In this document: in pieces, positions 1-64,000 of the stretch
Layout of the letters: every line of letters starts with the position of its first letter
How positions within the stretch are numbered: position 1 is the first letter of the stretch
NCBI GenBank assembly: GCA_028867755.1
Contig: JAGWFT010000001.1
Location: 676,727 to 740,726 of the forward strand
Direction of reading: 5' to 3'
Length of the DNA stretch: 64,000 nt
From: Nitrososphaerota archaeon
Lineage (GTDB): Archaea > Thermoproteota > Nitrososphaeria > Nitrososphaerales > Nitrosopumilaceae
Notes under the pieces: generated by a model
Database searches by the model: none
Told to the model about the DNA's origin: nothing
Seen by the model: only the letters and a program-made list of their open reading frames with translations
Made by a program: the position numbers and the translations under genes

Positions 1-88
1 GTATTCGGTATGCATCGATTAGCTTCTGTGCTGAATCTTTGTGATCCATGCCTCTCATTACTACTCTGTCTCTAAAGACTCCGTTCTA

Positions 89-787
89 TCATGTTATCTT
101 TTGAGGTTGATTATTAAGCAGATATTCCAAAGCATTTACAAACTCATAATCAGAGATTTTCCCATCTGATAACCAGCCAGCGTTACCCCGAAACCATGAA
201 GGTATGTCTGACATGGAATCTGATGTATCGTTTGATTTTACAACTCCATCATCTATGAGATTCTGTACCCCATAAGCATAATCCCAATTCCTGATTTTCA
301 CATCATGCCATAATTTTGAAGCATCTTTGAACCACATAGGGATTGTTTTTGATGGTACCACTTCGGTAGAAGACTGATTGGATAACTCTATAGTGGATTC
401 ATAAGTTTCACTTTTGGTATAGCCAAATATCTTGCCTCCTAGAAATTTTGCATAGAAATGAAATTGCTGGCCATTGTCTTTTGGTACTGCCTTCCAAAAA
501 GTCAGGAATTTACCGTCAGAATCAGTAGTAGTAAGTGCTAAAATGATATTGGGACGCGGATAGGTTGTGCTATCTTCAATAAATATAGTACGATTGGGTA
601 GTGGTGTTGTTCCATCAGGTGTAGTTAAGGTGCCTGAAAATGTTACATTAGTGCCCTCTCTTATTCCTGAACCTATAGTATCTAGATGAATTATTGCAAA
701 AGATGTAGCGTAACTACTAGGTACGCCAAACAATAAAATTCCAATTAAAAAGATTTCTTTCAATTCAATCAGTACTTTAATTTGCAC
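89..787 (-). CDS. Secreted/surface protein with two C-terminal thaumarchaeal IPxW...W..G.I.D..F repeats
   Basis: Hydrophobic N-terminal signal, beta-rich middle, repeats IPMWFKDASKLW... and IPSWFRGNAGWLSDGKISDYEFVNALEYLL. Confidence 0.75.
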   Translation of the reverse strand: MQIKVLIELKEIFLIGILLFGVPSSYATSFAIIHLDTIGSGIREGTNVTFSGTLTTPDGTTPLPNRTIFIEDSTTYPRPNIILALTTTDSDGKFLTFWKAVPKDNGQQFHFYAKFLGGKIFGYTKSETYESTIELSNQSSTEVVPSKTIPMWFKDASKLWHDVKIRNWDYAYGVQNLIDDGVVKSNDTSDSMSDIPSWFRGNAGWLSDGKISDYEFVNALEYLLNNQPQKIT

Positions 788-1107
788 TTTTTATATTATT
801 TCATTATTTGCATTCATAGGTTTAGACAAATAGCATTACAAAATCAAATTAATTGCCTATGATAATTTTGTTTTGAAAATTAGGAAGAATAGGCACTCCA
901 CACTATGACTATCATTGTTATTACAAATGCACTAAAAATAGAGCCCATTACAATAGTTAGTACTTTTTTTCTGCTCATTTTGGATATTTTTTGGGGCATT
1001 AGATTGCCATATTATTCATTCTGTTGTTAGGGGTAGTATGATATGCTCATTGCAATACACGAATACAGTGATCAGATTTTAAATAGCCATGAATAAATCA
1101 AAACGAC

Positions 1108-1779
1108 ATGAGTGAACAACCTAGAACATTCTTTAATTTCTCATTCTTTAAGGTTGATCCAAAATGGCGCTGGATGGCAGATCTTGCAAAAGACGAGTCT
1201 GCAAAAGAAGTAGAAATTATACTGAAAAATTCACAGATGTCTTATAGGTCATATTCCACTCTTGGACTTCGTGACGATGCAGAATTCTTGTTGTGGTTTG
1301 TGTCAGAATCGGTTGAAAAAATACAGGATACGATATCAAAATTATACTTGACAGTTTTTGGGAAATATATCATTCCAACACATGTTTATCTTTCGTGTAC
1401 AAGACCATCAGTATATGCAAAAAATACTGCAACACACGGTTGGCTTGGTGGTGAAGAACAAAAAAAATATGTCATAGTATATCCATTTATCAAAACTAGA
1501 TCGTGGTATCTTCTTCCACTTGAAAAGAGAAAAGAGATGATGTCAGAACATATTGCAGTTGGACAAAAGTATCCGGAGGTAAATTTGAACACAACATACT
1601 CTTTTGGGATACATGATGAAGATTTCATGCTCGCATTTGAAACTGACAACCTAGACAAGTTTCAAGATTTGATAATGGATTTGAGGGAGACTCGTGTCAG
1701 TGAATATGTGCAAGTTGATACCCCAATGATTGTTTGTGTGAAAAAAGACCTCATACCTCTGATACGGAGCCTAGGATAA
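1108..1779 (+). CDS. chdC: Chlorite dismutase-fold heme protein, probable coproheme decarboxylase (ChdC/HemQ)
   Basis: YPFIK (Tyr125/Lys129), WYLLP, proximal His148, no distal Arg; near ahbAB-hemA-hemB. Confidence 0.7.
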   Translation: MSEQPRTFFNFSFFKVDPKWRWMADLAKDESAKEVEIILKNSQMSYRSYSTLGLRDDAEFLLWFVSESVEKIQDTISKLYLTVFGKYIIPTHVYLSCTRPSVYAKNTATHGWLGGEEQKKYVIVYPFIKTRSWYLLPLEKRKEMMSEHIAVGQKYPEVNLNTTYSFGIHDEDFMLAFETDNLDKFQDLIMDLRETRVSEYVQVDTPMIVCVKKDLIPLIRSLG

Positions 1780-2324
1780 TGAAGGCCCTAAAGGAATGGG
1801 CAACTGTAGTAAAAGCACTTGAGAATGGAAATCAAACTGTTTTATTAAGAAAGGGAGGAATCCTTGAGACTGCATCTGGATTTAACGTAGAAGCAGCAAA
1901 TTTTGCACTATTTCCCACATATGAGCATCAAGACAATGCATCACTAAAATCACAATATTATGGATATTTGTCGGATGCACGAGAGGGAAAACCAAAGGAC
2001 GGATACAATAGAATCACTTCTATTGCACAAGTGGTCGAAGAACATGACATATCATCAATTGAAAAAATCGAACAACTATCACCATTTCACATCTGGAGTG
2101 ATTCTTATATTGTGGAAAGAATGAATTGGATGCCGTCAAAGCCTATGAAGGTAGTATTTCTTAAGGTTTTCAAGATTGCCTCAACTGAGATACCTGTCTT
2201 GCCAGATTACCACGGATGCAAATCTTGGATAGAATTAAATGTAAATCCAGAAGTTGGAACATCTGTTTTGAGTGATATAGAACTACAACAACAATTGGAA
2301 GAATTTAGGAGAATTGTAAATTGA
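1779..2324 (+). CDS. DUF1802 family protein
   Basis: ALKEWA...GNQTVLLRKGGI motif; start moved to ATG 1779, which overlaps the upstream TAA (TAATG). Confidence 0.8.
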   Translation: MKALKEWATVVKALENGNQTVLLRKGGILETASGFNVEAANFALFPTYEHQDNASLKSQYYGYLSDAREGKPKDGYNRITSIAQVVEEHDISSIEKIEQLSPFHIWSDSYIVERMNWMPSKPMKVVFLKVFKIASTEIPVLPDYHGCKSWIELNVNPEVGTSVLSDIELQQQLEEFRRIVN

Positions 2325-3319
2325 AATATAGAGTACTTGGTAAAAGTGGAATCAAGGTATCAGAAATAGGATTTGGAGCATGGACTCTGGGCCTTGACTG
2401 GTGGGGAAAGAAAATTGAAGATGATGAGGCTAAGAAGTTGTTAAAACATGCATATGATTTAGGAATTAATTATTTTGAGACAGGTGATATCTATGGACGA
2501 GGAAAAAGTGAGCAATTGATTGGAGAAGTTTTCTCAGGAATGAGAAATGAGGTTGTAATATCTACCAAATATGGATATGACATTTACAGCAACGAGCAGA
2601 TAGGACACAAAGAACTACCTCAGAAATTTACTCCTGAATTTACTGAATTTGCTTTACAGAAGAGTTTGGAGAGACTGAAAACTGATTATCTTGATGTTTA
2701 TGGTCTGCACAATCCTAAGATACATACAATTCGAGACAAGAAAATATTTGATTATCTGGATAATAAAGTGAAAGAGGGAACTGTTAAAAGCTACCAAATT
2801 GCATTGGGGCCAGCTATTGGATGGACTAAGGAGGGACTTGAGGCAATGGATCTTACAAATACGACTGCAGTTCAGACAGTCTATAATATCTTGGAACAAA
2901 ATCCAGGTAACATTCTCGTAGAGCAAGGAGAAAAGCATGATGTTGGAATCCTAGTTAGAGTCCCTGATGCATCTGGAATATTGACCGGAAAGGTGACTAT
3001 GGACACAAAGATTAGTGAAAAAGATCATCGTTCTGTGAGAAGTGGTGACTGGGTAAAACAATCGCTTGAAAAGGTAGACCAGCTTATGCCAATCGCAAAA
3101 CGATATGGATGGAACATAACCGAACTTGCAATCAAGTTTATTTTGTCACACAGCGGTGTATCGTCAGTACTTCCTACTGTTGTAAGTGAAGAAGAGGTCA
3201 CAATGTTTTCGCAGATGTCTGATGGAAAATATCTTAATCCCTCTGACAAAAAAGAGATAACGGAACTCTTCAACCAATGGCCTCCGTACGAACTAAAATC
3301 GTCTGCACAGACTGCATAA
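2321..3319 (+). CDS. Aldo/keto reductase
   Basis: LGKSGIKVSEIGFG, FETGDIYGRGKSE, ISTKYG, SLERLKTDYLD motifs; TTG start overlapping the upstream stop. Confidence 0.92.
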   Translation: MKYRVLGKSGIKVSEIGFGAWTLGLDWWGKKIEDDEAKKLLKHAYDLGINYFETGDIYGRGKSEQLIGEVFSGMRNEVVISTKYGYDIYSNEQIGHKELPQKFTPEFTEFALQKSLERLKTDYLDVYGLHNPKIHTIRDKKIFDYLDNKVKEGTVKSYQIALGPAIGWTKEGLEAMDLTNTTAVQTVYNILEQNPGNILVEQGEKHDVGILVRVPDASGILTGKVTMDTKISEKDHRSVRSGDWVKQSLEKVDQLMPIAKRYGWNITELAIKFILSHSGVSSVLPTVVSEEEVTMFSQMSDGKYLNPSDKKEITELFNQWPPYELKSSAQTA

Positions 3320-3398
3320 GGAGTTAAACTTTCTTTGAATAATATCTTCCTGAGCATTTTTAACAAAGCGCCGCCCTACAAAAGGAGATAGGCAGAAG

Positions 3399-3929
3399 AT
3401 GGTTTTGGCCACTAAAAAGACTTCAACTATGACATTCAGAATTGATGAGGATGTACTAAATAAATTGCGAACAGAATCTGAACATAGAGAGACAAGTCTT
3501 AACACATTTGTCAACCAGATCTTTAAGAGATACGTTGAGTGGGATATGTTTGAATCAAAGGTTGGAATGATTCCAATTGCCAAGCCGATAATAATAGAAC
3601 TCTTTGGAAAGATGTCAAAAGAAGAGATAATCGACATGGCTAATCGTATAGGAAAAAATGTTGTCAGAGACATTGCATTGTTTATGAAGGGAGACATCAA
3701 CCTGAACTCCTTTCTGTCATGGTTTGAGATAAGGATGAAAGCATCATCAATAGAGCTAAGCCATAACATAAAAAATGGATATCATACTTTCATTGTAAAA
3801 CATGATCTTGGCGATAACTGGTCCTTATATCACAAAACTGTTCTTGATCTAATATTTGTCGAGGTTCTTGACAAAAAAGTTCAATTTGATTATAATGCTG
3901 GCATGATCTCATTCAAGTTCAGCGACTAG
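3399..3929 (+). CDS. Ribbon-helix-helix N-terminal protein, thaumarchaeal regulator-like family
   Basis: TMTFRIDEDVLNKL...SLNTFVNQIFKRYVEWD RHH-like pattern. Confidence 0.65.
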   Translation: MVLATKKTSTMTFRIDEDVLNKLRTESEHRETSLNTFVNQIFKRYVEWDMFESKVGMIPIAKPIIIELFGKMSKEEIIDMANRIGKNVVRDIALFMKGDINLNSFLSWFEIRMKASSIELSHNIKNGYHTFIVKHDLGDNWSLYHKTVLDLIFVEVLDKKVQFDYNAGMISFKFSD

Positions 3930-4001
3930 ATATTTGCAACTGTTTGCACATAAACACATTCTAATCTACCTCATTATATCGACCAGAACAAAATAGAGAT
4001 T

Positions 4002-4325
4002 GTGCAGATACTTCTTTTGGGTAGAGATGTAGACCAAGAAAGCACACGAACTGTCATACTAAAAATAATATCAAACGAACAGGCCATGCGTATACTTGAA
4101 CACAGTATGGATTCTCCGAAATCGGCATATGCGATAAGTATGGCATGTGAAATTCCTCTCACACAGGTATATCGATGGGTAAGAAAGCTACACAAGATGG
4201 GATTTGTTCGCATTTCAGGAGCAACAAACGGTGCAGGTAAAAAGTACTTTATGTACCAAAGCAAAGTGAAGACAATAAAGATTGTACTAAGTGCTACCTC
4301 CAGTCCATTAATAGAAATATCATAA
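4002..4325 (+). CDS. Winged-helix (ArsR-like) protein
   Basis: SAYAISMACEIPLTQVYRWVRKLHKMG HTH followed by a wing. Confidence 0.7.
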   Translation: MQILLLGRDVDQESTRTVILKIISNEQAMRILEHSMDSPKSAYAISMACEIPLTQVYRWVRKLHKMGFVRISGATNGAGKKYFMYQSKVKTIKIVLSATSSPLIEIS

Positions 4326-4358
4326 CACCTCTTTTTCTATTTTTATTCTTGTATGAAA

Positions 4359-5372
4359 CTATACGGTAATTGTTTCTTCTATCTTAAACTCGTGTTCGAC
4401 AAAGTATTCAACTCGAGTTTTTTTGAATTCGCGAGAACTAAATAGTATCTTATAGTCGTGCACATCTATCTGATTTTGAATCTCCCGTGCAATTTTTTGT
4501 GCATCATCATTTGATTTGCAATGAACCATTGAGAATACATTGTAAGGCCAATCTGGATAAACGGGTCTCTGATAGCAATGACTTACTTGGGGGAATGCGC
4601 CCAACTTTTCACCTACTTGCTCTATTCTCTCTTCAGGTACTTTCCATACTATCATGCCATTTGCTACAAACCCGGCCTCTCTGTGCCTTAGTATGGCTGC
4701 ATATCTGCGCATCACACCAATCTCTTCGTAATATTTGGCCTTTTCAAGCAATTGCTCCTCTGTTATTCCAAGACTCTGTGCAGGTTTCAAAAATGGCCTC
4801 TCTGTTATTTCAAGATCTTTTTGTAATTCACGGATGTATTTCTTGTCGTCTTCTGTTGCAACAAATTTTACATCCCGAATTACCTTCTTCTCTTCGGTTG
4901 GCTTGACTTCTGCTTCTTTTCCTTCTACCATCTCAAGCTTTACGCCAATCTTGAAGAGCTTAATCGTTGGAAGCATTCTAACTTTATTGATGCCTTGTAA
5001 CTTTGAAAATTTGTCAATCTCTGACTTTAGATCAGAACCAGGTGGAACAGCTAGAGTAAACCATAGGTTATACTCATGGTTTCTTTCATAATTGTGACTA
5101 ACCCCTGGATGTCTGTTTACTTGACTTGCAACATGATCAAGTTTGTCTGCATCAATTGCCATGGCAACTAATGCACTCTTGTAACCCAGCTTTCGTGTGT
5201 CAAAGATTGCACTAAGCTGTCTAACTACTCCAGATTCCTTGAGTGTACGTAGTCTCTGCATCATTGTTTCATCCGAAAGCTGAAACTTCTTTGCAACTTG
5301 GGAATATGGCCTTGGAACAAGAGGAAACGTCCACTGAATCTCATTTAGGATCTCTTTGTCCAGATTATCCAT
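4359..5372 (-). CDS. ahbAB: Siroheme decarboxylase, fused AhbA-AhbB (NirD/L-type, Lrp-like fold)
   Basis: Two tandem units: DKEILNEIQWTFPL..RPY / HPGVSHNYER and DLEITERPF / FPQVSHCYQRP; divergent from sirC-hemA-hemB; start taken as ATG 5372. Confidence 0.85.
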   Translation of the reverse strand: MDNLDKEILNEIQWTFPLVPRPYSQVAKKFQLSDETMMQRLRTLKESGVVRQLSAIFDTRKLGYKSALVAMAIDADKLDHVASQVNRHPGVSHNYERNHEYNLWFTLAVPPGSDLKSEIDKFSKLQGINKVRMLPTIKLFKIGVKLEMVEGKEAEVKPTEEKKVIRDVKFVATEDDKKYIRELQKDLEITERPFLKPAQSLGITEEQLLEKAKYYEEIGVMRRYAAILRHREAGFVANGMIVWKVPEERIEQVGEKLGAFPQVSHCYQRPVYPDWPYNVFSMVHCKSNDDAQKIAREIQNQIDVHDYKILFSSREFKKTRVEYFVEHEFKIEETITV

Positions 5373-5423
5373 GTATATCAAAAACCAGCCTTGCTTACAA
5401 TTAAAAATGTTACCTAAATTTCC

Positions 5424-6116
5424 ATGGAATCTATAAATATCTTACAAAGGCAGCGAGAATCATTGATAGTTGATCTAAACCTCAAGGGAAATTTGGTGAT
5501 TGTTGTAGGCGGGGGAAACGAAGGTCTCAAAAAGGTCAATGCATTGCTAACACAAGATTGCAAGATTCTTCTTATTAGTGATTCAACTAATAGGCAGATA
5601 GACAAGTATGTCAAACAAAAAAAGATTGAATTTAAAAAAATAAAACTCGTAAACGCTGATTTTATAAAAAAATATAAACCATTTGCAGTGCTTGCAACTA
5701 CTGATGACAGAGATCTAAACAGAGAGATAGTAGAACAAGCAAAAAAGATGCGATGTTATGCTTATGCAGCAGATGATCCCGAAGTCAGTGACTTTGCATT
5801 CGGTTCTGTCATAAATATACAAGATACTGTGCAGATAGCTGTATCAACTGGAGGACGAAGTCCTGCAATGGCACGAAGACTAAGGATGCAGGCAGAAAAG
5901 ATATTCAAGAAATTAATCAAAAAAGAGGATATTTATCAAATAAAACTACAGGATTTTGCCAGAAGGGCAGCAAAGACAAAACTTGCCACATTCCCTGAGC
6001 GCAAAAAGTTCCTCTATCAGGTTATGAATGATAATCGTATCAAACAATTAATAGCTGACGGAAATTTAAAAAAAGCACAGAAACAGGTAATCGAGATGTT
6101 AGGTGGTCTAAACTGA
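5424..6116 (+). CDS. sirC: Precorrin-2 dehydrogenase / sirohydrochlorin ferrochelatase (SirC/Met8-like)
   Basis: VIVVGGGNEG Rossmann motif, ADDPEVSDF, IAVSTGGRSP. Confidence 0.88.
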   Translation: MESINILQRQRESLIVDLNLKGNLVIVVGGGNEGLKKVNALLTQDCKILLISDSTNRQIDKYVKQKKIEFKKIKLVNADFIKKYKPFAVLATTDDRDLNREIVEQAKKMRCYAYAADDPEVSDFAFGSVINIQDTVQIAVSTGGRSPAMARRLRMQAEKIFKKLIKKEDIYQIKLQDFARRAAKTKLATFPERKKFLYQVMNDNRIKQLIADGNLKKAQKQVIEMLGGLN

Positions 6117-6124
6117 CAAGCAAT

Positions 6125-7366
6125 GTGATTAACGCTAGAGTTACTTTTAGGAAGTCTCCTATACACATGCTTGAGCGATTTACATTTCGTGATATTGACT
6201 CAGCTTACGAGTCTTTTCTAAAACATTCAGGATTACAAGAATGTGTTCTATTACAAACCTGTAACAGGGTAGAATTGTTTGGATTTGGCAATAATGATGA
6301 TATTGAAAGGATCAAAAAGACATGGGCGTCTGTATCAGGACTTGAACAAAATGCCTTCAAAGAAAACTTGGAGATAAGCCAAGGAACAGAAGCATATCAA
6401 CATCTTCTAAAACTTACCTCTGGACTTGACTCGCTTGTTGTTGGTGAAGAACAAATTCTTGGGCAGATAAAAGAATCAATTAGTGCAGCACGTGAGCTTA
6501 AAGCATCTGGAAGCACGCTGAACACTTTATTTGACAAAGCAATTCGCGTAGGAACGCGAGTAAGACATGCGACAGGAATCAGTAGGGGAAGTATCTCTAT
6601 TGGTTCAATGGCAGTAAAGCTTGCTGAGGAAACCATTGATGATCTAAAATCAAAAAACATACTCTTGATTGGCACAGGAGAAGCTGCAAGCCTTGTGGCA
6701 AAATCTCTCAAAAAACGTGGAATTGACTTTAATGTGACTAGCAGGACATTTGAACGCTCAAAATCTTTTGCAGAAACTGTGGGTGGAAACCCAATCAAGT
6801 TTGAAGGAATCATAGCAAACTTCAAGTCAGTTGATGTACTTTTTGTTGCAACTGTAGCTCCATATTTTTTGGTGACATACGATAGGGTCAAAGAAGCAAT
6901 GGAATCGCGCAAAAATGGTATGTTGATAATGGATCTATCAAATCCCAGAACTGTGGATGAGAAAGTTGCCACTATAAAGAAGATTAAAATGATGAATCTT
7001 GATCAGATTGCAGAAATGGTAGATAAGAACATGCGAACAAGAATGGGCGTAGTATCATCAGCAGAGAAGATAATTAATGAGGAGCTACCAGTAGTAGAAG
7101 CAGCAATGAAGAGACTCGAGGTAGAACCAATAGTAAAAAATGTATTCAAGGAAATTGACCAGGCACGAGTAAAGGAACTCAAAAAAGCACTACAAATGCT
7201 TGGAGAAACAGATGAACAAAAAATCAGAATCATTGACCAACTCACGCAAGCAATAGTGGAAGATATCATATCAGTCCCAATGAATAACTTACGAAAGGCA
7301 TCTGAGCAGGGAGACTCTGAAATTCTTAGAACTGTCACAAAGCTCTTTGACTATAAGAAAGAGTAA
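6125..7366 (+). CDS. hemA: Glutamyl-tRNA reductase
   Basis: LQTCNRVE catalytic Cys, SGLDSLVVGEEQILGQIK. Confidence 0.96.
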   Translation: MINARVTFRKSPIHMLERFTFRDIDSAYESFLKHSGLQECVLLQTCNRVELFGFGNNDDIERIKKTWASVSGLEQNAFKENLEISQGTEAYQHLLKLTSGLDSLVVGEEQILGQIKESISAARELKASGSTLNTLFDKAIRVGTRVRHATGISRGSISIGSMAVKLAEETIDDLKSKNILLIGTGEAASLVAKSLKKRGIDFNVTSRTFERSKSFAETVGGNPIKFEGIIANFKSVDVLFVATVAPYFLVTYDRVKEAMESRKNGMLIMDLSNPRTVDEKVATIKKIKMMNLDQIAEMVDKNMRTRMGVVSSAEKIINEELPVVEAAMKRLEVEPIVKNVFKEIDQARVKELKKALQMLGETDEQKIRIIDQLTQAIVEDIISVPMNNLRKASEQGDSEILRTVTKLFDYKKE

Positions 7367-7400
7367 CAAATTATATTGCTAGAAAATTGTCATTTTCGTA

Positions 7401-8381
7401 ATGTCTTATCCCAACCTACGTCTTCGAAGACTAAGAAAGACTAGCAAGATTCGTGAGCTGTTAGAAGAGGTAAGGCTTTCACCAAAGGACCTAATTTGTC
7501 CAATATTTGTTCAAGAAGATCTAAAATCAAAACTACAGGGAGAGTCTATGCCAGGATTTGAAAGATTACCACTAAAAGATGTGGTAGATGAAGCAAACTC
7601 TATTGCAGAATTAAAGATTCCAGCAGTCATGGTTTTTGGAATTCCATCACACAAAGACGACAAGGGTACATCTGCATTTGCACAAGACGGTGTTGTACAA
7701 AAGGCAATTTCTGAAATCAGAAAAAACCTTGGCAATGAGATTGCTATCATGTCAGATGTCTGTCTTTGTCAGTATACTAGCTCAGGACACTGTGGGCTGG
7801 TAAAAGGCGATAAAATTGATAATGACTCTAGCCTTGATACATTAGCAAAGATAGCAGTAAGCCAAGCCAAAGCAGGTGCAGATGTTGTTTCGCCATCTGC
7901 CATGATGGACGGGCAAGTCAAGGCAATAAGACATGCACTTGATGATGCTGGATTTACAGATGTAGCAATCATGTCTCATTCTGCAAAACATAGGTCATCG
8001 CTTTATTCCCCGTTCAAAGATATGGCACATTCTGCTCCACAGTTTGGAGATAGGAAGACCTACCAACTTCCATATACCAACCCAAAAGAAGCTATGAGGG
8101 AAGTTGAGACTGACATTGCAGAAGGTGTGGACATTATAATGATAAAACCTGCATTGGCATATCTTGACTTGATTGCAACAACAAGACAAAAGTTTAACGT
8201 GCCAATATCGGCATACAGTGTATCAGGCGAATATGCCTTGGTAAAAGCCGCTGCACTGCAGGGGTGGATAGATGAAAAAGAGGTTACACTAGAAATTTTG
8301 ACCGCAATCAAAAGGGCTGGAGCAGACATGATAGTAACCTATTTTTCAAAGATTGCCGCAAAAGCACTCGGCGAGAAATGA
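7401..8381 (+). CDS. hemB: Porphobilinogen synthase
   Basis: DVCLCQYTSSGHCG Zn site, SAMMDG, MIKPALAYLD. Confidence 0.97.
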   Translation: MSYPNLRLRRLRKTSKIRELLEEVRLSPKDLICPIFVQEDLKSKLQGESMPGFERLPLKDVVDEANSIAELKIPAVMVFGIPSHKDDKGTSAFAQDGVVQKAISEIRKNLGNEIAIMSDVCLCQYTSSGHCGLVKGDKIDNDSSLDTLAKIAVSQAKAGADVVSPSAMMDGQVKAIRHALDDAGFTDVAIMSHSAKHRSSLYSPFKDMAHSAPQFGDRKTYQLPYTNPKEAMREVETDIAEGVDIIMIKPALAYLDLIATTRQKFNVPISAYSVSGEYALVKAAALQGWIDEKEVTLEILTAIKRAGADMIVTYFSKIAAKALGEK

Positions 8382-8689
8382 GGGACGACGAAGGCTTTGA
8401 GATAGACCGTGCTTTTGATCTATTGCCACATGTTGTAGGCGCAAGCTGGGCTACTATATGGTTTAGAATGAACAGAATCAGGAGGCCAAGTGTTGAAGAA
8501 TTTCGAAACAAAGTTGCTGAATACTATAAGATGCTAGATTCTTTAGTTGATGTTTATTCTCAAGACGAAAAATTCGCAGATATGACAAGGCATATCAAGA
8601 TGAGATATCAGGAAGAGATGGATAGGATACTCAAGGGAAAAAATCAAGAAATAGAAAAAAGATTCAAAAGATATCTAGATTATGGCTAG
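8378..8689 (+). CDS. Hypothetical protein coupled to hemB
   Basis: 103 aa helical ORF with ATGA overlap on the hemB stop. Confidence 0.7.
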   Translation: MRDDEGFEIDRAFDLLPHVVGASWATIWFRMNRIRRPSVEEFRNKVAEYYKMLDSLVDVYSQDEKFADMTRHIKMRYQEEMDRILKGKNQEIEKRFKRYLDYG

Positions 8690-9318
8690 ATCTCTTCTCT
8701 GAGCTCATCTAGAAACTGTTTCATTATTTTTACTCTTCTTCTTGCTTCTTGTTTTGCACTATTGGTGTTCATTTTTTTCTCTAAGAGTAATAGTTTTTTG
8801 TAAAAATGGTCCAAAGTCCATTTTTTATCGTCTGGTTTGTGAGTCTTGCAAAAAGGGTCGTTATTATTGTAAAATGGTCTCTTTTCAGCACCTCCGACAG
8901 AAAATGTTCTTGCAATACCTATTGCACCCATTGCATCAAGCCTATCCGCATCTTGAAGTATTTTTCCTACCGCTGTCTCTGGTACCATGCCTCTAGAGAA
9001 ACTGTGGTCCCGAATTGCATCTGAAATTATTTTTATCTCTTTTTCCGTGTACCTGTATCTGCCCAGAATTTGTCTTGCCTTTACTGCACTTTCTACAGAT
9101 GAGTTCTTGGATCTTGGATCAGATTTTGGATAAGATACAATGTCGTGTAAGAGAGCAGCAGCAAGTACAACCCTTGAATTTACTCGTTCCATCCTTGCAA
9201 GTCTTTTGGCATTATTGTACACCCGCATAATGTGTTCGAAATCATGAGCGGGATCGTTTTTTCTCACTTTCCTTCTTACTTGTTCCCTAAGCCTTTCAAT
9301 AGGACCTATCTTTTTCAT
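8686..9318 (-). CDS. HD-domain phosphohydrolase
   Basis: AHDFEHIMRV, AALLHDI, ILQDADRLDAMGA. Confidence 0.9.
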   Translation of the reverse strand: MKKIGPIERLREQVRRKVRKNDPAHDFEHIMRVYNNAKRLARMERVNSRVVLAAALLHDIVSYPKSDPRSKNSSVESAVKARQILGRYRYTEKEIKIISDAIRDHSFSRGMVPETAVGKILQDADRLDAMGAIGIARTFSVGGAEKRPFYNNNDPFCKTHKPDDKKWTLDHFYKKLLLLEKKMNTNSAKQEARRRVKIMKQFLDELREEI

Positions 9319-9519
9319 TGAAACTAAATCACCGTTATGATCTACATGGACATAAACTGGTTGTATGAAACATGCTTGAACACTATATCCTTGAAAATTT
9401 TAGAATTTGTTGGTGTCATTCTTGTATTTCATAGAACAATATTCTGAAAGAATCTCCTTTTTGAAAAAAATAGATGAATCGTTCAATATATTTATAAATT
9501 AAAATTGTATAATAATACT

Positions 9520-9642
9520 ATGAGCTCAAAGGCATGGAAATGTTATAGGTGCAATCTTGTTTTTACTGATGCATCCCATGCCGACTTGCATGTAGATCTC
9601 TCAAAACATACGGTCAGAGAGATAGATCTCATCAAAGCATAA
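9520..9642 (+). CDS. 40-aa C2H2 zinc-finger microprotein (not in ORF track)
   Basis: MSSKAWKCYRCNLVFTDASHADLHVDLSKHTVREIDLIKA; TATA-like TTTATAAA at 9491-9498. Confidence 0.75.
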   Translation: MSSKAWKCYRCNLVFTDASHADLHVDLSKHTVREIDLIKA

Positions 9643-9684
9643 GACTGCGATAATCTTATTGCCAAAGGGCAGTCAATACTCTTT

Positions 9685-10938
9685 ATGTCCTTTTCAAATC
9701 TATCCAAGATGAATTTTGAAGTCTCTGACGAACAAAAAAGTTTTCTTGGACAAGTGGACATGGCATGCAAGTCCATTCGAGATTATGAAACCAAATGCTA
9801 TCTTGAAGAAAAACCAAATGATATGATAGTTCCAGAGTTTGGAAAGATTGGAATGCTTGGATGTCCAATCTCAAAAAGATACGGAGGACTAGGTTATGAC
9901 ATTCTAACATACGTATTTGCACTTGAAAGGATAGGAAGAGAAGGTAATTCGTTACGCACATTTTTTTCTGCACATGTATCAATAGGACAGATGGTTTTAC
10001 AAAATTGGGCAGATGAGGAACAAAAAAGACAGTATCTCCCTGATACCACATCAGGTAAAAACATCATGGCATTTGGGCTAACTGAACCTGAGGCAGGTAG
10101 TGACCCTGGCTCCATTACTACAAAGTTTGAGGAAAGTGGAGATAGTTTTATTCTAAACGGTAAAAAGCACTGGGTGGGAAATGGAACACTCGCCAAAATC
10201 ATGACTACATATGCAAGAGGCCCAGATGGAAGAATCTCTGCATTTATTGTAGATACAGATTCAAAGGGATTTCATGCAGAGGAAATGAAAAACAAGATGG
10301 GTTTGCTTAGCATAAAAAATGCAGAGATTAAATTTGAAAATTGTGTTATTCCAAAAAAGAATCTTTTGGGAACAAAGGGAAAAGGATTGAGCATAGCTTA
10401 CAGTGCTTTGATAGATGGAAGGCTGAGCGTTGCAGCAGGAGCAATAGGTGTAATGAAGGACTGTCTTGAAGAATCTATTAGACACTCTAAAAAAAGAGAA
10501 CAACACGGATCAGTACTTGCAAAAAAACAATTAATCCAGGAGCATATCTCTACAATGATACTAAATGTGGAAAGCTCACGATGGCTTGTTTATCGTGCAG
10601 CTATGGTAAGGCAAAAACTCCATGAATATGTAGAAAACTTGAAGGAAAAGGACCCAAACTGGCAGGAAAAGCTGAACCGCGAAGACAAGGAATACTCTAC
10701 ATTGAGAGGAAAGGCAGACAGGCTTGCTGCAATAGCTAAACTACATTCAACAAATGCTGCTTTTGACTCGGCAAATAGGGCAGTTCAGGTCTTTGGGTCC
10801 TTTGCATACCAGAAGACCGCCCGGGTAGCAAGGCACTTTTTGGACTCGCGCGCAATCATAATTTACGAAGGTGCAAATGAGGTTCTAAAGCTAAAGATAG
10901 CCTCGCTTGAGCTTGGTGACAAATATCAGGCATATTAG
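9685..10938 (+). CDS. Acyl-CoA dehydrogenase
   Basis: AFGLTEPEAGSD, LNGKKHWVGNG, IIYEGANEV. Confidence 0.93.
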   Translation: MSFSNLSKMNFEVSDEQKSFLGQVDMACKSIRDYETKCYLEEKPNDMIVPEFGKIGMLGCPISKRYGGLGYDILTYVFALERIGREGNSLRTFFSAHVSIGQMVLQNWADEEQKRQYLPDTTSGKNIMAFGLTEPEAGSDPGSITTKFEESGDSFILNGKKHWVGNGTLAKIMTTYARGPDGRISAFIVDTDSKGFHAEEMKNKMGLLSIKNAEIKFENCVIPKKNLLGTKGKGLSIAYSALIDGRLSVAAGAIGVMKDCLEESIRHSKKREQHGSVLAKKQLIQEHISTMILNVESSRWLVYRAAMVRQKLHEYVENLKEKDPNWQEKLNREDKEYSTLRGKADRLAAIAKLHSTNAAFDSANRAVQVFGSFAYQKTARVARHFLDSRAIIIYEGANEVLKLKIASLELGDKYQAY

Positions 10939-10956
10939 CTATTTTCTATTGGTATT

Positions 10957-11685
10957 TTATTTCTGAATTTCTTGATTTTCAACATGTGGCTGAACCTTGT
11001 TCCACAACCATCCAAGTATCAAGGCATTAACAATCCAGTATGCTGTCATTGTGATTGCAGATATGGCTCTAAATCCATTGACTAGTTCCATCGGTGTTGA
11101 GATTTTGTCTGGGTTTGGCGGCATTATGACAAACATTGCACCGATAAAAACTGCATATCCCAAAAATGCGACAAATTTTTTGTTTTGCATCTTTTTGTAG
11201 AGTCTTGAAAATCCAAAAGCGCCAAGACCTGATAACGCTACAAATAATGCATATGTTGTAGCACGAAGCACTATAGTGTGAGGGTCACCTACTGTTGGTG
11301 GATTTGCAGGATATTTTAAAAACGGAATGAAATAAAGTGCTGCCCACATTATGGTTGCAAGTAGAAGAGCTTTTTTGACATTGTTTTGACCTGGAAGCAT
11401 GTGTCTTGAATATGCAAAGACTAGTCCAAACAATGAACCTGTTGCAATTCCAAGTATGCCACCAGATACTACGGAACCCTCTTTCTGCCATGTTCTATAG
11501 TCGCTAAATTGCTGCCAAAACTGTGGAGTGTTTTGAGTCTGTCCCTCATCAAACATACGTTGGTTCTCAATTCCTATAGCTCTGTCAAGATATGGTTCAA
11601 CAACTGCTACATTAATTATGCCATGAAATAATCCCGCCAAAAGACCTGCAATTACTACAATAAAGAGAAAGGAAAGGGTTTTCAC
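10957..11685 (-). CDS. cbtA: Cobalt transporter CbtA
   Basis: EPYLDRAIGIE, PFLKYPANPPTVG, multiple TM helices. Confidence 0.88.
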   Translation of the reverse strand: MKTLSFLFIVVIAGLLAGLFHGIINVAVVEPYLDRAIGIENQRMFDEGQTQNTPQFWQQFSDYRTWQKEGSVVSGGILGIATGSLFGLVFAYSRHMLPGQNNVKKALLLATIMWAALYFIPFLKYPANPPTVGDPHTIVLRATTYALFVALSGLGAFGFSRLYKKMQNKKFVAFLGYAVFIGAMFVIMPPNPDKISTPMELVNGFRAISAITMTAYWIVNALILGWLWNKVQPHVENQEIQK

Positions 11686-11696
11686 GTCATATCACG

Positions 11697-11924
11697 CTAG
11701 TGACATGGAAAACCTGATGCGTGTCTCATATCGTGGGTAAACTCATGTAGGTATCCTACGCCGTTCATCTGACCGTAGGCCATTTGACCTTCTGCTATGC
11801 TAAACAGCTGTCCTTGATCAAAACCCACTACGAAATACCCCAGTCCAAACAACGCAAACAGAGCTACTGCAGCAATTATTGGAACCACACGCCGTGTTTT
11901 TGTTATTTGAGATGTGTTTACCAT
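11697..11924 (-). CDS. cbtB: Cobalt transporter CbtB
   Basis: One TM helix then HEFTHDMRHASGFPCH; start at ATG 11924 fits TATA at 11950-11957. Confidence 0.88.
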   Translation of the reverse strand: MVNTSQITKTRRVVPIIAAVALFALFGLGYFVVGFDQGQLFSIAEGQMAYGQMNGVGYLHEFTHDMRHASGFPCH

Positions 11925-11949
11925 TTCTATATCAAAACTGTTCGGCATT

Positions 11950-11978
11950 TATTTAAACTATTGGACAGTTTATCCAAT
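11950..11978 (-). promoter_or_regulatory. cbtBA TATA box with adjacent inverted repeat ATTGGA-N7-TCCAAT
   Basis: TTTAAATA (minus strand, 11957-11950) about 26 nt from the ATG; repeat arms at 11960-11965 and 11973-11978. Confidence 0.5.
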
Positions 11979-12095
11979 GCTGTATTACATCATATCTTGA
12001 TAGGATCACATGATATCATAAAAAATAATTTATAAAATTGCAGTTCGTCTGATCTAAGTTTTGAGATACAGTTTTGACAGTACTAAAAATGTAAT

Positions 12096-13307
12096 CTAGT
12101 CCCTTGATAAGACTTGGTTCATTATGGACAAGCCTTGCTCTACCTGTTCTTTTGTTATTACAAGTGGAGGTATGATTCTAAGGGATTTTTGACCAGCACC
12201 AAGTGTAAGCAAGCCATTTCTAAACAACTTGACTATCTTTTTTTCTCTGCGTATTTTTGTGTCAAACTCTAGGCCGATCATAAGGCCTAGTCCTCTTACG
12301 TCAACTACTCCCTTTTTGCCTACAAGTTCTTGCAGTCCACGCTTTAGTATATTGCCCATCTTAGTTGCATTCTCTAGCAACTTATCACGTTTTATGACAT
12401 GGATTGTTTTGGTCCCGACTGCCATGTCTATTCTGCTTCCCCCTCCCCAAGTACTAGAAAGAGCAGATCTGTCACTTGGCTCAAATTTCTTGTTGTATAT
12501 TGCAGCTCCAACCTGCAAAGCCTTGGCGGTACTCATGATATCAGGAGTTACTCCGTAATGCTCAAAAGCCCACCACTTGCCTGTATGGCCAAGACCAGAC
12601 TGCACTTCGTCCAAAATTAGAGGTACGCCATATTGCGTAGCATATTTTCTCAAGTTTCTGATGAATTTTTTGCTTGCAACATAATATCCACCCTCTCCCT
12701 GAATCACTTCAGTTAGGATGAACGCAACCTTGTTTTCCTTTAGCAAAGATTCTAAAGCATTAATCTCAGGATCGTTATCATTTGTGCAGAACTTGATTCT
12801 CTTGACTGGAATCTCTGGAAAGTTGTACTTGTGCACTGGTCTGCTAGACGTAAAGCTAAGTGCTCCAAGTGTTCTTCCGTGAAATGCTCCAAGACACGAG
12901 ACTCCAGGTAGAGGCCCCATCTTCCGGTATGCAATCTTTATTGAATTTTCTACCGCCTCTGCACCGCTGTTGATAAAAAATGCCTTAAAGTTTCTTGGTA
13001 TTATGGTAGATATAATTTCTGCAAGGTCAGCATGTTCTTTGGAGTAAAAGTCCTGTCCTGCAATCTTGTGGGTTCCATTTGTGGAATATTCTGCTAATAC
13101 TTCCATTATGTCAGGATGTGAGTATCCTATGGGGCACGCACCAATGTTGGAAGTAAAATCAAGAAATTTGTTACCATCAGGATCCTCGATGATACAATCA
13201 TGACCATTTGCAATTACTAATGGGTACACAAATGTGGAATCGTACGCATATTTTCTCATTGTATCAATGATACGCTTTGAGTTTGGGCCTGGAATCTTTT
13301 TGTTCAT
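12096..13307 (-). CDS. Class III PLP aminotransferase (GabT/ArgD-like)
   Basis: NSGAEAVE, FHGRT, DEVQSG, STAKAL. Confidence 0.92.
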   Translation of the reverse strand: MNKKIPGPNSKRIIDTMRKYAYDSTFVYPLVIANGHDCIIEDPDGNKFLDFTSNIGACPIGYSHPDIMEVLAEYSTNGTHKIAGQDFYSKEHADLAEIISTIIPRNFKAFFINSGAEAVENSIKIAYRKMGPLPGVSCLGAFHGRTLGALSFTSSRPVHKYNFPEIPVKRIKFCTNDNDPEINALESLLKENKVAFILTEVIQGEGGYYVASKKFIRNLRKYATQYGVPLILDEVQSGLGHTGKWWAFEHYGVTPDIMSTAKALQVGAAIYNKKFEPSDRSALSSTWGGGSRIDMAVGTKTIHVIKRDKLLENATKMGNILKRGLQELVGKKGVVDVRGLGLMIGLEFDTKIRREKKIVKLFRNGLLTLGAGQKSLRIIPPLVITKEQVEQGLSIMNQVLSRD

Positions 13308-13446
13308 AATTTATTTTTCTATATACTATACAATAGAAAAATTTTCTAATAAAGACTATCATAGATATCTATGGGCGAAAACCACAGGGGATTTGACGAA
13401 CCAAATCGCAAACAAAGGCAAAGAAGAGCTAAAAAGGCAAGGAAAG

Positions 13447-13545
13447 TGCAGAGGGAGGGATTTGAACCCCCGAACCCCTAAAGGAAAGGATTTCCCATGC
13501 CAGATCTTGAGTCCTTCTCGGTTGGCCGGGCTTCGATACCTCTGC
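13447..13545 (-). tRNA. tRNA-Leu(CAA) with 14-nt intron at 37/38 (13492-13505)
   Basis: Acceptor GCAGAGG/CCTCTGC, stem AAGGA/TCCTT, long variable arm, BHB core CUCA/UGGG; mature length 85 nt. Confidence 0.95.
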
Positions 13546-13614
13546 AACGAAAGATTTGGACATTGAATATATAAACTGAAACCGTAGTTTTGAATTCTGA
13601 CTTTGGATTATTTT

Positions 13615-13761
13615 TTAATTTAGTAGTTTTTCTGATATTGCAGGCATCGTATAGAAGAATTCATCTTCAAAAGCAAAATCCTGTTTTCCCTGCTTTCTTA
13701 ATGACTCAAAATAGCTCATACAATTTGCATAGAACTCATTTGATTGATTTTCTTGAGGCAT
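13615..13761 (-). CDS. 48-aa microprotein (not in ORF track)
   Basis: MPQENQSNEFYANCMSYFESLRKQGKQDFAFEDEFFYTMPAISEKLLN; fills the gap between bcp and tRNA-Leu on the same strand. Confidence 0.65.
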   Translation of the reverse strand: MPQENQSNEFYANCMSYFESLRKQGKQDFAFEDEFFYTMPAISEKLLN

Positions 13762-13848
13762 GTATAAGATACTTTCAGAAAAGGGGTTTGTTTTGATATG
13801 TAAGAAATTTTAGACACATTTATTGTCTTTTTTTAATTCTGAAATGTT

Positions 13849-14283
13849 CTAGCTGAGAAGGCTTTGTACGAACTCGATATGATTTGAGGTGCTCAATCCT
13901 TCCACTATCTTTTCTATCTTACTGTCAAGTCCTATGAGATACGTTATTCTCTTTGTATACATGCCAAGTGCTCCTTTTGCATTATAAAGACCGGCAACTT
14001 TCTTACCTGGATCTGACAAAAGCTTGAACTGTAATTCATTTCTCTGACAGAACTCCTTGTGTGATTCTTCTGAATCTTGATTTATTCCAAATATTTCATA
14101 TTGGTCAGAAATCTTTGGGAAATAGTCTCTAAATCCACGTACCTCTGCAGTACATCCGGGGGTGTTGTCTTTTACATAAAAAAACAAGATGACTTTTTTC
14201 TTACCAATATGTGATGATAGCCTGACAGTTTCTCCAGTATCTGCTTTTAGTTCAAAATCTGGTGCAATATCGCCAACTTGCAT
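13849..14283 (-). CDS. bcp: Peroxiredoxin (Bcp/PrxQ)
   Basis: FYVKDNTPGCTAE peroxidatic Cys motif. Confidence 0.9.
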   Translation of the reverse strand: MQVGDIAPDFELKADTGETVRLSSHIGKKKVILFFYVKDNTPGCTAEVRGFRDYFPKISDQYEIFGINQDSEESHKEFCQRNELQFKLLSDPGKKVAGLYNAKGALGMYTKRITYLIGLDSKIEKIVEGLSTSNHIEFVQSLLS

Positions 14284-14319
14284 ATATCTTTGAAAAATGA
14301 ATTTAATTTAACTTTTTTT

Positions 14320-15108
14320 TTAAGAACTAGTTTGCTCAGAAGAATCTTGGATTCCAAGCCAAGAGTACCCTTTTTGTTCCAACTCGTCTGCAAGCTCCTT
14401 TGGACCTTCCTTTATCATTTTTCCTTGTGCCATGACATGTACATAATCAAGTTTGTCCAAAAACTTGAGTATCCTTGCATAATGCGTGATTACTATTACT
14501 GTTGCATCTTTTCGTGATACTTGGCTTATTGCCTTTGCAACTGCTTGTACTGCGTCAATGTCCAATCCTGAGTCTGGTTCATCAAGAATTGATATTTTTG
14601 GTTGGAGTACTGCCATCTGTAACACTTCTGATCTCTTTTTTTCACCGCCGGAAAATCCCTCGTTAAGATATCTTGATAAAAAGTCTTGTCTTAGCCCTAC
14701 TTGATCTAGATTCTTTTTTAGATAATTCTGAAATTCTCTTACTGTCAAAAAAACTTCACGATTCTGGTCGCCAAGTGACTTACTCAATGCATTGTAAGCA
14801 GTTCTTAGAAAATGTGAATATCCTACACCTGCTACCTCTGTTGGATATTGGAATGCCAAGAATAGCCCCTTCTTTGCTCTTTCATCAGCTGACATATCAA
14901 GAATGCTTTGTCCATCTAGGAGAATGTCGCCACTTGTCACCTCGTATTTTGGGTGACCTAAAATTGTATAAGCCAAAGTGCTCTTCCCTGATCCGTTTGG
15001 GCCCATTATTGCATGTACCTCGCCAGGACTTGTCTTGAGATTTACTCCCTTGAGAATTTCCTTGCCTTCTCTTTGAGCGTGCAAGTCTTTGATTTCAAGT
15101 ATTGCCAT
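14320..15108 (-). CDS. sufC: Fe-S cluster assembly ATPase SufC
   Basis: GPNGSGKST, LAFQYP, NEGFSGGEKKRSE, LDEPDSGLDID; start at ATG 15108 fits TATA near 15132-15138. Confidence 0.95.
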   Translation of the reverse strand: MAILEIKDLHAQREGKEILKGVNLKTSPGEVHAIMGPNGSGKSTLAYTILGHPKYEVTSGDILLDGQSILDMSADERAKKGLFLAFQYPTEVAGVGYSHFLRTAYNALSKSLGDQNREVFLTVREFQNYLKKNLDQVGLRQDFLSRYLNEGFSGGEKKRSEVLQMAVLQPKISILDEPDSGLDIDAVQAVAKAISQVSRKDATVIVITHYARILKFLDKLDYVHVMAQGKMIKEGPKELADELEQKGYSWLGIQDSSEQTSS

Positions 15109-15242
15109 GCACATCTCCAATGGGTTTTCGATATATAATCTAACAAAAAATTAGATCAAGCTAATGGATGTTCTAAGGTTGTAGAATGATTCGAGAGATA
15201 CAAATCTGTTATTGATATGAGAAATAAACAAAAAGGAAGGGG

Positions 15243-16202
15243 TTAGTTTTTGGCTAACGCTGGTCTTAGAACAATCTTGATCTTGTATGCACTCAGGATT
15301 TCCTTGCATCTGTTTCGTATAGTAACCTCAGTGATTCCCGCAACGCTTGAGACGTCTCTTTGTAAGATGCTCTGCCCAAGTAGTGTTGATGCGATGTAAA
15401 GGTAGGCAGCAGCAAGACCGTTTGGTGCCTTTCCGTCTGCTATATTGTGGTCCTCTGTCTTTTCTGCAATCTCTGCAGCAAGTCTTTCTACGCGAACCTC
15501 AAGTTTTGCAAGGTTTGCAATCTTTGAGATGTATTTTTCAAGGGTTACTACTGGTGCTGTTTTTGATCCAAGCTCCATCACGAGCATTCTGTAGTATTTT
15601 GCAGTCAGCTTTACGTTCATTTTTTCGTCTTTTGAGCTTCCAGTTGCAGCGCAAATCTCATCCAGTGATCTTACAACATCGCACTGTTTGCATGCCATGT
15701 AAATGGTTGCAGCAGACATGCAGGCAACAGATTTTCCCTTTGCCTCTGTCTGACCATCAAAGTTTCTGTATATCATTGATGCGCTCTCAATTACATTTCT
15801 TGGTAGTGCTAGCGATTGGCAAGTCTCTCCTATCTTTGAGAGTATATTTGCAAGTCGCCTCTCTCTTGGAGATGCGACTCTAATTCTTGTCTGCCATTTT
15901 CTCAGATTGTACATCTGAAGTGCCATGTCGCTTGAAATTGATTTTCCGCTAAAGTCTCTAGTTCCAAGTGCTATCTCTGTTCTGATTCCAAGGTCATGCT
16001 GTGCATAGGTTGTCTGACCGCTTGCTCTTGCAGTTTTCATTTTTTCTTCTGGATTAGTTGCTCTTGATTCTGGGCCGTAATCTGACATCTGCTCCATTGC
16101 TACCAGTCCGCAGCCAGAACAAATTTTTTCTCCACTATGAATGTCATCAACTAAGATTGAACGACATTCTGGACAATTTGTTTGTAGTTCTGTTATGTTC
16201 AT
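15243..16202 (-). CDS. tfb: Transcription initiation factor IIB (TFB)
   Basis: CPEC/CSGC Zn ribbon, two cyclin folds, GKAPNGLAAA, VTIRNR. Confidence 0.95.
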   Translation of the reverse strand: MNITELQTNCPECRSILVDDIHSGEKICSGCGLVAMEQMSDYGPESRATNPEEKMKTARASGQTTYAQHDLGIRTEIALGTRDFSGKSISSDMALQMYNLRKWQTRIRVASPRERRLANILSKIGETCQSLALPRNVIESASMIYRNFDGQTEAKGKSVACMSAATIYMACKQCDVVRSLDEICAATGSSKDEKMNVKLTAKYYRMLVMELGSKTAPVVTLEKYISKIANLAKLEVRVERLAAEIAEKTEDHNIADGKAPNGLAAAYLYIASTLLGQSILQRDVSSVAGITEVTIRNRCKEILSAYKIKIVLRPALAKN

Positions 16203-16468
16203 CTTCTATTTCCTCTGAATCTTTTTGGTTTCATCGCAGGAGATTCATCGACGATGTAAACGTGTTGTCCAATGTGTCTTTTGATATTGTTGGTAAGCGG
16301 AATTGCTGACGCATATGGTGCATCAACAGGACCTATCATTTCCGAAACTTTGGCGACTTTGGTTCCAGAGTTATCTACTATAATCTGGCCATCACGCAGC
16401 GGTTTAGAAAGTCTAATCAAGACTCTACCGCTATTTGCTAAATGCAATACCTCGCCTACCTCCTGCAA
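16199..16468 (-). CDS. gar1: H/ACA RNP subunit Gar1/Naf1
   Basis: GEVLHLANSG, VSEMIGPVDAPY. Confidence 0.85.
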   Translation of the reverse strand: MQEVGEVLHLANSGRVLIRLSKPLRDGQIIVDNSGTKVAKVSEMIGPVDAPYASAIPLTNNIKRHIGQHVYIVDESPAMKPKRFRGNRR

Positions 16469-16542
16469 TTAGTGGATCAACCGAATACTGTTATCAATAG
16501 AGTTCTGTCAAAATTACTTTAGCTATAAGCTAGAATAGCTGT

Positions 16543-16842
16543 TTACTTGGTCTGTTTAGCTCTTCGCGATACAATCTTGTCTGAAATTGCAGAAATTATT
16601 TTGGTTTTTGGTTGTACCTTTGCAAGTACAATGTAGCCGGATCTGACATAGGGTCTTCTTGGAAATCTTACCTGCTCGTTAGTTTCTGTTGGTTCAAACC
16701 CAGCTGCCTTGGCAGCATCTATCAACTCTTTGAGCGAAGGATCGAAAATACTTTTTTCACGAGAAACTCGTCGGCCCATTTTTTTTGAAAGCGTCTTGTT
16801 GAAATAATCCAACCAGATTACGATGTGTTCGTAATCTTTCAT
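16543..16842 (-). CDS. srp19: Signal recognition particle protein SRP19
   Basis: IVIWLDYFNKTLSKKMGRRV, FPRRPY. Confidence 0.9.
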   Translation of the reverse strand: MKDYEHIVIWLDYFNKTLSKKMGRRVSREKSIFDPSLKELIDAAKAAGFEPTETNEQVRFPRRPYVRSGYIVLAKVQPKTKIISAISDKIVSRRAKQTK

Positions 16843-16849
16843 TTTGTAA

Positions 16850-17230
16850 TCACTTTATCAAAATTGCATTTACTGCGCCGTCTTGGCCTGGTCTTGAAAC
16901 TACTTTGCACTGACCATCTTCAGTTTCCAAAATTGCGCCCTTTGAGATCACACCACGTCTTTCATAATCACTACTTGCTGGATTTTTTAAAACTTTGAGG
17001 ATCTTTACTTTCTTTACCTTTCCATCTGGAATAGATAAGTTTACAAAATCTGTAGTCTTGAGCGAAGTCTTTCTATTGTCACCGCGAACCTTTCTTGTAA
17101 CGGTAACATGTGGACCTGGAATTGCTTCTACTGAATATCTGTCAATTTCATATTTTCTCCTAGTTCTAAGAGGATATCTTCTGCCTCCAGTTATCTTACT
17201 TGTTGCAAGATTCTCTACAGACTTCTTCAT
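16850..17230 (-). CDS. rps8e: 30S ribosomal protein S8e
   Basis: KITGGRR, RRGVISKGAILET, SRPGQDG. Confidence 0.96.
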   Translation of the reverse strand: MKKSVENLATSKITGGRRYPLRTRRKYEIDRYSVEAIPGPHVTVTRKVRGDNRKTSLKTTDFVNLSIPDGKVKKVKILKVLKNPASSDYERRGVISKGAILETEDGQCKVVSRPGQDGAVNAILIK

Positions 17231-17291
17231 AAGCAGTCGATAAAGTAACTCTAATTTATACCATTTAGAACAAATGCCATTCTCAGTGGGC

Positions 17292-17888
17292 TCACTGACT
17301 TGGCTGTGTTATGGACTCGACAGTTTGCTCTGTCTGCTGTGGGGTCTGACTTGAAGAACCTTGGTTTGAAGATCTGACTTTGGTGAAAAGTTTCTGTTTT
17401 AATAAATCCTTGTCGCCCTGAATTCCAAAATATTTCTGGAATTTTTCTGTCGTGTTGTATATCTTGAGCCTTCCAACATTTTGGTGTTCAATGTATGCTA
17501 ACTGTTCAAGCAGCTTGAGATGTAGATATACACCAGAACCACGGACCTCTACCAATCTTTTTGATGAAATTGGCTGCATGTATGCGACATATGATAACGT
17601 CTTCAATGTTGCAGTTGGAAGCAATGGCTTTGATGCATACTTTCTGATAACTGTATTATATTCAGGTTTTAGCTGAAATACGTATGAGCCATCAGGCAAA
17701 GACGCTATCTCTAGTGCCCTAAAGGCGGACTTTGTCTTTTTCACAATTCCTGTCATGAGAGCAAGTGTCTTGGTTCTAGATTCTGTGCCAGAGGCCTTTA
17801 TCAATTCCTCGATTGTAAGCGGTCTTCCCGCAGAGTATAGTGCGGCCTCTAATCTGGCTACTGCCTCATCGTCTTCTACCTTGTTCAT
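17292..17888 (-). CDS. scpB: Segregation/condensation protein ScpB
   Basis: LEAALYSAGRPL, TLSYVAYMQPI, YNTTEKFQKYFG. Confidence 0.92.
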   Translation of the reverse strand: MNKVEDDEAVARLEAALYSAGRPLTIEELIKASGTESRTKTLALMTGIVKKTKSAFRALEIASLPDGSYVFQLKPEYNTVIRKYASKPLLPTATLKTLSYVAYMQPISSKRLVEVRGSGVYLHLKLLEQLAYIEHQNVGRLKIYNTTEKFQKYFGIQGDKDLLKQKLFTKVRSSNQGSSSQTPQQTEQTVESITQPSQ

Positions 17889-17958
17889 TTATACAAAAAA
17901 GGAGGTCAGAAGATACTTAAATGAAATTCCTATTGACAGTTGATTTACTTGTAAACTT

Positions 17959-18618
17959 CTACTTTGTAAAAGAGACCACTATATCGTCTTCTGTCTGTTC
18001 CAGGTCCACTTTCATGTCTCTTGCAAGAAACAGTATTGCAAAGAAGCACCTGATGACATCTATCAACTCAAGGCCAGACGTGATATTCTTAAAGGAACCA
18101 TAACCTGTAGGCCTAATCTTGTTCATGATAAGCTCCTCGTACTGACCAATTATCTTCTCTAGAGATATGAAATAATCATCAAAGTTTGGCACTTGTACTG
18201 GCTCAAACTCCATCTGTCTGCGGCTTGAACGTGGGTTTGCAATAGTTCCAATGAGGTTTTCAAGTACCGAAAGCAACTCGTCCAATGTGACAGGATATGT
18301 GGATTCATGCCTGTATGGCATGTTTATTATCTCGATATCGATGTTTTCTCTTTGACTGAGGGGTCTTTTCTCCATGGCGGCTTTCTGTAATGCAAATATG
18401 CTTTCCACCTTCATTCTGTGGATCATAGCAGACGAGAGGGCTGCAATTCCTGCCACGCGAAGATCTTTCTTGTCTGTCTGGTTTAGAATTGTAATCAACA
18501 TCTCCAAGATTCGGGTGACGTCAATGCTCCAGACATCTTTTTTGGATATGTCAAGAGGTGTAAAGAGAATATTTACTGGCGGTTGTGCAAGCCCAGTGCT
18601 AGTATTTTCCTCAGTCAC
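17959..18618 (-). CDS. scpA: Segregation/condensation protein ScpA (kleisin)
   Basis: DVWSIDV N-terminal motif, C-terminal FFAILFLA..KVDLEQ winged helix; upstream of scpB. Confidence 0.8.
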   Translation of the reverse strand: MTEENTSTGLAQPPVNILFTPLDISKKDVWSIDVTRILEMLITILNQTDKKDLRVAGIAALSSAMIHRMKVESIFALQKAAMEKRPLSQRENIDIEIINMPYRHESTYPVTLDELLSVLENLIGTIANPRSSRRQMEFEPVQVPNFDDYFISLEKIIGQYEELIMNKIRPTGYGSFKNITSGLELIDVIRCFFAILFLARDMKVDLEQTEDDIVVSFTK

Positions 18619-18731
18619 TAGGTATTAGGTCCTTTTTCTTTATAATATCTATTTGATTTGCTCTTTTGACTGCCCAAGTCAAGAATTTTACCATTTTTTA
18701 CAACTCAAAAAATATAATCTCGTACTGTATT

Positions 18732-19484
18732 ATGATACCATTGGAAAAAGACCTCGAAAAGTTTGACTTGGCATGTACTTACCTAAGAAATGATCAACAC
18801 ATATCAGCATACAACATGTTCATATCACTTGCCCAAAAAGAGATGAAAAATGAGACTTTCAAAGCAGGATTGTATCTTCTTCTTGCCTCAGAATGCAAGG
18901 CAAGACAGGGAAAGGACAACAAGGAAGAGCTTGACATGGCAGCAAACTATTATCTCAAGGTTGCAAAAAAAGACAATCTTGGTTCATCATATGCATACCA
19001 ATGTGCAGCAAGATGTTTTCTCAAGTCAGGTAAGGTAGACAAGGCGATGAAAGTGTCAGAAGAAGCAAAAAAACACATACCTGTAATTGTTGAGGAGAAG
19101 AGACCAATTGTTATCGTAGACGACAGCCCAGCAATTACACTGCGACTTAAGAGTTACCTTGAACAACTTGGATATGATGATATCAAGGCTGCAAGTGATG
19201 GAAACAGTGCCATTAAACTTGTTACAAAATTAATCAATGACTCACAAAATCCAGTCATACTGCTTGACATGCAGATGCCAAATACTACAGGGGACGAGGT
19301 TGCAAAAAAACTACTTGAGAAGAAGCCTGATCTTTCAATCATACTTATTACTGCAGATGAAAAAAGCAACCCGCGAGTGCGAAAAACGATAGGGTTTGGC
19401 TCTACTGCGTTTATTCAAAAGCCGTTTACAATGAACGAGTTAAAAAATGCACTTGATACTACAGAGCAAAATCGTATTAGGTAA
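18732..19484 (+). CDS. Response regulator: TPR-like helical N-terminus plus C-terminal receiver domain
   Basis: IVDDSP, LLDMQMP phosphoacceptor Asp, FIQKPF; start at ATG 18732 after an AT-rich TATA-like element. Confidence 0.85.
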   Translation: MIPLEKDLEKFDLACTYLRNDQHISAYNMFISLAQKEMKNETFKAGLYLLLASECKARQGKDNKEELDMAANYYLKVAKKDNLGSSYAYQCAARCFLKSGKVDKAMKVSEEAKKHIPVIVEEKRPIVIVDDSPAITLRLKSYLEQLGYDDIKAASDGNSAIKLVTKLINDSQNPVILLDMQMPNTTGDEVAKKLLEKKPDLSIILITADEKSNPRVRKTIGFGSTAFIQKPFTMNELKNALDTTEQNRIR

Positions 19485-19983
19485 GAAGTAAGAGTGACAT
19501 GTTAAGAAGGTTAATGTCTTTTACCTGAAGGCCGCTTATCCTGTAATCTGAAATCTGATCAGAGAACTTTTCAATTATTTTTGATGTTGGATTTTTCTCT
19601 GTGCTATCTAGTCTCACAACTACCAACATATTCCAGTCTCCGTCAAGTGTTGCAATAAAAAGATAGTTTGGAAAAGTCTTTGCAAACTCCTTTATTGATT
19701 CCACTTGAGTACTAATTGAACGAGTAATCTTTAGCTTCAAGAACAATACTTCAAACTCATCTGTGACAGACACTCCGCTCAAGACAGCTCTGTAACCCTT
19801 GATGATGCCGCTTTTTTCTAATCTCTCAATTCTTTTTCTAATAGTCCTGTCAGAAACATCTACTCCTGCGTTTCGAAGTTCAGAGGCAATTTCCTTAGAA
19901 GGAGTTCTGGCATTCTTGTTTAAAATTGCAATAATTTTTTGGTCTACTTCGTCTAAAGCAGACCAGTCTGAATCTTCTGACAT
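19477..19983 (-). CDS. Lrp/AsnC family transcriptional regulator
   Basis: LDEVDQKIIAILNKNAR, TIRKRIERLEKSGIIKGY. Confidence 0.9.
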   Translation of the reverse strand: MSEDSDWSALDEVDQKIIAILNKNARTPSKEIASELRNAGVDVSDRTIRKRIERLEKSGIIKGYRAVLSGVSVTDEFEVLFLKLKITRSISTQVESIKEFAKTFPNYLFIATLDGDWNMLVVVRLDSTEKNPTSKIIEKFSDQISDYRISGLQVKDINLLNMSLLLLT

Positions 19984-20024
19984 CGCTAGTATAGTGAATC
20001 CAGTGTTTTTGAATTTTATGATGG

Positions 20025-20144
20025 TCCCACGCGCAGGATTCGAACTTGCGACTCTCCGGTTTCTGTAAGCCTGATAGGCTGATGACGGTCAGCCGAGAGC
20101 CAACCACTACAGCCGGATGCTCTACCAGGCTGAGCTAGCGTGGG
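20025..20144 (-). tRNA. tRNA-Tyr(GUA) with 46-nt intron at 37/38 (20061-20106)
   Basis: C1-G72 acceptor CCCACGC/GCGTGGG, stem TCCGG/CCGGA, BHB core CUGU/ACAG; mature length 74 nt. Confidence 0.95.
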
Positions 20145-20238
20145 ACATCGATTTTCATCCAGTTCGTTCGTATTAAATAATTATCGCTAGGAAAAACAGT
20201 TGCATATTTCCCAAAATTTGAAACAGATCTAGGAAATT

Positions 20239-20898
20239 TTGGGCTTGACCAAACTACATATAAGAAAGCAGATTGATCCCGATCACGTGTCTGGTTCCGA
20301 GGTTATAGAGGGAGGATATGTATGCGCACCATATTTGCACAATGAATCATCCTCAAAACTGAAAGAATCGCTTGAAAAGTCTGCTTACATTGATGACATG
20401 TATTTTGTCACTGCCACTTTTTCAGAAGATGGCAATGCATATTTTCCATCGCACACAAACACATATCTTCTTGCAAGGTTTCGAGACCCGCAACCAATAC
20501 TAAAGGAGGTTGACAAGTACAAGCAGGAAAGGCCAACTTTTGTATTCTCAAGATATGAAGAATTCTTCGAAAGGTTCAACGACCAAAAACTCAACCTTAT
20601 TTCCGTTTACTATCTTGATCACGGACACTCTGAATCTGATCTCTCAGATCTGGCAATGATAGTGGGAAAACGCAACAGGGTAAGACGCGCAGAATGTGGA
20701 AGTCTGCACATGTCATCTACTGAAGCTCCCAAGTTTACTTTTCCATATGTGGACAATCTAGTTGTCTTTGAAGTATCAAGTGGTAATACCCACCAGAGTG
20801 ACAACAAGTATTGTGAAAAGACAAGACGAGAAGTTGCACGAAAAGGAATCCGACTAACCAACTTGTTGAACCTTTCTGTCATAGAAAAAATAAAATAA
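20239..20898 (+). CDS. Conserved hypothetical protein
   Basis: 219 aa ORF co-oriented with aIF5A; no family recognised. Confidence 0.7.
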   Translation: MGLTKLHIRKQIDPDHVSGSEVIEGGYVCAPYLHNESSSKLKESLEKSAYIDDMYFVTATFSEDGNAYFPSHTNTYLLARFRDPQPILKEVDKYKQERPTFVFSRYEEFFERFNDQKLNLISVYYLDHGHSESDLSDLAMIVGKRNRVRRAECGSLHMSSTEAPKFTFPYVDNLVVFEVSSGNTHQSDNKYCEKTRREVARKGIRLTNLLNLSVIEKIK

Positions 20899-20933
20899 AA
20901 AAGTTATATACTCTGCCAAATTCTGTTTGTGTA

Positions 20934-21341
20934 ATGAGCAAGCCTTCTGAACTTGGTGCACTAAAAATTGGATCTTATATCTTGTTACCTGTTGATGCTA
21001 CAAGCCAGGAGCCATGCAAGATAGTGGAATACGATACCAGCAAACCAGGAAAGCACGGAGCTGCAAAGGCAAGAATTGTTGCAGTCGGTATATTTGACAA
21101 GAAAAAATACCCACACGTATCACCTGTGAGTGCACAGGTGCAGGTGCCGCTAATTGACAAGAGGGTAGGCTCTGTTATATCAAAAACTGAATCAGTAGTA
21201 CAGGTGATGGACTCTGAGACTTTTGAAGTCTTTGATGTGTATCAGATAGAAGAAGAAGTGGCAGACAAGGTTGCTCAGGGACAAGACGTTGAATACTGGA
21301 AAGTAATGGATAGAACTATTATAGTCCGAATCAAGAGCTAG
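20934..21341 (+). CDS. eif5a: Translation factor aIF5A
   Basis: SKPGKHGAAK hypusination loop. Confidence 0.97.
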   Translation: MSKPSELGALKIGSYILLPVDATSQEPCKIVEYDTSKPGKHGAAKARIVAVGIFDKKKYPHVSPVSAQVQVPLIDKRVGSVISKTESVVQVMDSETFEVFDVYQIEEEVADKVAQGQDVEYWKVMDRTIIVRIKS

Positions 21342-21345
21342 GTTC

Positions 21346-21419
21346 GGATGCTGATGATGACGAGAAAAGCCATCTGACGATTCATGCCATGATGAAGATT
21401 ATGAGTAATTGAAGCATCC
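21346..21419 (+). ncRNA. Box C/D guide sRNA
   Basis: Terminal stem GGATGCT/AGCATCC; C box ATGATGA 21354-21360; D' CTGA 21374-21377; C' ATGATGA 21389-21395; D TTGA 21409-21412; two 13-nt guides. Confidence 0.85.
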
Positions 21420-21472
21420 AAGGCTTTCTCTTTCTCGAATGAGTTATACGCGATGAATTGGTTATGTAATCT

Positions 21473-21586
21473 GTGAAAGGCATATGCCACGTGTGTCTTG
21501 CATCAAATGTGGAAGTTACTCTAAAGGATCATCTGTCCTTGTGTGAAAACTGCCTCAAAAAGGTAGCCGAACTAGAAAAAAATTAA
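21473..21586 (+). CDS. 37-aa CxxC...CxxC zinc-binding microprotein (not in ORF track)
   Basis: GTG start; MKGICHVCLASNVEVTLKDHLSLCENCLKKVAELEKN. Confidence 0.7.
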   Translation: MKGICHVCLASNVEVTLKDHLSLCENCLKKVAELEKN

Positions 21587-21612
21587 TTGAATGCATACAA
21601 TCAAACTGCAAA

Positions 21613-22296
21613 TTGATACTTGGATCGCTTTTCTCAGGAGGAAAAGATAGTGCATTTGCAGTCTATAAAGCAAGGTCTGAAGGCCATAACATATCATGTC
21701 TTGTTACAGTCTTTCCAAAATCTGAAGAAAGTCATCTATTGCACCATCCAAACATCAGACTGACTGCACTTCAGGCAAGAGCAATGAACATCCCACAAAT
21801 TACTATACCACTTGATTCTGATAACACCCGAGTAGAAGTCGACGAGATAAAAAATGCACTAAAGACTGCAAAGGAGAAATTTGGGATAGAGGGGGTGGTA
21901 CATGGTGGAATTCGTAGTGCATTTCAGAAAAACCACTTTGAAACAATTTGTCGTAGCTTGGACCTTAGAGTGATTGCCCCGCTCTGGAATGTAAATGAGG
22001 AAGCCTATTTGCATGAACTTGTACAATGTGGATTTGAGTTTGTCGTAACAAGTGTAACTGCACAGGGTCTTGATGATTCATGGCTTGGCAAGATCATAAC
22101 TTTACAAGATGTTGAAAAATTAATTTCAATATCGTCCAAGTTTGGATTCAATGCATCATTTGAAGGAGGGGAGGCTGAGACGTTTGTTGTTTCATGTCCT
22201 TTGTTTTCTGGGCACATCAGGATTGTAAAATCAAACAAGACATGGGATGGGTACAGAGGAAGGTTTGAAATAACCGAAGCTGTTTTGGAAGAATAA
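21613..22296 (+). CDS. dph6: Diphthine--ammonia ligase (Dph6)
   Basis: FSGGKDS PP-loop, EGGEAETFV. Confidence 0.9.
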   Translation: MILGSLFSGGKDSAFAVYKARSEGHNISCLVTVFPKSEESHLLHHPNIRLTALQARAMNIPQITIPLDSDNTRVEVDEIKNALKTAKEKFGIEGVVHGGIRSAFQKNHFETICRSLDLRVIAPLWNVNEEAYLHELVQCGFEFVVTSVTAQGLDDSWLGKIITLQDVEKLISISSKFGFNASFEGGEAETFVVSCPLFSGHIRIVKSNKTWDGYRGRFEITEAVLEE

Positions 22297-23621
22297 TGCT
22301 AGACAGCCTCAAGACTGGCCTCCGGGCTGCACTAAAAAAAATAGTCAATTCGTCTGCAATAGATGAAGCACTAATCAAGGAACTATCAAAAGACATTCAG
22401 AGAGCACTGCTACAATCTGATGTTAATGTAAAACTCGTATTTCAAATCACAAAAAATCTCGAAGAGCGCTCACTCAATGAGACTCCGCCTCCGGGACTAT
22501 CAAGAAAGGATCACATTGTAAAGATCTTGTATGATGAGCTTTCCAAACTGTTGGGCACAGAAAATGAATATGTTTTCCAGCCAGGAAAGATGAATCGTGT
22601 TCTAATGCTTGGAATACAGGGAAGTGGCAAGACTACGATAACATCGAAACTTGCAAAACATCTGACAAAGCAAGGGTACAGGGTGTGTGTTATTGGTGCA
22701 GATACATACAGGCCTGGGGCACTGACACAGCTCAAGACAATGTGTGAAAAGGCAAATGTCGAAGTATATGGAGAAGAGGGAAATAAGGACTCACCTGAGA
22801 TTGTAAAAAATGGACTGAAACATTTTGAGGGAAAGAACTTTGATATTATATTAATCGATACGGCAGGACGACATAAGGAAGAAAAGGATCTACTCGAAGA
22901 GATGACACGAATCAGCCAGGTTGCAAGTCCAGATTTGGCATTGCTTATCATTGATGGTACAATAGGCCAGCAATGCTATAATCAGGCAGAAGCATTTCAC
23001 AAGATAGTACCGGTCGGTGGTATTATCATAACAAAACTTGATTCAAGTGCAAAAGGTGGTGGAGCACTTGCTGCAGCAGCTGCTACTGGTGCTAGAATAA
23101 TGTACATAGGTACAGGTGAGCGAATTGATGACCTTGAAAAGTTTTCACCAACTAGATTTGTAGGAAGAATGCTTGGGATGGGTGATATTCAGGCTCTGCT
23201 TGACATGGCTGCAAGACTTGAGACCGAAGGAAATGAAGAGAGACTCAAGCGCATATCGCACGGCAAGATGAACATGGAAGATTTCTATTTTCAGATAGAA
23301 GAGGCAACAAAGGCGGGAGGCCTGAGAAGCATAATGGAGAACATGCCTGGAATCTCTGGGATGGTAAAAGAAGACCAGCTAGACCAACAGGAAGAACGTA
23401 TGGAAAGGTGGCGATATGTTATCCAGTCTATGACAAAAGAGGAAAAGGCAGATCCAGACTTGATAAATGCATCACGAGTAAAGCGAATTGCTAGGGGTTC
23501 TGGGTGGCCAGAACACGAGGTAAAGGAGTTACTCAAGGCTTACAAAAATTCAAAGACCATGATGAAAGCATCAAAGGGTCGCCAGATGCAGGGACTGTTG
23601 CGCAAGATGGGCCTTGGATAG
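22296..23621 (+). CDS. srp54: Signal recognition particle protein SRP54
   Basis: GIQGSGKTT, DTAGRH, TKLDSSAKGGG, Met-rich M domain. Confidence 0.97.
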   Translation: MLDSLKTGLRAALKKIVNSSAIDEALIKELSKDIQRALLQSDVNVKLVFQITKNLEERSLNETPPPGLSRKDHIVKILYDELSKLLGTENEYVFQPGKMNRVLMLGIQGSGKTTITSKLAKHLTKQGYRVCVIGADTYRPGALTQLKTMCEKANVEVYGEEGNKDSPEIVKNGLKHFEGKNFDIILIDTAGRHKEEKDLLEEMTRISQVASPDLALLIIDGTIGQQCYNQAEAFHKIVPVGGIIITKLDSSAKGGGALAAAAATGARIMYIGTGERIDDLEKFSPTRFVGRMLGMGDIQALLDMAARLETEGNEERLKRISHGKMNMEDFYFQIEEATKAGGLRSIMENMPGISGMVKEDQLDQQEERMERWRYVIQSMTKEEKADPDLINASRVKRIARGSGWPEHEVKELLKAYKNSKTMMKASKGRQMQGLLRKMGLG

Positions 23622-23756
23622 ATTCATAGTTTTGATTTATCATACAGTGTCATAGCTGTTGGCATATCTACTGGTATGGGATTTTTGATAATTACGTTGA
23701 CAAGTAAGACTCCAATAGTGTGAATATTAAATAAAAACCGTTTCTATGGAACCATC

Positions 23757-24398
23757 ATGCATAATGTTGTCAAGCTACTTGGAAAAGTAGCCCAGAGATA
23801 CTACCCAAGCAGAATGTTGTCATTTGAGCCTGCACATATCTTCAAGGTTCTCCAAGTCATACATGATAACGTAAAAGCAAGCAGATCTCTTTTAATAGAA
23901 GAAATAGGACTAGGAGAAGGCTCTGTCAAGACACTTGTAAAACATCTGAAGATGAACGAACTTATCATAACATCAAAGGCAGGTATGACACTGACAAACA
24001 AAGGAAAAACCTTGTTTTCAAAACTAGGCGAAGTTATATCTGCAGAAACCAACATTCACGAATGTTCAATCACTGTGGGCAAGTTTAATCACGCAATACT
24101 TGTCAAAGGACTTGCAAAAGACGTGGGAAGTGGAATTGAACAAAGAGACGCTGCAGTAAGAATAGGTGCGCTTGGAGCAACCACACTTGTATTTCGCGAT
24201 GACAAACTCTTCACGTCAGACAAAAGCCATGATATTCCAATTAAAGATCGAAAACTGACATCAATAATAATTGAAAAGCTAGGGCCTGAAAATGGAGACG
24301 TAGTAATTATTGCAAGTGCAGAAAATAAAAAAATTGCTGATCTGGCTGCAAAAAGGGCAGCATTAGAAACAATATCAAACCATGAAAAGCATTCTTGA
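23757..24398 (+). CDS. Winged-helix plus DUF4443-like protein
   Basis: GLGEGSVKTLVKHL HTH; GIEQRDAAVRIGALGATTL. Confidence 0.75.
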   Translation: MHNVVKLLGKVAQRYYPSRMLSFEPAHIFKVLQVIHDNVKASRSLLIEEIGLGEGSVKTLVKHLKMNELIITSKAGMTLTNKGKTLFSKLGEVISAETNIHECSITVGKFNHAILVKGLAKDVGSGIEQRDAAVRIGALGATTLVFRDDKLFTSDKSHDIPIKDRKLTSIIIEKLGPENGDVVIIASAENKKIADLAAKRAALETISNHEKHS

Positions 24399-24453
24399 TT
24401 TGTGTAACCACGATTCAATAGTGTCTAATATAGAAAATGGATTGCACAAAAGA

Positions 24454-24460
24454 TTTAAAA
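24454..24460 (+). promoter_or_regulatory. TATA box for the riboswitch-containing crcB leader
   Basis: A-rich BRE-like run followed by TTTAAAA, about 24 nt before aptamer P1. Confidence 0.55.
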
Positions 24461-24483
24461 CATTGCACTATGTAATCATGTAT

Positions 24484-24548
24484 GGCTATGACATTAGCCT
24501 TGGAATGAGTTTCCTAAACCGCTCCTGAAAGGTGCTGATAATGTCTAC
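24484..24548 (+). ncRNA. Fluoride riboswitch (crcB motif) aptamer
   Basis: P1 GGCTA/TAGCC; pseudoknot GACAT (24490-24494)/ATGTC (24541-24545); AAACCGC linker; P2; 3' TGATA..CTAC; upstream of crcB. Confidence 0.85.
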
Positions 24549-24707
24549 CTAATGAAAATTAATAGGTAGATAAATGAACAAAAAAATCAAAAACAAAAAG
24601 GGAGCGGGAAAGTATCCTAGCGTATCCACTAATACTTGCAATGATCATCTTGATGATATTATGAATTTACAGATAGTAAATTTAAGTAACAATACGCCTA
24701 GGCAGAT

Positions 24708-25097
24708 ATGAAAATGATAGAGCTTGCATTTCTTGCTGCTGGTGGGCTGGGAGGAACTTTTCTAAGATATGGTATTACAAAGTCTCCCTTACTTCTTGGC
24801 GCATTGCCTCTAAATGTATTAATTGCAAATGTTGTAGGAAGTTTCATTCTTGGTATTTTTGCTGTACTTTCACAACAGTGGAATCTTGATGAAAAGTATA
24901 CGTTATTGATGGCAATTGGATTCTGTGGAGGATTGACTACAATGTCCTCATTTGCATTAGAGTCATCCAATCTGATTGATAATAAGCAATATGTCCTTGT
25001 AGCAGTAAATGTACTAACTAATGTTGGTTTGTCATTAGGAGCAATATTTTGTGGTAAATCTCTAGTAAGCGCAATTCTAGGTGCTGAATTTAAATGA
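24708..25097 (+). CDS. crcB: Fluoride channel Fluc/CrcB
   Basis: GGLGGTFLRY, LIANVVGSFILG, GFCGGLTTMSSF signature. Confidence 0.95.
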   Translation: MKMIELAFLAAGGLGGTFLRYGITKSPLLLGALPLNVLIANVVGSFILGIFAVLSQQWNLDEKYTLLMAIGFCGGLTTMSSFALESSNLIDNKQYVLVAVNVLTNVGLSLGAIFCGKSLVSAILGAEFK

Positions 25098-25408
25098 GAA
25101 CTATGAAGATGTGGTCGCTTGTAATTAGGATAAAGAAAAATGATAATGCCAAGGGAAAACGTGTGCATGTTCTAGTGCTAGACATACTAAAGAAAGGACA
25201 AATCTCTGGTGCTACTGTGTGGACAGGAGTTGAGGGATATGGCAAGAGAGGAAAGTCTAATGTCATGATAGAAGGTTTTTCAGTTAACATGCCTATGGTA
25301 ATTGAGGTAATTGATGAATTGTCAAAACTAGAAAAGATACTTCCAGAGGTAAAGGAGTTAATTGGTGATAATGGGCTGATTACATTACATGAAGTTGGAG
25401 TAGTATGA
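25094..25408 (+). CDS. DUF190 (PII-like) protein
   Basis: GATVWTGVEGYG, MPMVIEVID; ATGA overlap with crcB. Confidence 0.88.
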   Translation: MRTMKMWSLVIRIKKNDNAKGKRVHVLVLDILKKGQISGATVWTGVEGYGKRGKSNVMIEGFSVNMPMVIEVIDELSKLEKILPEVKELIGDNGLITLHEVGVV

Positions 25409-25491
25409 CTCAAGAAACAATCCAGATTTAGATTAAAGCTTGGAATGGTACTGTAAAAAGCATTTAAAACAGTTTAACTAACCTATAGACA

Positions 25492-26172
25492 TTGAATAGT
25501 TACCAGTGCCATCAGGTCCTAGGTCTACAGGATGGTGCATCGATGAAAGAGGTAAAGGCAGCATACCGAAACTTGGCACTCAAACATCATCCGGACAAGA
25601 ATAATACGGATCAGGATGGAAAGAAATTCAAGATAATATCTGAAGCTTATCAGACTCTCCGATCTGATTATAAGAAAAACATTGGTACAAGTTCAAACCA
25701 AGAAAATTATCAGGAAAAAAACTCAAACAAAAAATATGATTTTGGCTCAAAAAGACACTCATGGGGTGCAAGAGATTCTGACAAGACCCCGCAAGAAGAC
25801 TGGACTAGATATACAAAATATGCAGAAGGTGCTTACCAAAACTTTTGGAAACAATACGAGCAGGTATTCTGGGATTATTATGAAAAAGTAAAATCTGACA
25901 CAAAGACAGATTCAGAACCAATCCAAGTAGAGCAAGAAGTTCCAATATCCGTACGGGTTGACCCAGAAAGATGTATAGCTTGTTGCAGTTGTGAGACCAT
26001 AGCTCCAAAGGTGTTTCATGTGGAAAAAAATGTACGAGTAAACCCCAAATCCAAAGTCATAAACGAAGAAGGTGCAAAATCCCAGAAGATTCTTGATGCA
26101 GCACATACATGTCCTACAAAGGCAATCAGTGTAACGCACAAAGAAACACAACAAAGACTGTATCCATACTAA
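25492..26172 (+). CDS. DnaJ-ferredoxin fusion protein
   Basis: J domain with HPD (LKHHPDKN); C-terminal CIACCSC...CP ferredoxin motif. Confidence 0.9.
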   Translation: MNSYQCHQVLGLQDGASMKEVKAAYRNLALKHHPDKNNTDQDGKKFKIISEAYQTLRSDYKKNIGTSSNQENYQEKNSNKKYDFGSKRHSWGARDSDKTPQEDWTRYTKYAEGAYQNFWKQYEQVFWDYYEKVKSDTKTDSEPIQVEQEVPISVRVDPERCIACCSCETIAPKVFHVEKNVRVNPKSKVINEEGAKSQKILDAAHTCPTKAISVTHKETQQRLYPY

Positions 26173-26243
26173 AAAGTAAGTTCCAAGGCCAAGAAACGGT
26201 CTTTCCAATTAGGAATAATATATGCCACATTTACGATAATCTA

Positions 26244-27407
26244 GTGGATAAGAAGAAACTGTCTGCTGTTATGGAAGACACTAGGGAAATTCTCAGAGAA
26301 CACCCATTATGTGATAACTGCCTTGGCAGAATGTTTGCAGGAAAACTTGGTGTAGTGTCACACAAGAGAATTGGAAGCAAAATCAGAAATATGCTAAAGC
26401 AAAGACCGCCAAAAACATGTTATATTTGCAAAAACATGATGTCAAATCTTGATTCCACTTTGAAAAAAATGATTGAGATGGCAAAAGAATACCAATTTTC
26501 TACTTTTCTAATTGGTGCAATACTACAACCATCAATTCATGACCGTGATGATGTAATTCGCTCCAAGTTCAAGCTGCGTGGAATAACAAGCATAAAAAGC
26601 GATATAACAAGAGAGATGGGAAAATCATTTTCGCGAAAGACAAGGGCAAAGGTGGATTATCAAAATCCTGATTTAGTATTCACAATTGATTTCAAAAAAG
26701 AATATTATGAAATAAAGCCAAAGGCTATACTTCTACAGGCAAGATATACAAAAAATGTTCGAGGCTTGCCACAAAAACAAAAATCATGTGACCAATGTGA
26801 AGGGAAGGGATGCTTTGTTTGCAATTTTCATGGAATACGTGAGTTTGAAAGTGTAGAAGGAAAGATAGCAAAATTTCTGATTGAAAAGTTTGGTGCACAA
26901 CAGGCAAAGGTTACTTGGATTGGAAGTGAAGATGAGTCAAGCCTTGTAACGGGAAACGGAAGGCCATTTTTTGTAAAATTGGTTAACCCGCACAAGAGGG
27001 GAATACCTCTTTCAAAAAAGATTGACTTGGAAGGAATCTCAGTTCATGGTATGCGTACCATAACAAAAATCCCCTCAGATCCTGTAAGGTTCCGTACCAA
27101 TGTTTCTATGGAAATTGAAGCAGAAAACGAAATAATGCCTGATACACTAAAAGAACTAACAAGACTCAAGGGACGACACGTGGTTCTGTACGAAAATTCC
27201 GGCCGCAAACATAAGAAAACTATCTATAGCATAAAATTCAAAATAGAATCTGACAAGTCATTTAGAATCATGATGGAATCTGATGGGGGACTTCCGCTGA
27301 AACGATTTGTTGCTGGGCAAGAGGTAGAACCAAGCATATCTGAAATACTTGAAACAAATTGTATGTGCAAGTTGTTTGATTTTAACAAAATAACTGTCAC
27401 CAAATGA
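26244..27407 (+). CDS. pus10: tRNA pseudouridine 54/55 synthase Pus10
   Basis: LCDNCLGR and CYIC Zn motifs, THUMP-like region, GSEDESSLVTGNGRPF; start probably GTG 26244 or ATG 26271. Confidence 0.85.
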   Translation: MDKKKLSAVMEDTREILREHPLCDNCLGRMFAGKLGVVSHKRIGSKIRNMLKQRPPKTCYICKNMMSNLDSTLKKMIEMAKEYQFSTFLIGAILQPSIHDRDDVIRSKFKLRGITSIKSDITREMGKSFSRKTRAKVDYQNPDLVFTIDFKKEYYEIKPKAILLQARYTKNVRGLPQKQKSCDQCEGKGCFVCNFHGIREFESVEGKIAKFLIEKFGAQQAKVTWIGSEDESSLVTGNGRPFFVKLVNPHKRGIPLSKKIDLEGISVHGMRTITKIPSDPVRFRTNVSMEIEAENEIMPDTLKELTRLKGRHVVLYENSGRKHKKTIYSIKFKIESDKSFRIMMESDGGLPLKRFVAGQEVEPSISEILETNCMCKLFDFNKITVTK

Positions 27408-27555
27408 ATTCTTGGTAAATTTTACTCAACTGTTTTCTTCTTCCTAGTACGATCTTGATATAATTGTATTAACACAGGAAAGGTCAATTTTCAAGTTTGA
27501 TGAGTCACGATTCAAAAAAATAACATTCAAGTAAACGATTACAAAACTATCCATA

Positions 27556-27945
27556 TTGAATTCTATCACAGAAACCTGTGTTGTATCAGTACCAAAAGAC
27601 AAGGTTTTCAAATTCTTATCTAGCGTTGAAAATCTGCCAAAATGGAGCACACAATTCGTACAAAAACTGATTACTACTGATGGCAAGTACAAGGCAGTAA
27701 CTCCAATAGGTGAAGTCTTCATAAGGTTTGAAACTAATCCAAATGCAGGACTGATTGATATCTATGCAGGGTTTACTGAACAGTACATGACACCTGCATA
27801 TCTAAGGATCATCTCTTTTTCAGAGAATTCTACCGGAGTAATGTTCACATTCTTTCAATGGGATGATACTGACGACATGACTTGGAAGATATTTTGTGAA
27901 TGGATAAAAATTGAGGTTGGAAATATTAAAAAATATTTTTCTTAA
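27556..27945 (+). CDS. SRPBCC/START-like protein
   Basis: VSVPKDKVFKFLSSVENLPKW typical SRPBCC N-terminus. Confidence 0.7.
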   Translation: MNSITETCVVSVPKDKVFKFLSSVENLPKWSTQFVQKLITTDGKYKAVTPIGEVFIRFETNPNAGLIDIYAGFTEQYMTPAYLRIISFSENSTGVMFTFFQWDDTDDMTWKIFCEWIKIEVGNIKKYFS

Positions 27946-28018
27946 ATGATCTAGATTTGAGAAGATCATCACACATAAATAAATATTCAGTACAATGTAC
28001 GGTACTTAGGTATGTTTA

Positions 28019-28483
28019 ATGATAACAATCTGTCCTGATTGCAAAAGACCATTGATTGAATTTGATGCTGGTTCAGAAAACTATCATTGTTCTAATCCAA
28101 ATTGCAGTTTTCAATATCTTGAATTGATGACAGGAAAACAACATAGGAAAGCTGTACAAACTGAAGAAATAGAAAACAACCCTCCAGTTAGTAACCTAGA
28201 TAAAAAACCAAAGCGAATTCTTGTTGGTCTTGCAATAGAGAGCACATTGCTTAACATGGGTCATTCTATATTTGATAAAGTGACTGCCAAGCTGAAATAT
28301 GATTATGATGCTACCGTATTTGACTGCCTTGATAATCCACAATATTTGAAAAAAATACTTGAGACAAATTTTGACAGTGATGTTAGATCTGTACTGATAA
28401 AATCAGTCAAAACTCTCTTGGGTGAATTTGCTTATTATGATTCTATAAGCGAATTTCTGGACAAGATAAACGGCAGAAATTAA
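28019..28483 (+). CDS. Zn-ribbon plus thaumarchaeal helical domain protein
   Basis: CPDC...CSNPNC; AIESTLL.MG...FDCLDNPQYLKKIL. Confidence 0.7.
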   Translation: MITICPDCKRPLIEFDAGSENYHCSNPNCSFQYLELMTGKQHRKAVQTEEIENNPPVSNLDKKPKRILVGLAIESTLLNMGHSIFDKVTAKLKYDYDATVFDCLDNPQYLKKILETNFDSDVRSVLIKSVKTLLGEFAYYDSISEFLDKINGRN

Positions 28484-28523
28484 TGTCCAAAATTGGGAAA
28501 CTAGATCATACGTTACCGTTTGT

Positions 28524-28835
28524 ATGGTACCGTACAAATTATTTTATACTAATTATTTCTCATTTGAGAAAGAAATGATGGTTGGAGATGAGTTTATTGA
28601 CGGTGTAATCTCCTCGCTAAAGCGAAATAGCAATCTAATTCTTAAATCAAAAACAGATAGCTCCGTTACCGACTTGATACCAACACTCTATGATATGACA
28701 AAAATAATGATGAAAATACAGTGTAATCTTGAGAAGATAGGTGAGCCCTCAATGCTTGAGGAATTTTCTAAAATAGAGTCCGCAATCATGAAAATGACTC
28801 TTGATATTGAATATCTGAGAAGAAAGGGTCACTGA
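28524..28835 (+). CDS. Hypothetical protein
   Basis: 103 aa helical ORF; no family recognised. Confidence 0.5.
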   Translation: MVPYKLFYTNYFSFEKEMMVGDEFIDGVISSLKRNSNLILKSKTDSSVTDLIPTLYDMTKIMMKIQCNLEKIGEPSMLEEFSKIESAIMKMTLDIEYLRRKGH

Positions 28836-28942
28836 TCTGCACCTGCACTAATTTTTGCTCCTGTTTCCTCTCAAGAGGCAACTTTGGAAAAAATTTCTAT
28901 AAAAATTCTACCAAGAATTTATCAAAAACTCCGCATATCACT

Positions 28943-29098
28943 ATGATATTGCCTCGCAAGGAGTACAAGACAATTACTGTAAAGGAAGAAACATTTGTGA
29001 GATTTCTTAAAGCGATTCATGATGCAAAGAAAGCAAATCCAGAACTTGATAATAGCACCTTTCTTGACAAACTTCTTGATTCATACAAAAAGAAATGA
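28943..29098 (+). CDS. 51-aa RHH-like microprotein (not in ORF track)
   Basis: MILPRKEYKTITVKEETFVRFLKAIHDAKKANPELDNSTFLDKLLDSYKKK; KTITV beta-strand followed by two helices. Confidence 0.7.
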   Translation: MILPRKEYKTITVKEETFVRFLKAIHDAKKANPELDNSTFLDKLLDSYKKK

Positions 29099-29188
29099 CA
29101 AGTAAGCATGTTTTATGGTTCAGTTCTAGAAAGATCTGAGCAAACCGATGTCAAGGTTTTATTATAGTTGGACTTCAAGCTTTTTTGA

Positions 29189-29893
29189 TTGGATCCGCTG
29201 TTAAAGGTAAATCAGGCCCACAAAAATGGTATTCTGTCAGACAAGGTTTACTCTCTCATAATTGACAGATTTAGAGTCGTACTTGAGGGCATAGGCAGGG
29301 TAGAAAAGGCATCTGGGATTAATTTTCCACTTGCATATGTAGAGCCATCTATCGTAATCTCACAGCCTGGTGGCTCGTTTGACTATGGGATTCTCTTTGC
29401 AAGAACTCTTCCTGTAATTGTAAACGAGAAGGTTGAGATCATAATCCAAATCACTGCCCCGCTTGTTGCCTATGGGCTCAAAGGCACAATACATGCCATA
29501 CTTGCCCATGAATTTTTGCACTATCTTGAATTAATCAAAAGAATGTCCAACATGGGGATGGTATCAGATGAAATCTCAGGTAACCTCTTTGAGAGCATAT
29601 ATGCTGATACTACAAGACTGTTTGAACCTCGTGCCGTATTTAATGACAAAACCCTATTGCTACATATAACAAAGAAATTTCCAGAAGGGTTCCGGGATTA
29701 CAAACTTGAAGACAAAGTATTGAAAAACTGGATTCAAAAGAAATTGCCTACAATAAATATTGCACTTGATAGAAACATAGTCAAGATTCCGGCAGATGTG
29801 CTAGCAAAGATCAAAGTTGATACAATTTTGATTCAAAAATTAGATCAAATAGAACAAAAAGCTTCTAAACTGCGAAAGAAAAAACTGTATTGA
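29189..29893 (+). CDS. Conserved hypothetical protein with HExxH motif
   Basis: HAILAHEFLHYLE zincin-like motif. Confidence 0.7.
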   Translation: MDPLLKVNQAHKNGILSDKVYSLIIDRFRVVLEGIGRVEKASGINFPLAYVEPSIVISQPGGSFDYGILFARTLPVIVNEKVEIIIQITAPLVAYGLKGTIHAILAHEFLHYLELIKRMSNMGMVSDEISGNLFESIYADTTRLFEPRAVFNDKTLLLHITKKFPEGFRDYKLEDKVLKNWIQKKLPTINIALDRNIVKIPADVLAKIKVDTILIQKLDQIEQKASKLRKKKLY

Positions 29894-30067
29894 TTATTTT
29901 GTAAATTCAGTATAACCGCATTTACCACAAGTTCGTCTGTCTTTGTGTTCTGACATGAAAACTCCCTTGCCACATCTTGAGCATTCTTTTTTTGCTTTTT
30001 CTGCTTTATCGCTCTTAATTTTGTAATACTTGTAAACCGAAGGACTTGATCCTTTCTTGCCTGCCAT
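29894..30067 (-). CDS. rps27ae: 30S ribosomal protein S27ae (eS31), not in ORF track
   Basis: [15 protein letters not shown]...[31 protein letters not shown]; start overlaps the rps24e stop. Confidence 0.95.
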
Positions 30068-30429
30068 TACTTTGTCTCTTCCTTCTTCTCTTCAACAGGC
30101 TTGGTTTCAGCTGGTGCAGCGGCCTCTGCCTCTTTTGCAGGTTCTGTCTTAGATTTCTCTAATCTTTTGAATATTGCTGCCTTGAGGTGTTCCTTTGCCA
30201 ATTTCTCATCTTCATAGACATAGAACGTACCTGAAAGTATTGGTCTGCCCGTCTCGTTTTTGAGATTTATTGGAATCACAATCTTTCCTTCAAGATTGAA
30301 TTGCTTTGATATCATTTCGACAGCTTCTAATCTCTTAAGTCTGCCTGCAAGTCCTTTGAATGTACATGTAATCTCTCTTCTTGAAAGTAGAGGGTTCTTT
30401 ACATCACGTGTGACTTCAATCATGGACAT
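30067..30429 (-). CDS. rps24e: 30S ribosomal protein S24e
   Basis: [10 protein letters not shown]; paired with rps27ae. Confidence 0.9.
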
Positions 30430-30512
30430 GTATTGTGAGTCCTTTTAATAGTTCATATAAATCTTAACGAGGAATAGCTAACAATTTTAAGAAATCAGAA
30501 TATCGATACAAT

Positions 30513-31073
30513 GTGGATCGTTTCATGATTCATCTTAAGAACTCTGGATATCTACCACATGATGCACCATTGTTGTTGAAAAAGGCAGATCAGTTGACAT
30601 CTGAATTCCATTCAATTATCAGAGACATGCGAGTTTCAAAAAAGTATTTAGAATTTGATGTATCTATTGCAAAAGAATATCTTAATTTGCTAGTTGAAAA
30701 ACTTGGTCCAATTGGAGATCTTGATCATGCAAGACACATTGTTGAAGAAGAGATGGAAAAAGAAGAGGCATTAGAGAATGCAAAATTTTATTTTAATAAC
30801 GAGCGATTCTGGGAATGCCACGAAGTTCTCGAAGGTGTATGGAAGAAAACATATGAAGGAGAAAAAGATCTTGTACAAGGAATTATTCTTACCGCTGCTG
30901 CATTTGTCCATTATCAAAAGAACGAAAATGAGATATGCCTTTCCATCATGAATCGTGCGATGGAAAAACTTGCAATCTCTACCGGAAAGTACCATGGTAT
31001 AGATGTTGATAAATTCAAGAAAAAGGTCTCTGATATGATAACCACTGGGAAGATTGATACTTTTGCTATCTGA
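30513..31073 (+). CDS. DUF309 domain protein
   Basis: FNNERFWECHEVLEGVW, QGIILTAAAFVH. Confidence 0.88.
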   Translation: MDRFMIHLKNSGYLPHDAPLLLKKADQLTSEFHSIIRDMRVSKKYLEFDVSIAKEYLNLLVEKLGPIGDLDHARHIVEEEMEKEEALENAKFYFNNERFWECHEVLEGVWKKTYEGEKDLVQGIILTAAAFVHYQKNENEICLSIMNRAMEKLAISTGKYHGIDVDKFKKKVSDMITTGKIDTFAI

Positions 31074-32319
31074 TGAGGCTAATTGCAGTCTTGATAACGT
31101 CTGCACCAGCTAGTAGCCCTATCTTTCCTTTTTTGGCCTGCTCTTCAGTAAATCTTGTGGTTCCATCTTTTTTGACTGAATCACCTGATACTAGGACTGG
31201 AACAGGATCATCACTATGACTCTTGTTTATGCACGGAGTAGAGTGGTCTCCTGATATTACAACTGAGACCTTTGAGGTATCTATAGAATTTAAAAGAGTA
31301 CCAAAAAATCTAGAGTCTATCTCTTCTATGTTTTTCATTTTTCCAACTGCATCTCCATCGTGGCCAAACTCATCTGGACCCTTGATGTGTACATAAATGG
31401 CATTTTGTGTTTCCATTGCCTTTGCAGCAACTCTTGCCTTTTCCTCATAATCTGTGAGGCCTCCAGCATTAAATGTCTGCATCTTTAGTACATTTGCTAT
31501 ACCAATTTCAACTGGCATGTCAACTATACATGAAAACTTCATTTCATGTAACTGGTTTATTGGAATTACATCTGGGAGTCTATTTCCAGCATCACGCAAA
31601 AGTATGGCGTTTAGAAGTTTCTTACCTTGCGAATTGCGTCTCTTGTTTATCTCACTATTTTTCATGATAACAAGAGATTGATCTGTAAATTCATTTACAA
31701 GTAAGGCAGACAGTTTTGCTGCCGCAGATTCATTTAGCGGAAGTGATTTTTCAATCTTCATATAGTCTCCAACAGCTTTTGCAACTCCCATGCCATCTAT
31801 TCTTGCATATGCTGGGTCCGTATTGCTAATGTCTGGAGATAACTCACCATCGCATCTTATTCTTACTATGACTCTGTGCCCTATGGTTGGAGATACTACT
31901 ACAGATGCCTTTGGGTTTGAAAACTTGATCTTTTGTTCCAGTTCACGAGAAATAGCTACTGCATCCTCTCTCTCAATCTTCCTGCCAGCTCTCCTATCTG
32001 TTATGGCACGTTCGTCGTTTACTGTAGAAAAGTTTCCACGTAATGCAAGGTCTCCATTTTTGAAATCAATTCCAATTCCTATTGATTCTATAACCCCTCT
32101 TCCAACATACACTGAATTCTTAAATCTATATCCTAGCATGTTAAAGACAGCAATGTCTGACTGAGGTGCTATTCCCTTTCCTACTGAAATGACCTCACCT
32201 ATTGTACCGTTCTTTGCAAGCTTGTCCATGTTTGGAGTCTTGGCATAGTTTAGAGGCGTTGTTCCCTTCAAGTCTGGATGTGGAAGATCCCCTATTCCAT
32301 CAAGCAAGACATAGATCAT
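31066..32319 (-). CDS. apgM: Archaeal cofactor-independent phosphoglycerate mutase
   Basis: VLLDGIGD, HIKGPDEFGHDG, SGDHSTP. Confidence 0.92.
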   Translation of the reverse strand: MIYVLLDGIGDLPHPDLKGTTPLNYAKTPNMDKLAKNGTIGEVISVGKGIAPQSDIAVFNMLGYRFKNSVYVGRGVIESIGIGIDFKNGDLALRGNFSTVNDERAITDRRAGRKIEREDAVAISRELEQKIKFSNPKASVVVSPTIGHRVIVRIRCDGELSPDISNTDPAYARIDGMGVAKAVGDYMKIEKSLPLNESAAAKLSALLVNEFTDQSLVIMKNSEINKRRNSQGKKLLNAILLRDAGNRLPDVIPINQLHEMKFSCIVDMPVEIGIANVLKMQTFNAGGLTDYEEKARVAAKAMETQNAIYVHIKGPDEFGHDGDAVGKMKNIEEIDSRFFGTLLNSIDTSKVSVVISGDHSTPCINKSHSDDPVPVLVSGDSVKKDGTTRFTEEQAKKGKIGLLAGADVIKTAISLIR

Positions 32320-32480
32320 GTGAACATTGGAATTGTTTGTAATTTCTATTCTGCCCCATCTTTCGGATTTTTCATATCTTACATAAACCTTGATTTTTTC
32401 AAGATGATCTCAATTATCTACTTGTATGAATACGTCAAAAAACACAAGTAGAATGTTCTAATTAATTTGTAGGGAAGAAA

Positions 32481-32915
32481 CTAAGGCACAGATATCTCTC
32501 TGAGTTTTATCTTAAAGTTCAATGTCTTTCCTGCTAGGGGATGATTCAGGTCTACTGTTACCATTCCTTCACTAACTGCAGTAATCATAGCAGGCACTTT
32601 CTCACCTGTTGGTAGGCCTGCCTCAAAGAGCAACCCAGGTGTAAGCTCTGCCTCTTGTGGAAATACTTCTCTTGGAACTTTTTGCACCAAAGTTGGATCG
32701 TGTTGTCCATATGCCTCGGCTGGATGTATGGTGAATTCTTTCTCATCTCCTTCACTCATTCCTACAATTGCATCATCGAATCCTTTTATCACATGTCCTG
32801 TTCCAACTTGAAACTCTAATGGCTTTCCATGATCTTCAGAGCTGTCAAAAACTGATCCGTCGTCGAGTTTTCCAACATAATCTACTTTTACTTTATCTCC
32901 AGTTTTTACAGTCAA
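32481..32915 (-). CDS. FKBP-type peptidyl-prolyl isomerase (SlyD-like)
   Basis: YVGKLDDGSVFDSS, DLNHPLAGKTLNF. Confidence 0.95.
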   Translation of the reverse strand: MTVKTGDKVKVDYVGKLDDGSVFDSSEDHGKPLEFQVGTGHVIKGFDDAIVGMSEGDEKEFTIHPAEAYGQHDPTLVQKVPREVFPQEAELTPGLLFEAGLPTGEKVPAMITAVSEGMVTVDLNHPLAGKTLNFKIKLREISVP

Positions 32916-33035
32916 TCCAATGTCCTCCTATTCTGTATGCAAAAAAATTCTATATTGTAGGTAAATATGTATTTCATATCTGTTTTGTAATAGTATGATA
33001 GAAAAATCCTTTGGTTGTTATGCATTGCTAATGTG

Positions 33036-33605
33036 TCATCCTTCCTGTAATGGAAATTGCTTTGCAAGATCCTCTGCAAGTTTTTCATAAGATTCTCTTG
33101 TCTTGCCGATCTCCTTGAGCTTTTCTGATTCTACATTTGCAAGCTCGGTGTTTACTCTATCTGTATCATTTCGCAGAGCCATCTCTGCCATTTCAAACAA
33201 ACGATTATTCTCCTTCCAAATATGCTGTACGAGATGATTGATGTATTCCTGCATGTCTGTAATCAACTGGGTAGCGCTACCTGTGGTAACATATGTCTTA
33301 GAAGACTCTTCCATTCTTGCAGCCAACTTTCGAGTTAATGTGTGCTCCATTAACATAATTGCTATTGGTCCGCTTTCTTTTGACATGCCCTTTTTTTCAA
33401 GTTCTGGAAAGAGCGATTTTTCTTCTTTCCCATGATGACACACATCAGTAAAGTTTTTTGTAAAATCAATGACTTGTGAAATTACAGGCTCTGGTATGGT
33501 CTTTCCACTCTGCAAAAGCGGAATGGTTGCCCACATGGCCTTTAACACCTTCTCTATTAGTGCATGATCCCGTCTTAGTGATTCAGTTGACATCTGATTT
33601 TGCAC
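33036..33605 (-). CDS. Hemerythrin/HHE domain protein
   Basis: DH, HHGKEE..LFP, EH and HIWKEN..LF metal ligand motifs. Confidence 0.9.
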   Translation of the reverse strand: MQNQMSTESLRRDHALIEKVLKAMWATIPLLQSGKTIPEPVISQVIDFTKNFTDVCHHGKEEKSLFPELEKKGMSKESGPIAIMLMEHTLTRKLAARMEESSKTYVTTGSATQLITDMQEYINHLVQHIWKENNRLFEMAEMALRNDTDRVNTELANVESEKLKEIGKTRESYEKLAEDLAKQFPLQEG

Positions 33606-33859
33606 ATATTCTGTTCCAATTTAAGCGTAATTTTCATCATGCCAGAAATATATTTCCCTAGTATGTTTGTTTATTTCTTACAAACTAGATAATATCAGTG
33701 ATCAGTTTGTCAGCATGATGATGGCATGAATTTGATGCTTGCTTTTACATTTTTAAATAAAAAAGATCTACCATGTCTTTTAGATCAACTTTTGACATTG
33801 AATCGCTATCTCGATCATTGAAAAGGTTTTAACTCAGCAGATCGGGAGTTTAGCAGTAT

Positions 33860-34876
33860 ATGGGGGATCTTCGCAAGGACTATGTCGTTGATAAATTTGT
33901 AATTGTTTCTCAAGATAATCACAGTGCTAGTGATTCAAAAAAGTGTCCCTACTGTCCAGGAAATGAATCCATGACAAATCCATCTTCACTTTCTCTTGTT
34001 GCAAAGGATGGTATGTTACAAAGACTTCAAGATAGTGAAGATTACTATGTGAAAGACTGGTCAGTTAGAGTCTTTGAAAGTAAGAATCCTGTAGTTGCCA
34101 CCACATCAGAGAATTCTTACAGTGACAGACCACTTTATAGCGAACCAGCTTACGGTTATCACTACATCGTAGTTGCATCTGAGAAACACAAAGACTCACT
34201 TGCTAGCATACCAGTTGAACAGTGGTCTAATGTTTTAGTTGTAATTCAGGATAGGCTTAGGTGGTTGTACACACAAAGGGGAGTAACCTATGTCTCAATC
34301 TATGTAAACCATGGGAAAGAAGCTGGCAGTCCAATTATTCACCCACATCTCAACGTAGTTACGTTTTCTACAATTCCTCCTGTAATAGAATTGGAGGCAG
34401 AGGCTGCGCATAAGATTCTAAATGAAAAAGGCATATGCCCAATGTGTCAAACCGTAAGCACTGAAACAGGCGGACCAAGGCAGATACTGCAGACTGAAGG
34501 ATTTTTGGCGTTTTGCCCATGGGCTCCATCTCATCCATATGAATTTTGGATATATCCAAAAAAGCACACAACGAGCTTTTCAAAAATAACTCAAAAGGAA
34601 ATAAATGACCTTTCTTTGATCTTGAGGGCAACTCTTGGCGGTCTTGCTAATACAATGAAGAATGCAGCATATAATATGGTGTTTCATCTCTCACCTGAAA
34701 AGAAAAACAACAGACAGATTCACTGGCACATTGAAGTGTATCCACAGTCTGATTCTTGGTCTGGTCTTGAAAGAGGATATGGAGTCTTCTTGAACAAAAT
34801 AACTCCAGAAAAAGCTGCAGAGGAGCTCGGTGCCTCTTGCAGAAAAGAGCTTGCAGGTCTAGTTGGAATAGTATAG
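33860..34876 (+). CDS. Galactose-1-phosphate uridylyltransferase family (GalT/HIT)
   Basis: CPYCPGNE, HPH active site, CPMC, HWHIE. Confidence 0.88.
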   Translation: MGDLRKDYVVDKFVIVSQDNHSASDSKKCPYCPGNESMTNPSSLSLVAKDGMLQRLQDSEDYYVKDWSVRVFESKNPVVATTSENSYSDRPLYSEPAYGYHYIVVASEKHKDSLASIPVEQWSNVLVVIQDRLRWLYTQRGVTYVSIYVNHGKEAGSPIIHPHLNVVTFSTIPPVIELEAEAAHKILNEKGICPMCQTVSTETGGPRQILQTEGFLAFCPWAPSHPYEFWIYPKKHTTSFSKITQKEINDLSLILRATLGGLANTMKNAAYNMVFHLSPEKKNNRQIHWHIEVYPQSDSWSGLERGYGVFLNKITPEKAAEELGASCRKELAGLVGIV

Positions 34877-34918
34877 CTAATCATTTGGTTTATTTATTGA
34901 CATAAATCAAGAATAATT

Positions 34919-35347
34919 GTGGCAGTTGAAAAATGGGTTGCTGCAGCAAGTTTGGGAATGTTTGTATTGTTTGCAGCTGAAATGATATCGATAGCGCATT
35001 TTCTAAAAAATCCGTCATACGATGTTGATCCCTCATCAATGGTTAGAGAATTTATTTCAATTAGTGGAGCACCAGCGTTGATACTTGCAGGATCTTCATT
35101 TTTGTTGGCACGCAGATACGGTTCAATACTTTGTGGGTCTCTTATTGTTGCAGGAGGAGTTGCAACATTAATTGGAATGAACTATGTCAATACTCTTGTG
35201 CCACAAATTGCTCCAGCATATCTAGTTGAAGAACTATCTATTACTCCAACTTTATTCATGGTAGTATCAGTACCTGTAATGATAGTTGGTGGGCTTTTAT
35301 TTCGCTTAAAGCCAAGACCAAAAAGAGACTACTTTTTTGACCGATGA
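34919..35347 (+). CDS. Hypothetical membrane protein (about 4 TM)
   Basis: Four hydrophobic segments and a basic C-tail. Confidence 0.7.
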   Translation: MAVEKWVAAASLGMFVLFAAEMISIAHFLKNPSYDVDPSSMVREFISISGAPALILAGSSFLLARRYGSILCGSLIVAGGVATLIGMNYVNTLVPQIAPAYLVEELSITPTLFMVVSVPVMIVGGLLFRLKPRPKRDYFFDR

Positions 35348-35775
35348 TCAAATCTCATTGAATTAGAATGCAACTTGAACCCTAATTTTTTATAAAAAGG
35401 AATCAGGTCATCTGTGCAATCAAGAATGGTTTTGTAACAACCGTGTTTTTGTGCATACTCTAATAACGCACGCACTATTTTCTGACCAATCCCCTTCCCT
35501 TGGAATTCCCTTGCCACCACGACGTCTTCTATGTGGCCAACCTTTCCTCCATCATGGATGAATTTTTGCTCGATTATGATGCTTGCTGCGCCTACGATCT
35601 TAGAATCCATGACTGCGACATATACTATCTCATTTGGATTTCCAGAAATTCTATCAAATACTACCTGCGCCTTTTTTGGACTCATACTACTTGTCTTCCT
35701 AAGAGAATCAAGAGAATGCAGAAATCCATTGGATAGGTCTTTTTTCTGGAGCTTGCGTATCTTGATTTCAGTCAT
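35329..35775 (-). CDS. GNAT, glucosamine-6-phosphate N-acetyltransferase (GNA1)-like
   Basis: IEQKFIH.GGKVGHIEDVVV, QGKGIG, CYKTILDC. Confidence 0.85.
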   Translation of the reverse strand: MTEIKIRKLQKKDLSNGFLHSLDSLRKTSSMSPKKAQVVFDRISGNPNEIVYVAVMDSKIVGAASIIIEQKFIHDGGKVGHIEDVVVAREFQGKGIGQKIVRALLEYAQKHGCYKTILDCTDDLIPFYKKLGFKLHSNSMRFDHRSKK

Positions 35776-35784
35776 GGTTTAGAG

Positions 35785-36486
35785 CTAAATCTGACCAAGT
35801 CTTTCCAAATAATGTTGATATGCACGCCTATAGGACGCTTTGTCTCCGATATCGATAAATCCCTTCTTAATTGGATATCCACTTACTTTGTTTTTCTTGG
35901 ATAGCGCACTACGAATAACAAGATCCATTCCATATGGCTTGTTTTCTGGGATTAGTTCAAAAATTTCTGGTTCCATGACATAACATCCAATATTGATATT
36001 TCCTTTCACGTCTGGTTTCTCTTTCCATGCTTTCACTCGATTTGTCTTATCTGTCTCTATGAATCCGTATGGAAGCTTGGTCTTGTATTCAAACAATCCC
36101 ATTGTTACAAAGGCTTTCTTTCTTCTGTGATAATCAATCATGTTCTTCAAACTAAACTCAAAAATTGAATCGCCATATACACAAACAAAAGTGTCATCAA
36201 TAAATTCTTGTGCAGTCTTCAATTGGCCTGCTGTTGCAAGCGGTCTATTTGCAACTGCATATTCGATTTTCACACCAAATCTACTTCCGTCCTCAAAATA
36301 ATCTTCTATCGTTTTTCTCAAGTAACTTACACACAGGACAAACGAATCAATACCATTGCTCTTTATCCAATCAATCAAATGTTCCAAGAGTGGTTTCTCT
36401 CCAAGTGGAAGCATAGCTTTTGGCAGAAATGTAGTGTACGGTTGTAGTCGTGTTCCAAGCCCTCCTGCCAAGATTACGGCCTTCAT
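35785..36486 (-). CDS. Sugar-phosphate nucleotidyltransferase
   Basis: ILAGGLGTRL.P.T...PKAMLP. Confidence 0.92.
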   Translation of the reverse strand: MKAVILAGGLGTRLQPYTTFLPKAMLPLGEKPLLEHLIDWIKSNGIDSFVLCVSYLRKTIEDYFEDGSRFGVKIEYAVANRPLATAGQLKTAQEFIDDTFVCVYGDSIFEFSLKNMIDYHRRKKAFVTMGLFEYKTKLPYGFIETDKTNRVKAWKEKPDVKGNINIGCYVMEPEIFELIPENKPYGMDLVIRSALSKKNKVSGYPIKKGFIDIGDKASYRRAYQHYLERLGQI

Positions 36487-36534
36487 GAGATCTAGTCTAA
36501 GAATGTAGTATTTATTTTGAAGGATGAAGATATT

Positions 36535-37836
36535 CTACCCCATCTTGACAAGCTTTGTCAAGACATTCTTTGGGGTTTTTCCAAATATCAAGATCATAGG
36601 TTCCTTTCCAATGTCTCCTGTATGGTATATGATATCTGGAGGGTTTCCAAATTTTGCAATTGCATTTTTTATCCCCCATGATATTGTTTTTCCTTCCATA
36701 TTTTTGGTACCATGTGATTCTAGGGCTCTATCATAATGTGAGACGCGAAACCTCTTTGCAATTGCTTTTTTGATTGTCTTATCTTCATATTTGATATTTA
36801 TGGCAGATCTTATTGTGGGGAATTTTCTTGCCATCTCTAAAATTGCATTAGCCACATGTCTTGAACCACCATACTTGAGTATACCTGTCACGATAACCTG
36901 TCTTCCTGTCTTGACTATGCGCCCCTCAAGTCCAAGTATATCGAAAATTGATTCTGGATTAGGTTTGGAAAACACAAAATTCGTCTGTACCTCTGGTATG
37001 TACCTGTGAACTTCTTTGATAGCAACAAATTGGTTTATGGCCATAGAAAGCTCGTCTTCTATACTATCTGTATTTTTTTGTCTAACAATAACAAGACCCT
37101 TTCCTACTTTTGTGGCATTCTTGATGGATTCAAACGAGATCTTTTGTGCAAGCCTTGAAGACTCGGATAATGTTTTTCCTTTAGCTAGATACACACAAAG
37201 TGCTGCAGAAAATGTACATCCACCGCCATGACTACCTCTTGAGAGTTTCTTTTGAGAAAATGTGTGAAACTTCTTTTTTTCAAGCAAAAGGTCTGTAACT
37301 TTGTCACCTTGCATGTGACCTCCTTTTATTATGACATTTTTTGCACCCATGGAATTTATTTTCAGAGTTGCTTTTTTTGCATCATTTAATGATTTGATTT
37401 TCATATTTGTCATCTTTTCTGCCTCTGGCACATTTGGTGTTATGACATATGCAAGAGGTATCAACAGTTTCTTGAAATCTGAAAAAGCATCATCTAGAAG
37501 AAGTGTACCTCCAGTAGTTGACTCAAAAATAGGATCAAGTACGATAGGAATCTCTAGATCTTTCATCTCAGAATGAATTACTCTTATGGTTTTTTTATCA
37601 TAAACCATACCTATCTTGATTGCATCAATAGTAAAATCTGACAGGATTGATCTTATCTGACTCTTGATAATTTCAGATGAGACAGGCTCTGATTTGAAAA
37701 ACTTGGAAGAGTTCTGACTTGTTAATGCAGTGATTACAGTAAGCCCGTATGCCCCAAGAGATGTGAATGTCTTTATATCTCCTTGAATACCGGCTCCAGA
37801 AGACGGATCAGAACCTGCTATGGATAACACATTCAT
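36535..37836 (-). CDS. thiDN: HMP/HMP-P kinase fused to ThiN thiamine-phosphate synthase
   Basis: IAGSDPSSGAGIQGD, HGGGCTFS; C-terminal IPEVQTN, GGSRHVA, GKEPMI. Confidence 0.92.
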   Translation of the reverse strand: MNVLSIAGSDPSSGAGIQGDIKTFTSLGAYGLTVITALTSQNSSKFFKSEPVSSEIIKSQIRSILSDFTIDAIKIGMVYDKKTIRVIHSEMKDLEIPIVLDPIFESTTGGTLLLDDAFSDFKKLLIPLAYVITPNVPEAEKMTNMKIKSLNDAKKATLKINSMGAKNVIIKGGHMQGDKVTDLLLEKKKFHTFSQKKLSRGSHGGGCTFSAALCVYLAKGKTLSESSRLAQKISFESIKNATKVGKGLVIVRQKNTDSIEDELSMAINQFVAIKEVHRYIPEVQTNFVFSKPNPESIFDILGLEGRIVKTGRQVIVTGILKYGGSRHVANAILEMARKFPTIRSAINIKYEDKTIKKAIAKRFRVSHYDRALESHGTKNMEGKTISWGIKNAIAKFGNPPDIIYHTGDIGKEPMILIFGKTPKNVLTKLVKMG

Positions 37837-37859
37837 GATGGTATGATAGGAAACTCACG

Positions 37860-37865
37860 TTTAAA
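37860..37865. promoter_or_regulatory. Palindromic TTTAAA, candidate shared TATA box for divergent thiDN and thiC
   Basis: 24 nt from the thiDN ATG and 27 nt from the thiC TTG in a 55-bp gap. Confidence 0.5.
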
Positions 37866-37891
37866 TTCAATCGATTGGTAAAAAAGGTAAA

Positions 37892-39232
37892 TTGGGAACA
37901 CAAATGAGCGCTGCCCGTAGGGGCATTGCCACAGAGGAAATGAAAACAGTGGCAAAAGAAGAAGATGTGACTTTGGATTGGCTCATTCCAAAGATAGCAA
38001 ATGGTTCCATTATAATTCCGCATAACAATATCAGACCGCAAAAAATTCATGTGGTAGGAATTGGCAAAGGGATGAAAACAAAGGTAAATGTCAACATTGG
38101 TAACTCTACTTTAAATCAGAATTTAGATGAGGAAATAAAGAAGGCCAAAGTTGCTGTAAAATACCATTCTGACACTATAATGGATCTGAGCGATGGAGGA
38201 GATGTAGGAATTTTCAGAAGGACATTGCTTGAGGCAGCTCCAATAACATTTGGTACAGTTCCAGTATACGAGGCTTACAATTACGGTGTGGAAAAACACA
38301 AGAACCCGCTTGATATCACTGAAGATGATTTTCTTAATGCGTTTGAACATAACATAAAAGATGGTGTAGATTACACCACCATACATTCTGGTATTACAAA
38401 AGATATTGCAAAAAGAATTCTGGCAGTAAAAAGACACGGAGGAATAGTAAGCAAGGGCGGTACTATCACCGCTGCATGGATGCTAAAATATGACAAGGAA
38501 AACCCGTACTATGAACATTTTGATTATCTCATTGAACTGGCAAGGCAATATGATGTTACTTTTAGCTTGGGTGATGCCTTAAGGCCTGGCTCAATACTTG
38601 ATTCACATGATGAATTACAAATTCAGGAGATGATTAACGTATCACGTCTAACAAAAAGGGCTCATGAAAAAGATGTGCAGGTAATGGTAGAAGGTCCAGG
38701 CCATGTGCCTCTAAATGAAGTTGCTGCAAATGTCAGGCTAGCAAAGTCCCTTATTGGTGATGTTCCGTATTATGTCTTAGGTCCACTTGTAACTGATGTG
38801 GCGTCAGGTCATGATCATATTGCTAGTGCCATAGGTGCAGCAATATCTGCAAGCGAAGGAGTGGATTTGTTATGTTATCTTACTCCAGCAGAGCACTTGG
38901 CTTTGCCTAATGCTGAGGAAGTAAAAGCAGGATTAATTGCATATAGAATTGCAGCACATGCTGCAGACCTTGTCAAACTAAGAGACAAAGCAATCAAGTG
39001 GGATATGGAAATGACAGAGGCTAGACGAACACTTAACTGGGAAAAACAAATTGCATTATCAATTGACCCTGAAGAAGCAGCAAGAATTCATGCAAGAACA
39101 GGTCAGCTCAGAGGAAACACAGTTCCATGTACCATGTGCGGAGGAGCTTGTGTCTACATCATGCTTCCACAGCAAAGATATGCTAAGTCCGATGAATCAA
39201 AAGAAGAAGAAAAACTACAACAAGATAGCTAG
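37892..39232 (+). CDS. thiC: Phosphomethylpyrimidine synthase ThiC
   Basis: KVNVNIGNS, VEGPGH, YVLGPLVTD, C-terminal CTMCGGAC cluster motif. Confidence 0.96.
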   Translation: MGTQMSAARRGIATEEMKTVAKEEDVTLDWLIPKIANGSIIIPHNNIRPQKIHVVGIGKGMKTKVNVNIGNSTLNQNLDEEIKKAKVAVKYHSDTIMDLSDGGDVGIFRRTLLEAAPITFGTVPVYEAYNYGVEKHKNPLDITEDDFLNAFEHNIKDGVDYTTIHSGITKDIAKRILAVKRHGGIVSKGGTITAAWMLKYDKENPYYEHFDYLIELARQYDVTFSLGDALRPGSILDSHDELQIQEMINVSRLTKRAHEKDVQVMVEGPGHVPLNEVAANVRLAKSLIGDVPYYVLGPLVTDVASGHDHIASAIGAAISASEGVDLLCYLTPAEHLALPNAEEVKAGLIAYRIAAHAADLVKLRDKAIKWDMEMTEARRTLNWEKQIALSIDPEEAARIHARTGQLRGNTVPCTMCGGACVYIMLPQQRYAKSDESKEEEKLQQDS

Positions 39233-39619
39233 AACTTTTTCAAGACTTGGTACTGTTTGGTACTGTGTTATGTCTGAAGAGTTTATCCATCTGTATTCTT
39301 GGTTTTCCCAGTTTAGAGTAATGTTGACATCTTGTACAGAAAACAAGAAAGGGAAAATTAGCCATTCGTGATTTGCATACTGGGGAGAATCTGCCCGAAT
39401 TTGCGGTCCTGACTTGAGAAGAGTGATCTTGTCTTCTGTTATACCTGTTTCCTCCAGTATCTCCTTCTTTGCTCTGTAGATTGGCTCCTCATCACCCTCT
39501 ATAATTCCCGATATTCCTGCCCAAAGGCCCTTCATGGATCTGACTTTATCGCTGCGTTTTAAAATGAGACACTTGTCGCTGTGAATTAAAAAGGAAGTAA
39601 CGATTCTTGTGGAATTCAA
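39215..39619 (-). CDS. Nudix hydrolase
   Basis: GIIEGDEEPIYRAKKEILEETGI Nudix box. Confidence 0.88.
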   Translation of the reverse strand: MNSTRIVTSFLIHSDKCLILKRSDKVRSMKGLWAGISGIIEGDEEPIYRAKKEILEETGITEDKITLLKSGPQIRADSPQYANHEWLIFPFLFSVQDVNITLNWENQEYRWINSSDITQYQTVPSLEKVLAILL

Positions 39620-40474
39620 CTATTTTTCAACAGCATTTACCATGGATACCAACTTTTTGTATGCATCATCCATATCCACGTTCTTTGCGAGTCTCTCTTT
39701 TGCACTTCCAACATATTTTAGAATCTCTTCGGTTCTATTTTCTTGTATTAAAATAAGCATTCTTCCTATGTCTTTCCAAAACTCTTCTGCGTATTTTCTA
39801 ATTTCTGGATTTGAAATGATAGTCTCAATAAGTTCAGGTGATTCAGTCATGATTCCTGCAGTGAGAAGCTTTTGTGCCTTGAAAGTAGTACCTGACATCT
39901 TTTCAACCAGTGAAAAGTTTTCTTCTTTTGCAAGTATATTGGCAAGAGACAAGTTTACTAAATGAGTCATGCCTAATATTATTGCAATCTTTTTGTCATG
40001 CTCTGTGGCGTCTATCTGTACAAAACTTGCTTCAGGAAACAATAATTTTGCTACAGCAAGCTCTTTTTTTGCATCACGAATTGGAATGGAAATTATGTTT
40101 TGACCCTTTAGTTTCTTTGTTCCAGGACCAAACATGGGATGCATGCAAACCGGATTTACCTTGTCTGGAATTTTTGATAGGGCAGCTGCAGTTTTCAGCT
40201 TGAGCGAAGATATGTCGATAAGATATGAGTCTCTTCTCATCTCTTTTGCAATCAATCTCACAGTTTCTGGAGTGCGTTTGACTGGAATACACAAGATGAC
40301 ATAATCTGCAGGTAGTATTGCACCAACTAGAGACTGTGCCTTTGTAATTGACTTGTTTGAGATCTCTTTTTCAGAATCATAGCCAATTACATCGTAACCT
40401 TTCTCGAGAAAATACTTTGTGAACCATTTGCCCATCTGTCCTTCTGAACCGATTATTGCTATTTTCTTCTTCAT
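39620..40474 (-). CDS. tyrA: Prephenate/arogenate dehydrogenase
   Basis: IAIIGSEGQMG, HPMFGP, HDKKIA..LGMTH. Confidence 0.9.
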   Translation of the reverse strand: MKKKIAIIGSEGQMGKWFTKYFLEKGYDVIGYDSEKEISNKSITKAQSLVGAILPADYVILCIPVKRTPETVRLIAKEMRRDSYLIDISSLKLKTAAALSKIPDKVNPVCMHPMFGPGTKKLKGQNIISIPIRDAKKELAVAKLLFPEASFVQIDATEHDKKIAIILGMTHLVNLSLANILAKEENFSLVEKMSGTTFKAQKLLTAGIMTESPELIETIISNPEIRKYAEEFWKDIGRMLILIQENRTEEILKYVGSAKERLAKNVDMDDAYKKLVSMVNAVEK

Positions 40475-41841
40475 TTTTCTGTCCTCATCACTTCTTCTAT
40501 TATCTTCATTCCGTGGTTAAGTGTTTCTTCTGGCTGACAAGCAGATATTCTGATAAATCCTTGATAATTTCCAAATCCATTACCAGGTGCTACGGCTACG
40601 CCATAATCTAAAAGCTTGTTTGTAAACTCGACAGAGTCAAAATGTAGTTTTTTTACCTTGACAAAGAGGTACATGGCACCATCTGGTTCTACAAATTCAA
40701 TTTCCATGTTCTTTGCTTTTTTTATCACAGCCTCTAGTCTAGCTTTAATGGTTTTAGTGTTATCTGTAGTATCAGCTTCGAGGGCTTTCATGGCTACATA
40801 TTGGATTGGCTCTGACACATTTGTCATGGCTAGTGCCTGCAGTTTTGCCATCTTGTCTATTATCTCAGGACTAGATACGGTATATCCTATCCTAAATCCA
40901 GTCATTGCATGAGACTTGGAAAAAGACTGGGTCACAATTGACTTGTTGTACCTGTAGGACAGGACGCTCTTCCAATTTTTGAATGCGTATGAAGAATAAA
41001 TCTCGTCACTTAGCACATGGAGATCATGTTTTATTGAAATACTCATTATCTGGTCTAGCATCTTTTCAGGAAGTATCTTTCCTGTGGGATTATTTGGATA
41101 GTTTAGTACTATCATCCTTGTATTTTGATTAATTGCATTTTCAATCTCTTCAATCTTAGGCTCCCATCTTTGTTCTAGGCTTGTGTGAATAGTTCTAACT
41201 TTGACTCCTGAATTCAGAGCGTTGTCTCTGTATGCAGGCCACGCAGGCTCTATTATTATGATCTCATTTCCTGGATTGAGCATGGTAGAGATTGCAAGAA
41301 AGATTGAAAATCTTGCACCGGGGGAGACAAGAATATTTTGTGGACTTGTCTTGGCCCCAAATGTATCTGTGACATGGTTTGCAAGAGCTTCTCTAAATTC
41401 TATCATTCCTTTTGAATCTCCGTACTTTGTGTATCCCATGTCATAAACTTGAGAGAGTGCATTGCTAACTATTTTTGGTGGTAGGAAATCTGGTTCTCCT
41501 ACCTCCATGTGGATTATTTTCTTTCCCTGTTTCTCTAATGTCTTTGCCTTTAAGAACACTGAAAGATGTGTCTGTTTATCCGTTGATTGTATCTTGACAG
41601 ATTCGGTTAATAGAAAATTTAACATTGTAAGACCAATTTTTTCATCAAGGTCAATCTCTTTACACAATGAAAGAACCTTTGTTCTAAGATGACTTTCTCT
41701 TTCTTCATCTGTTACGCCAAGTCCGAGGTTATTTTTGAGATTACCAATTTCTTTTGCAACATCGTTTCTTTCTCTTAATAACTTTAGCATATCAATTGTT
41801 ATCTTGTCTATCTTATCGCGCAGCTTGTCAATGTCTGACAT
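40471..41841 (-). CDS. Chorismate mutase (AroQ) fused to class I/II aminotransferase
   Basis: N-terminal IDKLRDKIDKI...DEERE; YPNNPTG, SDEIY, SFSKSHAMTGFRIG. Confidence 0.88.
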   Translation of the reverse strand: MSDIDKLRDKIDKITIDMLKLLRERNDVAKEIGNLKNNLGLGVTDEERESHLRTKVLSLCKEIDLDEKIGLTMLNFLLTESVKIQSTDKQTHLSVFLKAKTLEKQGKKIIHMEVGEPDFLPPKIVSNALSQVYDMGYTKYGDSKGMIEFREALANHVTDTFGAKTSPQNILVSPGARFSIFLAISTMLNPGNEIIIIEPAWPAYRDNALNSGVKVRTIHTSLEQRWEPKIEEIENAINQNTRMIVLNYPNNPTGKILPEKMLDQIMSISIKHDLHVLSDEIYSSYAFKNWKSVLSYRYNKSIVTQSFSKSHAMTGFRIGYTVSSPEIIDKMAKLQALAMTNVSEPIQYVAMKALEADTTDNTKTIKARLEAVIKKAKNMEIEFVEPDGAMYLFVKVKKLHFDSVEFTNKLLDYGVAVAPGNGFGNYQGFIRISACQPEETLNHGMKIIEEVMRTEK

Positions 41842-41844
41842 TTC

Positions 41845-42942
41845 TTATCGAATCACTGAAGGGATAAAACCGGCTCTTAGTGCATGATCAGCAAGTACTA
41901 CTGATACCAAGGAATCAACTACTGGAGGCGCTCTTGGAACTACGCATGGATCATGCCTGCCTTGAACTATGAGAGAAACTGGTTTTTTTGTCTTGACATC
42001 TACGGTATGCTGTTTTTTTGCAATTGATGAAGCAGGCTTGAAGGCAATTCGAAGTATTAAGGGCATTCCTGTAGATAGTCCTCCCAATATGCCACCAGCG
42101 TTGTTTGTTTTAGTTACAATCCTTCCATTCTTTGTTACAAACTCATCATTGTTTTGTGAACCGTGAAGAGTAGAGCCATAAAAGCCTGAACCAAATTCTA
42201 CTCCCTTGACTGCAGGAATTGAGAATAATGCCTTGCTAAGATCTGATTCTAGTGACCCAAAAATTGGCTCGCCAAGACCAACAGGAAGGTTTGTTGTAAT
42301 GGACTCTACAATTCCTCCAACAGAATCTCCACTCCGCCTTGCTGCAAGTATGACAGATCGCATCTTTTCTGCCATCTTAGGGTCTGGACATCTTACTTCG
42401 TTATCATAAATGGAATTTTTTGTCTTTGGTGCAGCCTGTGCATTCATCTTTACCTTGCCCACTTGACAGGTGTATGAATATGTATCAACTCCAATAGTTT
42501 GTGTAAGTAATTTTTTTGCAATAGCTCCAGCCATAACAAATGTTGCAGTCAGTCTACCAGAAAATCTTCCTCCGCCCCTATAATCATTCCACCCTTTATA
42601 CTTTACATATGCAGGATAATCAGAATGGCCAGGCCTTGGCCTTAATGTCAAGTTTTCATAATCATGAGAACGTTGGTCTTGATTCCAAATGACCATTGCA
42701 ATTGGAGCCCCAGTTGTGTATCCGCGAAATACTCCTGAAAGGATCTCTACTTTGTCCTCTTCTTTTCTTTGAGTAGTTATGATGGATTGACCTGGCTTGC
42801 GCAAGTCAAGCATTTTTTGAATATCTTTTTCCTCAAGTTCTAAACCTGCTGGGCACCCATCCACAACAGCTCCTATGCACCTGCCATGACTCTCACCAAA
42901 ACTGGTAAAGACATAGCGTTGACCAATGGAGCTTGAAGACAT
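41845..42942 (-). CDS. aroC: Chorismate synthase
   Basis: FGESHG, RPGHSDY, GGGRFSGR, GRHDPCV; start at ATG 42942 with own TATA at 42964-42970. Confidence 0.96.
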   Translation of the reverse strand: MSSSSIGQRYVFTSFGESHGRCIGAVVDGCPAGLELEEKDIQKMLDLRKPGQSIITTQRKEEDKVEILSGVFRGYTTGAPIAMVIWNQDQRSHDYENLTLRPRPGHSDYPAYVKYKGWNDYRGGGRFSGRLTATFVMAGAIAKKLLTQTIGVDTYSYTCQVGKVKMNAQAAPKTKNSIYDNEVRCPDPKMAEKMRSVILAARRSGDSVGGIVESITTNLPVGLGEPIFGSLESDLSKALFSIPAVKGVEFGSGFYGSTLHGSQNNDEFVTKNGRIVTKTNNAGGILGGLSTGMPLILRIAFKPASSIAKKQHTVDVKTKKPVSLIVQGRHDPCVVPRAPPVVDSLVSVVLADHALRAGFIPSVIR

Positions 42943-43056
42943 GATGAAATTTTCATTTGCATGCTTATAATCCTTATAGGAATCAGGCCAAGTTTTGGCA
43001 AAATCCTGACCTGTGCAATCCAAAATTAGATAATTAACATCCAAGTTAATTGTACT

Positions 43057-43845
43057 GTGCAAATACGTGGTGCGCAAGAAAGCGACAAGGATACTGTATT
43101 AGGATTCTGCAAGGACACATTCTCATGGGGTGACTATATTGTAGACGTCTGGGACAAGTGGAAGTCAAAGGGCGGCTTGTATGTATTAGAAGAAGACGAT
43201 CTTGTTGTGGGGGTATATCATGTGACCAGTCTTGAAAAGGAAGCATGGATTGAGGGAATGCGAGTACACCCAAAACATCGCAAAAAAGGACTTGGTACTA
43301 GCATGTTAACTCACGCAGAATCTGTCATACAAAATAAAGTGATTCGATTGATAATTGAAAGCGAAAACTATCCGTCAATAAGACTTGTTAAATCTGTGGG
43401 ATATGATATCGAAGAAAAATGGAGACTGTATACTATGGTTCCACAAAGACAAGAATCTAGTGCAGAAATTGTAACGTCGCCATCTCAATTAGATCATATC
43501 ATAACTTCATCAACATATGCAGATTCTTGGAAATGGCTACCATTGGATAAAGAAGAAACCGATCATCTCATGGAACAAAAAAGAATCATAATTTCAACCA
43601 AATCAGAAAAAGTGTTAGCTGCAGGAATATGGAATAGATCAAATGATTTTCCACAAATATTTCAACTTGGATTTGTAAGTGGCACAAAAGATGGCATTCT
43701 GGATATACTAAGATATGTTCAGAACAAGGCACATGATCTAAACTGTGAAAGAATCCAAGTCTTTGTACAGGAAAAAATTTCTCTTGAAGAAGATTTTTTG
43801 GATAAGAAGTCATTATTTTATTTAATGAAAAAGAAACTATACTAG
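43057..43845 (+). CDS. GNAT family acetyltransferase
   Basis: WIEGMRVHPKHRKKGLG acetyl-CoA motif; N-terminal TFSWGDYI. Confidence 0.85.
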   Translation: MQIRGAQESDKDTVLGFCKDTFSWGDYIVDVWDKWKSKGGLYVLEEDDLVVGVYHVTSLEKEAWIEGMRVHPKHRKKGLGTSMLTHAESVIQNKVIRLIIESENYPSIRLVKSVGYDIEEKWRLYTMVPQRQESSAEIVTSPSQLDHIITSSTYADSWKWLPLDKEETDHLMEQKRIIISTKSEKVLAAGIWNRSNDFPQIFQLGFVSGTKDGILDILRYVQNKAHDLNCERIQVFVQEKISLEEDFLDKKSLFYLMKKKLY

Positions 43846-43880
43846 AAAAATCTATAATGCTTGTACTGAAGATACTACTT

Positions 43881-44288
43881 GTGAATTACTGGCTTGTGAA
43901 ACAAGAACCAACTACATATAATTATGATACACTAGAAAAAGAAAAGAAGACTGTCTGGGATGGGGTTCACAACAACTTGGCATTAAAACACATTCGTGAA
44001 ATGAAAAAGGGAGACAAGGCATTTTTTTATCATACTGGCGATGAAAGACAGGCCGTAGGAATAATAGAGATTACAAGCAATCCGTACCCAAACCCAAAAG
44101 AAGACAATGAGAGATTTGTTGTAATGAATGTAAAACCTGTCTCAAGACTGAAAAAACCTGTAACACTTGAGGAAATAAAAAAAGATTCCAAGTTTAAAAA
44201 CTGGGAATTGCTAAAAATATCACGGCTCTCTGTGATGCCTGTGCCAAAACAACTCTGGGATGGAATTATTAAAAAATCAAACAAATGA
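43881..44288 (+). CDS. EVE domain protein
   Basis: YWLVKQEP, WDGVHN, MKKGDKAFFYH, SRLSVMPV; start probably GTG 43881. Confidence 0.93.
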   Translation: MNYWLVKQEPTTYNYDTLEKEKKTVWDGVHNNLALKHIREMKKGDKAFFYHTGDERQAVGIIEITSNPYPNPKEDNERFVVMNVKPVSRLKKPVTLEEIKKDSKFKNWELLKISRLSVMPVPKQLWDGIIKKSNK

Positions 44289-45551
44289 TTATGTTGAAAT
44301 CTTGGCTCCCATTTTGTTCATCTCCTTGATGAAATCAGGATAGGAAACATCTACTGACTCGGGATCTGTTACAGTACAATTTCCCACAAACATTCCAGCA
44401 ATGCAAAATGCCATGAATAGTCTGTGGTCATCTGCAGAGTCAAGCTCAGCTCCGTTAGGAGACTTGGGTGCCTCAAGAATCAACCCGTCGTCTTTTTCCG
44501 TAACACCCACTCCAATCTTTGACAATTCTTTTGCTACAATGGAAATCCTGTCAGTCTCTTTGAATCTTGCATGTTTAACATTGTAAATCTCAATTGGACT
44601 TGATGTTCGAAGTGCTAAGATAGCTATAGGGGGGAGCAGGTCTGGAGTATTTGAGAGGTCGAATCTACCACCTGTCATCTTGGACGGTGTCTTGACTCTT
44701 ACAGTGTCTCCTATTGATACCTCAACACCCATTTTTTTCAGATGCGATATCATCTCTTTATCTCCCTGTGGCAGATCTCCTACTGGTGCAGCAATTGTCA
44801 TATCATCTCCAACTAGTACTGCTGCAGAAAGAAGAAGCGCCATGCTAGAAAAATCCGCAGGAACTGTAAAATCTGTTGGCTTGTACTCTTGGTTTGGTAT
44901 GTTATATTTTTTGTAAGGAGATATAGTGTTGACAGTGACACCAAACTTTTTCATGGTTGCAATAGTTGCATCAAGATAAGGCTTGGAGACAAGATCCCCC
45001 TCGATTTCTAGTGTTATACCTTGTTCAGTTTTTGGGGCTGCAATCAAAAGCGCAGAAATGAACTGGCTTGAGACAGCACCAGATATGGAAGTGCTACCAC
45101 CTAGAATCTTTCCCTTTACGGTAATGGGAGGCATTCCATTAGTTGAGGTGCATTTTGCATCAAGTTTTGCAAGAGCATCAAGAAGTGGCTGCATAGGCCT
45201 TTTTCTGAGGCTAGAGTCTCCGGTGAGTGTCATTTTGGAATCTGCTAGAGAAGAAATTGCTGCAGATATCCTAATTGTTGTACCAGAGTTTGATGCATCT
45301 ATCTCCTGTCCTGTGGGTGATACAATGCCAGTACTTTCTATACTGACAGTTGAATCATTAGTTGATATCTTAGAACCAAAGACTTTGCATGCATTTATTG
45401 TAGCAATAGTGTCGCGGGAAAGCAACACGTTTCTTATTGTGCTGCGTCCCTTTGCAAGAGATGCCAAGAAAACTGCACGATGAGTATAACTCTTGTTAGG
45501 AGGACAAGATATGGTGCCAGATAATCTTGATTTTTCAACCTTACACTTCAT
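44289..45551 (-). CDS. aroA: EPSP synthase
   Basis: KSYTHRA, NSGTTIR, SSQFISALL, KETDRI, DHRLFM. Confidence 0.96.
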   Translation of the reverse strand: MKCKVEKSRLSGTISCPPNKSYTHRAVFLASLAKGRSTIRNVLLSRDTIATINACKVFGSKISTNDSTVSIESTGIVSPTGQEIDASNSGTTIRISAAISSLADSKMTLTGDSSLRKRPMQPLLDALAKLDAKCTSTNGMPPITVKGKILGGSTSISGAVSSQFISALLIAAPKTEQGITLEIEGDLVSKPYLDATIATMKKFGVTVNTISPYKKYNIPNQEYKPTDFTVPADFSSMALLLSAAVLVGDDMTIAAPVGDLPQGDKEMISHLKKMGVEVSIGDTVRVKTPSKMTGGRFDLSNTPDLLPPIAILALRTSSPIEIYNVKHARFKETDRISIVAKELSKIGVGVTEKDDGLILEAPKSPNGAELDSADDHRLFMAFCIAGMFVGNCTVTDPESVDVSYPDFIKEMNKMGAKIST

Positions 45552-46395
45552 GAACTTCAGCCTTTTGGTTAGTAATGGGAGATACTATTGTGGTTCCATC
45601 AAGAGATGAAAATGTTTTCTTTACAAGTGAAATTTTGTCATTTTTTGCAACAGCGGCTATTGCGGGGCCATTTCCTGAAACAGATGCACCCAATGCACCA
45701 TTTTCCATCAATTCAGTCAGGATACTTGGGTCCGAGTCAAGTATGGTAGATGTGGCAAGGCCATTTAGTGTCATTGCATTCCAATAGTCTGATTTGTTTG
45801 CCAAGTCCCAGGCTTGGGCAAATACATTGTGTAATATTTTTAATTTTCTCACGTTCCCTCTTTTGCGAGATTTTGGAATGAATATTATTGCAGATAGATC
45901 CTCTGGGGCCTTTTCTGTTTTTACTATCTTGATATTCGTATTATCAGTCACAGCAAATCCTCCAAAATAGCATCCGCATGCATCATCAAATGCTCCTGTG
46001 ATACTTACCTTTGATTGGACTGAAGCATGTACTCCATCTCTTAGGATTTCGACATCTGTTGCTTTAGGTTTGAAAATCTTTGCACATGCAAGTGAAATTA
46101 CAGAAGATATAGCACTAGAGCTTTTCAGACCATATCCTGATGGTATTTCAGTGTTGACAGATATCGTGAGTTTATTTTTTTCAAGCTCAGACTTTGGAAC
46201 TGACGTTTCTATTACTGATCTTATTAGACGTGCACTAAGGTTTGATTCTCTATTTTCAAAAACTATCCCTCTTCCTGGCTCTGTATTGATTAGGGCATCA
46301 ATTCCAAGCGATATGCCAAGTGTTGCACCCTTACCTGTTGCAATAGCGTTTACTATTGAGATTGCACCGTGCATGCTTGCTCTTACCTGAACCAT
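45541..46395 (-). CDS. aroK: Archaeal (GHMP) shikimate kinase
   Basis: GAISIVNAIATGKG, GLKSSSA, TGAFDD, SGNGPA; start at ATG 46395. Confidence 0.92.
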   Translation of the reverse strand: MVQVRASMHGAISIVNAIATGKGATLGISLGIDALINTEPGRGIVFENRESNLSARLIRSVIETSVPKSELEKNKLTISVNTEIPSGYGLKSSSAISSVISLACAKIFKPKATDVEILRDGVHASVQSKVSITGAFDDACGCYFGGFAVTDNTNIKIVKTEKAPEDLSAIIFIPKSRKRGNVRKLKILHNVFAQAWDLANKSDYWNAMTLNGLATSTILDSDPSILTELMENGALGASVSGNGPAIAAVAKNDKISLVKKTFSSLDGTTIVSPITNQKAEVHEV

Positions 46396-46397
46396 AT

Positions 46398-47219
46398 CTA
46401 AAATCTCCCAAGTAGCGTCAATTTCATTGCTTCGTATGGAGCAGGGACGCCAGTCCAAATCTCAAAAGATTTCATTGCTTGAGCTAAAAGCATTTCCCAA
46501 CCATATATGATGACTGCTCTCTTTTCTTTTGATTGTTGAATTAATGGAGTTTCTACAGGCATATACACAATGTCATAAACTATAGAGTCTTTGGTGATAT
46601 TTTTTGTTGAGATGGGACAACCCATTCCCTTGAGACCTACTGAGGTAGCGTTTACGATGAATCTGAAATTTGCTGCGGTGTCACCAGCTTTTACAAGATC
46701 TAAATATTCTGATTCTAAACCAAGGCGCCTTGCAAATCTCACTATTTCCTCTGCTCTCTCTTGGGTCCTGTTTGTAACAGTTATCTTGCGAACTTTTTCT
46801 TTTGCAAACCCTGCAACTATGGCTCTTGCAGCTCCTCCTGCCCCAATTAACAATACATCAGAACCTTTACAATCTATTTTCCTTTTTCGTATAGGATCTA
46901 GAAAACCATCTACATCAGTATTGTATCCCTTTAGATGTCCATCCGTATTGACTACTGTATTTGTTGCCCCGACAGTCTTACACTCCTCATCAGCTTCGTC
47001 AAGCAACCGCATCATGTCAATTTTGTGAGGTATGGTAACATTGAAACCTGCAATACCTATCTTTTTTAGGTCCTTAACGCCGTCATCAAGCTCGCCTTTT
47101 GGAATCCTGTATGCTATGTAAGTACAATCTAATCTAAGAAATGCAAATGCAGGATTGTGTAGCGCAGGCGATAAGGAATGATCAATGGGATCGCCTATAA
47201 CTGCATAAGTTTTTGTCAT
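46398..47219 (-). CDS. aroE: Shikimate dehydrogenase
   Basis: HSLSP, NVTIPHK, NTD, GAGGAAR. Confidence 0.96.
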   Translation of the reverse strand: MTKTYAVIGDPIDHSLSPALHNPAFAFLRLDCTYIAYRIPKGELDDGVKDLKKIGIAGFNVTIPHKIDMMRLLDEADEECKTVGATNTVVNTDGHLKGYNTDVDGFLDPIRKRKIDCKGSDVLLIGAGGAARAIVAGFAKEKVRKITVTNRTQERAEEIVRFARRLGLESEYLDLVKAGDTAANFRFIVNATSVGLKGMGCPISTKNITKDSIVYDIVYMPVETPLIQQSKEKRAVIIYGWEMLLAQAMKSFEIWTGVPAPYEAMKLTLLGRF

Positions 47220-47278
47220 TGAAAACTAGTTCCTCTACATCATCATTTAAGGATTAGATGGCTTGGCAGACCAAGTCT

Positions 47279-47566
47279 TCAAACACCGTAGCTGCTTGTT
47301 CTGGAATAGAACTTTTTTAGCTTGGAGCCACATTTTGGACAGCTATTTTGTTGATGGATTGTGGCACATTCAAGGCAGACAAAATTAGATCCACCGCTTT
47401 TAGATGATCTGTATTGGTATATTATGATATAAGATAGCGCAACTATCCATACAAGTATCACCAATGGAATCAGATGGAAGATTCCAAGAACTGCTGTTAC
47501 TGCAATAGCTAGTATGATTACATTTCTTGGAACATTATTTAGAAGCTGACTTGGATTCATCCACAT
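47279..47566 (-). CDS. Membrane-anchored zinc-ribbon protein
   Basis: Two TM segments then CLEC...CPKCG. Confidence 0.65.
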   Translation of the reverse strand: MWMNPSQLLNNVPRNVIILAIAVTAVLGIFHLIPLVILVWIVALSYIIIYQYRSSKSGGSNFVCLECATIHQQNSCPKCGSKLKKFYSRTSSYGV

Positions 47567-47663
47567 TATCTTAGTTTATCTTTTATAATAAGGCTAGCAA
47601 CGAGGCATTCTTGTGAGGTAATGCAGAGATTAGTTAATTAATACAAAATGAATTTCATAATGT

Positions 47664-47885
47664 ATGGAGTCAGACGATTTCAGAGACATAGTAGAGGAAT
47701 GCAATGTGATTCTTGATGAGAGCCTGGATATACTCTCTGATATAGAGTTTGAAGCCAATTCTGAGAAAGAAGACATTGTAAAACCCACAATGACAAGAAA
47801 TGATCTTGTTGACATGGCTCATGATGTTGCAGATTCTGTCAGGATAAAAAAGGCCGAGTCTTCTTTTGCTAGAAGGCATTTCTAA
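47664..47885 (+). CDS. Small acidic hypothetical protein
   Basis: 73 aa ORF with an upstream AT-rich TATA-like element. Confidence 0.55.
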   Translation: MESDDFRDIVEECNVILDESLDILSDIEFEANSEKEDIVKPTMTRNDLVDMAHDVADSVRIKKAESSFARRHF

Positions 47886-47912
47886 AAAGCAACTAAATTT
47901 TTTTGTACAGGC

Positions 47913-48587
47913 TTAATTTTGTAATCTAAACACTGATCTCATTTCATCTACGCTGAACTGTCCTGGTGCAATTGGTTTGCCAAGTGACACATAGGTAAAA
48001 AGACTCCCAAGTCTTGTACATAAAATTCTAGACATTCTGCCATAATCGCCCATTGCAAACGCAATCAGGTTTGATCTACGTGGAATTCCTTTGTATAAAT
48101 TGAGAATTCGAAGTGTATCATTGATAGTTCTAGCTGTAGTTACAATCTTGACATTTTTTGAAAGTTTTGCCATTTTTTTTGCCATCATTTTTAAATATTT
48201 TTCACTCGGAGTTTTTGAAAAATCATGCCATGATACCAATAAACTCACTCTTGTTTTTTTGAGATATTGGTGCATGGACTTGTTTTTTCTTAATGTGTTG
48301 TATTCGACATCAAGAAGATACGGGTTAAACTCTGCAATCAGTTTTAGTATGGATATTCTTTCTGTTTCAGTACCAGAAAACTTGCCGCCCTCCGATTTAG
48401 GTCTGAGGGTACATACACATCTTCCTAAATATGGCTTGACTATATTCAGACAATGAGGAATTTGAGTTGGATTCAAAAAATCCAGTCTTAGTTCAGCATA
48501 GTCAGATTTGTTCAGTGCTGTTCTCAGATTAGCCACGAGCTTTGCTACGCTACGTACGCCAATTGATACGCATGTTTTATTGGCCAT
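47913..48587 (-). CDS. aroD: Type I 3-dehydroquinate dehydratase
   Basis: AELRLD, SWHDF, KIVT, AFAMG, PIAPGQ. Confidence 0.93.
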   Translation of the reverse strand: MANKTCVSIGVRSVAKLVANLRTALNKSDYAELRLDFLNPTQIPHCLNIVKPYLGRCVCTLRPKSEGGKFSGTETERISILKLIAEFNPYLLDVEYNTLRKNKSMHQYLKKTRVSLLVSWHDFSKTPSEKYLKMMAKKMAKLSKNVKIVTTARTINDTLRILNLYKGIPRRSNLIAFAMGDYGRMSRILCTRLGSLFTYVSLGKPIAPGQFSVDEMRSVFRLQN

Positions 48588-48615
48588 TCTTAGTTTTATG
48601 TCGTATTTGGTTTAC

Positions 48616-48918
48616 CTAACCTGATTTGAGTTGGTTTGCTGGCGTGCAAGCTTCCCATTGTTTCAATGAGGCACATTGACCAGGATTGCGTTGTGCGCTA
48701 CCTATTGCTTGTTTCATTGCTGACCATTCTTGTGGTGAGCAAAGATGATCTCCACATATGTATTGTCCACCCAAAAATCTATCTGTCTTGTGAGTGTCTT
48801 GTAGGTACTTGAAGTCTCTTGGTGTCAATGCACTTGCAGATGGTGTTGCCACTGCATAGATGACTATGGCTGACAACATTACTGCGGCCAATCCAAATCG
48901 CTGTTTTTGATTTAGCAT
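48616..48918 (-). CDS. Small secreted protein with CGDHLC motif
   Basis: Signal peptide ending ASA; YICGDHLCS; start at ATG 48918 fits TATA about 25 nt upstream. Confidence 0.7.
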   Translation of the reverse strand: MLNQKQRFGLAAVMLSAIVIYAVATPSASALTPRDFKYLQDTHKTDRFLGGQYICGDHLCSPQEWSAMKQAIGSAQRNPGQCASLKQWEACTPANQLKSG

Positions 48919-49078
48919 CTGTGAGCTTGTATATCCCACGGGTATATTTACATTAGCATACAATCGTACTTGATTATGAGATCTAAAAATGCCATCTGGG
49001 TTGTTTTTTCTTGACATAGGCATTTCCCGAACAATCTCTAAAGAAACTTTTATGAAACGATCAAAACATGAACGTTAT

Positions 49079-49375
49079 ATGAGCACAGAAAACAGACAGG
49101 ACGCAAAAGATACCGTATTCATTGGGAAAAAGCCTTTGATGGCATATGTGACATCAGCACTCATACAGCTTGCTAATCAGCCAAAAGTATCGATAAAGGC
49201 CAGAGGGCTTAGCATCGGTAGAGCTGTGGACGTGGCACAAATAATTGCTAGAAGGACAGATGGTTCCGGGTATTCTATAGGTGAGATCAAAATTGGATCT
49301 GAGCAGCTCGAGTCAAATGACGGAAGACCAAGAAATGTATCTACTATGGAAATTGAAATAAAGAAAAATGCATAA
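49079..49375 (+). CDS. albA: Alba DNA/RNA-binding protein
   Basis: IGKKPLMAY, IKARGLSIGRAVDVA, RNVSTMEI; start at ATG 49079. Confidence 0.95.
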   Translation: MSTENRQDAKDTVFIGKKPLMAYVTSALIQLANQPKVSIKARGLSIGRAVDVAQIIARRTDGSGYSIGEIKIGSEQLESNDGRPRNVSTMEIEIKKNA

Positions 49376-49486
49376 GATTGTCTAAAACATGTCCAACACT
49401 ACATGTTTTAGCTGTTTTTCTTTGATTTCTATTTATGAACAAGACAATTAATTTTCAAATATTAAATATTAAACCACTTTAGGAAG

Positions 49487-50335
49487 GTGGTGTGGAAACC
49501 AAACTCTATCGTAGTTTCTGATTCTAGAGATCTTTCCAAGATTAGAAAGAATACCATATCGCTCACTGTAACATCACCACCATATCATAATGCAATAAAT
49601 TATGATGAACATCAGGACACTCAAAAGTGGTATAGAGGAACAGTAGGGGCATCAATTGAGAGCTGGCTTGAAGAAATGAAACAAGTGTTCTCTCAAGTCT
49701 ATCAAGTAACCAAACCTGGGGGATACTGTTGCATTGTCATAGGAAATGAGATAATAGAAGAAAAAAACAAACTGCCTTTGCCAGCCATGCTGTCAGTTGA
49801 ACTGACAAAAAATGACATTGGGTGGAGGTTCTTTGAGGAGATAGTTTGGAATAAGGTAACCGGGGGCAAAAAGCGATTCCGTGTTACTGTACAGCATCCG
49901 TATCCAACCTATTACTATCCTAATATCATGCACGAGCAGATTATCATACTGCGAAAGGCTCCATTTTACAACGTAAAGGACAAGAAAAGCAGGCTTAGAG
50001 TAGACAACATAATGAAAAAGGAGATTGCAAATTCAGTATGGCATATTGCCCCTGTTCCCCCAAGCTACAGAAAGTTCCATCCGGCCGCTTTTCCAGAGGA
50101 GATTCCATATAGGCTTATCCAGCTTTACAGTAATGTAGGTGATCTGGTCTTGGACCCCTTTACAGGGAGTGGGCAGACTACCAAGATGGCTAGATTTCTC
50201 AAGCGAAAATACATAGGAATCGACAAGTCAGAAAAGTACGTCAAGATTGCAAGAAAAAGAACAATAGAGCCTCCACTACTTCGTAAATTGCAGTTAGTGC
50301 CTAACTGGAAATTCCCAGAATTGCTTGATTTCTAG
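49487..50335 (+). CDS. Orphan amino-DNA methyltransferase (beta class, SPPY)
   Basis: TSPPY before DPFTGSGQT; HPAAFP. Confidence 0.9.
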   Translation: MVWKPNSIVVSDSRDLSKIRKNTISLTVTSPPYHNAINYDEHQDTQKWYRGTVGASIESWLEEMKQVFSQVYQVTKPGGYCCIVIGNEIIEEKNKLPLPAMLSVELTKNDIGWRFFEEIVWNKVTGGKKRFRVTVQHPYPTYYYPNIMHEQIIILRKAPFYNVKDKKSRLRVDNIMKKEIANSVWHIAPVPPSYRKFHPAAFPEEIPYRLIQLYSNVGDLVLDPFTGSGQTTKMARFLKRKYIGIDKSEKYVKIARKRTIEPPLLRKLQLVPNWKFPELLDF

Positions 50336-50387
50336 TCGTTTCATCGGTGATAGTAAAGGTTATCTATTAAGTATAGTCATTCAAGCC

Positions 50388-50591
50388 ATGGTAAGTCCAA
50401 ACAGCAAGTCGTATTTTCGAGAGGTAGACAAAAGCCATAGGAAATACACTTCTGCACTAAAGAGAGCCAGATCAAGACAATCTGTGATGAATCTTTATTG
50501 GCATCACAAAAGACAACATGAGGCTCTTTTGAGAAAACATCTCAAAGACGAGATGGTTGAAATAGTTCAAATAAAAAAGAAATTCAAATAA
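50388..50591 (+). CDS. Small basic hypothetical protein
   Basis: 67 aa from ATG 50388; His/Lys/Arg-rich helical ORF. Confidence 0.65.
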   Translation: MVSPNSKSYFREVDKSHRKYTSALKRARSRQSVMNLYWHHKRQHEALLRKHLKDEMVEIVQIKKKFK

Positions 50592-50625
50592 CTTTTTCTT
50601 TTTCTTTAATGACAATAAACTTGTT

Positions 50626-50811
50626 TTAATTATTACTAAAAGAATCGCGCCACATCTTTACTACTGATATATCAGAACTGTTTTCATTTATCTTGGAAAT
50701 TTTTGACTTGTTGTCCTTGTGTTGCTGTGTGTTCACATGGTTCTCCATTTCTTTTTCCTCTATCTCTTCTGAGCATATGTTACAGCGTAGATTCAATGTA
50801 TTCAAAGGCAA
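50626..50811 (-). CDS. Small C2H2 (U1-like) zinc-finger protein
   Basis: CNIC-x12-H-x5-H. Confidence 0.7.
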   Translation of the reverse strand: MPLNTLNLRCNICSEEIEEKEMENHVNTQQHKDNKSKISKINENSSDISVVKMWRDSFSNN

Positions 50812-50962
50812 AAATTCACTATATTAACTTGACAGAATCTAATAATGTTCGATCAGTGAAATATCCAAGCAAGACTGTGCCGTGCGTAAATTGAGTAAGT
50901 TTTTGCCTTTTTCGAGGCTTTAACATAACAACTGTTGTCTTGATAGAATGTTAGAACTAATT

Positions 50963-52018
50963 TTATTTTTCGATAATGTATTCATCATCTACTTCCATGC
51001 CAAAATGTCTTCCAGTTGCTGATTTGGCATGTGCAAGTACAGCGTCTCCTCTTTTGAGATGAGTCACTGATACCAGATGTCCATTTGGGCGTACAAATCT
51101 GATTGTTTCTGCATTTTGGGCAATTATGCCGCCAACTTCATCATCAATTTGAGCTTTTATCATTAACATCGGTCTGCTCTCTATTTTTGAGCGGCCAACA
51201 GTAGCTCTTCTAGCTCTTCCATGTGAATCAGTTACTAGCACCTCTGATCCTGTCTCCAATTCTGAAAGATACTTGGTGGTTCCATCTGGTGATAATGTGT
51301 AACAATGGACAGCTCCAGCATTAACCCTGAAAGGTCTAGGTGATGTAAAAGAAGATCCTACAGATTCGTTGTGAACCAAAAACAAAAAGTTTGATCTACT
51401 TCCTATCAGCATACCTTCTCCTCGACCAAGCATAGATGCAGTGTCCACACAGACACGCTCACCATTTCCAACTTCTTTTATCTCAAGAATCTTTGCAGGC
51501 TTGAGGTCAAAGCTCCTTGTTCCAAGGTAGACTAGTGCTTCCCTTACCTCATTTAGTGAACTTGTCAAGAATATGACTCCATCGACACCTATCTCTAGTA
51601 TGGAGAACATCTTTCTAACCTCTTCAGGTGAATTGGCAATGGCAAATATCTTTGTGTGAATCTTGTGCAGTTTTGCTATGATATTCTCAAGAGGAATTAT
51701 CTTCCAGTCTTTTACTTCAACTACCACAAAATCAAGTCCTTGCTTTGCAAACTGTAATATCTTTTCAATATCTGTATTTGATAACACCTTGAACTTCATT
51801 CCAACCTTTTTTCCTCTAGTGTTTGCTGCCTTGTCTACTATTACATAATCAGCATTTTGTGAGGCGTGAATCGTTGCAAGTTTTGTCTTCAATCCCTTAA
51901 GGGATGAAGGGTCTACATTGACAATCTTGATTCCCTCCTTTTCTATCTCAGTCAAAAATTTGGCAAGTTGGCCCCGCGATACCTTGGGGGATATGATAAG
52001 CTCTCTACTTTTTGCCAA
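50963..52018 (-). CDS. aroB': 3-dehydroquinate synthase II
   Basis: GERVCVDT, RPFRVNAGAVH, QNAETIR, RHFGM. Confidence 0.95.
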   Translation of the reverse strand: MAKSRELIISPKVSRGQLAKFLTEIEKEGIKIVNVDPSSLKGLKTKLATIHASQNADYVIVDKAANTRGKKVGMKFKVLSNTDIEKILQFAKQGLDFVVVEVKDWKIIPLENIIAKLHKIHTKIFAIANSPEEVRKMFSILEIGVDGVIFLTSSLNEVREALVYLGTRSFDLKPAKILEIKEVGNGERVCVDTASMLGRGEGMLIGSRSNFLFLVHNESVGSSFTSPRPFRVNAGAVHCYTLSPDGTTKYLSELETGSEVLVTDSHGRARRATVGRSKIESRPMLMIKAQIDDEVGGIIAQNAETIRFVRPNGHLVSVTHLKRGDAVLAHAKSATGRHFGMEVDDEYIIEK

Positions 52019-52793
52019 GATGTTTTGCAGCTTCCTTTGCTGTTTCTTTTCTAAATATTATTGCAGCAAGAGCATGAGTCATCTTGGTCGGACTGGCATG
52101 CTCAAAGATGTTTCTTCCATATGTAACTCCCTTAGCTCCAGCCTGCATTGCTTCTTCTGTCATCTGTAGTATGTCCTTGTCTGTCTTTGCTTTTGGACCA
52201 CCTGCAATTACAACTGGAACTGGAGTACTCTTTACTATCTTAGAAAATGAACCTATGTCTCCAGTATACAATGTCTTGACAATGTCAGCGCCACACTCTG
52301 CACCAATTCTTGCCGCGTGTCCAACAATTTCTGGGTCATGTGGATTCTTTACGTTTTCTCCTCTTGGGTACATCATTGCAAGTAATGGCATACTCCACTT
52401 GTGACATTCATCCGATATTTTTCCAAGTTGCTCAAGCATTTCTGGTTCTTCTTTTCCGCCAATGTTGATATGCAAAGATACTCCATCTGCTCCAAGTCGC
52501 ATTGCTTCTTCGACTGTTCCAATGAGCATCTTTCTGTTTGGAGACATGGAAAGGGACGTACTTGCAGAATAATGAACTAGTAATCCAATCTTAGTTGGTT
52601 TGGGCAAGTTCTTGAAAATTCCTTTATTGATTATAACAGATGTAAGACCAAAATTCTGGCATGCGTAGATCAAGGGATATGGATCTTCAATTCCCTTTAT
52701 GGGACCGCTTGATATTCCGTGGTCCATGGGGATACACAGCATCTTACCATTTCGCATTATGCGATTCATTCTAATTTGAAAACCACTGACCAT
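52005..52793 (-). CDS. aroA': 2-amino-3,7-dideoxy-D-threo-hept-6-ulosonate synthase
   Basis: IPMDHG, AMMYPRG, ADIVKT, AGGPK; adjacent to aroB'. Confidence 0.9.
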
Positions 52794-52956
52794 TGGAGTT
52801 AATCCTTAGTGTGCCCTACTTAAAAATAACGGGTTTTGTTATACGAATACAATATTATCCAAACCCGTCTCATGCAAGTTCGTATTTTATCTATGGTAAA
52901 CTTTCATGATTTGGCCCTCAAACGATTAAATACAATAGGAAAAGATCAAGAGTCAA

Positions 52957-54075
52957 TTGAGCCAGCTAACTCAGCAACTTCATCACTCCGAGATAGGTGA
53001 CATTTTAGAAAACTCTGTTGCTGGAAAAAGGCCTGGTTATGATGAATGCATGAGGCTTTTGGAATCTGATGATGTTCATCTGATGGGTCTTGTAGGTGGA
53101 CATCTTACAAGAAAAAAATTTGGAAAAAGAGCTTCATTTGTAAACAACATGATTCTCAACTACACCAATGTGTGTATTACTGATTGCAAGTTTTGTGCAT
53201 TTTACAGGCCTCCGGGACATGATGAATCTTATACTGTATCATTAGAACAGGTTGAATCACGATTAAAGGCAGCGTGGGAGATGTTTGGCATCACGCAGGT
53301 GATGTTTCAGGGAGGACACAACCCAAAGCTTAGAATCGAATACTATGAAGACGCATTTAGGCTCATACGAAAAAAGTTTCCCAAAGTGGGAATCCATGCT
53401 CTTTCAGCATCTGAAATTGATATGATATCAAAAGTAGAGCATACCAGTACTAAAGAAGTTCTTGCAAGGCTAAAAGAAGCAGGTCTTCAATCAGTACCTG
53501 GTGCAGGTGCTGAAATTCTAGTTGACAGCGTAAAACAAGTGATAAGTCCAAAAAAGATCTCAAGTGATACATGGCTTAGAATAATGGAAGAAGCTCACAG
53601 TATCGATATCCCAGCATCTGCCACAATGATGTATGGACATGTTGAGACAAAAAAAGAGATTGCAGAACACTTTGTAAAGATTGGAAAACTTCAGGAAAAA
53701 ACTGGCGGATTTATGGCATTTATTCCGTGGAGCTTTGAGCCAAACAACACACTAATGCAAAAAGAAGAGACAGTCAAGTATGCTGCAGGTGGAACTGAAC
53801 TGCTAAAGATGATTGCAATATCAAGAATAATGTATGATGGTCTTATACCTCACATCCAGTCATCTTGGCTTACAAACGGTATAGCAATGGCTCAGATGGC
53901 ATTGCAATATGGTGCAGATGACTTTGGAGGCACACTACTTGGAGAAGAGGTAGTATCATGCACAGGTGCCAGGTCTACCGAACTTACAGCACCTAAAATT
54001 ATTGATGCCGTAAAACAAATTGGATATCAAGTAGAAGAGCGCGACAACTTTTACAATGCTATAAAAACGTATTAA
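52957..54075 (+). CDS. mqnC: Radical SAM enzyme, MqnC-like (CofH family)
   Basis: NYTNVCITDCKFCAF, QGG.NP, GAGAEIL, ATMMYGH, FIPW; tail-to-tail with a UbiD gene. Confidence 0.75.
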   Translation: MSQLTQQLHHSEIGDILENSVAGKRPGYDECMRLLESDDVHLMGLVGGHLTRKKFGKRASFVNNMILNYTNVCITDCKFCAFYRPPGHDESYTVSLEQVESRLKAAWEMFGITQVMFQGGHNPKLRIEYYEDAFRLIRKKFPKVGIHALSASEIDMISKVEHTSTKEVLARLKEAGLQSVPGAGAEILVDSVKQVISPKKISSDTWLRIMEEAHSIDIPASATMMYGHVETKKEIAEHFVKIGKLQEKTGGFMAFIPWSFEPNNTLMQKEETVKYAAGGTELLKMIAISRIMYDGLIPHIQSSWLTNGIAMAQMALQYGADDFGGTLLGEEVVSCTGARSTELTAPKIIDAVKQIGYQVEERDNFYNAIKTY

Positions 54076-55514
54076 ATTCCGTAACTGGACCATTTAGAGT
54101 CTACAAGTTTCTTGGTCTCTTCATCTGATTTGACAAGCTCTTGGATCTCTCTTTGATATCCTTCCTCTCTTGTTTTTTGTGTGGCGTCGATGCCAAGTTT
54201 TGAGCCAAGGTTGACAAGCGGTGACGCAGGGTCAAGTGTGTCAGTTGGTGTATTGTTGATTATGGTGACATCCCTTGCAGCGTCTGCACGAGTTGTAATG
54301 GCCCATATGATATCATTCATGTCATGTACATTGACATCTTCATCAACCACGACAAAAATTTTTGTCAGTGCAAGCTGACCCATTCCCCACAAGCCCATCA
54401 TGACTTTTTTTGCCTGTCCGGGATATCTTTTCTTGATTGATATTATTGCCATGCCTTGGAACCATCCTGCAGCAGGCATTGCAAAATCAACCACTTCAGG
54501 ATGAAACATTCTGATAAGTGGAAGAAATGAGCGTTCTATTACTTTGCCAATGAAAGCATCTTCTAAGATTGGTTTTCCAACTATGGTAGTAAGATAGATT
54601 GGTTTTTGCCTTCTCATGATTCCAGTCAATGTGAACACTGGATATGGTTCTGGAGGAGTATAGTATCCTGTATGATCACCAAACGGGCCTTCCATTCTAA
54701 TGTCTGAAGGGTCAACATATCCTTCTAGCACAATCTCAGCGTTTGCAGGAACTTCCAAGTCTACTGTTTTGCACTTGACAGTCTTAATTCCAGTCTTTCT
54801 TGTTATTCCGGCAAAGATATACTTGTCAAGCCCTTCTGGCACTGGTGCTACTGCAGAAAAGACTGTTGCAGGGTCTGCACCAATTATTACTGCTACTTCT
54901 ATCTTGTTACCTGAATCTTTTTTGATATCATAATGATGTGCTCCACGCTTGTGTTTTTGCCAGTGCATGAGAGCATGAGTCTTGTCCAATACCTGCATTC
55001 TGTATACGCCAAGGTTTCTAACGCCTGTCTCGGGATGTTTTGTCGCAACAAGGCCAAACGTGATGAATCTTCCTGCATCCTTTGGCCATGTTTTCAAGAT
55101 TGGGATTTTTTCAAATGATGGCAAGTCTTCAAATACTTCTGTCACAGGGCCACTCTTTTGCAATTTTGGAGCAATATCAGTTATCTTTGAAAGCTCGGGA
55201 AGTTTTCGTAATTTATCCAAGATTCCACTTGGAACTTCCATGCGAGTCATGTCTACAATTCTCTGACCAATCTCTGTAAAGTCAGAGCTCTCCAGCCCAA
55301 TCTCTAATCGTTTCATAGAACCAAAAGCGTTTCCTAAAACTGGCATGTCATAATTTTTTACATTTTCAAAAAGAACTGCCGGTCCATTTGAATACATGAC
55401 ACGACTTAGAATTTCTGAAATTTCCAGATTAGAGTCAACCTCTGTCTTCACTCTTTTCAGCTCGCCTGCTTTTTCTAGCTTGTCTGCAAACTCGGAAAGC
55501 TCTTCAATTGGCAC
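54072..55514 (-). CDS. UbiD-family decarboxylase (menaquinone synthesis)
   Basis: RNLGVYRMQ, EGPFGDHTGYY, DTLDPAS, KLGIDAT; start probably GTG 55514. Confidence 0.9.
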   Translation of the reverse strand: MPIEELSEFADKLEKAGELKRVKTEVDSNLEISEILSRVMYSNGPAVLFENVKNYDMPVLGNAFGSMKRLEIGLESSDFTEIGQRIVDMTRMEVPSGILDKLRKLPELSKITDIAPKLQKSGPVTEVFEDLPSFEKIPILKTWPKDAGRFITFGLVATKHPETGVRNLGVYRMQVLDKTHALMHWQKHKRGAHHYDIKKDSGNKIEVAVIIGADPATVFSAVAPVPEGLDKYIFAGITRKTGIKTVKCKTVDLEVPANAEIVLEGYVDPSDIRMEGPFGDHTGYYTPPEPYPVFTLTGIMRRQKPIYLTTIVGKPILEDAFIGKVIERSFLPLIRMFHPEVVDFAMPAAGWFQGMAIISIKKRYPGQAKKVMMGLWGMGQLALTKIFVVVDEDVNVHDMNDIIWAITTRADAARDVTIINNTPTDTLDPASPLVNLGSKLGIDATQKTREEGYQREIQELVKSDEETKKLVDSKWSSYGI

Positions 55515-55624
55515 ATGTCTTCTGAATGTGTATCTAGTATAAAGCTTAACTGGATTTGTGCCCAAGAAACAGGAAAGGGTTTTAACAAAAGAACTTTAAT
55601 TATCCTCTAAGGGAATGGCATAAG

Positions 55625-55855
55625 TTGTCCGGCCAAAAATGTTCCGTCTGTGGAGGCGGCGGGAAGATTGTTCTTTTAGATACCCAATGCTCTTTTTGCA
55701 ATGGAACTGGAGAATTTAGCAAAACTGCAGAAAGTTATATGAAATCGCACATTTGTCAATGTATATTTTTGGATAGGATAACATGTCCACTCTGTGGAAA
55801 AAAATGTCATCACGATACTCCAAACAAACCGAAAATTTTGATAGGCCCAGTCTAG
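55625..55855 (+). CDS. Small Cys-rich zinc-binding protein
   Basis: CSVCGGGG and CSFCNGTG DnaJ-type repeats plus HICQC, CPLC, CHH. Confidence 0.75.
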   Translation: MSGQKCSVCGGGGKIVLLDTQCSFCNGTGEFSKTAESYMKSHICQCIFLDRITCPLCGKKCHHDTPNKPKILIGPV

Positions 55856-56229
55856 ACGACTGGTGGCAATTCATTTTTCTTGTCGTGACCGCCAGAGCCA
55901 AATCTACAGTAAAAGCACTGGTCTGATTGCATGTACTTTAACTGTTCAATTTTTATCGCTCCAATCTTGAGCGCAATCTTGGTGAGGATTCTGTACTTGA
56001 GCGGCATTGCAGGAATCACCTCTTTTAGGTACACACGATAATGGTCAGGACAGAACTTTAACGTAATATTACTTGCTTCTTTTGAGGTCTCGCTTACTGT
56101 TTTGGCTACATTGATCTGCTCTCTTATGTATTCGTGCTTTGGGCAAGGGCAATCCTTTCCTCCTGGATGTTTGTATGCGGGTGTGTTTTTCCAGTCAAAT
56201 TCGGGATATTCCTTCTCAAAGTCGTCCAA
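55852..56229 (-). CDS. Cys/His-containing hypothetical protein
   Basis: CPCPKH, CPDH, CFYC. Confidence 0.7.
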   Translation of the reverse strand: MDDFEKEYPEFDWKNTPAYKHPGGKDCPCPKHEYIREQINVAKTVSETSKEASNITLKFCPDHYRVYLKEVIPAMPLKYRILTKIALKIGAIKIEQLKYMQSDQCFYCRFGSGGHDKKNELPPVV

Positions 56230-56327
56230 CGGCTTAAAATCGGCCTTTACTCATATAAAACTTCTATAAATAGTGAAACCAAGCGTGATCAAAATCTAAA
56301 TAAACCACTTTACCAGAAATCAAACAC

Positions 56328-56840
56328 ATGTCAAAAGAATCCAAACCAAAAAGAACACGTTCTACTAAAAAAATTTCAGAGGAAGGATCTCATACTGCAG
56401 AACTTGAGGCAAAAATAGCAGAGCTTGAAGCCAAGCTTTCTAATTTATCTTCGCAGGTAAAACCAGCAGAAGTAAAGCACACTCACACAGCACCACCACC
56501 TCCACCAGCTCCAAAACCAAGACCTGCAGCTTCAGGTCCAACACACGGTACATTGCCAGCTGGAATGAAACCAACTCCACCACCAGCTACAAAAGAAGAA
56601 TCAAGAACTGAAAGCTATTCTGCTCCAGAGCCAGGCCAAGTGGCACCAGCTTATGCGCAAATTAGCTCAACAGGTTACACTGGAAACAAATACTTTGCAA
56701 CAAGAAGGAGATTATCATATCATCCACCAAACAAGCAGTTTACGGGATCAGGATCAACAACTACTGCGGCACCGCCAGCTCCAGAGCCACCAAAACCAAA
56801 AACTATGCGCGGAACACTGCCAGCAGGTTTCAAGCCTTAA
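56328..56840 (+). CDS. Pro-rich low-complexity protein with short coiled coil
   Basis: Basic N-tail, AELEAKIAELEAKL heptads, two GTLPAGxKP repeats. Confidence 0.7.
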   Translation: MSKESKPKRTRSTKKISEEGSHTAELEAKIAELEAKLSNLSSQVKPAEVKHTHTAPPPPPAPKPRPAASGPTHGTLPAGMKPTPPPATKEESRTESYSAPEPGQVAPAYAQISSTGYTGNKYFATRRRLSYHPPNKQFTGSGSTTTAAPPAPEPPKPKTMRGTLPAGFKP

Positions 56841-57288
56841 AGGCATCTAGCACTTCTTGTGAGTGTCCTGCAGGTTTTACTTTTTCAAAAACCCTCAAGA
56901 TTTTTCCTTTTTCATCTACTAGGAAAGTTGTTCTGTTTACTCCCATGTACTCTTTACCCATGAACTGTTTCTTTCCCCAAACGCCAAATTTCTTTGCTAT
57001 TTCTTTGTCGGTATCAGCAAGCAAGATGAATGGGACACTCATCTTTTCACCAAACTTTTTGTGAGACTCTTCATCGTCAGGACTGATTCCAACTATCTCA
57101 ATTCCAGCACTCTTGAATTTCTTGTAATCTCTTGAAAACTCTGCAGCCTCTGTAGTGCATCCTGGCGTGAAATCCTTTGGGTAAAAATAAACGACGTATT
57201 TTTTCCCCTTAAAGTCTGATTTTTTGAGAACCTTTCCCTCTGCGTTTTTTAGCTCAAAATCGGGAACTTGATCACCTATAGTTAGCAT
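56830..57288 (-). CDS. bcp: Peroxiredoxin (Bcp/PrxQ)
   Basis: YFYPKDFTPGCTTE. Confidence 0.93.
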   Translation of the reverse strand: MLTIGDQVPDFELKNAEGKVLKKSDFKGKKYVVYFYPKDFTPGCTTEAAEFSRDYKKFKSAGIEIVGISPDDEESHKKFGEKMSVPFILLADTDKEIAKKFGVWGKKQFMGKEYMGVNRTTFLVDEKGKILRVFEKVKPAGHSQEVLDAFKA

Positions 57289-57376
57289 GATAACAAAAAA
57301 TGATGAATCCCTAATTATTTTTTGTCAAGTTAATTTCGAATGTTTTATATGGTATGTCTCTAGGTCATATCGAGTA

Positions 57377-58087
57377 ATGGTAAATCCACGTGCATGGCTT
57401 GCAGAAGCAATTGGCACATACTGCCTTGTCTTCTTTGGCCCTCTTGCAATTGGACTTGCAGCTGTTGCATATGGAACAGGCCTGTCCGTTCAAGCAATTG
57501 TAATGATATCGCTTGCACACGGTGCTGCGATAGGTCTTATGGTCTACGCATTTGGGCATGTATCTGGTGGACACTTTAATCCCGCAGTTACTATATCCAT
57601 GATAGTTACAAAACGAATCAATATCAAAGATGGTATTGTGTATATAATTTCCCAGCTTATCGGTGCAATTGCAGCTGCTGCATCTTACAAGGCCATACTG
57701 CCTGACATTGGTGCAAAGGTAAACTATGGAACTCAGGGAGGTCCTAGCGCATTACTTCACAACAGTGTATCGTCTGGATTTGCAGTAGAAGCAATCTTGA
57801 CATTCTTCTTGGTTACGGTGATATTTATGACAGCAGTGCACAAAAAGGCACCTGCTGGAATGTATGGTCTTGCAATAGGTGGAATGATATTTTTGATACA
57901 CTTGGTTGGAGTGCCTCTGACAGGCGCAAGTGTCAACCCTGCAAGAACATTTGGCCCTGCACTTATCTCAGGATTCTGGGACTATCACTGGATGTACTGG
58001 GCAGCACCAATTACTGGTGCGATAATTGCAGGACTGATAATGAATTACGTATTTGCCAAAAAAGCAGAACAAGAAGAAACGGCATAG
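57377..58087 (+). CDS. MIP family channel (aquaporin)
   Basis: SGGHFNPAVT and SVNPARTFGP; six TM; start at ATG 57377. Confidence 0.95.
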   Translation: MVNPRAWLAEAIGTYCLVFFGPLAIGLAAVAYGTGLSVQAIVMISLAHGAAIGLMVYAFGHVSGGHFNPAVTISMIVTKRINIKDGIVYIISQLIGAIAAAASYKAILPDIGAKVNYGTQGGPSALLHNSVSSGFAVEAILTFFLVTVIFMTAVHKKAPAGMYGLAIGGMIFLIHLVGVPLTGASVNPARTFGPALISGFWDYHWMYWAAPITGAIIAGLIMNYVFAKKAEQEETA

Positions 58088-58140
58088 ATTTTCTACTGAT
58101 TTGAAATGTATTATAACGGGTCAACTGAAAGTTTCTTTGT

Positions 58141-58215
58141 GGACCCGTAGCACAGCTTGGATAGTGCGGTCGCTTGCGGAGCGACAGGTCGTGGGTTCGA
58201 GTCCCCCCGGGCCCG
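58141..58215 (+). tRNA. tRNA-Arg(GCG)
   Basis: D stem GCAC/GTGC, anticodon stem GTCGC/GCGAC with loop TTGCGGA, T loop TTCGAGT; two stem mismatches. Confidence 0.92.
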
Positions 58216-58275
58216 TTCTTATTTTGTATCGAGACATTTCAGGCTCAACTGCGTAACTCCAAATGATGTGATTTT

Positions 58276-58704
58276 TTGAACTTTATGACCATTTTTATTG
58301 ATCATATGTGTACCGTGTACGTGCAAGTATTTTGCAAGGTTAGATTCAGTTTTACTACGGTAGATTCGCGTTATTATGCAGGTGGAAGCACAGATCCTTT
58401 GGCTATTCTCTCAGATGTGGAAAAAAAGCTACCACTTCACATCAAAAAATTGCAGTATGGCAAAGCCAAGGGATCGTCAAAAGTATACGTGGAATATTCT
58501 ATAGGTTATGATGATTCAGATCTTCCAAAACAAAAAGAGGACTCTTTTGCAAGATTCATGGCCCAAGACCCATACGAAGAGTTGCTTGGAGGTGACATTG
58601 AACTGGTTGAAAATCTCATAAAAAAGACATATGGTGTATCAAAGGATGAGGATGATAAAATTGAGCACAAAATTTTGGAAGGCCATAATCTAATCAAGGC
58701 TTAG
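58276..58704 (+). CDS. Hypothetical protein (start uncertain)
   Basis: ORF after tRNA-Arg with an acidic C-terminal half; no family recognised. Confidence 0.5.
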   Translation: MNFMTIFIDHMCTVYVQVFCKVRFSFTTVDSRYYAGGSTDPLAILSDVEKKLPLHIKKLQYGKAKGSSKVYVEYSIGYDDSDLPKQKEDSFARFMAQDPYEELLGGDIELVENLIKKTYGVSKDEDDKIEHKILEGHNLIKA

Positions 58705-58727
58705 CTTATCCAGTTGTTTGAAACACC

Positions 58728-58943
58728 ATGGACAGAATACGAATCAAGTCTAATGATCTAAAATCAGTTGGCTATGATGAGTCAATGCAAATATTGGAAA
58801 TAGAATTTCATCATGGAGGAGTCTATCAGTACTTTGGCGTGCCAAAACAGATCTACGATAGATTGATGAAATCTGTTTTATCGCATGGACAATATCATAC
58901 TAGGTACATCAAAAATAGATATCGACATGAAAAGATTCTCTGA
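58728..58943 (+). CDS. KTSC domain protein
   Basis: SNDLKSVGYD...LEIEFHHGGVYQYFGVP. Confidence 0.92.
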   Translation: MDRIRIKSNDLKSVGYDESMQILEIEFHHGGVYQYFGVPKQIYDRLMKSVLSHGQYHTRYIKNRYRHEKIL

Positions 58944-59004
58944 TTGCTTACCACACATAGTATTCTTTACATACTGTTATTAGTGATGAACACGTATACT
59001 ATAG

Positions 59005-59805
59005 ATGTCAGACGTTACATTATTGCCCGATGATCTAGGGGAAAAATTAGCAAGACGTGTTGACAATCAACTTTTAAAAAATGAAAGACGTGGAGCATCA
59101 GAGAAGGATATCTTTGACAAAAAAAAGGTCATGGACGATGTACTTGACAAGACTTCGATAATGACTCTGTCCAAGTTGATAAATTCAGGTACAATATCAT
59201 ATGTTAATGGCATAGTTGGTTCTGGCAAGGAATCCAAGATGTACTGGGCTGTGGATCCTGATGGAAATGACATTGCTCTCAAGATATATCTAGTAACTGC
59301 ATCAACTTTTAAAAAAAGACAGCCCTATCTCGTTGATGATCCACGATTTTCACGTATAAAAAAAGGCACAAGAAACTTGGTGGAGCTTTGGGCAAAAAAA
59401 GAATTCAGGAATCTGACTCAATGTGCTAAAAACGGAATTTCCTCAATCAAACCAATTCGTGTTCTAAAAAACGTCTTGGTATTAGAATTTGTAGGAAAGA
59501 ACGGCGTTCCAGCAAAAACCCTTGTAGAATCAGAAATTGATGAAAATGACTATAAAGACGCAATTTCGATTATCTCACAGCTTTACAAAAAAGCAGAACT
59601 AGTGCATGCTGATTTCTCAGAATACAATATTTTCAAAACAGAAAACGGTTTGGTTCTTTTTGATCTAGGGTCAGCTATTGACATACGACACAGAAATGCA
59701 AAAGAATTTCTTCAAAGAGATATTGCAAATATTTCAAGATTCTTTGCTAAAAGAGGCTTGACCGTGGAACATCCATCTGATATAATGACAAGGATAACAA
59801 ACTAA
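59005..59805 (+). CDS. rio1: RIO1 family protein kinase
   Basis: SGKESKMY, ALKIY, EFRNL, LVHADFSEYNI, FDLGSA. Confidence 0.93.
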   Translation: MSDVTLLPDDLGEKLARRVDNQLLKNERRGASEKDIFDKKKVMDDVLDKTSIMTLSKLINSGTISYVNGIVGSGKESKMYWAVDPDGNDIALKIYLVTASTFKKRQPYLVDDPRFSRIKKGTRNLVELWAKKEFRNLTQCAKNGISSIKPIRVLKNVLVLEFVGKNGVPAKTLVESEIDENDYKDAISIISQLYKKAELVHADFSEYNIFKTENGLVLFDLGSAIDIRHRNAKEFLQRDIANISRFFAKRGLTVEHPSDIMTRITN

Positions 59806-59866
59806 GTTTTGTTGTCTACTTTAGCTGTCTTAAGTAGTATCACTGTGTAGTATATTTAGAGATAAA

Positions 59867-60028
59867 ATGATGAAGAATTTTTTCAAAGCCATGTGGAAAT
59901 CAAAACATGAGGAATCTAAAGAAAAACGTCAGACAGAACGGGAAGAAATGAAAGAAGAAACTCATGAGTTAGAACAGGTCGAGCAAGATGCGCAAGAAGC
60001 AATTAGAGAAGCCGACGATGAAGAATAA
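59867..60028 (+). CDS. 53-aa microprotein with amphipathic N-helix and acidic coil (not in ORF track)
   Basis: MMKNFFKAMWKSKHEESKEKRQTEREEMKEETHELEQVEQDAQEAIREADDEE. Confidence 0.65.
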   Translation: MMKNFFKAMWKSKHEESKEKRQTEREEMKEETHELEQVEQDAQEAIREADDEE

Positions 60029-60081
60029 CTGTTCTACAATAGCATCAAAAAGCCTATCTGATTATAGGTGTCAATAATTTC

Positions 60082-60186
60082 ATGGAAGAAGGCCATTTTT
60101 GGAGACAAGGTGTGTGCTCTGATTGTAAACGAGTGAAATGTAAAGAGGGATGCAACTGTGATTGTCATTGGGACAAGAATAGATGA
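60082..60186 (+). CDS. 34-aa Cys-rich metallothionein-like microprotein (not in ORF track)
   Basis: MEEGHFWRQGVCSDCKRVKCKEGCNCDCHWDKNR; 6 Cys and 2 His. Confidence 0.6.
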   Translation: MEEGHFWRQGVCSDCKRVKCKEGCNCDCHWDKNR

Positions 60187-60401
60187 GTCATGACAGTTTA
60201 ATGAATTCTCATCATTTTATGGGAAATACTATGATGCAGTTATAATGGATATAGACGTGAGCAAATCTGGCACTCTAAGCTGATCTTATAGGCATGCGAG
60301 GCTTTTAATTCAAGATAGCACTATTATTGTTATGGAGTAGTGTGAGTTTGCACATCTCTGATCTTTCGTAGTTCAGAGAAAGACTGGAGTAACTACCCAG
60401 C

Positions 60402-60644
60402 TCAAATAACTTCAGATGCGGCATGCTGCTTCTTGACTTTGTCTATTGCATCTCTTATGATGTTTTTTAGCTCCTCACGTGTCATGCTTTCTACATTTCT
60501 ACCAAAACTCTCCTCAATCTGACAGGTCAGTTCTTTCTTAATATCGCTGAAAATATTTTGTTGAAGATTGTAATCAATTATCCCAGCCTCCCTGGCAGTT
60601 TGGCTAAAGACTTGTTCTATTACATCCCATGCGATTTCTTCCAT
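60402..60644 (-). CDS. Small hypothetical protein
   Basis: About 80 aa helical ORF from ATG 60644. Confidence 0.55.
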   Translation of the reverse strand: MEEIAWDVIEQVFSQTAREAGIIDYNLQQNIFSDIKKELTCQIEESFGRNVESMTREELKNIIRDAIDKVKKQHAASEVI

Positions 60645-60646
60645 AA

Positions 60647-60802
60647 CTAAATTCTTGTACCTGCACTGCACATGCTAATGTCAGGCTCATAATGTAACAT
60701 CTTTCCTGGATGACAGCTAATGAATGCAAATGTTGTACAGATTTCCTGGTCTCTTTTTTTATCGCATTCTACGTCAAACTGCATTTGCATCTCCTGTGTC
60801 AT
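60647..60802 (-). CDS. Possible 51-aa microprotein (not in ORF track)
   Basis: MTQEMQMQFDVECDKKRDQEICTTFAFISCHPGKMLHYEPDISMCSAGTRI; stops 2 nt before the ATG at 60644. Confidence 0.3.
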   Translation of the reverse strand: MTQEMQMQFDVECDKKRDQEICTTFAFISCHPGKMLHYEPDISMCSAGTRI

Positions 60803-61026
60803 ACTATGATTCCTCTTGATCCTGTTATGTCATCGTCTCTAATAAAGCGGCGTAATACATCATTTACAGCTACAAAAGAGTATACCTGAAGCACTATCTG
60901 GAATCGTCACTAAATTCTATTGACATAGAACTCTTCTTTTTTGTTAAAATTTGATAGATCTATGAAAATAGTGTGCAATCCTACCGTTCTTATTGCTTGA
61001 CAGCTAGACAATATATGATAAACTGA

Positions 61027-62022
61027 ATGCTTTCTCTTGATTCTGACTCGTATATGAAATGTGCTCGCTGTGGAAAGAGCGCCATGGTAACAGATGGTTC
61101 TACAGGAGAGAGATTTTGTGGAGTATGTGGGTTTGTTATCAATGAACGAATTGAAGATTCTGGCCCTGAGAGACGTTCATTCTCAAAAGAAGAACATGAG
61201 GACAGGTCAAGAACAGGCGTGCCATCGTCTCTTGCGATGCATGATATGGGACTTGCAACCGTGATAGGACACGATAACAAAGATGCAACTGGAAAGCCGC
61301 TTTCAATATCAATGAAGAGCACTATAACACGTCTCAGAACATGGGATAGTAGAAGCCAAGTTCACGAGTCTCAAGAGAGAAACCTTAGGCAGGCATTCAG
61401 CGAGCTTAGCAGAATGAAAGACAAACTTGCACTATCTGATTCTGTGGTTGAAAAGACTGCATACATTTACAGAAAAGCATTAGAAAAAAATCTCACAAGA
61501 GGCAGATCAATTCCTGGATTGATTGCTGCAGCAATGTATTTGGCATGTAGAGATACTGGTACCCCGAGGACATTAAATGAGGTAGCACACCAAATCAACA
61601 TAAAAAGAAAAGATGTGTCTAGATGTTACCGATTACTCCTAAAAGAACTCGATTTGAAAATGCCGGTGTTAGATCCCATAAAATGTATGTCACGAATATC
61701 AAGTCAGGCGCGTCTAAGTGAAAAAGTAAAACGACAAGCTCTTAAGATTTTAGAAGATGCAAACAAGCTGGAAATTACTGCAGGAAAAGATCCTATGGGA
61801 ATGGCAGCAGCAGCATTGTATCTTTCATGTGCAATAAACAAGGAAGGTACAACACAAAAAGTCATCGCTTTAGCAGCCGGAGTTACAGAAGTTACAATAA
61901 GAAACAGATGTAAAGGATTACGAGAATTACTAGACATAAAAATTCCAGACAAATTGAATCTAAGGCTGGGTTATACTGAAAAATCTACAAACTCGGTGAT
62001 TCAAGTTATGACGCCCGAATAA
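61027..62022 (+). CDS. tfb: Transcription initiation factor IIB (second TFB paralog)
   Basis: CARC/CGVC ribbon, GRSIPGLIAAAMY, GKDPMGMAAAALY, EVTIRNR. Confidence 0.95.
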   Translation: MLSLDSDSYMKCARCGKSAMVTDGSTGERFCGVCGFVINERIEDSGPERRSFSKEEHEDRSRTGVPSSLAMHDMGLATVIGHDNKDATGKPLSISMKSTITRLRTWDSRSQVHESQERNLRQAFSELSRMKDKLALSDSVVEKTAYIYRKALEKNLTRGRSIPGLIAAAMYLACRDTGTPRTLNEVAHQINIKRKDVSRCYRLLLKELDLKMPVLDPIKCMSRISSQARLSEKVKRQALKILEDANKLEITAGKDPMGMAAAALYLSCAINKEGTTQKVIALAAGVTEVTIRNRCKGLRELLDIKIPDKLNLRLGYTEKSTNSVIQVMTPE

Positions 62023-62302
62023 TTCTCAAGCTGAAAAAACCTTAGTGTTAAACTCTCTACAATCACATTTTCTCCCATCAGGATTTACATGGATACAATA
62101 CCCATGAGGAAAATGATCGTGCCTGGGATGACTACAATCTATCCTATCGCATGTTTCGTAAAGGCTCATTACTTTGGTATGGATTTGGTAGGATAAAGAG
62201 AATGTGGTTGACTCTACACCATGACAGAGTCTTTCCTATCTGTAATGTACACTGTCAATAATTAAATACAATTGAAGCCTTGAAAATATCTAGACTAAGA
62301 AA

Positions 62303-63355
62303 ATGACAATTCATGTTCATGGATATGCAGCACAGCAAGCAAAAACATCTCTTGGCCCGTATTCTTTTGAGAGACGCGAGCCTTGTGATTACGATATTGT
62401 GATTGATATTGGATACTGCGGAATATGCCATACAGACATACATCAAGTAGGCGATGAGTGGGGAGGATCAACATTTCCAATGGTCCCAGGACACGAAATA
62501 ACAGGTATTGTCTCACAAGTTGGACCAAAAGTAACTCGATACAAGATAGGTGACAGGGTAGGTGTTGGATGTTTTGTCAACTCTTGTCGCAAGTGCGAGC
62601 CTTGTCGTAAAAACCTTGAACAGTATTGTACAGAGGGAATGACTACAACTTACAATGGAATTGAAAGAGATGGTACTCCAACTCAGGGAGGATATTCGAA
62701 CAAAATCGTGGTAGATGAAAACTATGTGCTTTCGATTCCTGATAATCTTCCTCTAGACAAGGCAGCACCACTTCTATGTGCTGGTATCACGCTTTATTCT
62801 CCTCTAATGCATTGGAAGGCAGGCCCTGGAAAAAAAGTCGCTATCATAGGTCTTGGTGGTATAGGTCACATGGGAGTAAAACTTGCACATGCACTTGGTG
62901 CAGAAGTTACAGTACTCAGCCATTCGCTCAAAAAACAAGAAGATGGCAAAAAATTGGGCGCAGACTATTTCTATGCTACCTCTGATCCTAAAACCTTTGA
63001 GAAACTCAAAGGATATTTTGACCTAATAATCAATACGGTATCAGCCGAGCTTGACTGGAACCAATACTTGGAACTGCTTACCCTTGATGGTGCAATGGTC
63101 GTAGTCGGAATCCCAGAGAAGCAAACCTCTATCGGGTCATTTCCTCTAGTTGCTGGTCGTCGTAGTCTTGCAGGCTCGCTTATCGGTGGCATTAAAGAGA
63201 CCCAAGAGATGCTTGATTTTTGCAGCAAGAATAACATCGCAAGCGAAATCGAACTTGTCCCAATTCAAAAAGTAAATGAGGCTTACAAGCGCATCCTCAA
63301 TAGTGATGTTCGATATAGGTTCGTCATTGATATCAAGTCACTTGAACAAAAGTGA
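62303..63355 (+). CDS. Zn-dependent NAD(P) alcohol dehydrogenase (cinnamyl-ADH/YahK-like)
   Basis: CGICHTD, GHE, C..C..C.......C structural Zn, [15 protein letters not shown]. Confidence 0.93.
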
Positions 63356-63473
63356 TAGTCATACAGGATCAGAATTTTTGAATCTGGCATCACTTAGAAA
63401 TTTGTTATTGCAATTATAGGGATTAGAGTTCTATAGAGATCATGCGTATATACTTGGAAAACAATTATGATCA

Positions 63474-63974
63474 ATGACAACTGAAAAGACCGAAGTCTCT
63501 GCAGTAGAGAACATGACTAAACAAGAAATGACTAAAATAATAAAAACTGCTAAAAGAGAAGCTGAATCTTCAAAAAAAGAGGGAACTGTTTCAATTTATG
63601 ATGTCATGAAAAACAACACATCGGAAATAATTCAAAAAATGGAATTAAAACTTCCCACCTATACACAGCTTTATACAGACCTTTACACAAAATATCTGCA
63701 TACTATAGACGATCTTTATGGTACTTGTTATCTGTCTGAAAAGAAATTTTTTGACAAGTTAGGAATGGACAAGACAGTAGTCCGAGCCTTTGATGCTTAT
63801 TGTAAATCTGTTACCTCTGTAATGCTATCACAGATTGATATGAGTGCAGATTTTGCAAAAATGTACGTGCAATTTAGACTTGCCACAATAGACTCGTATG
63901 ATAAAGTCGTCCATCTTGTGATGGATAGCTATGCAAGAGCATGGGATCAGTTCAACTCATACAATAAAAAATAG
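63474..63974 (+). CDS. Hypothetical helical protein
   Basis: 166 aa ORF; YTQLYTDLYTKYL Tyr-periodic helix. Confidence 0.7.
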   Translation: MTTEKTEVSAVENMTKQEMTKIIKTAKREAESSKKEGTVSIYDVMKNNTSEIIQKMELKLPTYTQLYTDLYTKYLHTIDDLYGTCYLSEKKFFDKLGMDKTVVRAFDAYCKSVTSVMLSQIDMSADFAKMYVQFRLATIDSYDKVVHLVMDSYARAWDQFNSYNKK

Positions 63975-64000
63975 TCATACCAAATAATTGCAAGAGTCAT

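Follow-up and report, generated by a model that had tools for sequence, protein, structure and literature searches.

The locus lies within a window of 64,000 nt (the whole stretch of DNA that was analysed), in which positions 20934-23621 of the plus strand hold a one-strand, translation-related run comprising aIF5A, a small RNA (the sRNA), a gene of the PF01902 diphthamide-synthase family (21613-22296) and an ORF for a putative SRP54-like GTPase (22296-23621), the last named from its sequence motifs. The ORF upstream of the sRNA is aIF5A by Pfam, wherein the N-terminal domain match listed in Table 1 is accompanied by an eIF-5a OB fold at 20.3 bits, below the cut-off. Its stop codon (TAG at 21339-21341) is followed 4 nt later by the start of the sRNA, the same placement as that given by the sequence-only reading of this stretch. 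Shortly after the sRNA, by about 20–30 nt, there is a conserved TAGTTATAC or GAGTTATAC motif that resembles the BRE/TATA elements of a separate promoter, and after it comes a conserved ORF of 20 codons bearing a CxxC motif, with its ATG at 21484 (both within 21440-21546 of the plus strand). Two other RNA features are found in the wider neighborhood, namely a tRNA-Tyr (GTA) gene with a 46-nt intron at 20025-20144 on the minus strand, which was recovered by ARAGORN in intron mode and by a genome-wide Rfam tRNA search while missing from the gathering-threshold Rfam scan of the window, and a fluoride riboswitch at 24475-24554 on the plus strand (Rfam RF01734, 38 bits).

Table 1. Coordinates of the sRNA, its parts and its immediate surroundings, numbered from the first letter of the window
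Feature	Position	Strand	Description
aIF5A gene, probable host transcript	20934..21341	+	ORF, 135 aa + stop; Pfam IF5A-like_N E 1.3e-17
TATA-like TATTATA	21317..21323	+	inside aIF5A end (Ile-Ile codons); centred ~26 nt upstream of sRNA 5' end
5' strand of terminal stem	21346..21352	+	GGATGCT; pairs perfectly with 21413-21419
3-nt k-turn bulge	G21353-A21354-T21355	+	at box C
Box C	21354..21360	+	ATGATGA
D' spacer	21361..21373	+	13 nt; guide core GAAAAGCC at 21364-21371
Box D'	21374..21377	+	CTGA
D'-C' linker	21378..21388	+	11 nt here; 2-8 nt in relatives
Box C'	21389..21395	+	ATGATGA
D spacer	21396..21408	+	13 nt; contains GATTATGAGT
Box D, non-canonical	21409..21412	+	TTGA
3' strand of terminal stem	21413..21419	+	AGCATCC; perfect 7-bp complement of 5' strand
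3' trailer	21420..21437	+	GGCTTTCTC (21422-21430) + TTTCTCG (21431-21437)

The interval 21346-21419 had been read as a box C/D guide RNA with its complete anatomy, i.e., the terminal stem, the boxes and two 13-nt spacers, and direct reading of the sequence recovers every one of these features. The non-canonical box D keeps the GA that forms the sheared pairs, and the U in place of C yields a G-U instead of a G-C pair. A strict pattern for such an arrangement (RTGATGA, 10–14 nt, YTGA, 2–16 nt, NTGATGA, 10–14 nt, YTGA) has a single match in the 1.64-Mb genome, at this very site, whereas 10 first-order Markov shuffles of that genome had none each, so the arrangement is more than chance would produce. 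A permissive Rfam scan of 400 nt returned 13 sub-threshold matches, all of them to C/D-box snoRNA/sRNA families and all lying over the sRNA interval; no family reached its gathering score there, the best match being SNORD96 with 19.8 bits against a threshold of 43, and the archaeal sR families scored 9–14 bits against thresholds of 41–54. Folding of the single sequence was uninformative (fold energy z = -1.16). A weak single-sequence fold energy is expected of a k-turn RNA.

When related genomes were searched at the DNA level, 15 of the 16 in the genus had the region, and the element could be recognised in each of these. A search with aIF5A yielded 80 Nitrosotalea-like loci (Ca. N. devanaterra among them, with the sRNA predicted at LN890280.1 461944-462009), in 79 of which the sRNA is present behind aIF5A at 3–7 nt from the stop. 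The 16 genus copies used in the alignments include two unpublished genomes (G010 and G011), and the conclusions are independent of both. A covariance model (R1) built from these 16 copies detects one copy in each of 23 sampled genomes of the family and has matches in 87 of 151 genomes of the order. Conservation of the boxes in relatives, named beforehand as a check, extends across the genus copies and the 79 Nitrosotalea-like loci, with only the first base of C' and of D departing from invariance: box C is ATGATGA throughout both sets, box D' is CTGA in 79/79 of the related loci, box C' keeps TGATGA behind its variable first base, and box D keeps its UGA while being TTGA in 67, GTGA in nine and ATGA in three loci. 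Distant families of the order carry the canonical CTGA as box D. The D' spacer is 13 nt long in 76 of the 79 relatives, while the D spacer measures 12 nt in 59, 13 nt in 13 and 11 nt in seven. In the alignment of the 16 genus copies the centres of the spacers are invariant and their ends variable, and only the D'-C' linker is free to differ in sequence as well as length. As read from the alignment, this pattern is the classic conservation signature of an sRNA.

The terminal stem is likewise under constraint. Across 29 order-level copies, 99% of its cells are paired and five of its seven pairs show compensatory two-sided changes, whereas controls with slid registers had none at -3 to +1 and +3 and two pairs at +2; moreover, the covariation score of the stem was reached by 0 of 500 shuffles. 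Even within the genus the outer pair may be G-C, A-U, U-A or G-U. The proteins with which such an RNA would operate are also encoded in the genome, with fibrillarin (E 1.5e-87) and Nop5 (E 1.7e-69) adjacent to each other on contig C35, and with two genes of the L7Ae family. Thus, conserved boxes, stem and guide cores, a covarying stem and the presence of the core proteins bear out the assignment of the element as a complete box C/D guide RNA, and on comparative sequence grounds the Nitrosotalea sRNA behind aIF5A is a well-supported addition to the known class of archaeal methylation-guide RNAs.

The sRNA had further been proposed to be processed from the aIF5A mRNA. Co-transcription with processing is indeed plausible: many genera preserve the 3–7 nt gap, as would suit an sRNA released from the aIF5A transcript, and archaeal sRNA genes that lie within 25 nt of the end of a gene frequently arise by processing of longer transcripts (PMC7994747). 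A promoter of its own is nevertheless possible for the sRNA. The TATTATA within the end of aIF5A lies at the distance of an archaeal TATA box and might be an internal promoter for the sRNA. It is conserved in the genus, but so are the Ile-Ile codons that it overlaps, and other genera lack it ahead of the sRNA. The most likely source of the sRNA would be the aIF5A transcript, or else a promoter within the end of that gene, with the precursor being trimmed back to a protein-protected body and the T-rich trailer acting as terminator. At the level of the order, a same-strand aIF5A is directly upstream of the sRNA in 20 of 29 loci, the linkage extending to distant families with only 47–59% aIF5A identity, and it offers a useful landmark for annotating the sRNA.

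The target of the D guide, which the sequence-only reading had left unnamed, emerges from a search of the guide complements against the genome, its tRNAs included, one of the checks it had suggested. When the spacer's own antisense is set aside, a genome scan for complements of the D spacer gives two sites with 12 Watson-Crick pairs plus one G:U and five sites with 12/13 Watson-Crick pairs. Among these five, one is in a stable RNA, a CAU tRNA with a 19-nt intron (G000:C35:191829-191923, minus strand), which is also by far the best match to the D guide among all tRNAs. The genome has three CAU tRNAs: the initiator (with A1, a GGG/CCC anticodon stem and its own intron), one with an Ile-like GGGCC acceptor that is presumably tRNA-Ile2, and the target itself (GCCGGGG...). 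With the other two being the initiator and the Ile-like tRNA, the target of the D guide is the elongator tRNA-Met, whose A31-C40 pair with the GATTATGAGT of the D spacer. In copies with a 12-nt spacer, the positions N+2 to N+11 pair with A31-C40 over exactly 10 bp and place the wobble C34 at N+5, a register that holds for the family consensus and for 59 of the 79 close relatives. This may be compared with the archaeal C/D RNP, which reads 10 bp at most and leaves guide position 1 unused (PMC7229835). The D guide core is invariant across the order, as are conserved both the target sequence in the elongator tRNA-Met and its unusual intron 5' of the anticodon. In archaea and vertebrates alike, the elongator tRNA-Met is known to carry Cm34, and C/D RNPs make this modification (PMC6601510; PMC7994747). 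We accordingly infer that the D guide targets C34 of this tRNA, with Cm34 as the predicted product.

The two tRNAs-Met offer some observations of their own. The elongator gene (L027:430-524, minus strand, the same locus as G000:C35:191829-191923, outside the window) has an intron of 18–19 nt 5' of the anticodon, conserved in position in several families of the order, and ARAGORN without its intron mode miscalls this gene. A junction at 30/31 is the most consistent, giving an A31-U39 pair in all families, whereas the ARAGORN placement gives U31. The initiator (G000:C24:456480-456600, minus strand, also outside the window) carries an intron at the canonical position in 24 of 30 sampled family genomes (loci L227-L256), and in 20 of those 24 the intron starts with UC. 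With this start, the precursor reads CUCAUAAUC, like the elongator, and can form nine Watson-Crick pairs plus one G-U with the D guide; the initiator precursor is thus possibly a second substrate of the D guide, or the likeness may be a coincidence of bulge-helix-bulge constraints.

In the genome at hand the register of the D guide departs from that of most relatives. With the 13-nt D spacer and a 12-bp pairing, G21403 faces C34 at N+6 from TTGA, an extra A being responsible, and the N+5 rule would therefore point to U33 rather than C34. The subclade to which this genome belongs has 1 nt between GAGT and TGA in seven loci, 2 nt in the majority and 3 nt in 13, including this one. A 12-nt spacer is typical of such RNAs, with other lengths allowed and extra bases capable of looping out at the 5' side of the spacer (PMC7229835); the extra base here is on the 3' side. 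The ruler measured from box D is established knowledge (PMC7229835), and together with the shifted G21403 and the junction that varies from 1 to 3 nt it lends itself to the reading that, in the copies with 13- or 11-nt spacers, the D guide has lost its function or has shifted to U33 (13 nt), A35 (11 nt) or nothing. Set against this, boxes and guide core are invariant in all 20 deviant copies even though the neighboring gene has only 84–89% DNA identity, which argues for continued selection. In addition, the length variation is confined to the already non-canonical first position of box D, wherefore the extra or missing base may belong to the k-turn and not to the guide. We know of no precedent for methylation of U33 or A35 in a tRNA, which also counts against a shifted target. 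We hence regard loss or shift of the function as unlikely and, given the invariant boxes and guide with variation at the first position of box D, favor Cm34 as the probable continuing function of the D guide in the deviant copies as well.

The D' guide points to a different RNA of the translation apparatus. Its core GAAAAGCC pairs with GGCUUUUC of the 23S rRNA, with N+5 (G21369) facing C2510 in the E. coli numbering. This genome's assembly is devoid of 16S and 23S rRNA, and the target was consequently read from relatives. The match amounts to 8 bp in the genus, where the target core is unchanged in three genomes, and to 10 bp in the sister genera, where the guide is conserved as GGAAAAGCCGT before CTGA and its 10-nt complement CGGCUUUUCC occurs in the 23S rRNA of 5/5 complete genomes, pairing with N+2 to N+11; the sister-genus 23S sites share their position in the segment after ACCUCGAUGU. 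The alignment to the E. coli 23S rRNA has no gaps over 2505-2560 and keeps A2451, U2552, G2553, U2585 and A2602 all in register, which identifies the partner of N+5 as C2510. The D' core is invariant in all copies against variable flanking spacer positions, and in family f15 the rRNA has CGGCUCUUCC and the guide GGAAGAGCCG, a compensatory change on both molecules. These observations point to C2510 in the peptidyl-transferase centre as the target and predict its methylation; the C of GGC opposite N+5 of D', which the sequence-only reading had singled out for methylation, is thus the right nucleotide, but it resides in the 23S rRNA.

Exact and mismatch-tolerant scans of both guides against the 16S-23S rRNA of G012, G013 and G008 gave nothing under a score that penalised mismatched guide ends, which ranks the 8-bp site below noise. 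Elsewhere, the D' guide had no match among all detected tRNAs. Seven genomic 10-mer matches to its complement, with about 3.5 expected by chance, are all inside or antisense to ORFs, and were rejected as targets, as at the orthologous sites the motif is either missing or antisense to a conserved chaperonin gene. A paralogous copy in a genome of family f4 (L119, G095:C18:193280-193346) keeps the D' guide of the 23S type but has an unrelated D spacer, suggesting that the two guides can recombine or evolve separately.

In Nitrosotalea, the pairing with the rRNA has become weaker. Each of the 79 Nitrosotalea-like copies has A or T at N+2 and A at N+11, neither of which matches the rRNA, and the guide:23S duplex has an energy of -12.5 kcal/mol here versus -17.6 and -19.9 in other genera. 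In an in vitro assay at 50 C, a substrate of 8 bp went unmethylated (PMC7229835). The 3' trailer, on the other hand, nearly repeats the sequence of the rRNA target core and complements the D' guide. GGCTTT(T)C is present within 14 nt of the 3' end of the sRNA in 75 of the 79 loci and is lacking in most other genera; the guide:trailer duplex reaches -13.4 kcal/mol here, close to the energy of the rRNA duplex, and about -6 in other genera. One may thus conceive of the D' guide of this genus as being kept for cis pairing with its own trailer and not for rRNA methylation, the alternative fold affecting 3'-end formation, processing or availability of the RNA. This would accommodate a core that stays invariant despite both mismatches to the rRNA, the GCCTT guides which with a AGGCTTTTCT trailer have 10 bp to the trailer and only 8 bp to the rRNA, and the predicted fold of the sRNA with its trailer, in which the guide:trailer helix replaces the terminal stem.

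However, the CTTTTC of the trailer resembles an archaeal oligo-T terminator, which the trailer probably contains, and the sRNA of other genera has T-runs after it as well; with such a T-run, six of the 8 complementary trailer bases need no further explanation, and common ancestry may account for the others. Nor was any clear two-sided covariation between guide and trailer seen in the genus copies or the Nitrosotalea-like loci, where only one-sided changes were noted, and it is on this account that a cis function is treated as a minority alternative. A candidate pattern of CGAG/CTAG versus CTCG/TTAG was rejected, since three of the 16 genomes depart from it and it runs into the probable promoter of the following gene. 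Further, the guide:trailer helix would compete with the k-turn stem needed by the RNP, and at 25–35 C a duplex of 8 bp, four of them G-C, may yet suffice. On balance, cis pairing in place of rRNA methylation appears improbable. A compound scenario, to which we attach a still slighter probability, is that in the acidophilic Nitrosotalea lineage the rRNA guide has been partly re-purposed, with two of the ten 23S pairs lost and a trailer complement of 8–10 nt gained; a guide-masking helix would then control the maturation or activity of the sRNP, or the sRNP would methylate the trailer to set the 3' end, and, in parallel, the D junction of 11, 12 or 13 nt would imply that the choice of site on tRNA-Met is not strictly bound to N+5.

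Two last alternatives can be treated briefly. The sequence-only reading had placed the D' target at UGGCUUUUCU in the 16S rRNA; this motif is absent from the 16S of three genus genomes, with no exact or near match in their 16S-23S operons and no 10-mer anywhere in their rRNA, and the conserved, covarying match sits in the 23S, making methylation of the 16S rRNA at that site extremely unlikely. That the boxes are chance words in an intergenic spacer or mRNA 3' end, without RNA function, would sit well with the sub-threshold Rfam scores and the modest z-score, but is a negligible prospect beside the lone genomic match absent from the shuffles, the order-wide conservation with its sRNA-typical pattern and the covariation in the stem and with the rRNA.

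The anatomy, the conservation, the covariation of the stem and of the guide with the rRNA, the unique complementarity to a tRNA and the genes for the proteins thus stand as observations behind the overall model, in which this is, very probably, a box C/D sRNA that acts with L7Ae, Nop5 and fibrillarin to guide 2'-O-methylation of two RNAs of translation. Once expressed, as we infer it to be, the sRNA would assemble with these three proteins into an RNP. The D guide, beside the terminal C/D k-turn, would pair with A31-C40 of the elongator tRNA-Met and present C34 for conversion to Cm34, and the D' guide would pair with the 23S rRNA in the peptidyl-transferase centre and present C2510. With the 8-bp D' duplex and C34 at N+6, the activity at either of the two predicted methylation sites may be reduced or shifted in this genome.

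The ammonia-oxidising archaea, which are mesophiles, are thought to carry few guide RNAs. Neither Rfam nor the literature searched yielded a C/D sRNA described for them, and this element, the only full-consensus C/D RNA in its genome, is the first candidate of its kind for the group and is conserved across the order. It leads to predictions that could be tested on maps of tRNA and rRNA modification in Nitrosopumilus, Nitrososphaera and Nitrosotalea. Moreover, the natural D junctions of 11, 12 and 13 nt, along with the D' duplexes of 8 versus 10 bp, offer a natural in vivo test of the strictness of the box-D ruler and of the required duplex length.

Among archaeal systems, the same D-guide layout is seen in the haloarchaeal sR-tMet of Haloferax volcanii and its relatives, an sRNA predicted to guide Cm34 of tRNA-Met (PMC2584109, additional file 5), for which Joardar et al. 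2011 is cited in PMC6601510. In function, sR-tMet and human SNORD97/SCARNA97 are the nearest known counterparts of the D guide. Its 12-nt D guide ends with UAUGAGUN, has box D directly after it and places C34 at N+5; the guide reads GCCCUAUGAGUG and then CCGA, so that box D is non-canonical in both RNAs, CCGA there and TTGA here (PMC2584109). Both also target an intron-containing elongator tRNA-Met. However, the haloarchaeal guide pairs with an intron 3' of the anticodon (the canonical 37/38 intron), whereas here the intron is on the 5' side (about 30/31) and the guide pairs with exon positions 31-40. The haloarchaeal D' guides differ between species and have no assigned target, unlike the conserved D' guide here that matches the 23S rRNA. 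The two RNAs share only the target-imposed UAUGAGU and the boxes, and the likeness is one of layout, not of established common descent. In Pyrococcus, C/D sRNAs aim at position 34 of tRNA-Met, tRNA-Leu and tRNA-Trp (Gaspin 2000, Omer 2000 and d'Orval 2001, as described in PMC7994747), and, compared by that description, have in common with the Nitrosotalea sRNA the targeting of the wobble nucleotide of specific tRNAs. The tRNA-targeting sRNAs of Pyrobaculum are described as using one guide, with the other having no target (Lui 2018, via PMC7994747), in contrast to the combination of a tRNA and an rRNA guide seen here.

Parallels also exist in eukaryotes for both predicted sites. In the large-subunit rRNA, methylations are recorded at Cm4456 of human 28S and Cm2880 of Arabidopsis 25S, with no archaeal methylation at the position equivalent to C2510, the P. 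abyssi column being empty (PMC11542601, table 2). C2510 lies 42 nt 5' of U2552, and Cm4456 and Cm2880 are equally far from Um4498 and Um2922, respectively (PMC11542601). This equal spacing marks C2510 as the equivalent nucleotide of the peptidyl-transferase centre. The eukaryotic guide for Cm4456, SNORD91, is in function the nearest known counterpart of the D' guide. A report that names both the snoRNA and the site has Cm4456 as normally fully modified (PMC8336889). For the tRNA, human SNORD97 and SCARNA97 pair with the anticodon stem-loop of the elongator tRNA-Met(CAT) and so guide its Cm34, just as is predicted here, but they are two cooperating RNAs, a eukaryotic intronic snoRNA/scaRNA system for which no rRNA guide is described in PMC6601510, while the sRNA here has one. 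SNORD97 is located in an intron of EIF4G2, a translation-factor gene (PMC6601510), and the Nitrosotalea sRNA behind aIF5A; this shared theme of a translation-factor host is probably a coincidence. Thus, what in eukaryotes is the work of separate snoRNAs, i.e., Cm34 of tRNA-Met by SNORD97/SCARNA97 on one hand and Cm4456 of the large-subunit rRNA on the other, would here be coupled in one RNA that joins predicted modifications for decoding and for peptide-bond formation.

Follow-up and report, generated by a model that had tools for sequence, protein, structure and literature searches.

We consider it likely that positions 24446-24576 (+) of the 64,000-nt stretch analysed here (the window), from an acidophilic ammonia-oxidising archaeon of the genus Nitrosotalea, hold a complete fluoride-riboswitch cassette with a translational hairpin platform, from which a relay leads to crcB and a DUF190 gene, and that crcB has a basal promoter besides. 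The core of the original prediction, namely a fluoride aptamer, a hairpin predicted to occlude the start region and a leader coupled to crcB-DUF190, gained support from the comparison with related copies. In the proposed mechanism, when fluoride is absent, the aptamer tail UGUCUACCUA would pair with UAGGUAGAUA in a 10-bp hairpin ending 1 nt before the AUG at 24574, and this hairpin would bury a weak AGGU, so that ribosomes would be blocked from starting. When fluoride and Mg2+ are present, the GACAU/AUGUC pseudoknot would lock four of the ten arm bases into the aptamer, the hairpin would be lost, and the AUG with its A-rich tract would become accessible. The frame opened in this way would be a 45-codon leftover, and ribosomes finishing it would reinitiate on crcB and then on DUF190. 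In addition, crcB is probably expressed at a basal, switch-independent level from a TATA-like box 27 nt before its AUG.

The locus bears on fluoride handling by obligate acidophiles. In acidic surroundings, fluoride crosses into the cell as HF and builds up in the near-neutral cytoplasm, as weak acids do. The mechanisms of archaeal riboswitches are almost unexplored, one natural switch having been validated and its mechanism presumed. Together with about 54 relatives, the locus offers a mutation-ready model of a putative archaeal translational platform, in which a pseudoknot is set against a hairpin adjacent to the AUG. The series of relay frames also provides natural material on whether termination-reinitiation carries a riboswitch signal.

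Aptamer and promoter

A search with the Rfam fluoride model, suggested as a check in the original prediction, placed a fluoride riboswitch aptamer (RF01734) at 24475-24554 (+). In the window search with cmscan, the match extended over the full model length and scored 38.0 bits against a gathering score of 34 (E-value 5.9e-7), and a covariance-model search of the whole 1.64-Mb genome returned this match only (E-value 3.6e-9). On the forward strand, the aptamer comprises P1 (GGCUA 24484-24488 / UAGCC 24495-24499), a fully complementary pseudoknot (GACAU 24490-24494 / AUGUC 24541-24545), a hairpin inserted between P1 and P2 (GGAA 24502-24505 / UUCC 24511-24514) and P2 (24521-24525 / 24531-24535), which has one U-U mismatch. 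The minimum free energy fold of the 109-nt leader in ViennaRNA has exactly the named helices (-26.7 kcal/mol, z -4.6). All the features on which the original prediction was built, i.e., P1, the pseudoknot, the extra hairpin, a TATA-like box, the stem before the AUG, the AUG itself and a TTTAAG further downstream, are present at the coordinates given in this text.

In kind, this aptamer is nothing out of the ordinary: it belongs to a known class, the crcB motif (Weinberg 2010; Baker 2012), for which a structure from T. petrophila is available (Ren 2012; all as cited in PMC5473149). On the one hand, it has the P1 and P2 of this class, the pseudoknot in which the P1 loop pairs with the 3' tail, and the conserved set of unpaired nucleotides, and it is associated with the same cargos, crcB and Na+/H+ exchangers. 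On the other hand, it differs from the class consensus in the extra covarying hairpin between P1 and P2, in the pseudoknot, which is GACAU/AUGUC here and GGAGU/ACUCC in the consensus, and in its archaeal promoter context, with the transcript start predicted at P1.

We collected 61 distinct related copies, and 54 of them were used in formal alignments and helix counts. The seven copies outside the alignments (loci L005, L012, L017 with two copies, L026, L030 and L043; genomes G010, G011, G017, G026 and G032) are flagged as unpublished and enter only the tallies of all ~61 copies, e.g., those of promoter, frame overlaps, first genes, A content and Shine-Dalgarno (SD) match, and the conclusions are independent of them. 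For the pairing percentages, a covariance-model alignment of the 54 distinct copies (A2) was used in place of a MAFFT alignment (A1), which had put the 3' arm out of place in about ten of the divergent rows; two long-loop copies (L015 and L075:5112) were shortened in A2.

In A2, which is fitted to the structure and so biased towards it, and whose copies are paralogues and relatives from mutually related genomes and not independent samples, P1 was 99.3% paired with two pairs altered on both sides, and the pseudoknot was 99.6% paired, one of its pairs being AU in 43 copies, GC in five and GU in six. All four pairs of the inserted hairpin showed changes on both sides among the 54 relatives, and P2 was 82% paired, with three pairs altered on both sides and a recurrently mismatched third pair. 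As a control, the 3' partners were slid by one to three columns, and pairing fell from 91.6% to 23-46%. The unpaired core nucleotides AUG, AACCG, CUGAU and UAC are retained, and changes are confined to the helices and compensated. Because the helices stay paired while both sides change, the departures of the aptamer from the consensus, read at the outset as paired substitutions, are real compensations. In the same way, we regard the GGAA/UUCC hairpin, listed at first simply as extra, as a genuine element of this lineage, judging from the covariation of its four pairs.

Considering that the first genes after the switch include 11 with a cupredoxin domain (PF00127) and 10 of an unannotated 390-aa family, it may be asked whether this aptamer variant senses a ligand other than fluoride. 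We consider this extremely improbable, since the same variant stands directly before crcB, or relays to crcB, in about 19 copies, its Rfam score lies above the cut-off, the unpaired core is kept and the helix changes are compensated.

Upstream of the fluoride aptamer, a putative archaeal promoter at 24446-24461 (+) combines a BRE-like, A-rich ACAAAAG (24446-24452) with a TATA-like TTTAAAA (24454-24460), which starts 30 nt 5' of P1. Of the 61 copies, most have a TATA-like box (CTTAAAAG or TTTAAAA), whose first base usually lies 29-31 nt before P1; where this pattern missed it, inspection showed TTATAAAT in the same region. The TATA box originally proposed ahead of P1 therefore recurs at similar spacing among the relatives. 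Throughout the genome, TTTAA and related motifs peak 28-33 nt 5' of the start codons of long ORFs, with the maximum for TTTAA at 30 nt, which is a signature of leaderless genes. Since the distance between box and P1 matches this genome-wide TATA spacing of leaderless starts, transcription is expected to start at ~24482-24484, at or just before P1.

The hairpin before the start codon

The expression-platform hairpin of the predicted OFF state lies at 24542-24572 (+) and was assigned from its fold energy and from covariation in relatives. Its 5' arm UGUCUACCUA (24542-24551) pairs with the 3' arm UAGGUAGAUA (24563-24572) in 10 bp, one of them G-U. The 5' arm takes in four of the five pseudoknot bases, so that hairpin and pseudoknot are mutually exclusive folds, and a single nucleotide separates the helix from the AUG at 24574-24576. 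Folded alone, the hairpin reaches -11.9 kcal/mol (z -4.4), and none of 200 shuffled sequences folded as well. The stem described in the original prediction, with its four bases shared with the pseudoknot, is thus confirmed.

A contiguous helix of at least 7 bp between the aptamer tail and a downstream segment was found in all 54 copies of the alignment set. At the same place, 51 of the 54 distinct copies have a helix of at least 8 bp, against 2.5% per copy in shuffled downstream sequence. The original prediction had been staked on the hairpin recurring in relatives; it is kept there and it covaries. In A2, the platform helix was 91.1% paired with four pairs changed on both sides, and the position shared with the pseudoknot was UA in 47 copies versus CG in four. 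In a three-way change, copies with a GGCAU/AUGCC pseudoknot (e.g., L008 and L061) bear ...GGC in the 3' arm. In all, the relatives have 27 distinct arm pairs, and divergent copies have wholly different arms, such as GUCUACUCA/UGAGUAGAC and GUCUCCAG/CUGGAGAC. The gap between helix and AUG is 1-2 nt in 39 of the 54 copies, and 49 fall within -2 to +5 nt; the helix takes in the AUG itself in five copies. The comparison of relatives accordingly supports the idea that the 3' strand of the pseudoknot may alternatively be captured by a hairpin at the start region.

These copies do not all weigh the same. The core 8 bp of the hairpin barely varies within the genus, the 5' arm is also constrained by the aptamer, and much of the apparent conservation could reflect recent duplication of the cassette. 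Because the within-genus core is nearly invariant, the 5' arm is bound to the aptamer and the copies are paralogous, the divergent copies weigh most, and they are, together with the fixed geometry relative to the AUG, the strongest evidence for the platform. As judged from this evidence, the platform fits a predicted translational ON switch, and we infer its dependence on fluoride and its direction of switching.

A bacterial-type terminator or attenuator was considered and ruled out by the absence of a U-tract and of terminator-like sites: none of the latter was found after the hairpin, and no run of four or more T occurs within 24540-24710. The switch could also act on transcription or RNA stability in another way, with the hairpin as a pause, processing or decay signal. 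In favour of this, no fluoride switch of an archaeon is known to have been dissected mechanistically, that of Thermococcus kodakarensis being described as only "presumably" translational (PMC8241225), and a discrete 86-nt riboswitch RNA has been reported in T. kodakarensis (PMC4247193). However, neither a U-tract nor a terminator-like site was found after the hairpin, and in every copy the RNA beyond it is rich in A; in 49 of 54 copies, those with a gap of -2 to +5 nt, the helix sits against the AUG; and the maintained stop/start overlaps described below make sense only under translational control. We therefore regard an action on transcription or stability as very unlikely and prefer a platform acting on translation.

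How the hairpin would hinder initiation was considered in terms of the SD sequence. The SD-like AGGU (24564-24567) lies inside the 3' arm, starts 10 nt before the AUG and gives a 4-nt match to the anti-SD ...GGAUCACCUCCU. This anti-SD is the 16S 3' end of four congeners; a 16S rRNA gene was not found in the 112-contig assembly of the host (G000), whose estimated completeness is 99.95%. Across the genome, where start calls are crude, SD fragments are enriched about twofold at that position, and an anti-SD match of at least 5 nt precedes 11% of long ORFs, the figure for a control zone being 4%. Of 60 copies, 39 match over at least 4 nt; the base preceding GGU is variable, and the motif overall measures 3-5 nt. 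Also, the GGU is forced by its pairing with the ACC of the aptamer tail. A masked SD is plausible in this situation, yet inseparable from the pairing constraint. Because AGGU is weak, its preceding base is variable and the genome makes modest use of SD sequences, it is safer to speak of a predicted occlusion of the AUG region. Of the SD-like motif originally said to be buried by the stem, its location in the 3' arm stands, and its weight is reduced to a weak 4-nt match; a strong SD was downgraded, as the match to the anti-SD is limited to AGGU.

The sequence after the gated AUG is unusual in composition. Codons 2-10 (24577-24603 here) have an A content of 74% in the window and a median of 67% across the window and 60 related copies, versus 33% for the long ORFs of the genome, and only 0.2% of these ORFs reach 63% A in the same codons. 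Since these codons are extremely A-rich, unrelated downstream proteins share an MNTKIKNK-like N-terminus and all start MN(T/K)K(I/N)K.... The A-rich tract may keep the initiation region unstructured, or it may merely travel with the copied cassette.

The short frame and the route to crcB

The gated AUG opens a 45-codon ORF at 24574-24711 (+), taken from the ORF list, which has no Pfam match. Its UGA stop (24709-24711) overlaps the AUG of crcB (24708-24710) in AUGA 24708-24711. The crcB gene (24708-25097, +) encodes a Fluc fluoride channel of 129 aa (Pfam PF02537, E 8.2e-23), and its stop overlaps in turn the AUG at 25094 (AUGA 25094-25097) of the DUF190 gene (25094-25408, +; 104 aa; Pfam PF02641, E 3.6e-21). 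Short frame, crcB and DUF190 gene thus form a chain with overlaps at both junctions.

The origin of the short frame can be read from locus L035. When aligned to L035, positions 24477-24640 fall on the switch and on the opening ~65 nt of a 389-aa gene; from 24679 onward, the sequence falls on the region upstream of crcB, 1.2 kb further on in that locus. About 1.2 kb, including the 389-aa gene, is missing here in comparison with L035-type loci. Because its two halves align to L035 segments 1.2 kb apart, we take the 45-codon frame to be a chimaeric leftover of a deleted ~390-aa gene. A 35%-identical paralogue of the lost gene is present elsewhere in the genome (C24:787789-788847, outside the window). 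A conserved leader peptide was rejected as an explanation of the frame, considering that it has no Pfam match, that the sequence past the A-rich start is unconserved and that the frame is a deletion leftover.

The coupling of such frames to crcB recurs. Fourteen loci carry a short frame after the switch and ahead of crcB; at 13 of them, its stop and the start of crcB overlap (as AUGA, once as GUGA), and the 14th has a 1-nt gap. The frames are 16, 18, 20, 31, 35, 45 and 66 codons long and come from different parent genes; at least one other, that of L051, is a leftover of a different gene, for a cupredoxin-type protein. The chance of the permitted register is one in three per length, with stop-free length left uncounted. 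Seven lengths in one register are unlikely by chance, which argues for selection for translational coupling, and such selection argues in turn that the switch acts on translation. The overlapping stops suggest a termination-reinitiation relay to crcB, and a pattern of this kind would be expected only if translation of the short frame matters. Of the claim that a leader is translated ahead of crcB-DUF190, the coupled stop and start hold up across loci; a dedicated leader peptide does not.

A second promoter may lie within the relay frame. TTTAAG (24681-24686), 27 nt 5' of the crcB AUG, is part of a conserved TATA-like element at 24673-24690 (+), whose spacing is kept in related crcB loci. Nine related crcB loci have this element at this distance. 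Seven of the nine lack a switch within 1.5 kb; in the other two, the switch lies 1.3 kb upstream, ahead of the 389-aa gene. Loci with the switch right before crcB and a 20-codon frame have a different, non-TATA sequence at the place of the element. In eight of ten loci, the element lies within an open, coupled frame (...NVVNLSN...SQV*), and it could there be coding sequence ("NVVNLSN"). In the other two, the frame is closed and the element is retained with its spacing, so that its conservation at these loci is not driven by coding. On balance, TTTAAG is predicted to be the TATA box of a leaderless or near-leaderless crcB transcript, a reading that we favour with some reserve. Because TTTAAG is conserved even at loci without a nearby switch, crcB is probably not under the control of the switch alone.

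These observations bear on a further explanation, in which the switch is a stranded relic: aptamer and hairpin would be intact, and crcB-DUF190 would be transcribed essentially from the box at 24681, leaderless and independent of fluoride. In favour of this, the original cargo has been deleted, as the ~1.2 kb missing relative to L035-type loci indicate, and the TATA-like element stands at a fixed 27 nt in nine loci, seven of them switchless within 1.5 kb, and persists where the leader frame is closed. In T. kodakarensis too, crcB has its own start site 3' of a switch-controlled gene (PMC4247193). On the other hand, the frame has stayed open over 45 codons in DNA of 38% GC and ends exactly in AUGA, as in 12 other loci, the aptamer still exceeds the Rfam cut-off, all pairs of the hairpin are intact, and the switch is the only fluoride switch in the genome. 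The element itself, being located in an open coupled frame in eight of ten loci, could be coding. We consider a relic of this kind unlikely. The original prediction had named expression of crcB solely from an internal promoter near 24681, with no response to fluoride, as an outcome that would speak against it; basal expression from there is probable, and the evidence for the relay from the switch stands beside it.

Relatives, cargos and known systems

RF01734 matches were present in 25 of 34 sampled genomes of the genus Nitrosotalea and in 33 of 151 sampled genomes of the class. Within the class sample, they occurred in 7/8 Nitrosotalea genomes, in 7/11 of a second genus and in 1/36 of a third genus of the same family. 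Up to seven and eight copies were found on single contigs, where they lie within ~20 kb (G030:C37:54369-73392, loci L072 and L073; G033:C57:26771-47715, loci L074 and L075). The cargos on these multi-switch contigs include a winged-helix regulator (77 aa), a DUF6659 protein, a 190-aa unknown protein and many short frames. We searched the literature on Nitrosotalea with fluoride and on Thaumarchaeota with riboswitch and crcB, and found no description of fluoride switches in Nitrosotalea.

The first gene after the switch varies. Most often it encodes an N-terminally anchored protein of 390 aa (L024:1600-2772 and nine other relatives); this family has no Pfam family, and its Atlas neighbours are only hypothetical Nitrososphaerota proteins. 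In 11 of the 61 copies, the switch precedes membrane-anchored proteins with a plastocyanin/azurin-type copper domain (PF00127; L009:1600-2799, L020:1602-2639, L074:1051-2250). A cupredoxin is an unusual cargo for the fluoride-switch class, here in organisms whose energy metabolism relies on copper proteins. In other relatives, the cassette stands directly before crcB or a Na+/H+ exchanger (PF00999), both classic cargos of fluoride switches. Three loci from other families of the order, outside Nitrosotalea (L002, L003 and L008), have a similar switch and hairpin before a 368-aa exchanger of this type (PF00999).

We tentatively propose that a portable fluoride cassette, made of promoter, aptamer, anti-pseudoknot hairpin, AUG and A-rich start, has been copied before many unrelated genes, those of membrane-anchored cupredoxins among them, and repeatedly rewired to crcB by deletions, which survived only with an overlapping stop; this proposal may well prove wrong. 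If it is true, riboswitch-gated termination-reinitiation would be a regular mode of output in archaea, and fluoride stress would be tied to the copper-protein electron chain of acidophilic ammonia oxidisers.

In comparison with known systems, the platform type is known from bacteria; less usual are the clear definition of a putative translational platform in an archaeon, the apparent use of leftover frames as a relay, and how large the fluoride regulon of this genus is and which cargos it has. Translational coupling in archaeal operons, by termination-reinitiation at overlapping stop and start codons, has reportedly been described by Huber et al. in 2019. The AUGA overlaps between short frame and crcB and between crcB and DUF190 resemble such operons. 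Unlike in those operons, the upstream partner here is a non-conserved leftover, whose only apparent role would be the delivery of ribosomes from a riboswitch-gated AUG to the cargo.

Bacterial translational fluoride riboswitches are represented by those of Pseudomonas syringae eriC-F and Burkholderia pseudomallei, which served as translational controls in PMC12667848. Like these, the present system is a predicted ON switch, with a hairpin 3' of the aptamer that would cover the ribosome-binding region and with no terminator. In contrast to them, it has a weak SD (3-5 nt), a helix abutting the AUG, an A-rich coding start and, at many loci, a relay frame.

Among archaea, 79 fluoride riboswitches in Euryarchaeota, six in Crenarchaeota and one in Thaumarchaeota were counted as of 2017 (PMC5473149). 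One of the archaeal switches, that of T. kodakarensis, is described as validated. The original prediction had called riboswitch regulation in archaea poorly demonstrated and thereby overstated the novelty, the fluoride class being well known there and one member validated (PMC5473149, PMC8241225). The T. kodakarensis switch responds to fluoride and lies upstream of TK0513 (Speed 2018, as cited in PMC8241225), and its control is presumed to be translational. In that organism, transcription of crcB (TK0514) begins at a site of its own and is not chiefly governed by the switch (PMC4247193). The two systems are alike in that both are archaeal, that the ancestral switch stands before a gene other than crcB, that the downstream crcB has a promoter of its own, which is apparent here, and that control of translation is presumed. 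They differ in that the present switch belongs to the phylum Nitrososphaerota, that its platform is defined from ~54 copies, and that its cargo has been deleted and its output runs through an overlapping short frame; this copy is known from sequence alone.

The surroundings of the switch in the window are as follows. The gene just upstream (23757-24398, +), whose 213-aa product combines a CggR-type DNA-binding domain at the N-terminus with DUF4443, has no apparent link to the switch. A gene at 25492-26172 (+) encodes a 226-aa protein with a DnaJ J-domain and a C-terminal single-cluster 4Fe-4S ferredoxin domain. Two tRNA genes are located at 13447-13545 (-) and 58141-58215 (+), and the anticodon arm of the former is interrupted by 22 extra nt, probably an intron.
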